Assembly: GCA_965235115.1 (NCBI GenBank)
Contig: OZ249443.1
Location: forward strand, 4,402,001-4,466,000
Reading direction: 5' to 3'
Length of the DNA: 64,000 nucleotides
Origin: Laetmonice hystrix
Lineage: Eukaryota
Position numbers and translations under genes: made by a program
The notes under the pieces: generated by a model
Told to the model about the DNA's origin: nothing
The model's input: the letters and a program-made list of their open reading frames with translations, nothing else
Databases searched by the model: none
In this document: positions 1 through 64,000 of the stretch, piece after piece
Position numbering within the stretch: position 1 is the first letter of the stretch
Layout: each line of letters opens with the position of its first letter

Positions 1-184
1 CAGTGTATTGCCACCCGGCCCGGCCCACCCGACCATAGTATTTTACTAGGATTTATAGCCGTATGTTAATCTCTGTAATTTCGGCAGTCATTTGTCTAGG
101 TCTTTAATGGCCTCCCCATTATGTCAAACACGTATCGTTACGCCCGCGTATGACATTGTTATTCTCACGAGGGAGAGGAAAAAA

Positions 185-2676
185 AGGCAGAAAAATGATG
201 TGTAAGTTGGTATGCTTGCTGTATTGTTACATGATGGTTGTAGTATGTTGGAAAATAGAGCTGTAGTGTCTATACGGTGGATGGATCTTTCTCTGGTATT
301 TTTTAGCGTGGTGTACGACCATGTCCATGATAGGTAAACCCGCCGCTGGCGGAAATATTTTGTACATAGACCGTACACACATCAAGATTAGTTCATCATT
401 TAGCCACCAGTCATTTTGCACAGATTGTACTATGGCCTGAGGATTTGGCAGTTTCCGCACAATTTGTACAAAGGATTATTGCCATTTCTGTATTTGTGGG
501 AGTATTTGCGAGGAGATAGCAGTGACGAGACTGAGACGCCCGGTTAGGGGAGTTAGAAAGCCCCCCTGACCTGGTGACCTGACTGTGTTGACAGGAACCA
601 GGGTGGCCTCGGAGACGTTGTTTGACGATGGTGTCCATCCCAACATTTGAACCTTCCATGTGGCCCCACGTACGCACCAGGTCACATTGTTGGCTTTCAT
701 TGTTCGACATATTCAACTTTATATTTATAAGTAAAAGTTAATATGAGGACATAGAGGTCGTTATACTCGAGACAAATGTGTGTACGGTTGAAAATAACGT
801 ATATAAAACATATTATTGATCAATACATTAAGTTGTAAAGTGTGGTGTCTGTACTCGTTATTATTCTATTTCTGTTCGCAAATTTTCTATAATTATAACA
901 CATGACATGATAAATGACATGTTCATATATAAAAATGGAGTATCCAAGTTACAAGTGGCTTTAGTATTCATAAGACGAGAGCATTACTGCAAATAAATTG
1001 GGAAGTAAATGTCATGACGCGTCATCATTTACTGTGCCTAGTGTGACAGACCCAAAGGTCCTTTAACTGTCAGGTCAGTATTGTGAAGGTCTGGCTCCAA
1101 CGGTCCAAGGTTAGGATACTTTATCGGAGTCTGGGTTTATTATATCCAGTGCTGGGTGGAGCTTCTACTGGAACAGTTCTGATGTCTCTAGTATTAACGT
1201 AAGGGCCATGTCGTATTACCGTAAGGGCCATGTCTACACAACAGTTTACTGTAAGCGGTGCGGTATCGGTTCATCGTTGTTTGCGCCGGAGGACAAGAGC
1301 GATGCATCATTTAAAAAAAAATCATAGGTCCCAATCTGTGGGTTTAGTATGTAGTGAAGGTGATCTTCTTAAGTCATTACGTTGGGTGTTTTGGGAGTCC
1401 ATGTATTACATTTGTATTCTCGTTTAGAGAGGAAGATTATGTACAAAACGGGAGGCGGGAAGGTGTGGCTGTGTGTGTTGCTACCTGAGACCGAATGACC
1501 TCAATGACCTTGCCTTGTGAAGGGCGTTATGTGACCCCTGGTGATTAGGTTCTTTGATCCACTAGACCAGGTGCCAGTGACAGGTTTTCATCCGTCAAAA
1601 CGGTCCGGAATCACTTGATCTCTCTGCTGAACGTTGGCATGATTCTGTGATGTTGATCACAGCGCCACTGGTAAGAACGGACCGAACTACGCCTGATCTT
1701 TGCCGGTGCTTTGACAGAGGCCTCCTCCATTGGTTCGGAGATCAAATTATCCAATGGAAAGCTGAACCAGAACCTTGGTGAGTTGTATATCTGTGCCTCC
1801 AAGCAAACATTATGGCCAGGGAATGAATGCAAGAGGCTAAAGCAATGCGAGACCTTGTGGTAATGGGTGCATGAAGCGTCCAACGATTAGACACCAGGGA
1901 CGGAGGTCTTATAACCTACAAGACATTTCTGAAAAAAGTAATCTGGCGTGCAAAACGTTTTAATTCCCTCTCGCAGTTAGAAAAAGAAAGAAAGTCGTGA
2001 ATTTTAATGGTCTATTGACATGCAGTAAGCGGCTTATAATGTGTTTATCAAATGCTTCACAGGTGTGAAACTAAAAGCAAAATGAGTCTTTAAAACCTGG
2101 AAACGGAATATTAAATGCTGATTCAAGGATGATCTGTGGCCTCGTAACTAGAAATAATAAAGTCTGATGTGGAAGCCCGTGGTAGGCTGGAAACAAGGCC
2201 GTTTGAAGGCTGGATGAATTGCCCCAAGCTGTACCATATCATTCTGTGTGTGCCACCCATGTTGGGTGGTGTTATGATCGCTTGACTGCCAGGTTGGATA
2301 CGTTAATGCCCTATGTTTCCTGTTGCGGGATTTTATTGTCCGTCCTGTATTTACAAATTAACCAAAAATTATCAGAAGCATCCGAAAATTATAGCATAGG
2401 TAATATTATATTGAACAGATGACCTTGGTTTGTGTTAGTATCATTGGAAACTGTGAAAGGGAAACATTTGTTGCTGAATTGGTTTTTAAAAATATTGAAT
2501 CATCTGAGAATCTTAGAAGGGATCCAAGTAATTTATGTTTTACAAAAACAACAAATAAATTGGACAGTGTTATGTAAGAGTATTAACTTTGCGTATTGAG
2601 AACAAATATATGGGTTGTTTGTACGGATTCCCTCAGCCAACCTAAAGTACACCACCTTGTGGGCGGGGATTGAAGA

Positions 2677-2708
<32 letters not shown>

Positions 2709-5700
2709 TCCTCCACTGCAGGCAGCAATCGGTGTAGGCTGTGGTGTCGCCCGCCCTGCCCTGCCCGCCCTGTCGCTGGCCCACGACCTGGCCCTACCAC
2801 GGTGACGTTGGCGGGCTGCGGTCAGAAAGGCCACCGCCGACCTCATACATCATCCCCCACCCTGACAGAAAATCAAACTCAAGCCCCGCGGGCCGAGGGC
2901 CGAGGGGACCCTGCCGGCTCGTCAACATTACAGGCAGGAAAATTGCCTTCCATCACCCGGTGACCAGGCTCACCAGATCCTCACAACCTCAAGCCGGCCA
3001 TATTGAATGTGCGCAGGTCACAGAAAATGAACTCGGGATCGACCTTGGCTTGACCTTCGGATCTCATTTTATAATTAATGTGGGATTATTTTCTGAGGAG
3101 GGAAGACGATGGAATTTGGGGAGTTTTCAAAGGTGGATGCCATTTCATATCGGTCAATCATTTACTTTGAAGGAACAGATGTGATGTTGTAAGATCCCGA
3201 CCTCTTCTACCGATGAAACGGTATACCTGAAGGTGAAACCAAAGCCAGATTTCATAATTCCTTTATTGCATGAAGACTATTAATTAATGTCAGGTTAATT
3301 AAATGTAACACGTTAGAACCATCTGCTCCACTATAAATGAAAAGGGAATTTTTGAAAGGAACTGCTGCCCAAGGACATAATATAGCATGAGTCGGTTACA
3401 ACATGTAAAGATACAAGCGAAGTGTAAAACATGCTGTTATAAAGATAGCATCAAGAGCAGGATTTCATATTCAGCATTGACGTACATGTCCAGTTTCCCG
3501 CTCTATGTATTCGCCGTGTGGTGTTTAATGGAGTGGGAGGAGAGCGATGGTGGAAGGGGGGGGGTGAAAACAGATGGGTCACGTCAGGAACAAGATAAAG
3601 GTTATCTGACCTTGAGACCATGTCATTAAGGCCGCACGCATCATTAGATGGCATTAGGCTATATGCCGGTCTAATTACCGGCTCATCATGTCTCCGGAAA
3701 TAACCCGGCGGGCGGCGGCGGCTGGCCAGGCGAGGCGGGACCCGGGGCCCGCCCAGCCCCTGCCAACGCCCGGCCCGCCCAGCCCCTGCCACCGCCCGGC
3801 CCGCCCAGCCCCTGCCAGCCCCTGCCACCGCCCGGCCTGCTGGCCCCTGCCACCGGTGTTGAAATTACATGATACCTGCCATTATTATGCAATGCCAAGT
3901 AAAGTCTTAGTGTTAACCCCGAGGTGTAGTAAGACTTTAGTATTTGACCCTGAGGCGGAAATTCGAGGCGGTAGGAAGGGTCAAACCCTGGTCTACATGA
4001 TTTCTTGCTCTGCATGTCGTATTGGAGTTTCCCCCAGGGTTCGGGGTTAAGGCTAGAGGCAGGGATAGGGATAGGTTTTTTTTTTTTTTTTTTTTTTTTT
4101 TTGGGGGGGGGGGGGGGGCTAAGAATAGGGGCTCTGGGTTAGTATTAGGTCTGGCGCTAAGAATAATGATAGAATTTTTTTCCCCTCCAAAGTTCATGCA
4201 GCCATTAGCTTTGGGGACCGAGCAGTTCGACCTGTGTCATCCAAACATTGCTGGTGACTGACTGTGGTCATCGGGACGCCAGCCACCAGAGTTGGCGGGT
4301 CAATCAACAGTTGGCTGATTGATAGGTGCTGTGCGACTTGACTTAGTGCAGCTGGGTGAATGTTGCATGGCAAGCTCCAGTCTAATTTCTACCTCAGTTC
4401 CAATCCAGGTTATAGTAGGATTTCAATACATGTACATAAGTCAGTGGTGCTTGCCGTGCAGGAAGTCCAAGTCCTACTTCGGAAATTAATCAATTGTAGA
4501 TGCCTGGGAGATTTTATGCATAATAATGTACATTTCCATTACAATGGATGTGTCACGGTGTCGTGGGGTGTCAACTTTTGTGAAAAGCTGTAATTTCTTA
4601 ATAGCGAATGCCGGTTTTGTGAAAGGATTAAATCGCCTAGCCAACTTTTAATAGCACGGAACTGAGAAATTAAATGTCATCTTTGCAATAAGTAAATTGT
4701 TTTTCATTAATGGAGTTGTCAAGACCGTGTGGCTTGTTCTGCATGGATTAATTGGCGTTAATGTGTTTTAGATGAGAACAAAATTACGGCGCCAATGTTC
4801 AGTAAGGGTATGAGGCATGTTTGACAACTTAGAACATGGCAGTAACAAGTTTGTAAGCTGTGGAATGAGAACGGAGGAGAAGAGAATACAGTGCTGAACC
4901 CACCAAGGCGATTCCCCTTGCGACGCCCATGCGGTTTTGACATCACCCTTTTATTTTACTGTAATTTTGAGATTAAAGGATGGAACCCATTTCCTGAAAC
5001 GGAGAAAGCCAGCCAGGAAAAATTTCAGAGTGAAATTCCACCATTAAATCAAAAACCGCATGGCCGTCGCAAGGGGAATCGCCTTGGTAGGTTCAGCACT
5101 TTAGATGTTGCAGTGGTTCACGGGACATCTGGGGCCCGTCTTACTGACAATGATCCCCAGCAAAATCCCCACCAAAGTCCCCAGATCGGGGATATCCCCG
5201 TTGTGAGGTGTCGTACTGAAAAAGTCCTTCCATTGAGTGTTTGGGAGATGTCCCCAATATAGGGATGGGCTCCTGGCTTCGGACTATCAAGATCACAAAA
5301 TGCCTGTGACCACAGAATTAGAAATGTGCAACGTTTTGGAAATTTAAATGTGTGTTACCAAATATATGCCAAATACATGACTTATCTCTATGAACTTGTG
5401 CCAGCAAGGATAGGGGTGTGTTATGTCGGAAGTGGAGGGGATTAAAGGTTGGTGTAGCTGCCGCGTTTGGTGCACGGAAAAGAACGCAAACCATTTATGA
5501 AAATGAGTAGGGCGTTGTCCTGGTGTGCGGGTTTCTTCCTGTATTATCTGATCGTCATCATCATCACCATCAGCAGACAAGACATGAAAGGCTAGTTCTG
5601 GCTGTGAAGATGGCCAGCAGTTACCGACAGGACATGAAGGGATCAATCACCATCTATAGCCCCGTTAGACCCCCACGGGTGTTAACCCGGCTGTTTGGTG

Positions 5701-8360
5701 TACTGGGCAATGATTTGTTCTGGCGAGACAACTGGAGCTTTGATTTGATGAGGTGTTCAGCGGCTCATACAGTTTGACACCTGGGTGTGGAACAGATTGG
5801 CCTTCAGCCTGCATTCCTAATGAACCCTCCCAGCAAGATGACTCGGGGCTTATCATGGGTCCTCCACTAAACGGAGGGTAACCATAGGAGGCATGGCCTG
5901 GTCCCAGCCGGCTAACGGCTACCGACTGCTTATGTAATAACTAGCAATTATTACGGAATCAAGCCGTTCAGATAAATCCCTTCAGATAAACGCAGGCACA
6001 TGGTCCTTTCAAGTTATTTGCCAAGATGTCAAGGTCTTGCAGAAAGGGAATGCTATTTCCTATTTTATCATTTTCTACCGTTTTTATCTTGGAGGAGAGA
6101 AAGGCTACCTTTAAGATAAGATAAAACGCTTTTTGTTGTTGAACCTTTTGTCAGTTTATGGTTGGGAACTTGCCAGCTGCAGCGATGACATATCCGCTTT
6201 CAAGCCTTGCAGAGATCCTTTTCAGAGCGGAGGGAATCTTTAAAAAGGAGTTGTGTAATCTTTCTTCCATGTAGTGATTTCCCCGGACCAGTGGGCTCTG
6301 CTATTGTCAGGGAAGGGACTACTGCCCAGCAGGAGAGGGACAGTTTAACAGTTTGGTTCAGCATGGAAATGGTTGTGCAGAAAGATGAGCTATACACAAG
6401 TGTTTTAGATTCTGTAAAAGAACCAGATGTTAGGTCATGGATCGGTACCTAGCCACCTGACGAGTCATTATGAAGGCACAGAGGTGACACTTCAGGTTTG
6501 GTCACAATGCGCAGCATGCGGATTCAGTGAAGGAGAACAGGTTTTGTGGTCAGGTCAGGGTTTAATGAGGTTCATGGACCTTGTAATAATGAGGTAATTA
6601 CTGCCAAGGGACGTCTAAATACCAGGTGATGACAGGGCAGGAGCACAGGGTCTGCTATACACAGATATTCAAATAAAGTGTTACATAAATCGGAGGCATC
6701 TTTTGACAGCCATGATTAAAATACACTTGTATTTCATAAAACTCCAAATTCTCAATAATTACTTTGTAATAGCGAACCGGAAGAAGTTGTTTGCTGAATG
6801 TTCTTCGCGGTGCAGTAAATCTGTTTGCACTTCGCTGAGAATGTGATACTCTGTTATCCGCTGAAATAGTTCCGTCTTTTCGAGTCTTGCGGTGTTTTTA
6901 TGTAGCGGACTCTGTGGTATACTGGAGGCGATTGGAGAGGAGGAGTAGGGGGGAGGGGAGGGAATGTGAACCAGATGAGGCCAAATACAATCATGAAAAA
7001 ATCATCATTTTGCTTGGTTGTAGAACGCGTGTTCCAAAAGTCGACCAGATTGAATACACCTGTGATGATATACCAAGAATCTGTTGTTGTTACTGTGAGC
7101 AACTATACTCGTTGCTATGAGTAATGTCAATGTTATACACTAGTTAGTCCATGAGAATCATGTTATTGCCCCTAGTAACCCAGAAATGACAATATAATTA
7201 ATGTACATGTTTTGTTTTTGCAGGTAAGTGGATCTTTGACTGATCCTGAACGGGTCTCATTGCAGTAGTGTGAGTACACAATTTGTTGAACCGGCACTCA
7301 ATGAGAATTATAACTCTACACAGATTGCTGCCGTATTTTGATTTTTGAACTTCATAACATTTCTTGTAATTAGTCTAAGATGTACCTTGACAGTACGTTG
7401 TAGGTTTGTGGCCGTAAAGTGACGGATTAGAACACACAAAGAGATGGTGCAACTGAATGGCCAGAGTTGTATTTTCGATATTTTCCCGTAAACTGATTAG
7501 TGAACATTATGCAAGTTGTTGGGTTTCGTAATATTGTGACAAGCCACCACCAACCAATTGACTGTCCTCTAGGACAAGAAAAGCACACGTTTTCTGTGAA
7601 GACTGATGGTGTGGTTTTATGTGTTTTTTATGAACTTCCTTTCAAACCAGCCTGAGTTTGTGGTGTGTCTGTGGTACGGTCCTAGGTATCTGTGGGGTTG
7701 AGGTCAAATGTGAGACGCCCGATTGCTTTCAATCAGGGTAAAACATTAAAGGGGCGGTCAGTAAGGAGGGTGGGGGTTGGCGGACGCCGGGGTGGAATAG
7801 AAGGGTCTGTTGATTAGAGTGGAGAGGACAGCTGCAAGGTGGGGTAAGGTAGGCATTAGGCCCGGGGGCCGGTTGGTCTTAAAACTGGTATTGTCTGAAA
7901 TTCTCAGTTGAAACGGATGCTTGAATAGGGGTAAGGGGACGGGGCTGCGGCAGGGATGCCACCTGTCTTATTTTACACGTGTAAATGAAGGTGTAATAGA
8001 AGTGAGGTAGATTTGAACGCCATTATGAAAGAATTTGGGTGTAGGTTCAGAAACACGGTGGCGTCACTGGTTTTCTGACCCGGCTGTCTGGAGGCGACCT
8101 TAGCACCATTCAGATCTCGCCATCTTGACGACATTGCCATGATGTTAATTAGTGTAGGCGACAAGAGGGTAGAGTTGAATGAAAATGTCATGGTTTAAGG
8201 TTAGGTAACTAAAGTAAAACAATTAATTAATTTAGGCTGCCAGGTGTGTCATGTGAACCCATTGGCATTGTACTCTGTCTTCCTTTGTTGAGTGGTTACA
8301 GGTGTCGGGACTGGTTGCCACACCTGGGGCAGGGAATGCGTGCGTGCATGCATGTGCATG
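185..8360 (-). mobile_element. Highly decayed DNA-transposon relic, possibly Zisupton/KDZ type (boundaries unknown)
   Basis: Scattered stop- and frameshift-broken - strand peptides in an order compatible with Zisupton: SWIM-like CTCMHARIPCP (~8323-8358), KDZ-like RSE...PEFIFCD (~3018-3064) and LNTQS (~2586-2600), Ulp1/C48-like WWLNDELI (386-409) then HIIFLP (~185-203). Recognised from memory only. Confidence 0.3.
4889..5101. mobile_element. MITE, Tc1/mariner-like
   Basis: ~50 bp terminal inverted repeats (CAGTGCTGAACCCACCAAGGCGATTCCCCTTGCGACG... / ...CGTCGCAAGGGGAATCGCCTTGGTAGGTTCAGCACT), with TA on both flanks (4887-4888, 5102-5103). Confidence 0.75.
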
Positions 8361-8748
8361 AGACGTCAGAGCCCAGACCAGTGTGTGCACAGTGAGAACT
8401 TATAAGGATCCAAAGGAAATTAGTTTGCGAAGTTCCTGTAATTTGCTACATCCTTGAGCAGTAATTCCTTATAAGGAAAAAACGGTATTTTGACGTCACA
8501 ACACATCCAGGCCTCTTGATATAGAAATACCTCATGAGTCTGGGTGTGACTCTTCCAAGAGGCTGGGGAGGAGGCTTCCTGAGGAGGCTTCCTGAGGAGG
8601 ACATCTGGATGGTGAGGGTAAGGACGCAGATCTTACATGGTAATACAGCCCAAATGTTGGATCAGGTAGCCCGGGAGGCCATGAGAACTGGTTTGTCAGA
8701 TCCATCCATGGCAGGAAAGACCTAAATTTTCAGTTGTTCAGAAACCTT

Positions 8749-9792
8749 GAGTTTTTCCTGAGTCTGGGGGCTTGTAACAGCATTATCTAGCGAATTCTTG
8801 ATGGTGTGACCAGAGAGACCAGGGACCTCGAGTTTGTCCTGAGTCTGGGGGCTTGTAACAGCATTATCTAGCGAATTCTTGATGGTGTGACCAGAGAGAC
8901 CAGGGACCTCGAGTTTGTCCTGAGTCTGGGGGCTTGTAATCTAGCGAATTCTTGATGGTGTGACCAGAGGGACCAGGAACCTCGAGTTTGTCCTGAGTCT
9001 GGGGGCTTGTAACAGCATTATCTAGCGAACTCTTGATGGTGTGACCAGAGGGACCAGGGACCTTGAGTTTGTCCTGAGTCTGGGGGCTTGTAACAGCATT
9101 ATCTAGCGAATTCTTGATGGTGTGACCAGAGGGACCAGGGACCTCGAGTTTGTCCTGAGTCTGGGGGCTTGTAACAGCATTATCTAGCGAATTCTTGATG
9201 GTGTGACCAGAGGGACCAGGGACCTCGAGTTTGTCCTGAGTCTGGGGGCTTGTAACAGCATTATCTAGCGAATTCTTGATGGTGTGACCAGAGGGACCAG
9301 GGACCTCGAGTTTGTCCTGAGTCTAGGGGCTTGTAACAGCATTATCTAGCGAATTCTTGATGGTGTGACCAGAGGGACCAGGGACCTCGAGTTTGTCCTG
9401 AGTCTGGGGGCTTGTAACAGCATTATCTAGCGAACTCTTGATGGTGTGACCAGAGGGACCAGGGACCTCGAGTTTGTCCTGAGTCTGGGGGCTTGTAACA
9501 GCATTATCTAGCGAATTCTTGATGGTGTGACCAGAGGGACCAGGGACCTCGAGTTTGTCCTGAGTCTGGGGGCTTGTAACAACATTATCTAGCGAATTCT
9601 TGATGGTGTGACCAGAGGGACCAGGGACCTCAAGTTTGTCCTGAGTCTGGGGGCTTGTAACAGCATTATCTAGCGAATTCTTGATGGTGTGACCAGAGGG
9701 ACCAGGGACCTCGAGTTTGTCCTGAGTCTGGGGGCTTGTAACAGCATTATCTAGCGAATTCTTGATGGTGGGACCAGAGGGACCAGGGACCT
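8749..9792. repeat. 81 bp minisatellite, ~13 copies
   Basis: Unit GAGTTTGTCCTGAGTCTGGGGGCTTGTAACAGCATTATCTAGCGAATTCTTGATGGTGTGACCAGAGGGACCAGGGACCTC; starts at 8830 and 8911; one unit has an 8 bp deletion. Confidence 0.95.
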
Positions 9793-9824
9793 CTCAGCAA
9801 GGATTTCTCTCCGGATACTGATAG

Positions 9825-9840
9825 AACGCCACCTGGTGGA
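9825..9840 (-). promoter_or_regulatory. CTCF-like motif
   Basis: Minus strand TCCACCAGGTGGCGTT matches the CTCF core CCACYAGRKGGCRS. Confidence 0.35.
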
Positions 9841-12800
9841 GTGTGCAGAAGGTGGTATTCTAGCTCCTCCATTGGTGACTGATGTTTAGGGAGGCAGCCT
9901 GAACGTTTTGAGTTCTTGGGAAAGATTGGAAAGGCAACTTTGAGATCACAAACACTGAAGCCAAGAGAATCCATGGTTCCTCAACTTGGAATCAGTTTTA
10001 TTATGTAGTACATGGAGACAGGACCAAGATGATTGAGAGAGATTCAGAGTGTTTTTTTATTGGAGATTGTTGGGTGAAGTGGAGGGAAGCGGAGGGAGCC
10101 GTAACTAGGGGCTGGAGACAGAGCATGACCATCCATAGCGACTGACAGTTGGCCGAGAAAACCCTGTCAACGCTTGGCAGCCTGAACAAATAGTGGCCTT
10201 GTTGGGGGGTAGCGTTTGGTGATTGAAGGTTGCTGGGGGGGGGGGGGGGGGTCGAGCCACCCCCACCCCCACCCCACCACTACAAACGCCCTCCCAATCA
10301 AAACAAACGTTCACGCAGGTGAAGCTCGTCTCCCAACAGTATCTTTCCCGTCCCATTGAGTCTCGACCCCAGACAAAGAGACAGTTTGTTTGACCACACC
10401 ATAGGCCATTGTGCTCAGGTCGGAGGGCAAACCTTTTTTTCAGAAATCTTTTTTAGCCTTTAGTTGCAGTGGTGTATGGGGTGACCAGGTTATCAGGGTG
10501 ACTTCAATACTGTGTTGGTTCAGAGCAATAAGGCGTGCAGACCCATGCGTGCTCTGAGGGCCTAGGAAGATTCACAAACTGCCACAAGCGTAGCGTCTCA
10601 ACCCCCTGGCATTGAGCAGATATTTGCCCTGAAGTCATGCTTGATTAGAATAACATTTATCGCATTAAAAAACAATTTCCATTTTTGAAGTTTTTCTTTT
10701 ACCATACTTGTCCAAAATCATGAGCTGAACTGTAGGGAAGCTACTTCTTACACAAGGTACAGAATTTAACATCTCCAGTGGCTATTCATCGTAAGAGATT
10801 CATGTACCAAGGCAAGGCACATCAACTTTTGCGGGCAAGGTCTGCAGATGGAAGAAATCATGGCCTCTAATGGATGGAAGTGTAGCAGTCAGGCAGTCAA
10901 GGCTGTGTGTGGGGTCGCAGTATATTAACATAATGGACCCAATGCTAGACCTCGAGTAAATTGTGTAGTAGATGAAGTAGATTACTTGATAAGCCTTGGT
11001 ATTATAAATACCACTGGACCAGATTCAAGTGGGGTACGGTATTCAAGTTGGTTTATGGTCTACAATTCAAAACTCTGTCACGGTCACGTCTGCTACCGTT
11101 ATGACAAGAAGCTATAGCAGTATAGTTGAAAAGATTAATTGCAGAAAAGAAGAAGAAGAAAGAAATGGGTGTGTTTCAATTCATTAGGGATGGGCATGCG
11201 TGTTGGCGTCACGTACCTGTTTTTATACTGTCTGTATTGGAGTTGGGTGCGGGCGGGGGCGGAGTGTATGTTGTGTGTATTATCAGTTTATTGAGAGTAG
11301 TGATCATGGCGGCTTCATGTCTTTGTCTTTGATCCAATCGTTGTTATAATGGCATGCCTGCCAGAGCCAGCTGACAGGATCCCTTCCGTGTCAGACGTAC
11401 AAAGGACATTTCCTTACCAGCGCAGGCTCCACTTTAAACGTGAACGGTTGAGAGGTTGGCCATTGTCATGCTACTTGATATCCTGAGGGCCAAGCGAACG
11501 CAGCTGATGCCAACAAATAGAACCATATCAAGGGCGTACAGCGGGCACCTGTCTGCCTGGATATTGATCCAGTTTATTTATACGGAGAGGAGAAAACATG
11601 TGTTCATGACAGAATGTTTCAATTCAACCTGGCCATTTCTTGGTTTAGGAGGAATGCGGCAGTGGCAGGGGGTGGTTGGGCTTTTCTTGTCTTGTCATTA
11701 GACCCATGTGGAAAGTATTGGCACATGGGGATTCGACTCACTAACGGTCATGATTGTAGGCATTGCAAAAACCTGCGGGTGAAAATCTTTAATTGAAATG
11801 AACAGTCATTGTCTGCCAAGGCGTGTTAGTTCAGACTTTGCCGCCATTGCAGATTTTTAGTTCTTTCCCGCCAAATTTCGTGAAATTTTATCCAATTCTG
11901 GGAGAAGTAAATATCTAATGCTGGGCCGATCTAGACGTGGTGTGACCAAAGAACACATCGGGACCAGCTGAACTGAAGTGTTAAGTAACCAGGTCAACCC
12001 AGCCACTGTCAGCACTGACGGCGGCTGTAAACGCTGACTTGGATAATTAATGCAGTTCTTTATACATTTTGTACTTAGTCTCACTTTGTGTCGGCTGCCG
12101 AACGTAGTGACCTCTGACCCGGCCCAGTGGGGTGACCTTGGCAGGTCAGTAACCTTGACCTGTCAGTCTGACCCAAGCAGAGATCTATCTACATAAGGTC
12201 AGCTGTTACCGGAGTGGCACGGAGGTCAGCTACGAGTTCTGTTGGCAATTGTAATTTATTGTAACATATTGAGGACCAGGTTCCTTACATGTTGGGAATT
12301 AACGCTTTAAGATATCCAAACCACGCCAAAAATGCCTGAATTTTAAGTCATCTCCTGAAATAATACTCTTGAAAAGGGCGAAAACAGGTACGAGGGAGTG
12401 TTCGCCGACAGTACTGGAAGAGTATAAGTGAAGCGTAAGTGAGAAAAAGACGGTGTAGATGTCAGATCCTATATTTACTAGTGAACACAGCCGGAGGAAG
12501 ACTCTCCCTGTTAATTGGACACGTTGAATTATGCTTTACGTCTCTGATACATGTCAGGTTTTTCAGGCGAACTAATAAGGCATTCAGGAACATTCATTGC
12601 TCCTCGCCTGCCCTCTGACCAAAAAATGTTCATGAATCATTTTGAAAAAAATGTCGCACAACTACAAGGTAGCCCTTGGAGGTTTTTCTTACAAACAGTG
12701 TGGCAATGTGGAAAAGAAAACCACGGTAGCCGATCTCCGTGAGGGATGTTAGAAAGAAAGGAAATCGACAAAGAATTGTTAGCAGGATGTCAATGAGAGG

Positions 12801-13063
12801 GAACCTACCCCGCCTTGCCAGCCCCAAGACAGTAGCTCGGCAGATTTATAGGCCGGCTCCGGGAGAGGTATGACGGCTGAGTTTCCTGCAAGGGGATTTA
12901 TAGAAGACATATATAACAACGATAGCGTATCTAGACAGACATGAGACGGCAGGCTCCCAGATGATCCGCTCGTCAAGCCAAGCCGAGGACCGGGAGTCTG
13001 TGCAGGCCTTGTCACACATCAGATTGAGGAAGACAACTAATGGGTCGCCTCGGCTTCTTGATA

Positions 13064-13156
13064 GAGGCATGGAATCCATGGTGAACTCTTTGATTGAGGC
13101 ACGGAATCCATAGTGAACTCCTTGATTGAGGCACGGAATCCATGGTGAACTCCTTG
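13064..13156. repeat. 32 bp tandem repeat, ~3 copies
   Basis: GAGGCACGGAATCCATGGTGAACTCCTTGATT at 13064, 13096 and 13128. Confidence 0.9.
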
Positions 13157-13360
13157 TCTCTTTAACAGGAATTCTCTCCAGCTTCTGTATTTCATGTTCT
13201 TTTAATTTTATGTAAAAACCTTCCGTAGCCGAGGGGAGGAACTGGCGGAGCTGATTCATCAGTGTGTAGACTGATCGGAGGAGCGTTTATTAGGAACAGT
13301 GGCCGGAGGAGGAGTTGGGGGGGATAGAAAGGTACTCATCTGTTTCACCGAGGGCTTCTT

Positions 13361-14082
13361 GGATCCCAACGTCGCCGACCACTTGATGGCGCAGCAGCCA
13401 TGGCAGCCGTCAGGATCCCAACGTCACCGACCACTTGATGGCGCAGCAACCATGGCAGCCGTCAGGATCCCAACGTCACCGACCACTTCATGGCGCAGCA
13501 ACCATGGCAGCCGTCAGGATCCCAACGTGACCCACCACTTGATGGCGCAGCAACCATGGCAGCCGTCAGGATCCCAACGTGACCCACCACTTGATGGCGC
13601 AGCAACCATGGCAGCCGTCAGGATCCCAACGTCACCGACCACTTGATGGCGCAGCAGCCATGGCAGCCGTCAGGATCCCAACGTGACCGACCACTTGATG
13701 GCGCAGCAGCCATGGCAGCCGTCAGGATCCCAACGTCGCCGACCACTTGATGGCGCAGCAGCCATGGCAGCCGTCAGGATCCCAACGTCACCGACCACTT
13801 GATGGCGCAGCAGCCATGGCAGCCGTCAGGATCCCAACGTCACCGACCAGTTGATGGCGCAGCAGCCATGACAGCCGTCAGGATCCCAACGTCACCGACC
13901 ACTTCATGGTGTAGCAGCCATGGCAGTCGTCAGGATCCCAACGTCACCGACCACTTGATGGCGCAGCAACCATGGCAGCCGTCAGGATCCCAACGTCACC
14001 GACCACTTGATGGCGCAGCAACCATGGCAGCCGTCAGGATCCCAACGTCACCGACCACTTGATGGCGTAGCAGCCATGGCAG
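13361..14082. repeat. 52 bp minisatellite, ~14 copies
   Basis: Unit GGATCCCAACGTCACCGACCACTTGATGGCGCAGCAGCCATGGCAGCCGTCA; period 52 is not a multiple of 3. Confidence 0.95.
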
Positions 14083-14695
14083 CCCTCTGCCAGATGAAGG
14101 GTTGGAGAATCCGCGGGCTGCCTGGGTATTTCCACCACCAGCTGCTAGGAAACTGGCCGGGATAGCCCCATATTGCACCCTAATGTCTCTGACCTTTGAC
14201 CTTGGAGACTCCCCGCCATTCTCCCTGCATACCCCCTAGCCCATTAAGTTGCCATGGAAACCAGAGGGTGAAGGAATGAGGGCTTCGGACTTGCCCCCGA
14301 CATTTTATCAAACGCTACGTGCGGATGTTGAATTCATGAATCGACAACTGTTTAAAATGAAATGCTTTTTTACCAGTCACAAAAGATCTTGTAGATGGCA
14401 TGCTTTGAAATACCGTTCTTCTAATTCCAATCTGGGGAAATACAAGACCTCTCTGTGTAGGACACAAAAGCCTGTTGAGAGTTTAAAATATTTTTGTCTT
14501 CTTCTCTGGCAGTGGCTAAACGTTTTGGAGTGGGACTTCAACAATTGGAAGGGAATCCATTTCATAGACGTAGACAGGGGGCCTCTGCAGAAAGGTGTGG
14601 GCGGCACCATTGCACAGCAGGGACTGCGCTTTCAGTGGTTGTCAATGGTAGTGGGCCGAGGCCTGCTAAGTGGGGTGAGGAGGGTTGGGAGAGAC

Positions 14696-15746
14696 TGCGT
14701 TGGGGTGTTTTCTTTATGCTATTGGTTTTATATGAGATGTTTAGATGATGTTTATACTTTCCGTTCGTTCTTTGAGTTTGGGGTTTAAAGGTCCGTTCTC
14801 CACCAGGCTTGCGCCACTATTGTCATTTTACGAGAGGTACTAAGGTTCTTCCCAACGCTTAAAAGGGGCTAGCATCAAATGGTAGGGTTTCCACTCCTAA
14901 AGGTAAACGGTTATAGATGATTTCCCAGGTTCTACCACAACATTGACATCTGCGATAAAGTTCTACTATTTATTAACGATCCGTGAACAATCCTTCGTCT
15001 TCTTGTGAGTACATGGGTTGGTGACGTGAATGAATACACTTGCGATATTATCCGATGAGTACAGAAACCAGACCAATAGGTAACACCGTTGAGGTAATAT
15101 ATTCCTTTGCCGAGCACTCTCAGGAGAATAACGGAATCCCCGTTCCGTTTCATATAACTTCCAGAACACTTCGTTTCACCAATATATTCCGGGCACTAAT
15201 ACATGTACACTCTTAATCCATGGAACTTTCCAAACACTTGATAATCCGGCTTTCGTATACTCCCTCGTATAGTCCCGTAAATTCCGTTCTCTGGATCTTA
15301 TCGTATCCCACAACCTAGTGAAGACCACCAGCTCACTCCTCTCTCCCACTTTCTGATCTTAAGACACTGCACTGCGCCTTTGATTCCTTCTATTTTCCTA
15401 TTTATACCCCCCTTATTTTCGATCTATGTCAGTTTTCTCGATCTATGTCATGTCCTAACCTGCACTCTTCTCCTATTGGCCTAAAGTGTTACTACCTCCT
15501 AATTATTCCGGCCTGGTTTCCTTTATCTATCTGGGTCTTAGTTCTCCTTCTCTGCTTGCCTATTGGTCTAAAGTGTTACTGCGTCCCAATTATTCCGGCC
15601 TGGTTTCCTTTGCCTATCTGGGTCTTAGCTCCCCTTCTCTGCTCGCCTATTGGTCTAAAGTGCTACTGCGTCCCAATTATACCTCTCTCTATTTCTGCTC
15701 TGACTCTCAGGTTTCTGTTCCTATCCGACCCCAGTGTGCCAACACA
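14696..15746 (-). repeat. 3' LTR (1051 bp)
   Basis: Matches 23484-24540 by eye apart from a 6 bp indel near the U5 end; AATAAA on - at 14969-14974. Confidence 0.93.
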
Positions 15747-15765
15747 CCCGCCGGGTCCCCTTTTT
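15747..15765 (-). other. Putative polypurine tract
   Basis: Minus strand AAAAAGGGGACCCGGCGGG immediately precedes the 3' LTR TG; the tract is imperfect. Confidence 0.45.
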
Positions 15766-16170
15766 AAATAATTTCCGCAGGGAATTATTTATACCCGGGG
15801 AAGTCCACCATAATAACTATCTAACTAACATTCACTAAGCTTGCTTTATCGCCTACTTGTAAAGACCGTTAAAGATATATAGAAATAATTACCCAGCATG
15901 CTCCATCGTATACCTTATCAATTGACTTGTAAATACAGTCATAGATATCTACCTATAACATTTCTAAGCATACTTCGTTGTATACATTATTACCGTGTAA
16001 ATACATTCATAGATAGATATATATATATTCATTTATATAATTACTAAGCATCCATTGTATGCATTATCAACGTTTAAATAACGTCATAAATATATTTTAT
16101 AAGTCAGTTCCGTATTCCTTCGTAATTCGTAGTTAAACACAATAATCAGTTCATCTCGTACTCCTCGTGT

Positions 16171-16935
16171 TTATCCGTTATCGTTGCCTAAGTCCATCAC
16201 TGCACACGTAAAAACCCAAAGTTTTTTTTTTTTTTTTTTTTTTTCTAAGCATGCTTCCTCCCCGTGTACGGGAAAAATTAATTTCTTGTTTCGTCCTCCT
16301 CGTGGCACCTTGTTGTTTGTTACATTGATTAAGTGAATATTTTCCTGTGATAATTCGTTTTGCAATTTCCCAAAACCTTGTAAACCTCGAGAAATCGCTT
16401 TTATAGCCTTGGCATTCTTAACTATATCTCTATTTCGTCCCGTGCCAAACAGATGGTAGCTGATATCTGATATGATCTCAAAGGGTGCTCTGGGCTCTCT
16501 CCTGGCTGACCACTCATCATTTGAGAGTAACCCTATTGCCTCATCGATGATACCTTGAACCGTCCTCATGGTCTCATTTAACCCGTGCGCTGCCGATTTT
16601 ATGTATGTGCTGAACCTCATACAAGCCTTGTGTACGCCAATTCCGTATGTAACCCCGCGTCGACCTCTGAGGTTACACACCTTCAATAGATTATCCACAT
16701 GTCCGAACTCTACCCCTGGGACTTCCACCTTGAAGACCTGGTAGAAGAAAACCGACTCTGCTGTTGATATTAGCTTAGATGGCTGGAAAACTATTCCGTA
16801 ATCCAGCCTCAACTCCGGGTCCTGCAGAAACACCGCCTCCGACTGTCCAATTATCATTATCATCATCATTAGTATCCCCAAAACTTCTCGGGATACTCTG
16901 GCCTGGCCTTCGTTGGTCACTCCTTGCTTCACCAT
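16171..16935 (-). pseudogene. env: env-like class I fusion glycoprotein, C-terminally truncated
   Basis: Signal-peptide-like VLGILMMMIMIIGQSEA, Cys-containing N-terminal subunit, basic cleavage site RREPR, hydrophobic fusion-peptide-like APFEIISDISYHLFGTG and a heptad-like segment, then abrupt low-complexity sequence with no TM helix. The ORF is open from TTG 17259; ATG 16935 best fits the signal peptide. Confidence 0.7.
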
Positions 16936-17398
16936 GGAACCCTCAGGGGGTTTCACGCGTGTGGACGGGTTTATTATGCCTGTTGCTGGGCGCCGTGTCG
17001 GCCAGCTATGTCTTTCATTGTGGAGGGTACCTGCGTCCCAAGACATCCGTGCACCCTCGTATACATTAGCCATAGACGAGTTAGGGGTGCCGGGCCTCAT
17101 GGCTGCGGCGGCCCTGCAGGTCATACCTCCGTCTGCCGTTTCTCCTTCAACCGTTACTACTGGTTCGCAGACTTCTCCTACCCCTATTACCTCTTCCTTG
17201 ACCACGGCTACCTCTTCCTCGACTTCCGTCGGGCCCATTCGTGTCCGAAGGGAACCCAATCGTTACCGACCTTACAGCCCCGTGACCGAGGCTGTGTCTC
17301 CGTCCGTCCCCGAAGATGGCCAACCGTCCACAGCAGTTTCCTACACCTCTATGTCCACTGAAGATATCTCCACCCTCCTTCAATTGGCCTCGGAGTAA
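16934..17398 (+). CDS. Antisense ORF (154 aa, S/T/P-rich) inside the retrotransposon
   Basis: ATG in ACCATGG Kozak context; open to TAA 17396-17398; fills the interval between the putative env start and the pol stop. Confidence 0.4.
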   Translation: MEPSGGFTRVDGFIMPVAGRRVGQLCLSLWRVPASQDIRAPSYTLAIDELGVPGLMAAAALQVIPPSAVSPSTVTTGSQTSPTPITSSLTTATSSSTSVGPIRVRREPNRYRPYSPVTEAVSPSVPEDGQPSTAVSYTSMSTEDISTLLQLASE

Positions 17399-17428
17399 TG
17401 TACTGGTAAGTTTTCTTTACTGTCTTCT

Positions 17429-20400
17429 CTAACACATATTATCGTCCGGGTTGAATCCTTCACTGAAGTCCTTTCTCTTGACCCAGGACTTCTGTTTTCC
17501 TTTTGTCCACTGAACTAGATATGTCCATTCACCGGACTTAAGTTGTCTTTTCCTTATAATCCTATCAATGGACCAGTATGTATCCAGGTGATCTTCCTTA
17601 ATGTCCCGATGTGTTCTTGTTCGATGCTCCTCCCGGACTGGGACGTCCCTGGCCGTATCACTCTTTTTATGTGGTTGAGTTGTATGTGTGTCCCCAGGTG
17701 AGGTGGCTGGCTCCTCCGGCACTGGTATGTCCTCTGGATCTCCTAGCATAGGAGCCCATGTTAAATACGCACGCTTGACCTTATTGACATTATAATAATG
17801 GTCCAATGTTTTTCCTGTTGATAACGATCTAAGTTTGATCATGTGATCGTCCTTCTTGTCTACCACCCGATATGGCCCTGTATATCTCGCACTAAATTTG
17901 GAAACACGATTTGCTGCACATGTAGGGTCATACAAATAGACACAGTCCCCCACATCAATGTCCGTCGGCCTCGCACCTACATCCAACTTATTTCTCATCT
18001 GCTGCTCGTACTCATCTGTAACCTTAGTTGCCATATCGCGCATTACCTTCAGACGTTCCACAACATCTGCAAATTGTTCATTATCATCCCGTGGGCCCGT
18101 ATCCTGCCCATCGTTTATGACGGGAACGTTCATAGGGAGTGCGTCCCTGCCATACAACAGCGTGTATGGTGAAAATCCTGTTCTTGCATTGACCGTTGAT
18201 CGTATAATCCACAAAGCTGATGGAATCAATTTCGGCCACCCGACATGTGCTCCTTCAATATAACATGAAATCTTATCCTCCAACGATTTATGTAATCTTT
18301 CTACTCTTGCATTTCCCTTTGGCATATGCCCGCTGGTAAATGATTGTCGACATCCCACTCTGGAAGTCACTTCCTTCATAACTTTGCTGAGAAACGATTT
18401 TCCTCTGTCTGAATGCAGTCGTTCTACTTTTCCATAACGGCAAATAATTTGTGTCAGAAAAACATCCGCTACTGTTTTGGCAGACTGATCTTTGGTGGGG
18501 AAAGCCTCTGGCCATCCCGTACATACATCGATGAAGGTCAGTATGTATTTGTATTGATCAGCCGTTATCAGTGGTCCAATGAAATCACACTGTACCCACT
18601 GAAATGGATACGCTGGCCTATCCCAAGACTTGGCCATTGCCCTGGGATGCGGCACTCGCTTCCTGAATGCGCATGTTGAACAGCGTCGAACGTAATCCGA
18701 TATCTCCGCCATCATTCCTCTCCAATAAAATTTCGAAGCTACCTTTTCCATGAGCGCTGTGCGACCCAAATGTCCTCCTGCCAAAATGTCATCATGTAAT
18801 AACTTTAGAACATCTCCCGTTAGTGTTGCTGGAATTACTATACGAGGCTCTAGTCTTATAATTTTCTTACTGTGATGTCGTACCCGTGGAAAATGGCATA
18901 AAATTCCCGGCGGTGTAACTCGCATATACTCTGCCTCCGCCACTAATTTTGTAGCCTTTTGGAAATCCTCGGGCAGACTCCCGTTTTCTAAATAATCCAT
19001 CATTTTCCGACATTCCTCGTCCTTTTTCTGCTCCTCCATAATATACTCTACTGACAAACTCGCATTATTATCATCGGCGCCCTTTTTGGTCGCCATTTCA
19101 CATTGCTTGTCCATGTTCTTTTTGACGTTATCCTCCTTTTCCTTTGACAGACTTACTGTGTTGTCCGGGATTAGCGGTATCAATGCTGTCGCCTGTGTCA
19201 GACCGTCTGTCTGCACATGGTATTTTTCTAGGGTGGGAGCGACCACACCCTCTTGTAGGCCTATTTCATTTACATCCCCTTTTCTTGAGTTGTCCCTTTT
19301 GGGGGCATTCCTCCCGGGGGCATCCTCTTCTGGGGCATCCTCTTCTGGGGCATCCCTTCCTGGGGCATCCTTTCCTGGCGCATCTCTGTGCGCATAAGGG
19401 CCATCCGTCTTGCGGGCATCCTCTTCTGGGGCATCCCTTCTTGGGGCATCCTTTCCTGGCGCATCTCTGTGCGCATAAGGGCCATCCGTCTTGCGGGCAT
19501 CCTCTTCTGGGGCATCCCTTCCTGGGGCATCCGTCCTGCGGGCGTCTCCTAGTGAGGCTACTTCTCCTATTGAGATTTCTACTGCTACTGAGTCCTCCCC
19601 CCTTGTTTGTGGAGTGGGCGTCCCCCTCCTTTCTGTCACCTCTATGTCTTCTTCATTTCCATTGTTTACAACACAACAGGCTCTATCCATAGACATTATC
19701 CTGTCGATTCCGATAGGCGGGTCACACTCCTGCGATGGCGGGTCTCCCGTCTGTACTCGCGATAAATAATCCGCCATATAGTGCTTTTTCCCTGGTTCAT
19801 AGACATATGATATGTCCATTCCTCCGAGATATAAGGCCCACCGTTTGAGGCGATTTGACGGTGCCTTATACGCATTCTCCAATAACGAAAGTAATGGTTT
19901 GTGGTCTGTAACTACTACAACCGTTGCTCCCTCCAATACATCCTCGAAATGTCTTAATGCACGCACCACTGATAAACCTTCCTTTTCCGAAACTGTATAA
20001 TTAAGCTCCGCTTTGTTCATCGTACATCCCCAATAACTAATTGGCCTATAAATTCCATTCACAAAGTGACACAATGCTGCTCCGCACGAAGTGTCCGAGC
20101 TGTCCGTTAGTAGGTAAAATGTTTCCTGAAAGTCTGGATGAATTAATATAGGTGGTCGAACTAGTGCTTCTTTAAGCGCATGGTATGCTTCTTGCTCCTT
20201 TTCTGACCATGCAAATTTTACTCCTTTTTTCAGTAACGCATACAGAGGCGTCGCCCGCTCTGCAAATCGTGGGATGAAAGCCCGGTAATATGAACATAAT
20301 CCCAGGAATGCTCTCACTGTTTTCGAGTTGTGTGGCCGACCAAATCGATCCACTTTGTCCAGAATCCTTTGCTGTGTTTTTAGTCCCTCTCTTGATATAA

Positions 20401-22024
20401 CATATCCTAGGAAATCTATCTCAGACCTACACCATTCACATTTTTCCGGTTTCAGTTTTAATCCTGCTTGAATAAGAGCCTTCAACAAAGTCGAAACATT
20501 CTCCAAATGTTCCTGAAACCCGGAATCAAAAGCTAGACAATCGTCCATGAATGAGACACATACCGACGGAACTAGTCCTCTTAAGGCTAATGACATGACT
20601 TTTGAGAAAGCCCACGGTGCTCCCACTAATCCCATGGGAATCTTCGTGTATTGAACAATTCCTTGTGTTGGTGCCTCGAATGCTGTGTACTGTCGTGAAC
20701 CTTCCTCTAGATCGCACTGAAAATATCCACTGGATAAGTCGACTCTGGACATCAGCGTCGGCTTTTTCGCTGCCAAAATCAGAAATAACGACCTGGCCGT
20801 AGGCATGGGAAATTTGTTTCTGATCGTTACTTTGTTAAGTCTGCGGAAATCCGTGCACATTCTAATCCTTCCATCTGGCTTACGAACTACCACAATAGGG
20901 CTACGCCATACCGAATCAGACGGCTCCAATATTCCAATATCCAATAACTGATCGACATGTTGACTTAATTCCCTGAGATGTCTTGGGTTATACCGGTACG
21001 GAGTAGTCGTAATTGGTCGTGTTCCCTCCTGTAACTCAATCCGCATAGGCGCTAAATCACAGCTTCCTAACTCCTCCAACGTGACAGCAAAAGCGGCCCT
21101 GTGCTGCTGTAACATCTCCTCAAAGATGATCCTCTGGTCAGCTGTTAGGTCTGACCCCGAGAGGTCAAAGTTAATAGGTTCCAGGCCCTTATGTAATTTT
21201 TGTGTTGATAGAACCGTTTTCGGCTCCGTGCTGTCCTCGCTGCTCTCCTGTACCTGTATGTTTATATCTACCAACGCCACCGGCTCCGTTGGTTCAATGA
21301 TGATAATTTCCTCTGAGGGATTCATCATCCGCACCAATACTCTGTTTTCGCATACCTTTGTCACGGCCTTTCCAGTAATAAACTTTCCTGTCTCGACCCC
21401 TGTGGTGGATGTCATAGCCACCGTGCCATCCTGCAATTCTTCTGATAATACACATGCTAAAATCACCTCAGAAAATGGTGGCACGGCCGTAGATGTCTCT
21501 ACACCCGCTGTTATCAGATCTCCAAGCCGTATCTCTCCCTTGTCATAATTCAGTTTTGCGCCATACTTGATCAAAAAGTCTCTCCCTAGAATTATGTTGT
21601 ATTGTAAATTTGGAAGGACTGTAAAAGAATGGCATACCAATTTATCGCCGATTTTAAATTCTAACTGTATCACTTCCTCCACTAAAACAGCTGATCCATC
21701 TGCCATAGTTACCAACTCGTGCACTTCTTCTATTTCTTGTATATTTTCCTTATGCCAATTTGACCTAGTACTTTTGTTCACAAAGGAATGGCTGGCACAC
21801 GTATCCAGTGCCGCCCAAATCGTTCCACCTTCTCCACAGTTTATCGGTATATATGGGGGTGTGCCTATGTCTTTCTTAAACGGCACCCTTATGGAATTGT
21901 CGTCCCCCTGACCCAGGCTTACTGTTCCTGCTGTCGAGGGACGACTCCGGCGTTTCCCTGACGTTTTTCCAGCCTGGCCGATGGTATGATCTCTGGGCGG
22001 TTTCCCCTTTCCGGCTGCCTCCAT
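17429..22024 (-). CDS. pol: Pol polyprotein: protease, RT, RNase H, integrase, chromodomain
   Basis: 1531 aa open frame: LDTCAS protease motif, RT (SFMDD, RMCTDFRRLN), RNase H (LTDSS...EKE...TDHKPL), integrase HHCC (HDDILAGGH...CSTC), D-D-E (CDFIG, HSDRG, RVERL), GPY motif, C-terminal chromodomain-like segment. Probably expressed by -1 frameshift from gag. Confidence 0.95.
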   Translation of the reverse strand: MEAAGKGKPPRDHTIGQAGKTSGKRRSRPSTAGTVSLGQGDDNSIRVPFKKDIGTPPYIPINCGEGGTIWAALDTCASHSFVNKSTRSNWHKENIQEIEEVHELVTMADGSAVLVEEVIQLEFKIGDKLVCHSFTVLPNLQYNIILGRDFLIKYGAKLNYDKGEIRLGDLITAGVETSTAVPPFSEVILACVLSEELQDGTVAMTSTTGVETGKFITGKAVTKVCENRVLVRMMNPSEEIIIIEPTEPVALVDINIQVQESSEDSTEPKTVLSTQKLHKGLEPINFDLSGSDLTADQRIIFEEMLQQHRAAFAVTLEELGSCDLAPMRIELQEGTRPITTTPYRYNPRHLRELSQHVDQLLDIGILEPSDSVWRSPIVVVRKPDGRIRMCTDFRRLNKVTIRNKFPMPTARSLFLILAAKKPTLMSRVDLSSGYFQCDLEEGSRQYTAFEAPTQGIVQYTKIPMGLVGAPWAFSKVMSLALRGLVPSVCVSFMDDCLAFDSGFQEHLENVSTLLKALIQAGLKLKPEKCEWCRSEIDFLGYVISREGLKTQQRILDKVDRFGRPHNSKTVRAFLGLCSYYRAFIPRFAERATPLYALLKKGVKFAWSEKEQEAYHALKEALVRPPILIHPDFQETFYLLTDSSDTSCGAALCHFVNGIYRPISYWGCTMNKAELNYTVSEKEGLSVVRALRHFEDVLEGATVVVVTDHKPLLSLLENAYKAPSNRLKRWALYLGGMDISYVYEPGKKHYMADYLSRVQTGDPPSQECDPPIGIDRIMSMDRACCVVNNGNEEDIEVTERRGTPTPQTRGEDSVAVEISIGEVASLGDARRTDAPGRDAPEEDARKTDGPYAHRDAPGKDAPRRDAPEEDARKTDGPYAHRDAPGKDAPGRDAPEEDAPEEDAPGRNAPKRDNSRKGDVNEIGLQEGVVAPTLEKYHVQTDGLTQATALIPLIPDNTVSLSKEKEDNVKKNMDKQCEMATKKGADDNNASLSVEYIMEEQKKDEECRKMMDYLENGSLPEDFQKATKLVAEAEYMRVTPPGILCHFPRVRHHSKKIIRLEPRIVIPATLTGDVLKLLHDDILAGGHLGRTALMEKVASKFYWRGMMAEISDYVRRCSTCAFRKRVPHPRAMAKSWDRPAYPFQWVQCDFIGPLITADQYKYILTFIDVCTGWPEAFPTKDQSAKTVADVFLTQIICRYGKVERLHSDRGKSFLSKVMKEVTSRVGCRQSFTSGHMPKGNARVERLHKSLEDKISCYIEGAHVGWPKLIPSALWIIRSTVNARTGFSPYTLLYGRDALPMNVPVINDGQDTGPRDDNEQFADVVERLKVMRDMATKVTDEYEQQMRNKLDVGARPTDIDVGDCVYLYDPTCAANRVSKFSARYTGPYRVVDKKDDHMIKLRSLSTGKTLDHYYNVNKVKRAYLTWAPMLGDPEDIPVPEEPATSPGDTHTTQPHKKSDTARDVPVREEHRTRTHRDIKEDHLDTYWSIDRIIRKRQLKSGEWTYLVQWTKGKQKSWVKRKDFSEGFNPDDNMC
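21899..21958 (-). promoter_or_regulatory. -1 programmed ribosomal frameshift signal (gag-pol)
   Basis: G GGA AAC heptamer in the gag frame (21958-21952), 6 nt spacer, then stem GTCGTCCC/GGGACGAC; pol is in the -1 frame relative to gag. Confidence 0.75.
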
Positions 22025-23283
22025 CTTCCATCTCTCGGACGGTCGCCTCTAAACCATTGACAATCCCCCCTTGATTGATGTTGGCGACAATAGGGAACAC
22101 CCTCGTCCCATGGACACGGGAACATTGTCGGTGGCGGCCTACGACCTCGTGCGAATCCACGGTCATATGGCGGTGTAACTTCATTCTCCTGACCTGGCCT
22201 GGTGGGCGACTGTCGGTCTCCCCGTGGTGGGCCATATTTTCGGGTCTGTCCCGCCTCCAGTCTGGCCAGGGCTGCCAAAATTTCTTGCATGAGGCTTGTA
22301 GGCTGGTTCGCTGCCGCACACGATTTCTCTTTTCCCTGGACCGATTCCAGCCTTGAGGCCATCCGTACTGCCTCAGTGAAATCCACAGGGTTTTGCACCG
22401 CTAGCTGGTTTGACAATGAAGCCTCGAGTCCTCCAATAAATACTGATAATAAAATCTGCTCGGAAACTTTATATTCGGCCTGTTTTTTCCGCAGGGTCCC
22501 AGCAAATTCCAATGCCGTCTGTCCCCGTCGCTGCTTTAACGCAAAGATATCTCTATGTTTTTGCCATCCCGGCCTTTTATCACTAAAAATGTCCGTTAAT
22601 CGCGTCTTCAGCGCCGTATATGTTGCCCGGTCCGCCGGATCTAACGCTTTCATCCAATCCGCTGCCGTACCTTTCAATCCATGTAGTGCCATGGCCAGGA
22701 TGTGGTCGTCGGGCCATTTATAAATACGTGCTAAACTCTCCGTTTCGTCAAAATACGTTCTGATGCATTCATCTGATTTCCCTTGAAATGTTGGTAACTG
22801 TAAATGCGGCATCCTAATCCCATTATTTCGTGCGTGCATTACAGGACTATCCCTTCCAGATGTGGAGCTATTTGCAGCCTCCTGCGGTGGCGGCAGTGCT
22901 TGTTGCCCCGCAGGAAGAACGGCAGGTGGCTGCTGTAGCACCTGCTGTTGTTGTTGTTGCTGCTGCGGTTGTTGCTGCTGCTGCAGTTGTTGTTGCTGCT
23001 GCAGTTGTTGTGGGGAGAGAGGTGGTGGCCCTGCTTCCTCCACCAGGTTGAGCTGTCCCCGATCCATATCTTCTCGTGGTGGTTCTATTGGCGGCAGCCC
23101 CTGTGCTCCTCCGCCTAAATTAGCCATTTGTCTATAATAGGGATTCTCGGCAATATCCTCAGTTGTGTATATATGTCCTTGTATACGTACTCTATCTCCT
23201 TCCAGTTCAATTTGTTGGAAGTTCGGATCTGACCTTAGTTGTCTTCTTTTCCAGATCGGCGGTGTGTGCGTCCCTTCTGCCAT
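21919..23283 (-). CDS. gag: Gag (454 aa from ATG 23283)
   Basis: Retrotransposon capsid-like region LQLPTFQGKSDECIRTYF...ALHGLKGTAADW...LKQRRGQTALEFA; poly-Q tract; R/P/G-rich C-terminus; overlaps the start of the pol frame. Confidence 0.9.
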   Translation of the reverse strand: MAEGTHTPPIWKRRQLRSDPNFQQIELEGDRVRIQGHIYTTEDIAENPYYRQMANLGGGAQGLPPIEPPREDMDRGQLNLVEEAGPPPLSPQQLQQQQQLQQQQQPQQQQQQQQVLQQPPAVLPAGQQALPPPQEAANSSTSGRDSPVMHARNNGIRMPHLQLPTFQGKSDECIRTYFDETESLARIYKWPDDHILAMALHGLKGTAADWMKALDPADRATYTALKTRLTDIFSDKRPGWQKHRDIFALKQRRGQTALEFAGTLRKKQAEYKVSEQILLSVFIGGLEASLSNQLAVQNPVDFTEAVRMASRLESVQGKEKSCAAANQPTSLMQEILAALARLEAGQTRKYGPPRGDRQSPTRPGQENEVTPPYDRGFARGRRPPPTMFPCPWDEGVPYCRQHQSRGDCQWFRGDRPRDGRWRQPERGNRPEIIPSARLEKRQGNAGVVPRQQEQ

Positions 23284-23470
23284 CCACAATAGACCAGCAG
23301 CCGAACTACAGTCTCTTCCAACCGTCCATTAATATTTTTATGCAATTGAAATAAATATGATCATCACAATCTGTTCTTATGTCGTCCTTATTGTCCTTAA
23401 GCAATCAGAACGATCCTCTGAATCTCCGTTATGGTATCCCTTGAAACAATCAACTGTCCGTATCCTTCGA

Positions 23471-23481
23471 ATTCTCCACCA
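23471..23481 (-). other. Primer binding site (tRNA-Ala type)
   Basis: TGGTGGAGAAT lies 2 nt after the 5' LTR; it is complementary to the ...AUUCUCCA-CCA 3' end of animal tRNA-Ala(AGC), recalled from memory. Confidence 0.7.
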
Positions 23482-23483
23482 GA

Positions 23484-24540
23484 TGCGTTGGGGTGTTGTT
23501 TGTTTCTTTATGCTATTGGTTTTATATGAGATGTTTAGATGATGTTTATACTTTCCGTTCGTTCTTTGAGTTTGGGGTTTAAAGGTCCGTTCTCCACCAG
23601 GCTTGCGCCACTATTGTCATTTTACGAGAGGTACTAAGGTTCTTCCCAACGCTTAAAAGGGGCTAGCATCAAATGGTAGGGTTTCCACTCCTAAAGGTAA
23701 ACGGTTATAGATGATTTCCCAGGTTCTACCACAACATTGACATCTGCGATAAAGTTCTACTATTTATTAACGATCCGTGAACAATCCTTCGTCTTCTTGT
23801 GAGTACATGGGTTGGTGACGTGAATGAATACACTTGCGATATTATCCGATGAGTACAGAAACCAGACCAATAGGTAACACCGTTGAGGTAATATATTCCT
23901 TTGCCGAGCACTCTCAGGAGAATAACGGAATCCCCGTTCCGTTTCATATAACTTCCAGAACACTTCGTTTCACCAATATATTCCGGGCACTAATACATGT
24001 ACACTCTTAATCCATGGAACTTTCCAAACACTTGATAATCCGGCTTTCGTATACTCCCTCGTATAGTCCCGTAAATTCCGTTCTCTGGATCTTATCGTAT
24101 CCCACAACCTAGTGAAGACCACCAGCTCACTCCTCTCTCCCACTTTCTGATCTTAAGACACTGCACTGCGCCTTTGATTCCTTCTATTTTCCTATTTATA
24201 CCCCCCTTATTTTCGATCTATGTCAGTTTTCTCGATCTATGTCATGTCCTAACCTGCACTCTTCTCCTATTGGCCTAAAGTGTTACTACCTCCTAATTAT
24301 TCCGGCCTGGTTTCCTTTATCTATCTGGGTCTTAGTTCTCCTTCTCTGCTTGCCTATTGGTCTAAAGTGTTACTGCGTCCCAATTATTCCGGCCTGGTTT
24401 CCTTTGCCTATCTGGGTCTTAGCTCCCCTTCTCTGCTCGCCTATTGGTCTAAAGTGCTACTGCGTCCCAATTATACCTCTCTCTATTTCTGCTCTGACTC
24501 TCAGGTTTCTGTTCCTATCCGACCCCAGTGTGCCAACACA
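23484..24540 (-). repeat. 5' LTR (1057 bp)
   Basis: Direct repeat of 14696-15746; TATAAAT on - at 24194-24200; 87 bp internal repeats each with a CCAAT box upstream of the TATA. Confidence 0.93.
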
Positions 24541-25652
24541 CCACCGTCTAGACTGGCGTACTGTGCGGGGATTCCGGACCCCGCATATAGACAGCTATTT
24601 GTACATACCTCTGCTCTCTATGCGAGCTGTACATTCTTCACACAACATTCGACGTATTTACCTGTTTCGGATGGATGTAATGGTGCTACGGTGGTATTGT
24701 ATTGGTAACAGGCAGGTCGAACTGAGAGGTGATCGGAAATGTCATGGCGACATACCTTAGGAGAAAGTCGTCACCGGAAAACTCTAATGAAATGGGGAAA
24801 AGGGGGTGAAGGGGCGATTTTCATGTCAGTTGATGTGTACATTACTATATTAATTAGAAGAAAAAGTATCCTGGATGATCCCCCCCCCCCCAAAAAAAAA
24901 AAACAACAACAACAACAACATCCAGAGGTCATAGATGATGGGAGAGAGCGTGTTGTCGACGACTTTTGTAGAGAATCCGGAGGGTGTCCAGTCTAGAGGT
25001 CATTCCCCACGTCCAGGAGGTAGTTAAACAATCACCTGGTGAGGGTCTGATAAGGAGGACATGAGGTTTTTATGGTGGCACTCTGTCCTCAGTGACCATC
25101 CACGCGGGAGCAGAACCCCCCCACCCTCCCCCAGCTCAGCCCGGCGATCGGGAGTCCCTCCATCAAAAACCCACAACATTTGATGACCGCTTTGAGGCTC
25201 GGCAAAGCTGTTATGTACGTGCGAGAAGTGACAAAACATTTGCGTGCATCAATGAAGAAGGGACGGAAAGAAAACTTGTCGGAGACGCCATTACTAGGGG
25301 AGGTATTGCACACGGGAGGGCGTCATTACAAGGGTATTGCACCGGGGACATGGCCTCACTGTCCCGGTGCACGCCGACCTAGGGGCAGTGGGCCGGTTAA
25401 TATAGAATACGGCAGTAATCAGTGGCGCTCCCTACCGGAGGCGCTGGTTAATGTCCGTGAATAGAGAGCATCGAAAAGCCCCGATATAAAAGCGCCATCA
25501 ACGCTGAATGGGGAAGGGATGATGATATTGACACAAACGTGGCACGATTTGTATGGCGGGGGAAAGGTGGAGGCGGAGGGCCGCGCGATAAAGGCGCCGT
25601 TTGTGGTCAATGGGCAGTGATGATAGCGGGAGCACAGCTTTGTTAATTTGAA

Positions 25653-25942
25653 ATCAACAAGAGGAAGAGTGGGAAATAAAAACTATCAAGTGCCCCCGGG
25701 TGGGTGGCATTGATAGCGGCTTGCGGCCGGAGTGGGTCTTTAATGTACGGTGGCCGGGGAGGGTGGGATTTAATGTACGATGGCCAGGGAGGGCGGGTTC
25801 GGCTTGGTGCGGGGAAAGGCAGACTTTGATTGCGATCAGCTCATTTCGTTGGGATGTGTATAAATTTGTAGCGGTCAGATGGGTTACTGTGAGCTGGCCC
25901 CAGCGGTGCCGGGGGCATGTCAGCAGGACTGTCTCTATCTGT
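25653..25942. repeat. 290 bp direct repeat, left copy
   Basis: Matches 28691-28980 (offset 3038). Confidence 0.92.
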
Positions 25943-28690
25943 ATTTTTCTTTTGAAATGCACGGGCATCAGGGGTAACCCAATTACTTTGACAATGTCCC
26001 TAAAGAGAAAAGTTGTATAGTCCTCTACAGGAATCGAACCCAGGCCCTAAGATTACTGCACCCATTCGCATAGCATAAGGTGTCGACATCCATGCCCACT
26101 AGGCCACCGCCACTCCCCTAAAAAAGGAGCTTTGGTGGTCGAGCAGGACAATGGACCCTCTCCCCTACACACATCTTTTTGAAATGAGACGGAATCCATA
26201 TTTTCCTAGTTAGAGCTACACATGATTTCTACCGAACATTGACTGTTAAGGTAATCCTGGCACTGGCGTAGACTGTATTTTTCTTTTGAAATGCACGGGC
26301 ATCAGGGGTAACCCAATTACTTTGACAATGTCCCTAAAGAGAAAAGTTGTATAGTCCTCTACAGGAATCGAACCCAGGCCCTAAGATTACTGCACCCATT
26401 CGCATAGCATAAGGTGTCGACATCCATGCCCACTAGGCCACCGCCACTCCCCTAAAAAAGGAGCTTTGGTGGTCGAGCAGGACAATGGACCCTCTCCCCT
26501 ACACACATCTTTTTGAAATGAGACGGAATCCATATTTTCCTAGTTAGAGCTACACATGATTTCTACCGAACATTGACTGTTAAGGTAATCCTGGCACTGG
26601 CGTAGACTGTATTTTTCTTTTGAAATGCACGGGCATCAGGGGTAACCCAATTACTTTGACAATGTCCCTAAAGAGAAAAGTTGTATAGTCCTCTACAGGA
26701 ATCGAACCCAGGCCCTAAGATTACTGCACCCATTCGCATAGCATAAGGTGTCGACATCCATGCCCACTAGGCCACCGCCACTCCCCTAAAAAAGGAGCTT
26801 TGGTGGTCGAGCAGGACAATGGACCCTCTCCCCTACACACATCTTTTTGAAATGAGACGGAATCCATATTTTCCTAGTTAGAGCTACACATGATTTCTAC
26901 CGAACATTGACTGTTAAGGTAATCCTGGCACTGGCGTAGACTGTATTTTTCTTTTGAAATGCACGGGCATCAGGGGTAACCCAATTACTTTGACAATGTC
27001 CCTAAAGAGAAAAGTTGTATAGTCCTCTACAGGAATCGAACCCAGGCCCTAAGATTACTGCACCCATTCGCATAGCATAAGGTGTCGACATCCATGCCCA
27101 CTAGGCCACCGCCACTCCCCTAAAAAAGGAGCTTTGGTGGTCGAGCAGGACAATGGACCCTCTCCCCTACACACATCTTTTTGAAATGAGACGGAATCCA
27201 TATTTTCCTAGTTAGAGCTACACATGATTTCTACCGAACATTGACTGTTAAGGTAATCCTGGCACTGGCGTAGACTGTATTTTTCTTTTGAAATGCACGG
27301 GCATCAGGGGTAACCCAATTACTTTGACAATGTCCCTAAAGAGAAAAGTTGTATAGTCCTCTACAGGAATCGAACCCAGGCCCTAAGATTACTGCACCCA
27401 TTCGCATAGCATAAGGTGTCGACATCCATGCCCACTAGGCCACCGCCACTCCCCTAAAAAAGGAGCTTTGGTGGTCGAGCAGGACAATGGACCCTCTCCC
27501 CTACACACATCTTTTTGAAATGAGACGGAATCCATATTTTCCTAGTTAGAGCTACACATGATTTCTACCGAACATTGACTGTTAAGGTAATCCTGGCACT
27601 GGCGTAGACTGTATTTTTCTTTTGAAATGCACGGGCATCAGGGGTAACCCAATTACTTTGACAATGTCCCTAAAGAGAAAAGTTGTATAGTCCTCTACAG
27701 GAATCGAACCCAGGCCCTAAGATTACTGCACCCATTCGCATAGCATAAGGTGTCGACATCCATGCCCACTAGGCCACCGCCACTCCCCTAAAAAAGGAGC
27801 TTTGGTGGTCGAGCAGGACAATGGACCCTCTCCCCTACACACATCTTTTTGAAATGAGACGGAATCCATATTTTCCTAGTTAGAGCTACACATGATTTCT
27901 ACCGAACATTGACTGTTAAGGTAATCCTGGCACTGGCGTAGACTGTATTTTTCTTTTGAAATGCACGGGCATCAGGGGTAACCCAATTACTTTGACAATG
28001 TCCCTAAAGAGAAAAGTTGTATAGTCCTCTACAGGAATCGAACCCAGGCCCTAAGATTACTGCACCCATTCGCATAGCATAAGGTGTCGACATCCATGCC
28101 CACTAGGCCACCGCCACTCCCCTAAAAAAGGAGCTTTGGTGGTCGAGCAGGACAATGGACCCTCTCCCCTACACACATCTTTTTGAAATGAGACGGAATC
28201 CATATTTTCCTAGTTAGAGCTACACATGATTTCTACCGAACATTGACTGTTAAGGTAATCCTGGCACTGGCGTAGACTGTATTTTTCTTTTGAAATGCAC
28301 GGGCATCAGGGGTAACCCAATTACTTTGACAATGTCCCTAAAGAGAAAAGTTGTATAGTCCTCTACAGGAATCGAACCCAGGCCCTAAGATTACTGCACC
28401 CATTCGCATAGCATAAGGTGTCGACATCCATGCCCACTAGGCCACCGCCACTCCCCTAAAAAAGGAGCTTTGGTGGTCGAGCAGGACAATGGACCCTCTC
28501 CCCTACACACATCTTTTTGAAATGAGACGGAATCCATATTTTCCTAGTTAGAGCTACACATGATTTCTACCGAACATTGACTGTTAAGGTAATCCTGGCA
28601 CTGGCGTAGACTGTATTTTTCTTTTGAAATGCACGGGCATCAGGGGTAACCCAATTACTTTGACAATGTCCCTAAAGAGAAAAGTTGTAT
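25939..28690. repeat. Tandem array of a 334 bp unit, 8 full copies plus an 80 bp partial
   Basis: Unit starts at 25939, 26273, 26607, 26941, 27275, 27609, 27943, 28277 and 28611; copies look identical by eye. Confidence 0.97.
26008..26117 (-). ncRNA. tRNA-derived/SINE-like Pol III unit (one per 334 bp repeat)
   Basis: A box TGGCCTAGTGG (26106-26096), B box GGTTCGATTCC (26040-26030), TTTT terminator at 26011-26008. The acceptor stem does not pair, so this is not a canonical tRNA. Confidence 0.55.
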
Positions 28691-28980
28691 ATCAACAAGA
28701 GGAAGAGTGGGAAATAAAAACTATCAAGTGCCCCCGGGTGGGTGGCATTGATAGCGGCTTGCGGCCGGAGTGGGTCTTTAATGTACGGTGGCCGGGGAGG
28801 GTGGGATTTAATGTACGATGGCCAGGGAGGGCGGGTTCGGCTTGGTGCGGGGAAAGGCAGACTTTGATTGCGATCAGCTCATTTCGTTGGGATGTGTATA
28901 AATTTGTAGCGGTCAGATGGGTTACTGTGAGCTGGCCCCAGCGGTGCCGGGGGCATGTCAGCAGGACTGTCTCTATCTGT
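28691..28980. repeat. 290 bp direct repeat, right copy
   Basis: Duplicate of 25653-25942. Confidence 0.92.
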
Positions 28981-29910
28981 GTGATTGACACTCACCTTCC
29001 GACAGTTTGGTGGGGGAGGGGGTGTAGAGATGAAACCAGACTAATAAATCAATACAAATCTCTTCAAATCAAGATCACACTGATGAGGCTACAGCAGGTG
29101 CTTGTATCGTGCTTGAATTTCAAACTCTGCAGTTTTACTGGGTATTTCTAAAGACATAATGTGCAAAATAAATTTTGGATGAAGCTGGTTTTCGGAGACA
29201 AAGCATCTCTTGTCCTGTTATCGTATGAATCAGGTGAAGTCAGATTGTAAATTTCTATCCGGTATAAATGATTTGCCCTATACAGTCTCACAGTGTCTTG
29301 CCAGTACGGCCGGGAGACTAGGATAGTGAGATGGTGAGGGTAGAGGTCAAGGTTGAAAGACAGGACCCACGATAATGTCATGTTCTTGCCACAGGTACAG
29401 AGTTCTGAGACAGTACCATTAATGAAAACAGCGGGGAGGCTGGCCATGGAATTAGTGGGCATGATTGGATACGTCACAGATACATTCCCTACCCCGCTGT
29501 GTACCCTCCCCTCCCCTCGGACTGTTTCTACCCCCACCCACCCACCCACCCCCGTGATGGGGACAGTGGACGAGTCCCAGCAACCCCCACCTCTCTGTAT
29601 CCAGATACCCCAACCAGCTACACTTGCAGGACCCTCTGTGCCTTCAGGAGGGGTCAGAGGTCAGAAGAGGAGGGAGGGTAGGGTGTCGGTAGAACCGACC
29701 TGCTGCAGTCGTCCCCAGAGTAGCAGTTTTCTTGTCGACACCTCCGACACCATTAAGGTTTCAGAACGGGGTCAGAACCCGACACGTATCGGTCACGGTT
29801 GATGGACGTCTACGGGCCGTCACACTGTCACAGACTCCCTGGGGCATTCAGAGGGGAGGAAGACAAATGGAGAAACATGGTGGTTGTTTATAAAATAATA
29901 GTCTTGGACT

Positions 29911-30098
29911 ATGTGGAACCTCCAACAGGAGATGTGCAACCTCCAACAGGAGATGTGCAACCTCCAACAGGAGATGTGCAACCTCCACAGGAGATGTGCA
30001 ACCTCCAACAGGAGGATGTGCAACCTCCAACAGGAGATGTGCAACCTCCAACAGGAGATGTGTAACCTCCAACAGGAGATGTGCAACCTCCAACAGAA
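29911..30098. repeat. 21 bp minisatellite, ~9 copies
   Basis: Unit AACCTCCAACAGGAGATGTGC. Confidence 0.9.
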
Positions 30099-32297
30099 GA
30101 TGGTTTACATCAACAGTATATCAGTGAAAGAGGAAGCGAAGAGTACGAATTTCTGAGCAACCGATTGGGGGCAGTACAGGCTCAAAATAAAAACTACAAA
30201 CTTCAACGAATCTACGGACTTTACCCATCTGTACGTTCATGATTGGCTGTCAATCTTTACTTTACAAAGCAATGAGTGAATAGAAAAAGTTGAGGAACAA
30301 CCTGGGGTCGTGTAATTTATGAGAGACGAAAGGTTTGTTTGGATACAGGAGGTATTCCAGAGTTAGGATCGCTGGGGGGAGTCTGTCAAGCGGCAGGACA
30401 GTTGTACTGATGGACAATGCGTGAATCTGAGTGTTGTATTATGAGATAGAGATCCTTAAAGGTTAAAGTTCAAACCAACGCAGCATGCCGTGGGATCCAG
30501 ACATTATGCTGTTCGGTTTCATCTCTTAGTGTCGTCTGGATCACCCCCCCCCCCCCCGACAGGTGTGTTAATGGCGCCGGTTGTCTTTAGGACGCCTTGT
30601 ATTGTAGCACACCTGTGGGGGCTGTGTAGTCTCTGCTGTCAGGGACGGGGGTTGGGGGGCTGGGGAGGGGGGGGGGGGGTCCCTCCATAATGTCACGCAA
30701 CCGGCGGCGGCGGTGGTTGAAGCGAGCACGTTGCAAGGCCCCGTGCCTGACAGAGCTGGTCTCGATGGATACATTTCTCTGATTGTAGTCTGGAAGCTCG
30801 AGTGTGGGATCCTCACTGCCTGGTGCCACGTTCACACCGTGCAGCACCCATCTCCATGGCGTCGGTTCTTTGTCTGTATATATACCCTGCCTGGATGGTT
30901 GTAGCTTGGGGGGGGGGGGAGAGGGGGGTACTTGTAGGGCTGGCTGCACATGCGAGTTTTAATCTCGTGTCGTCGGGGAAAAAGGTTTCTTTTTTCTGCT
31001 CGTAAAGTAAGGGAAATATAACTGTACATTGCCGAGAGCTATCATTTTCAAAAATATTCCAATTAGAAATATCGGGGCGAGTTTTAATGGATATTTCTGA
31101 TGTAAAACCTGAAGAAGAACCTGCTTAGGATCCGGGCCAAACCAATACCCGGGAGAGCTGCCAACCTCCTTTGAAGAACTGACTGTTTTTTCTAAAGGAA
31201 TCATTGAAATACAAAAGGTTTGCTTGAGCTCGCTTACATCCAATCGTCCTGTAGGCGAATGGCCTGGTTGATACGATAGCCGATCTTTTTTTTTGAAGAC
31301 GAGAGGAGAAAGAAAAGACTATTGTACATGTCTCGTTTTTTGTGGCAGCGTTTACAAAAATTTTGCTGTCCACAGTGTCCATGCCATATGTTCTCATCAA
31401 TAATGACTGCTGTGATATTTCAGGTCAGAAAATAATTCATTACGCTGAAGTAATTGGATCTAATTGTGCTATGCACAATATATCCTTGCGACAGGTTTTA
31501 TTTTCACGTTTAAAGGAAAACTTTTCTTTTGGGGTAAGAACTTTTGAGTATTTACTGTAAAAACTAATGGTGGCTGGACAGATGTTCTCGCACGAGTGGC
31601 CGAGGTTTGAGTATAAATTTTCTTGATTTTTTTTTATGTCGCAATAAACTCTGGGTTTTATAGAGACTGATCATTTATTATAAAAAAGTAACAGAAAGCT
31701 GATTTCAAGTCGTAATTTTAAAAATACACATCGCTATGCAATTGAAACAAATCTCCGGGTTTCAATTTTATGAAATGAAGATAGCGACGTTAGATTGATG
31801 AGGTTGTGAAAAAAAAACACCCAGCAATTGTTGTCCTGCTACAAGAGTGGTTACAAATTGTGTGTAAGTGCCGAGTTTGTGTATCATGCCTTGGGCCAAT
31901 CCGTCATAGATTTACTATTATATGGCAGCCTTGGATGGTGATAGAAACCCTTCCTTCTCATCCTCACCGCCCGCCCGGCAGGCAGAAAAACAACGCTGTC
32001 CCTACTAATTTACAATCAAACTGGTATTAGTCATTATTTGAGCTCGAGCAAAGCTGAAAAAAGACGAGAACAAAACTGAAAGTAAATCCCCAAAGAGAAC
32101 ATTTCCAACCCCTTTCCAAGCAACTGATGTTTTTAAAGTGCAGATTGCATTTTTATTTTGATTGAGGCAATAATATTTCCAAAAAGTTTGCTGGAAGGGT
32201 TTAAATAACTGACATGGCATTGGCATTCAATTGATACTCTATACCCTTGAACTGAATCCTGAGGAAATTATTTATGTCATGTTATATTTGCATGGCG

Positions 32298-32365
32298 ATG
32301 GATAGTGTAACAAAATGGATAGTGTAACAAAATGGATAGTGTAACAAAATGGATAGTGTAACAAA
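32298..32365. repeat. 17 bp tandem repeat x4
   Basis: ATGGATAGTGTAACAAA x4. Confidence 0.95.
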
Positions 32366-33613
32366 AAGAGAATTTTTATAACGAGTTGCGCATTAGAGCG
32401 TCATCTTTCATTTGAAAAACAAAAGGTACCTTAATGAACTGTCCCCGGTTTTTATGAAAAGGGGTTTCATTATATTGGGTGCCACTGCATTATCATAGAT
32501 CTAAGCTCCAGGAATTAATTAGGTCAGACTCAGGATCGTTGTGTGAGCAGGAAACGGGCTGTGATTTGATTCAGGGGACTGTTGTAGTGCAGGGTAGTGT
32601 CGCTCATTCAATCCGTCATGGCGTGTTTCAGCTCGATGCCAGAGGTTAATTTGAGACTGAAATTTTCATACCAAGTACGTATATAAAATCTGACATTTGT
32701 TGCCGTTAACATAATCGATAGTAACAAAAATGTGCATGTGGATTAAAAACGTATTGCAGCACGAAACCACTGGGAATTTGCTCATTATAATGTTCTAATT
32801 ACTGAACCAAATAGTATTTGAAAACCTAGCCATCAAGGAGTGATTTTCTATCATGGCGGGGTATTTCTGATGAAATGTCGAGCCCGAAATGTCGAGCCCA
32901 CCGAGACTGTGAGTTGTCGGCCTGGCCTGGCCGGAGACCGAGGGCCGGATGACCGCCAGTAATTGGCCGTGCGCTGCCCAGATGCTCTCCCCCCCCCCCT
33001 CACAACCACCCCGTCTGACTGGCACAAAGGATGATAGGACATGATGAGGGAACGGACCGGGGACCAGCCGGCCCGGGGGCCGACGGTCAGCCGACCGGCC
33101 ACGGGCACTCGCAGCCGTAAATCGTCATTTGTAAAGATGAAGCCAGAAATGGCAAACAGGGCATTATAGGGCAGGAAACGACCTCCTCCCAGAGCCTGCA
33201 CAGATTCGATGGTCAAGTCTGGCGCTTGGTGTCTGTATGGCCAGCCTGTATATGGTCGGTTCGGGTCAAGCTGAAACCGCCGGATTCAACGTGACAAAAT
33301 GTCGACTTGATTTGTTCTTTTCTCTCGGTCAAATGATGCGCGTTGTTTTATTTTGACTTCATGTGTTTGTTTACCCGACCCATTGTGATCTAGATATGTT
33401 TCTGGTTTTCCACCATTCGTGTGAATAATATACGACCGGACAATAAATGTAGACATACATATGTATGCAAGACCTTTTGTCCATGGTCCTTTGTAAACAT
33501 AAAAAGGCAATGGTCAGACAAGTAGAGGTGAAGGTTTGGGAGGGAGATAAAGCGAGTTGAGGAGAATTGTGGCAGGTCGGGATCGTGAGTGTTCAAACAA
33601 AAAGTACATTACG

Positions 33614-33905
33614 GATTCTAGCTATGGCTCGGTAGGTGTGCTGGGCAATGTTCACATCGGACCGTCCTGTAGACTTGGAGAAGAAAGATTCTAGCTATGC
33701 CTCGGTAGGTGTGCTGGGCAATGTTCACATCGGACCGTCCTGTGGACTTGGAGAAGAAAGATTCTAGCTATGCCTCGGTAGGTGTGCTGGGCAATGTTCA
33801 CATCGGACCGTCCTGTAGACTTGGGGAAGAAAGATTCTAGCTATGCCTCGGTAGGTGTGCTGGGCAATGTTCACATCGGACCGTCCTGTAGACTTGGAGA
33901 AGAAA
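33614..33905. repeat. 73 bp tandem repeat x4
   Basis: GATTCTAGCTATGCCTCGGTAGGTGTGCTGGGCAATGTTCACATCGGACCGTCCTGTAGACTTGGAGAAGAAA. Confidence 0.92.
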
Positions 33906-35257
33906 GAAAGAAGAAGATTTGGAGAAGAAAGAAAGAAGACGAACCCCCACGTCGTGCTGTATCAAACATTGGCAGGACCAGCTTAACCTGACTCCCCTCA
34001 GACCTCAGGCAACAAGTCAGTAAAGACCTGTACCAGGGGTATGAATTTATTATCAAACGTGTGTGTGCTCAACTGAGCATTATGACCAGATGGTATCTGC
34101 AGACTTCTGGGCGGAAGGCCATCGACTTCCTCCTCAAGCGTGAAATACACAGTTACAGAGCAGCATAAGGGTGTGCGCGCACGAATCGGACTGCAACAAT
34201 ACCAAGTGTTTTTATAACTGACGGCTCCCAAACACTGCCATTTACCCGAATACAGCTGGCAAATTTGTAGGTCTGTAATGGGCCGTCAAGCCGATGACAT
34301 GCTCCAACGACCGGCTGGCCGAGCTCGAGGTGGGTCTGTGTGATACACGGCTGAGCTCACAATATGCCATGTCATGTTGGGGGTTTGTCACCAGTCGGCT
34401 GGAAATAGGTGAGGCTTGGTCTGGGGGGGGGGGGGGGGTCGACATGAAACAGCTTCTTAAATAGGGGCTCAGTATCAGCTGAGAGGCCTGGAAACTGCAT
34501 TCTCATCGAAATTTTATGACCGTTATTATAATCCAGTTTATTACAAAGTGATTCTCCCATTGAAGGGCGAACGGTCCAGAACTTTCACTATTGAGTATTA
34601 AATCTCAGTAAAGACTGGTACACTCAGAGAATTATAATGAGAGAGACACTCCGAGCCTTTACTGACGACGGTTCGAGCTTTTGTTCTCTCCGTAAACCTG
34701 TAACTTGGCCAGGTATGGGTGCGGTTTGGGCGTACCAGCGACCAATTGTTGTCACCAAACCAGCCACTGTCATGCTCACCATGAATACATAGTTCAGGAA
34801 ACTCGGATACTTGCCCGTTAGACTCGGAGAATTGTCATACTCGGACTCTTGGCGCATCTTTTTAAAAATATTTATTTGGTCCATCGTTCAAGGAATAGCT
34901 GCTGACCGCATCACTCAGGGACTTGTGAGACTCCTACATGTGATGCTGTGATGCTCACCGTTTGCACATCATACAGGGACTTGTGATGTTCGCTGCTCAG
35001 GGAACTGATGCTCGCTGCTCAGGGAAGTGTGAGGCATTGAATGAAGTAAGCGAAAGACACAAGGCCTTTGGCTGCCAAGCCTGAGTGACCGTGCGCTTCC
35101 AAGTGTATCACGAGTGGGCACCCGGCCTATTATGTGCCGACTGCCAGTGCACAAAGGTTTGTTTAGACTGGGCATTAGGAAGAGTTTGGCCGGAGGCGCT
35201 GCCATTGACTTGTGAACGGACATAGCGGCCGTTAACTCAGACTTAGTGCACTTTTAT

Positions 35258-35274
35258 TGCCGCTAGAGGGCGAG
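35258..35274 (+). promoter_or_regulatory. CTCF-like motif
   Basis: TGCCGCTAGAGGGCGAG. Confidence 0.35.
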
Positions 35275-35916
35275 CATCAATGACACTGATCAAATTGGTA
35301 ATGATGATCGCTCATTGTTTTATGGCAGGCACAGTGATTGAATTAAGTTGCCTGAGACTTCCCGCAGAGTGTAGGGAGAGGGAGAGACCGAATGGTCAGT
35401 TTGTGGTCAGTGGCCATGACGGGGCTGGACACCATAGGTCACCTTGGTGACTGAGGATGATACCAGAAGGGCGGGAATGGTCAGTGAATAGCACTGGTCA
35501 GTGGATGACCTCAGGCGGTGGGCCGCCTGTAACGGGCGCCAGTGGGAAAGATAGAGGAATCAGTAAAATTAGGTAGCGTGGGGTCGTAAAAAAAAGTAAT
35601 TATGATTTAGAAAGATTCTTTTCATGTACTTCTGGGAGCGTAGTTCATCAACGCTGGTGGTGAATTTAATTATTTTATAAGGTCACTGTAGACATATAAA
35701 GGTTAGTTGTTTAAAAAATTGGTTTCACTAATGTGTTTGATGGCTTCAGGGGGTGTGACGAAGCTGTGGTTGTGGGAATAGATAAATCGGGGTCAGGCTG
35801 GAGGCAATGCTCGTATCACATCACCCAAGTTTTGGATGGGATTCTTTAGTTTTCCCCGCATCAGAGATTTATGGAAAGATTTGGGTCAGTAAGGAATACG
35901 TGGGGTTTACACGTCT

Positions 35917-36255
35917 GTCACATTGGTATTGGAAGATTTGGGTCGGTATGCAATTGGTGGGTTTACATGTCACATTGGTATTGAAAGATTTGGGTCGGTA
36001 TGGAATTGGTGGGTTTACATGTCACATTGGTATTGAAAGACTTGGGTCGGTATGGAATTGGTGGGTTTTACACATTGGTATTGAAAGATTTGGGTTGGTA
36101 TGCAATTGGTGGGTTTACATGTCACATTGGTATTGAAAGACTTGGGTCGGTATGGAATTGGTGGGTTTACATGTCACATTGGTATTGAAAGACTTGGGTC
36201 GGTATGGAATTTGTGGGTTTACATGTCACATTGGTATTGAAAGATTTGGGTCGGT
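35917..36255. repeat. 52 bp minisatellite, ~6.5 copies
   Basis: Unit CACATTGGTATTGAAAGATTTGGGTCGGTATGGAATTGGTGGGTTTACATGT. Confidence 0.9.
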
Positions 36256-48487: not shown

Positions 48488-48659
48488 GTGTCTAATTGGT
48501 TTGGGAACAAGAGAATCCGCTTCAAGAAGAATATTGGTAAGGGTCAAGAGGAAGCAAACCTGTACGCCACCAAGGCGCAGGTGGAGAGCGTAGCGGCAGC
48601 CACTGGAGCGACTTCCCCGGGCGTCCCACACTTGCCTACCAAACAGGAAGCAGACCAAG
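48488..48659 (+). CDS. Pbx: Pbx helix-3 exon variant C (172 nt)
   Basis: gagcag|GTG TCT AAT TGG...CAA G|gtttga; [57 protein letters not shown]; phase 0 in, phase 1 out. Confidence 0.8.
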
Positions 48660-49219
48660 GTTTGAAACATGAACTGACAAACCTAAACTGTGCCCTAGTC
48701 CTGGCACATTGCGACTCACTGTAAATTCTCGGTTTGAAACCTCTGATTGAAACCGCAGTGTGAATATTTGAGTTGGCCAAGGTGTCGTAATAATAATAGT
48801 GTGTGAGGGCTTTAGAAAGTGTAATGTATGAAGGTGATCGAAATGATCGAGACTGGAGTTTGTTCTAATTGTTAACATGATTGACGTAATGCCACTTTGT
48901 CTCCTTACGATTTATGTTACAAGAAGTCCACGTTAAAACATTTCATAGTAATAGAATGCTTATTTTTAAGACATCCGTGTTTTAAGGCCCTCAGAGGCAT
49001 CAAGACCGCAGGGTCAGAAATGGTTAGGGTTTATATAGTATTATACTTTGGTCACCTGGGTTAAAGTAGTCTCATTCCTCAGGTGTTTGTACTTACTGAA
49101 CGTGCCATTGTTAGAAAAGGTCCTGAGTGGGATGAGGTTAGGTTGAGGTCGTAGGAGGAGAATTCTGGATTACTTACGTTCTGAAAGGGATTTTATTAGT
49201 TTCACGCTGGAGATTAATG

Positions 49220-49587
49220 CAGGGTTCGTACGTCCTTAAATATCCTAAAAAAGTCGCGAAATTTGAAATATATCATTAAAGTACTTAAAAATTCATGAAA
49301 TTTCCGAAAATGCTCAAAAAGTCATACAAAAGTCATGAAATTTGATTGTCTATACAAATGTATTTTTAAAAAAAGTTCTTCAACTTTTTCATTTCCATCG
49401 CTAATTTGAAGAAAAAAAGAGTACTTTTTGTATAATTTTTGCACGTGTTAAAGATCGTGGATGACCCCTTACCTTAACTGCCTGGACTTGGAAGCATTGA
49501 CTTGTCAAAAAGTAGTGAAATGAGGTCCTTAAAAATTGGAAAAAAGGTCCTTTAAAGTCATGAAATTTTGGAAGTGTACGAACCCTG
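49220..49587. mobile_element. MITE with CAGGGTTCGTAC TIRs and 5 bp TSD (hAT-like termini)
   Basis: CAGGGTTCGTAC ... GTACGAACCCTG; TAATG duplicated at 49215-49219 and 49588-49592. Confidence 0.8.
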
Positions 49588-49832
49588 TAATGAGCCTGAT
49601 GTCTAATTAATAGAGTAATTAATTAATTTTCCTAACTAAATGAGAGCGCCAGTTTTGTAACTTGATGTCTTAACTTGATGTGAAGTAAAGTGATGGCAGA
49701 TTGGCACGATTAATCGGGTCGATCGGTGAGAGTGTTGAGAGAGAGAAAGGTTCTGGTTGTGGCTAACACAGCGGATATTTTGATTGATGCTGGTTGTGGC
49801 TAACACAGTGGATATTTTGATTGATGCTGCAG

Positions 49833-49948
49833 GCGCCTCCACCTACAGTATGGTACCACGACCAGGTAGTCAGATGGGTGGCCAAGGCCAGGGCATGTAC
49901 ATGAACCTGAACGGTGACAACTACAACAGTGAGAGTGTACCTTCACAG
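49833..49948 (+). CDS. Pbx: Pbx exon downstream of the homeodomain (116 nt)
   Basis: ctgcag|GC GCC TCC...TCA CAG|gtgagt; (G)ASTYSMVPRPGSQMGGQGQGMYMNLNGDNYNSESVPSQ resembles PBX ...LNGDSY...SQ; the phase 1 start fits all three variants. Confidence 0.85.
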
Positions 49949-52218
49949 GTGAGTGGATCTCTGGTCAGCCGCTAGACGGCGACACCCTCGACATACCTGA
50001 ATAATTAGTGGAAGCTAAAATCTCAGAATAAAATTTGAACTTCAAGAAATTCTTTCAATACATGTAACATTTCAGTGCTTTATGCTAGTTTTAAGATATT
50101 TTAACCGTAAAATTGAGATAATTGATCGGGGAGAAGCAATGTTTCATAGACAAGTCCGAATGTGATTTGAGGGAGATGTTTGGTTGTGTCGTTTTAGCAG
50201 AGTGGCTACGGCTCGGAGGGAATGCCCACATCAACATCTGGAATGTACGATCCTCACATGCAGCAGGTATAAGGACAACTCTTTGTACACAACTAGAAAG
50301 CTTCTTTTTTTCCCCTTCTTTTTTTTTAAATCCTCAGTTAAGAAACAGAACAGACGGTGGTTGTCCCACAAGAGACTTTGTTTTGTACATGACGCGAGAG
50401 GGCGCTGTTGGTGGCGAGAGTGATGAGGTAATTGTTTGGGAAACCTTCAGTTGCTGCAGTTTATGTAGAAATGTATGTATGTGGACAAACTGTGCTCTAC
50501 TTACATGACCTGAATCAATGTGACACTCTATTCAGCTGGTGTAAGTTGTCTTTTTATTGTATTATCATTATTGTCATTGTTATGATAATTATACTCTTGA
50601 CATTTTATTAATTAGAATATATGGTGATAGGCCAGAAAGACCAATTTTATATAATAATACCCAGTTATTTGTAGAAGATGTACAAATAGATGTAGAGTAA
50701 ACGATTACTCCTCGGGCCAATTTTTGTCAATTTTCTGACATTGAGGTCAAGAAGAGGTCAAGGTTAAATGAAGGTCGAAGTCTTATAAACCAGCAAGTCA
50801 TTGTAATCGGCGTCTTGCTGTGGGTCAGAAATTTTAGCAGAACTTTTATTTTTGTCCCAGTTAGCTAATATTTCGTTGGGTCGTATAAAAGTTGTTGCAT
50901 TTGCGTTATAGGTTATGTACCTGCTGGTAATCTTTGAAGATTAATTGTGAGAGAAAATCTGCTATTGTATTGCAATTATTGCTACTATACGTGGCTGGAC
51001 TATAGACCCAGGCAGGTGGGGGAAATCCACAAGTATTATCACATAATGATAACAAGATGGTGCTTTCCAAGAAAGAATGGTATATACATGTTTTATGTTA
51101 TAACCTAGGCAACTTGTTGTGACCTAATTTATTGCCAAAAAAAAGAAGGAATGTGGGATAGGGTCACAGTGACTGATGGAAGTACGGTGATGTGACTGAC
51201 ATTTTTCTGTATGTAAAGCTTATAAAGCAGATTAAATTTTGTCTGTGTTGTCATGTGAGTGTGTTCAGTATTGGTCCAGGTCTAATACTTAAAAAAACAT
51301 TATTGAAAATAGCATTTCAATAGCAACTATTGACTATGTCAGTACATGTTGTTTCATGAACCAGTACTACCTGACAAAAAATGTATCACTGATACTGCTA
51401 CAAGAGAGAATACTGATGGCTTAATTGGTGCGCTATCGTTATTTTAAACTATCACAGAGTAAAGAAAGGAATCATTTGTAAAGCAAGCGGTCAGACGGTG
51501 AAACATCGGTGTCGATCAGTCCTATCAGTTGTTAGGATACCGGTCTGATATATTCTCAGTCTGAAGGGTTCGGGGCCTGGTCAGGGGGTTTCTAATGGCT
51601 GGGTTACCTTGGTAACGTCACACAGAACATCGTCACCGCTATCAGCCAATGAGATGGCGCAGAAAGATGGCTATTTATAGATTATTTTAGTACATAAAAA
51701 TGCCGACAGGTGTGAAGATGTGGGAGGGGCTGGCGTTGTATCAGCGCTAATTACAGGTAAGGGTAAAGAAAAAATAAATAGATAAGATGAGATAATGTGT
51801 ATATCAGTATAACAATGACGAGGTAGAATCAGAGGCAGCACCCATTGTGTGGGATATGCGCCGGAATGAATTGGTCAGTATTTCAAGTTTTTTTTTCAAA
51901 TAGGGAAAGAATTTTTGTTAAATATGCAAATTGCACTAAAAGTTAAACGTTTGGGTACCAAGAGGAGCTGTGAGGTGGCAGAATAGGAAGTAGAAAGACC
52001 TGTCAAACTAAATATTATATGTTTATATGCAGCCAGACCTCGGATCAGAGTTAGAGTTAGGTTGGTCAGACTCCATGACATCAGTGTTCTGACTGAGGAC
52101 CCAGGTGGGTGCGTTTCCAAACCTGTCCTTAGCTTGTCGTGTCACCAACACCTATACGTTCACGGGGATTTGGACGGACGACAGGATAACAATGGTTGTG
52201 GAACGCACCTCAAGGATT

Positions 52219-52325
52219 CTAGCTATAACATAGACATATAATCTACGTCTATAGCTATAACATAGACCTATAATCTACGTCTATAGCTATAACATAGACC
52301 TATAATCTACGTCTATAGCTATAAC
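52219..52325. repeat. 32 bp tandem repeat, ~3 copies
   Basis: CTATAGCTATAACATAGACCTATAATCTACGT. Confidence 0.85.
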
Positions 52326-53006
52326 AACATTTTTATTTTGTCGCAGCCCTATGGACGTCTTGAGAAGCTTAGATCCAAAACTCTTTTTTTTTCTTCTTTT
52401 TTCCCCCCTTTTTTTCAAAGTTTTTTCAAACTTTGGTGTCAAATGGTGTTGAAACTTACAAGTCTATCATGAAGACCCTGATAATGGTATACTAAGTGCT
52501 TAGTAGGGGTTCATGCTAGAACTGCCAGGTTATGGTAATTATAACTGGTTTGTATGGTACTATATATGGTACACACAATGGTGACACGTGGTTACAAACT
52601 ACCAAATATGGCGACGATGACCTTATATGGTGCAATGTGTGGGGACAATCAAGTTCATGATTAAGATGTAGTTATATAGAGAAGCGAATAGTGTTTTGTA
52701 CAATCAGTGATTGAAAAGTTGGTCAGTCGATGACCATGTGTTGAAAATCAAATCTACCCTCCAAGTACTTGAAAAGTCTCTGCCGGTTTAGTGGGTTTAG
52801 TGTTTTGTTTTATAATACAACCCCCGGTAGCCACTGTGCCATTAGTATCGGCTGTATTTTTGTATTTTAATTTCCAGATAATCAGTCAAATCTGAGATCA
52901 TTACGTAGAGAACTTTTCCCTACAAGGATGGTAGATTTCATTATGTATATTACGTGGAACGCAAAGAAATGGTCATACTTCTACAGAGATGCCACCCCCC
53001 CTCCCT

Positions 53007-54735
53007 ACCTGTGAGGGGGAGATGATGTCTATAGATGTATCCTGCCCCACCCAGTGACTTGTCCCCCTCCTCCCTACCTGTGAGTGGGAGATGATGTCTA
53101 TAGATGTATCCTGCCCCACCCAGCGACTTGTCCCCCCTCCTCCCTACCTGTGAGTGGGAGATGATGTCTATAGATGTATCCTGCCCCACCCAGTGACTTG
53201 TCCCCCTCCTCCCTACCTGTGAGTGGGAGATGATGTCTATAGATGTCCAGTGCAGGAGTATCCTGCCCCACCCAGTGACTTGTCCCCCTCCCCCTCCTCC
53301 CTCCCTGTGAGTGGGAGATGATGTCTATAGATGTATCCTGCCCCACCCAGTGACTTGTCCCCCTCCCCCTCCTCTCTACCTGTGAGTGGGAGATGATGTC
53401 TATAGATGTATCCTGCCCCACCCAGTGACTTGTCCCCCTCCCCCTACCTGTGAGTGGGAGATGATGTCTATAGATGTATCCTGCCCCACCCAGTGACTTG
53501 TCCCCCTCCCCTCCTCCCTACCTGTGAGTGGGAGATGATGTCTATAGATGTATCCTGCCCCACCCAGTGACTTGTCCCCCTCCTCCCTACCTGTGAGTGG
53601 GAGATGATGTCTATAGATGTATCCTGCCCCACCCAGTGACTTGTCCCCCTCCTCCCTACCTGTGAGTGGGAGATGATGTCTATAGATGTATCCTGCCCCA
53701 CCCAGTGACTTGTCCCCCTCCCCCTCCTCCCTACCTGTGAGTGGGAGATGATGTCTATAGATGTATCCTGCCCCACCCAGTGACTTGTCCCCCTCCCCCT
53801 CCCTGTGAGTGGGAGATGATGTCTATAGATGTATCCTGCCCCACCCAGCGACTTGTCCCCCCTCCTCCCTACCTGTGAGTGGGAGATGATGTCTATAGAT
53901 GTATCCTGCCCCACCCAGTGACTTGTCCCCCCTCCTCCCTACCTGTGAGTGGGAGATGATGTCTATAGATGTATCCTGCCCCACCCAGTGACTTGTCCCC
54001 CTCCTCCCTACCTGTGAGTGGGAGATGATGTCTATAGATGTATCCTGCCCCACCCAGTGACTTGTCCCCCTCCTCCCTACCTGTGAGTGGGAGATGATGT
54101 CTATAGATGTATCCTGCCCCACCCAGTGACTTGTCCCCCTCCCCTCCTCCCTACCTGTGAGTGGGAGATGATGTCTATAGATGTATCCTGCCCCACCCAG
54201 TGACTTGTCCCCCTCCTCCCTACCTGTGAGTGGGAGATGATGTCTATAGATGTATCCTGCCCCACCCAGTGACTTGTCCCCCTCCCCCTCCTCCCTACCT
54301 GTGAGTGGGAGATGATGTCTATAGATGTATCCTGCCCCACCCAGTGACTTGTCCCCCTCCTCCCTACCTGTGAGTGGGAGATGATGTCTATAGATGTATC
54401 CTGCCCCACCCAGTGACTTGTCCCCCTCCCCCTCCTCCCTACCTGTGAGTGGGAGATGATGTCTATAGATGTATCCTGCCCCACCCAGTGACTTGTCCCC
54501 CTCCCCCCCCCCCTCCCTACCTGTGAGTGGAAGATGATGTCTATAGATGTATCCTGCCCCACCCAGTGACTTGTCCCCCTCCCCCTCCCCTCCTCCCTAC
54601 CTGTGAGTGGGAGATGGTGTCTATAGATGTCCACAACAGGAGTATCCTGCCCCACCCAGTGACTTGTCCCCCTCCTCCCTACCTGTGAGTGGGAGATGAT
54701 GTCTATAGATGTATCCTGCCCCACCCAGTGACTTG
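53007..54735. repeat. ~69-75 bp minisatellite, ~24 copies
   Basis: Unit ACCTGTGAGTGGGAGATGATGTCTATAGATGTATCCTGCCCCACCCAGTGACTTGTCCCCCTCCTCCCT with a variable C-rich segment. Confidence 0.95.
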
Positions 54736-55010
54736 CGAACTATGACCGTTTCTCTGTGTACCCGTACTGGAAGGGTTTGTTCGAAGGTATCAACCTTCAA
54801 GTGATGAATGTTGTATCGTGTACAATCGGCATTTATTGCACCGTATTGTCTATTCTGCTATAAACAGCCAGTGAAAGAAACATCATGTATTATAACAATA
54901 ATCTAGAAGGGTAAAGAACTTTAGGAAGTCTTACTTCATCAGATAAAAAACTCGCAACAAATGCCATGGCCCATCAAGGTCCCCACAGGGAAACATAATT
55001 CATCAAGTAT

Positions 55011-55243
55011 ATGTGGACTATGAGGACAACAGTAATGTGGACCATATTTATGAGGACAACAGTAATGTGGACCATATTTATGAGGACAACAGTTATGTCG
55101 ACCTTATTTATGAGGACAACAGTAATGTGGACCATATTTATGAGGACAACAGTAATGTGGACCATATTTATGAGGACAACAGTAATGTGGACCGTATTTA
55201 TGAGGACAACAGTAATGTGGACCGTATTTATAAGGACAACAGT
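55011..55243. repeat. 30 bp minisatellite, ~8 copies
   Basis: Unit TATGAGGACAACAGTAATGTGGACCATATT. Confidence 0.93.
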
Positions 55244-55671
55244 ATACTGGCCACCTAAATTATAGAGTCCACCTTTGCCATGCCATGTATAGGGTGTGCA
55301 AGTAGGTCAAAACAAACAGCCGAGTTTGGTCCTAACGTGGTCGTAATTTCATCACTTTAACATTGCGAGTCGGTAACTGCGACTGTCAATTTCTAAATAT
55401 TATTATTCCATGGTTAGGGCGCTTTCATTTTTGTATCTTACAGTTTGAAAATGCGTTTCTCATGCTATGTTAAATCAATGGAGAAATTGTGACGAAACAA
55501 TCGTTTAGGGACCAAATTGACGTGTTTTGAGGCTATTTCTGCTCATTTACATGTCAAGGACACGGGACTTGCACTCCCTACTGCGTGTCCTCTCGCGAAA
55601 GGAGCAAACACATCAGAATTTATCATCATCCATCGATTCAGCAACTTGATGGGCCATAGTGTTTGAGCAAA

Positions 55672-55739
55672 CGACCAGGGGGCGCTGCCAGATTGTCCTA
55701 TCGACCAATGTGAGTAAACGAGGAACGCTAGGTGGCGCC
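55672..55739 (+). promoter_or_regulatory. Tandem pair of CTCF-like motifs
   Basis: CGACCAGGGGGCGCTG (55672-55687) and ACGCTAGGTGGCGCC (55725-55739), same orientation. Confidence 0.4.
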
Positions 55740-57480
55740 ACAGTGGGAAATGAAACTAGAAGAACCCGTATGAAGACGCCGGAGCAGGGCCTTTAAGAAG
55801 TAGGGTGCTGTCGGAATGTAGGACAGATGTGGGACGTTGTGTTTTGAATGCATCATTGGCAGTGCCCCTGGTAGAAAATAAATATACTTAGAGAACAGGA
55901 GGAGGGACTCGTGTTGCGGTCTGCCGGGAGGCGTGGAGAATGTCCTGCCCTCCGACTGAAGCCGACCCTGTCATGTTAATAACCTTAGGTTCCGATAGAT
56001 GGAGCTGTACTGTACATATCGCAGTGACCGTGAAGTGCTTGTGCTGCCACCTGTATGTAGCGGGCTTTGACGAGCGTTTTGTCTGTGCGCATTTTACTGA
56101 ACGCCGCCGCAGCGTCCGCGGTAAAACTGAAAGATAACTGTAAAGAGTTATGACATTCAGTGTTTTTGTTATCGATGGACTAAACTGTAAATAAACGGCA
56201 TTTACAGTGGTGAGAAAAAGCTACTGGAAGGTGTTCTTTATCGAAGTGTTGGGAAGTAGAGTGAATGGTTTCAGGGTGAGGGGTGAGCTACTCATACTAA
56301 TTGTCCTTGTGTCCGTGCCACTTGAAATGTCCCAAGGAGGGGGCTTTATTTCTAACACAGAACTATTTTAAATTTTTGAGATTTGAGGTGGGGCCTTGCA
56401 CTTTGTCCTTCAATTTCAGGTTGCTAACCTGTCACAAGAAGGGTGTCCACTTGTTTCCATGTCAGTGGGTCACATTGTACGTGTTTGTTGTTTACATGTG
56501 CAGGATTTAACAAACTTGATAATATACCCCCACTTGACGTCGGCTAGTAGACATGCTACCGTTGGTAGCTCGTTGCTAGAAGTAGAAATCATACCGTGCA
56601 TGACTGGAACTTTCTCGTCATTAAGTAGTACATTATAGATGTAGTTTCCTTTCAGAGTAGTCTAACATTAGTTTTCATTCGGTCTACAGTACATTAAAAC
56701 CATTAGAATTATATTTTATAAATTTTGTTGCAATTTTTTTTAACGCTGCTTATCCATTGATGACGTAATAATCGTTCTCTCATTAGCATATCATGATATC
56801 CAAAAATATGCAGAGACCAGCGTGACTGAGAGGGATTTCCAGTGATGTTATACTGATTCTACTACTAGATTACTTCAGATAGAGCACTAACTCACAGATC
56901 TGCTTAGTTGCCTTGCACTATATAAAACTCATATACTAACGCCACCCGCCTAGAATATATACTTTGATTTTTCTCTCATTTCTCGTTTACCTCCGTGTAT
57001 TTTGCGCTGGAGGGACCTCGTTTTACTGAGAGCCGCTCTCGATGGCGTGCGGGCGGCGATCTTTTTCCTCAATGAAAAAGTGATGTGGTGCGAAAAGAAA
57101 AACAAAAAACTTTTTCCTTTGATCAAAAAAAGTGCATGATTTCTGGATTCTTTACCCCTTCATCCGAAACCAATTTTTTTTTATATTGATGCATGATGCA
57201 TGCAGAATTGTAGTTGATAAATATTTGGCCTAGGCAGATCTGTGCTCCAATTGGCATGAAATTCTTTTTTACAATTTGTACCCAAAGGAATTTCCCCCTT
57301 TTAGCAGGCAGCGTTTCAGGAATTGAAACATTAATCGAGAGTGGCGTTCTGATGCCAGATCTGTCGTTTCCAAATTTAACGAAGACACAAACAAAACATT
57401 GGAATATCCAATGAGATTTCAATGCACGAAATTTCGGATCGGGTAATCTTTTCGTGACACCCATCACTTTGTCATTGTAG

Positions 57481-57627
57481 GTGCCACATGACGACCATCG
57501 GTCGCCCCACGGGGACGAAGACATCAAGGTACCGCCAGGGGAACCAGGGGAGGGGTGGAGCGGGTTTGCTATGGACGGGGACGGTAGCTATGACGACACG
57601 CAGGATTCCAAGAGTTCGGCAGTCTGA
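57481..57627 (+). CDS. Pbx: Candidate terminal coding exon of Pbx
   Basis: Acceptor ctttgtcattgtag|GTG; phase 0 matches the 49948 donor; VPHDDHRSPHGDEDIKVPPGEPGEGWSGFAMDGDGSYDDTQDSKSSAV*; GC-rich coding-like composition; only weak similarity to known PBX tails. Confidence 0.5.
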   Translation: MPHDDHRSPHGDEDIKVPPGEPGEGWSGFAMDGDGSYDDTQDSKSSAV

Positions 57628-58765
57628 AACCCCGACGGCCTACCCGAACGAAGATGTGAGGCCGACAGCGATTGGTTAGTGCCGTGCCAAAGTCGACGTG
57701 GACTTGACGCTTGTGTTTCCTACCATGTAATACGTGTTTTCGTATTGGTCAACGCGGAGCGCCAATCAAAAAAGGCAGTGGACTTGCAGGCTAAGTGATT
57801 GTTCATTGACTATTCAGTGGTTCATCAGAAGGGCAAAGAGCCCCCCCCCCCCTAAAAGAAAAAGAAATTGTTGCAGAAATTTCCCCAATGAAATCGACAT
57901 TGCTGCAGTGATAACCTTGTATGACCTTGTATGGTTGAACGAGAATTGTAGCCTGTAGTGTAGACCTTTTGTCCTAGTAGTGTGTCAGTCCTATCTGATC
58001 GTCGTATTTACCAAAACAACTCCAGTGGTAGTGTCATTGACCCGCCTCCTCGCTCCAAGGTAACCATTGCAAACAGGAAGAAGTAACAAGTGATTTCACC
58101 TGTAGGTCGTACCTACAGGTGTGCGTATATTGTGGCTGTTTGAGAGATTATGCGTGTCACAACCTGCCATTCTCGAAATCCATAACCCTGTTCCTCTGTG
58201 CGTATATTGTGGCTGTGTTAGAGATTATATGTCTCACAACCTGCCATTCTCCAAATCCACAACCCAGTTCCTCATACCGCAGTTTGCTGTTGATCTCTTC
58301 TGACCATATTTTGAATTTTTGTAATGGCGGCAGAAGAAGGGGTTGTAGGCCTCTTCCTACTTTTTGAAAAAACAAAAACAAAAAAAACCCATCCCGAGCC
58401 GTTTAAAAAAGTGTATCCCGAGGCCAGAAACATAACCCCCTCCATTTTCCCTGTTATTCATATTTGTACCAAGTACATTTTGTTTTATGTACACTTTTGA
58501 AAAAGTGTATTCTTGCGGGAGTTGCCCTTTTGGCAGTAGATACCTGAGTAAGACTGGCGAGATTGCCCTGTGATTTGTTCAGTTCGCCTAATGAGAAGGT
58601 GTACAGGGTAGAATTCCCATCCTCTTGTGACAGTGTGACTCCCACATCGGACGTAGTCTTTTATTGAACGTGTATGCTTACATAAACAACGACCAAGTCA
58701 TTATTGTCGGTTTTTTTAACAGGCGTCCGGTCGGTATTGAGATCTACATAGGACTTGTCGCGCCT

Positions 58766-58883
58766 GGGCCCAGTTCGTAAACAAACTTAAGATCTTAACG
58801 TTTCTGATTGGCTGGTCTCAGCAGACCAGCCAATCAGCAGCCTTAAGCTTAAGCAAGATCTTAAGTTTGTACAAACTGGTCCC
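58766..58883. mobile_element. Short fold-back (hairpin) MITE-like element
   Basis: GGGCCCAGTT...AAACTTAAGATCTT / AAGATCTTAAGTTT...AACTGGTCCC with an inner perfect stem CTGATTGGCTGGTCT/AGACCAGCCAATCAG; no clear TSD. Confidence 0.6.
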
Positions 58884-60918
58884 TTAATCAGGACAATTGT
58901 GACTTGTAGTTAAACATGGTTGGGTGTGTTTTACCACTCTAACAAAGATCTGTGTCAAACAAAGTTTTGTGGAAGGCATATACCGCAATATTCCATGTAT
59001 ACCCCGCGGCCATATAAGCCGCATGTCATCTTTGAAGCAAAATGGTAAGGGGGGAAAATTGAGACGCCTATACTAGATCTTCCAATTACGGGGGATGCTA
59101 TGTATCTGTTTATACCTATGTTTATCATATGTCAAGTTGGTATTTATCGTCCTAGTTATATGAAGATATCAAAATGTTGCTGAGCGAAGGTTAAACTATA
59201 AATACCTGATCCAAAAGTAGAGTAATACCTGATCCAAAAGTAGAGTATGGGTAAGGAAGGAGAAGTAGGCCACCGGCTTTGACATTATTGACAAATGCAA
59301 GAGTCGGCAATTGTTTTCTTACTGAAATTATTGTGCTTCAAAAAAACTGCGCTTTTTACGAATTGAGGGAACTTTTGGTATAGGTAGAACTGAAACCAGC
59401 AAGAAAAATCCATTGGCGTGTCTCCTAGCTTAATCAATTGTACATCTTCATGGCGTTCAAGGTTTCCTTGTGCGATCATCTGCTGGAATTTCTTGTATAT
59501 ACCAAGGGTGAAACGAAGAACAAGATTGAGGAAAAACCGTTCAGAGATGCCACTCGTCCTGGCTTGTCGGAAAACTAGTGGCAGCTGGACTACACAACTA
59601 GTGAGTGGGCCAACTTCAAAAGGAATTCCCGATTAAGTTTTTTTTAAGACCCAGAAAGAAATAACAAAGGAATAACAAGGGATTTATCTAGAATCATAAA
59701 GAGTACTGTATAGCGAGTACAAATACATGTATAAGCTTATCACAGAACGTATAAATGAATCAATGCCATTAATGTCATTTTTTTACATCCTTTGCCGTCA
59801 CCAGAACTTGCATTTCCTCTTCTTGATTTCTGGCCATGAGAGAGTGGCATCTCTGATTCTTTCAAGTTTCTTGAAGAGCTTTAACTTGCTTTAACAGTGG
59901 GACGGTAAGAAACCTGCCACTGTTTAGAGAAGGTCTTAACAAAGACGACCGGAAGCAGCAGTTGCCATGGAACCCACATCCGAATGCAGTTGTTGCTAAG
60001 AGGGGTCGCTAAGGAAGCGTTCAATTTTAGTCGTCGATAATTGGATGTTTTTACCGATCACGTGACAGACCCCAACTTGAACACTTCTACGACATTATAT
60101 ATTGTATGTAGTGTATAGAAAAAATACAGTATTGTTGTGTGTATATCGACGAGGTGACAAAGCATGTATCTACAATGTCGAATAGATCGTTTAAAACACT
60201 TGCCAGTGTGTTGTGCCATACAACTTGGAGTTATATAAATATATCAAATGAATGTGAAATACATGCCAGGGAAAATAGGTCCCGCCATTGAAACCAGCGT
60301 TTTTTCTCAGCTATCTATAGGGTTTAACGAAAATGTGAATTTACATGATAATGAAAGGAACTTATTTAACGAATCGTGTATAGATTGCGGAACCAACCGT
60401 TGTGTGTCTGTTGCTACCAAAGTGGCAAATTCCACAGGTATGTGTCTATATAACTAAGCGTCATTGTGTAAACATTAGTGTCATCATACTCATCAAGAAA
60501 AAACTGCTGTACAGCCATAATCCATGCACGATTCTCCAATATCTGTGAACTAGATGAGCCAGACTGGAATGCGAACATCTTATGACGGGCAGATACAACA
60601 CAGAATTTTATTTTTTCTCAATCACAGATTTCGTTGGTATGTTTCATCCCATCCTAGTCACGATAATGTAACAAGCCTTACTATACACCCACCATATAGA
60701 AGGTAATGACATGAAAGTAGGCCAGAGTATGTAGTTAATTTTGTTATAGACATATATTATATATATTTACCCTTGGAAAATTAAAGCCTAAAACAGTGTG
60801 GAAAATTCCACTCAAACACCCAATACTGAACCGCAGGAAACTGAATTGTTAAAATATTGAAATATACGGTCTGTCCTTATCCCATATACCAGGCTGTAGA
60901 CCGAATGGAACGAGAGAG

Positions 60919-61018
60919 CAGTGGCGGATTCAAGGTGTGTGTGTGTTTGGCGGGGGGGGGGGGGGCACCAAACGGGTGCCCCCCCCCCCCGGCAACGACC
61001 CCGCTGGATCCGCTCCTG
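60919..61018. mobile_element. Small hAT-like MITE in a GA tract
   Basis: CAGTGGCGGATTCA ... TGGATCCGCTCCTG imperfect TIRs; GAGAGAG on both flanks. Confidence 0.55.
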
Positions 61019-61137
61019 GAGAGAGAGTGGGTGAGAGAGGGAAAGAGACCGCGATGGTAGTCCGATGATAGGTTGAACAGGGTAACTAAACCATGGAAAC
61101 GACACAGCAAATGGTCAACACGTGACCAAGAGTGCTG

Positions 61138-61306
61138 GTCATGACTATTCATTATATACTATACTGTATACTTGTGTGACGTCATGACTATTCATTGTCT
61201 ACTACTGTATACATCTGTGACGTCATAACTAATCATTGTCTACTACTGTATACATTTGTGACGTCATGACTATTCATTGTCTGTTACTGTATACATGTGT
61301 GACGTC
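61138..61306. repeat. 41-43 bp tandem repeat x4 carrying TGACGTCA
   Basis: Unit GTCATGACTATTCATTGTCTACTACTGTATACATTTGTGAC. Confidence 0.85.
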
Positions 61307-62832
61307 CTCTGTCGGTACAATAAACGGCCCCCCTTTAGCAGTTTACACCGTGTCCGACGTTTTAATCAATGAGACCAGCCGGTCTCAAACACGCCGATTT
61401 ACCTTGCCATTTCAAACGATAGATCTATGGCAATTTTTTGGCAAGATATCGCGGGCCATCGTACAGTATGAGAGTGTTTGTGACATCCTAAGTTTAGAGA
61501 CATCGGATCGTAAATTGCGAAATCGTAAGACCTCGAACTTGTTAAAAGAAAAGACCATCGCCAGTGTGTACAGGCAAGGCACGCAGGCCGTGATATTCTA
61601 AGCAATTTAAAACAGATTTGAACACAATTGGTGCTCAAATAGTTAAAAGAAAAGACCATCGCCAGTCTGTATAGGCCAGGCACACATGTCGTGATATTTC
61701 TTAGATGGTTAAGATATAGGCACTTTATTGCCGGAGGCTTCTTACAACCTGCTCAGCTGGTGAAGGCCGCCATTCCTTGGGCTAATCTCAAAGTGCGCAT
61801 GCTCGCCCTAGGCGAGCATGCGCAGCACGACTGCTCTCCAGTTTGGGAGGAACTGAAAGCTGACGCACCTGGAGTCCGTTGTATAAGAATTTGTACGATC
61901 GTTCGTATAAATGGGCGCGTTAAATAACGATTACCACCCGAAATAACGCATCTTGGCGCTTACCGTTGCATAAGCAAGTATCGTTCGTACAATAGGCCTA
62001 CCTACTTTTTATAATATGTGACGTTCCACCACAAAACTTAACATAAGTCTTAAATTGTCAAATTATCAGTTATTTATATCATCTTAAAGTAGAGATTCTG
62101 ACCTTTCTAATGGTGTAAAAATTGTGTCTCTACCACAAAGTTTCAGACCTTTTCCATGAACATTTCCATAGCAACTAGGCCCCCCTACCCATTTATATTC
62201 AAGCGATCTTTATGAAATTTTTACTAATTATTCTCAGTGGCTTGTGTGTGATTTTTATATACCCATGGCAAAGAGAAATCTATTTTTCAGGGTAGCTTGT
62301 TGTGTGAAAAATTTATGAAAATGAAAATATAGGCCTAGATGTTTTTCTATCGATTGCTGATGGAATCTTAAAACCGGCCAGAAATCATGTCATTATGGAA
62401 ACTGGCCTCTAGCTCTAAACTACCCAGCGCGACTTTTATGCCTGGTTTTGTGGCGGAGGGTCACGTATATAGGCCTAATAATGTTCTCTTTTTTTATATA
62501 TATATTTCTCATTATACTCCCGGAGAGGTTGGACTGAATGAAACCCCAGAAAAAAAAGTGCCAAATAGGCCCTACGCGTTTTCCTGCCATCTGGGAACAA
62601 AATTCAAGGTCTTAGAGTTAGATGAAAATAGTATTTTTTTTTCATTAACAATTAGGCCCCTATTAGCTAAAAAGTCCTGCAAAAAACTTAAAAGGGGAGG
62701 CGTCACAATCGCCATCTATCGGATATGGCTATAGATCTAGGCCTATAATATTATAGGCAGGCCCGTACCCAGGATTGGCCTTGGGGGGGTCCACTTTTGT
62801 ATTCAGTTCGTGGGGCCTACAGCTGTTACAAC

Positions 62833-64000
62833 AGGGTTCCGCAGGGATCCATACTTGGGCCTTTACTTCTAATTTATATAAATGACCTGTCTAATGTTTC
62901 ATCTTAGTTTTTAATGAATATGTTTGCCGACGATAGCAACTGTCTACTGGAAGGTGATTCACCGGATAATTTAATCAGTAAAGCAAATAACGAGCTCAAA
63001 AAAGTGGTTACATGGTTAAATGTGAATAAACTCTCACTTAAAGGGGCATGCTATGAAACACGTTTTTTTAGATTTCCGGCAATTATCCAACATGATCGTG
63101 TACTAGGGATCCAAGTAAATAATCCTACCACAGCATTTTGTCCTCCGACGTGTTTTCGCTGCGTATGCAGCACAAGTAGATTCTATACGACCAAACCTAT
63201 AGATTTCTCCCGATAGCACATCTCCCGCCATAATTTGCTATAGACAACCTCCCATCAACCCGTGTAATTGCATACTGTGTCACATCCTGCGTGTGCACTC
63301 TCTGCATGTGATTAGTCACGTGCTTCGTTTAGTTGTAAACAATTCAGCAGTTGCACTCGATCGTCCGGCATCAGAATGCCACCCAAAAAATATTTTACGA
63401 AATCGGCAGAAAAGCGGGCAAGGGAGCTTCATAAACTTCGATTTCTCACGCAAAATGAAACTGATAACTGATGTCTTTGTTTACCAAGCAATATTAATGA
63501 AGGATCTCTTGATGAAAACAGCAAAAGTTCTTTGAAATACCGATTTTTCACGTTTCCTCATAATATGCCCCTTTAATGTTAAAAAGTCTAAATATTATCT
63601 TTTCTAGAAAAGGAACAACCCCTGTGAGCAATAATAAATTATACCTATAAATATATAAATAATAACAAGGAAGTTGAACGTGTTTCTCAAATTAAATATT
63701 TGGGATATATAATTGACGAGAAATTAACATGGAAGGCACACGTGACGCATATTTCCCTAAAAATGAGTAAAAATATTGCAGTGTTGAGAAAACTCATTAC
63801 GATTCTAAATCCAGAAAATTTACATCAATTATATTATACTCTTATTTATCCCTATTTGATAAATGGTAACACGGTATGGGGAGCGGCAAGTACAACTACA
63901 TTAAGTCCTCTTGTGATATTACAAAAAAGAGTTGTTAGAATCCTTACGAGAAGCAAATGTCGAGATCATACATTACCATTATTTAAGGACTTAAAGATAA
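62833..64000 (+). mobile_element. Non-LTR (CR1/L2-like) reverse transcriptase fragment, degenerate, runs off the window
   Basis: VPQGSILGPLLLIYINDL...MFADDS, NKLSLNVKKSKY (after removing the insert), KYLGYIIDEKLTWKAHV...YPYLINGNTVWG; contains stops and frameshifts. Confidence 0.88.
63042..63572. mobile_element. TTAA-duplicating MITE (Kolobok-like termini) inserted in the LINE
   Basis: TTAA|AGGGGCAT...ATGCCCCT|TTAA; excision restores the RT frame LSLNVKKSKYYLF. Confidence 0.82.

Follow-up and report, generated by a model that had tools for sequence, protein, structure and literature searches.

A very young env-deleted Ty3/gypsy element in Laetmonice hystrix and a predicted matrix-like module in the uninterrupted env of its family

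Structure of the LTR element

We analyzed a 64,000-nt stretch of Laetmonice hystrix DNA (contig OZ249443.1, positions 4,402,001 to 4,466,000), referred to here as the window. A complete LTR element occupies its minus strand from 24540 to 14696, and all element features below lie on that strand. The 5' LTR (23484..24540, 1057 nt, TG...CA) and the 3' LTR (14696..15746, 1051 nt) show 0 substitutions and one gap run between them, so the insertion is very recent. A primer-binding site-like stretch, which we take to be tRNA-Ala-like, lies 2 nt past the 5' LTR (23471..23481) and occupies the same place in all seven copies of the family described below, while a purine-rich, polypurine tract-like stretch (15747..15765) adjoins the 3' LTR. 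Both gag (21919..23283; 454 aa counted from the first Met, Retrotrans_gag and Ty3_capsid) and pol (17429..22048; 1539 aa stop to stop, encoding protease, RT, RNase H and integrase) are uninterrupted. The pol frame overlaps gag in the -1 frame, and a gag-pol frameshift is presumed. The LTRs, the gag and the pol order (PR-RT-RH-IN) that define a Ty3/gypsy element were all present. Within pol, between RNase H and integrase (19287-19574), short tandem repeats encode an acidic, proline-rich low-complexity insert.

The host was judged to be an invertebrate in an earlier sequence-only reading of this DNA, and the mitochondrial COX1 of the assembly agrees. At positions assigned from residues that we take to be conserved in COX1, it has AGA/AGG at Ser-like positions and AAA at Lys-like positions without ATG, and it reads by table 5, the invertebrate code. 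Motifs that we take to be typical of annelids would make the host annelid-like.

The ORF downstream of pol is the front of an env gene

The ORF under study (16171-16935, 254 aa) starts 494 nt after the pol stop. Its first 209 codons (16309..16935) are an env remnant that encodes a signal peptide with a hydrophobic core (16846-16884), F2, the furin-type R-x-x-R site RREPR (16489-16503), the fusion-peptide-like stretch APFEIISDISYHLFGTG (16438-16488) and the start of HR1, with a heptad segment at 16309-16437. The signal peptide, RREPR, fusion-peptide-like stretch and heptads downstream of pol were thus found as the sequence-only reading had described them. Only these 209 codons belong to env, and 201 of the 209 are identical to those of a sister copy, C1 (locus L019), in which gag, pol and an 895-aa env are all uninterrupted. 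At 16306-16318 lies a deletion junction with microhomology at 12 of 13 nt. Relative to C1, ~1.99 kb is gone there, comprising most of F1, both transmembrane helices and the matrix-like domain discussed below. The last 45 codons (16171..16308), past the junction, are out of frame: they run through the end of env in another frame and through 3' UTR with an A-run read as poly-Lys, and are not env protein.

What the window ORF retains is the beginning of a gene for an F-type class I fusogen, left as a deletion remnant in a very young chromodomain-bearing Ty3/gypsy element. Its earlier description as an envelope-like gene holds, with the correction that only the front part is env. By itself, the 254-aa remnant had no match in Pfam or in PDB sequences, so the F identity was taken from the longer copy and its relatives.

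The env back part was lost repeatedly

Searches of the genome with an env query and with a pol-end query returned the same seven copies at ≥98% identity. The back part of env is lost in 6/7 of them, with 1.9-2.1 kb gone at four different breakpoints; exact microhomology of 5-10 nt was present at three of the junctions and imperfect microhomology at the fourth. Copies C7a and C7b have their flanks in common and were therefore counted as one insertion. Copies C2 and C7c share a junction, and since their flanks differ and each has its own 4-bp duplication, this deleted form has been copied into a second location. Such 4-bp target-site duplications were found at 4/6 distinct sites, the exceptions being the window copy and the C7a/C7b site. 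The LTR pairs of the copies differ by 0-6 substitutions. In the coordinates of L019 (934-1154 and 2913-3062), four independent env deletions start within ~220 nt past the fusion peptide, and three of them end within ~10 nt of each other. In C2, ~2.1 kb of unrelated sequence (L023 1176-3333) separates the env remnant from the 3' LTR.

It is extremely improbable that a chimera or mis-join in the assembly, and not a real env-deleted insertion, gave rise to the window copy. Its insertion has no target-site duplication, although its LTRs carry no substitutions, and its junction is not among the joints listed in the run contigs. However, its LTRs are 0 substitutions apart yet ~2% different from those of the other copies, both of its flanks (14696 and 24540) occur once in the genome, two joints of similar deletions in other copies were seen in the run contigs, and a copy-specific spacer is covered by contigs from 3/3 runs (one sample). 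We regard the window copy as a real insertion whose missing duplication possibly reflects aberrant integration or flank deletion. The spacer (17000..17312, ~311 nt) lies between pol and env and is missing from the other six copies, C1 with its uninterrupted env included. A genome search with it returned only itself, its first 100 nt are 71% identical to a diverged copy, C13, and it is probably ancestral. It keeps the env frame open upstream via an acidic stretch with an in-frame ATG.

The retained front part could also be read as a product of selection, in which the truncated env is kept as a secreted fragment of F2, fusion peptide and HR1 that would stop env-intact relatives from fusing or superinfecting. 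The four deletions, and a fifth in C13, all leave the stretch from signal peptide to fusion peptide in place, and the 5' breaks in the window's family are bunched at codons 223-297; since the copies were recovered from pol too, this pattern is not query bias. Against this, an open front part needs no selection because the copies are very young, as their LTR pairs attest; the front in the L007 copy is already broken (no ORF ≥180 aa); the junction microhomology is as expected from template switching; and a cis-acting signal in 5' env would give the same pattern. We therefore consider selection for the fragment very unlikely.

According to a commentary, the Drosophila errantivirus rover is a family that is passing from an env-intact to an env-less state (PMC12993057). 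As in the window's family, env is defective in most rover insertions and intact in some. The two differ in that rover belongs to the insect gypsy clade and its tissue expression is known. With the ORF under study comes a small natural series in which a young family has lost env repeatedly.

The full-length env carries an F-type fusogen

Eight env rows of this genome were combined into a profile, which matched 1879 clusters (50% identity) at E 0.001; the best 150 of these were retrieved. Among aligned relatives with a residue at the furin column, 91/117 have R-x-x-R, and [LMI]FG follows that column within 20 aa in 96/117 aligned relatives, so the pattern at the site is more than chance. The Pfam cut-off for Baculo_F was passed by 11/40 scanned relatives. 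A 111-row profile searched against the PDB matched 9w4c/9w4d ('fusion protein'), and these matches (E 1e-17 to 2e-16) place both the furin site and the fusion peptide in register. The ectodomain model of the sister env (pLDDT 82.9) matched the F proteins of RSV, hMPV, NDV, hPIV3 and henipavirus. The ectodomain thus resembles baculovirus F and pneumo- and paramyxovirus F by profile and fold, with a structural identity of 7-13% to the pneumo- and paramyxovirus chains. In these F proteins, a single anchor is followed by no more than a short tail.

As judged from its sequence and predicted fold, the 895-aa env of C1 comprises a signal peptide, F2, R-x-x-R, fusion peptide, F1 and a C-terminal transmembrane anchor at ~aa 635-653, which is deleted in the window copy. 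Homology and predicted fold together make it almost certain that the F part is a class I fusogen of the F type, for which furin cleavage and membrane fusion activity are predicted. The class I assignment made in the sequence-only reading is borne out by these comparisons of C1 env and its relatives; the two things on which it hinged, structural similarity to class I fusogens and a longer copy with transmembrane segments, were both found, the latter in C1. The infectious nature, present or past, which that reading proposed for the lineage would fit such an env and is a conjecture.

A chromodomain follows the integrase

The last 55 aa of pol (17432..17596), C-terminal to the integrase, form a chromodomain. 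The Pfam Chromo match to the end of pol was weak (E 0.024, below cut-off), and a profile of five sequences, from five families of this genome, was searched against the PDB: 23/23 matches were chromodomain proteins, the best at E 7e-9, which confirms the domain as real. Among the positions that we take to be those of the aromatic cage, the third appears to be missing in the window chromodomain. In a quick RT tree, whose rows are unnamed or automatically named elements, the five families group together (support 99) inside a lineage with patchy chromodomain. The domain was found in the families of this genome and in P0188 and P0204, and was undetected in most of the closest RT relatives (P0179-P0205), which suggests repeated chromodomain loss within one lineage.

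The sequence-only reading called the combination of env and chromodomain uncommon, and this was not supported. Chary & Hayashi (eLife 2026, PMC13524379) had already described a clade with F-type env and chromodomain; their supplement labels 28/139 listed elements 'Chromodomain', and 6/6 chromodomain-positive elements that we looked up there are ENV_F. The window element is of this described kind, here as a truncated copy. Like their ancient errantiviruses of Cnidaria, Mollusca and Annelida (PMC13524379), the window's family has the order LTR-gag-pol-env, a Ty3/gypsy pol, a chromodomain after the integrase, an F-type env in which a furin site and a fusion peptide are present, several recent copies and an invertebrate host. 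That study covers ectodomains only, and truncated elements were removed from it, so the env-deleted majority seen here lies outside its coverage. The terms 'matrix', 'budding', 'ESCRT' and 'cytoplasmic' have zero occurrences in its main text (PMC13524379).

A predicted second, matrix-like membrane module lies behind F

In C1 env, the F anchor is followed by RKHR and a brief hydrophobic stretch that ends in A-S-A. A short linker then leads to another hydrophobic helix (~aa 698-716), behind which lie a domain of ~110 aa (aa 727-837) and a variable tail. Two hydrophobic segments near the end were found in 119/126 long relatives, a set that includes 13 near-duplicate cluster members, and most columns of the domain are filled in 103/104 database rows. 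A small residue occupies the putative cleavage position in 94/110 rows, and at least two basic residues follow the first transmembrane segment in 83/110; the linker has a mean length of 23 aa and is 38% S/T/P. Across four families of this genome, the domain is conserved at least as well as the ectodomain. These features point to an internal signal peptide, whose cleavage would free a second membrane protein of type I that has its domain in the cytosol. While the F part of the earlier env description stands, this second protein of the full gene lay outside its view of the remnant alone.

The predicted fold of the module, a putative beta-sandwich of the kind seen in mononegavirus matrix (Borna M, VP40 N-domain), best resembles bornavirus matrix protein, at a low Z of 5.1, a Foldseek E of 0.2 and 12-13% identity to the matrix protein of Borna disease virus (PDB 3f1j, 4hit). 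A PDB search with a 32-row domain profile gave no match at E 10, and sequence homology is not expected to be visible at 12% identity; no matrix Pfam was found among the 32 domain members. Borna M has a gene of its own and is a free protein, and the module differs in that, by prediction, a transmembrane helix tethers it within the env polyprotein. The best predicted-structure matches of the module were glycoproteins of chu-like viruses (Jingchuvirales), given as whole targets without the range matched; most of these are presumably from Aliusviridae. Chu-like viruses differ in being negative-strand RNA viruses, not retroelements. Their glycoproteins are long class I fusogens (Viro3D, PMC12583693), and no matrix gene is named for the order Jingchuvirales (PMC10770922). 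A description of the module was found neither in the literature nor by term search of PMC13524379, a scope that leaves subscription journals, figures and the deposited models of that study outside view.

Late-domain motifs and a model for budding

Matrix and Gag proteins recruit ESCRT through the late domains YPxL, P[ST]AP and PPxY, as treated in PMC3509680. At least one of these motifs was found in the last 90 aa of 34/113 long representatives; 1000 shuffles that preserved composition gave 5.0 (maximum 13). The enrichment came from YPxL (24 vs 2.6) and P[ST]AP (12 vs 0.5), and PPxY gave no signal (6 vs 2.0). L/MYPxL is present in 3/6 family tails of this genome, and no late motif was found in the tail of C1, which represents the family of the window element. 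The window gag (454 aa) has no PTAP, YPxL or PPxY motif.

Alternatively, the element could be an ordinary F-type ancient errantivirus and the module a conserved tail in the cytosol or an accessory protein of the membrane, serving trafficking, F folding or capsid capture through a generic beta-sandwich unrelated to viral matrix. The low fold scores, the missing sequence link to matrix proteins and the C1 tail without a late motif all speak for this, which we consider rather unlikely. We favor, as probable, the reading that the window element is a copy that inserted very recently and has its env deleted, and that the full env joins an F-type fusogen to a predicted bornavirus-matrix-like membrane protein, likely a budding aid; a matrix role of the module in budding is similarly probable.

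In this pathway, RKHR, the short hydrophobic run and A-x-A would act as the internal signal peptide, and a signal peptidase cut would free the second type I protein, with an outer part of ~23 aa rich in S/T/P, its transmembrane helix and the cytosolic beta domain. The beta domain may line the inner membrane face like the matrix proteins of negative-strand viruses, linking capsids to F, and the YPxL and P[ST]AP motifs of the tail may recruit ESCRT for scission. Since the back of its env is lost, the window copy would move within the cell in the manner of ordinary retrotransposons; translation of its remnant would yield a secreted fragment that lacks an anchor. A review states that gypsy Gag lacks myristoylation and treats the use of ESCRT by errantiviruses as an open point (PMC3383448). 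A matrix-like, late-domain-bearing env protein would be a direct, testable answer to how errantivirus capsids gain an envelope in this lineage.

A broader proposal, to which we give slightly less than even weight, is that env throughout this very large invertebrate Ty3/gypsy group (the 1879 clusters) is an F and matrix polyprotein, containing an anchored homolog of bornavirus and filovirus matrix with ESCRT late motifs. The same cassette would form the tail of the matrix-less chu-like glycoproteins, budding would rely on an env-encoded matrix of the negative-strand-virus type and not on Gag, and the free mononegavirus M gene may have a common origin with the tethered domain. If true, this would supply a candidate for the matrix not listed in the Jingchuvirales profile, and the fusogen would no longer be the only tie between retroelement env and the envelope cassettes of negative-strand viruses.

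Other repeats and env families

A tandem array of 334-nt units adjoins the element (25939-28691), with eight copies identical. Further arrays in the window lie at 8623-9886 (81 nt), 13257-14232 (52 nt), 37641-38595 (56-58 nt) and 41099-41992 (66 nt). Elsewhere in this genome, other env families have the same architecture (L031, L055-L065, L066, L069 and L071), several with open frames of ~895-915 aa and most with the same chromodomain. Six copies of one such family have 42 synonymous vs 25 non-synonymous variable codons.
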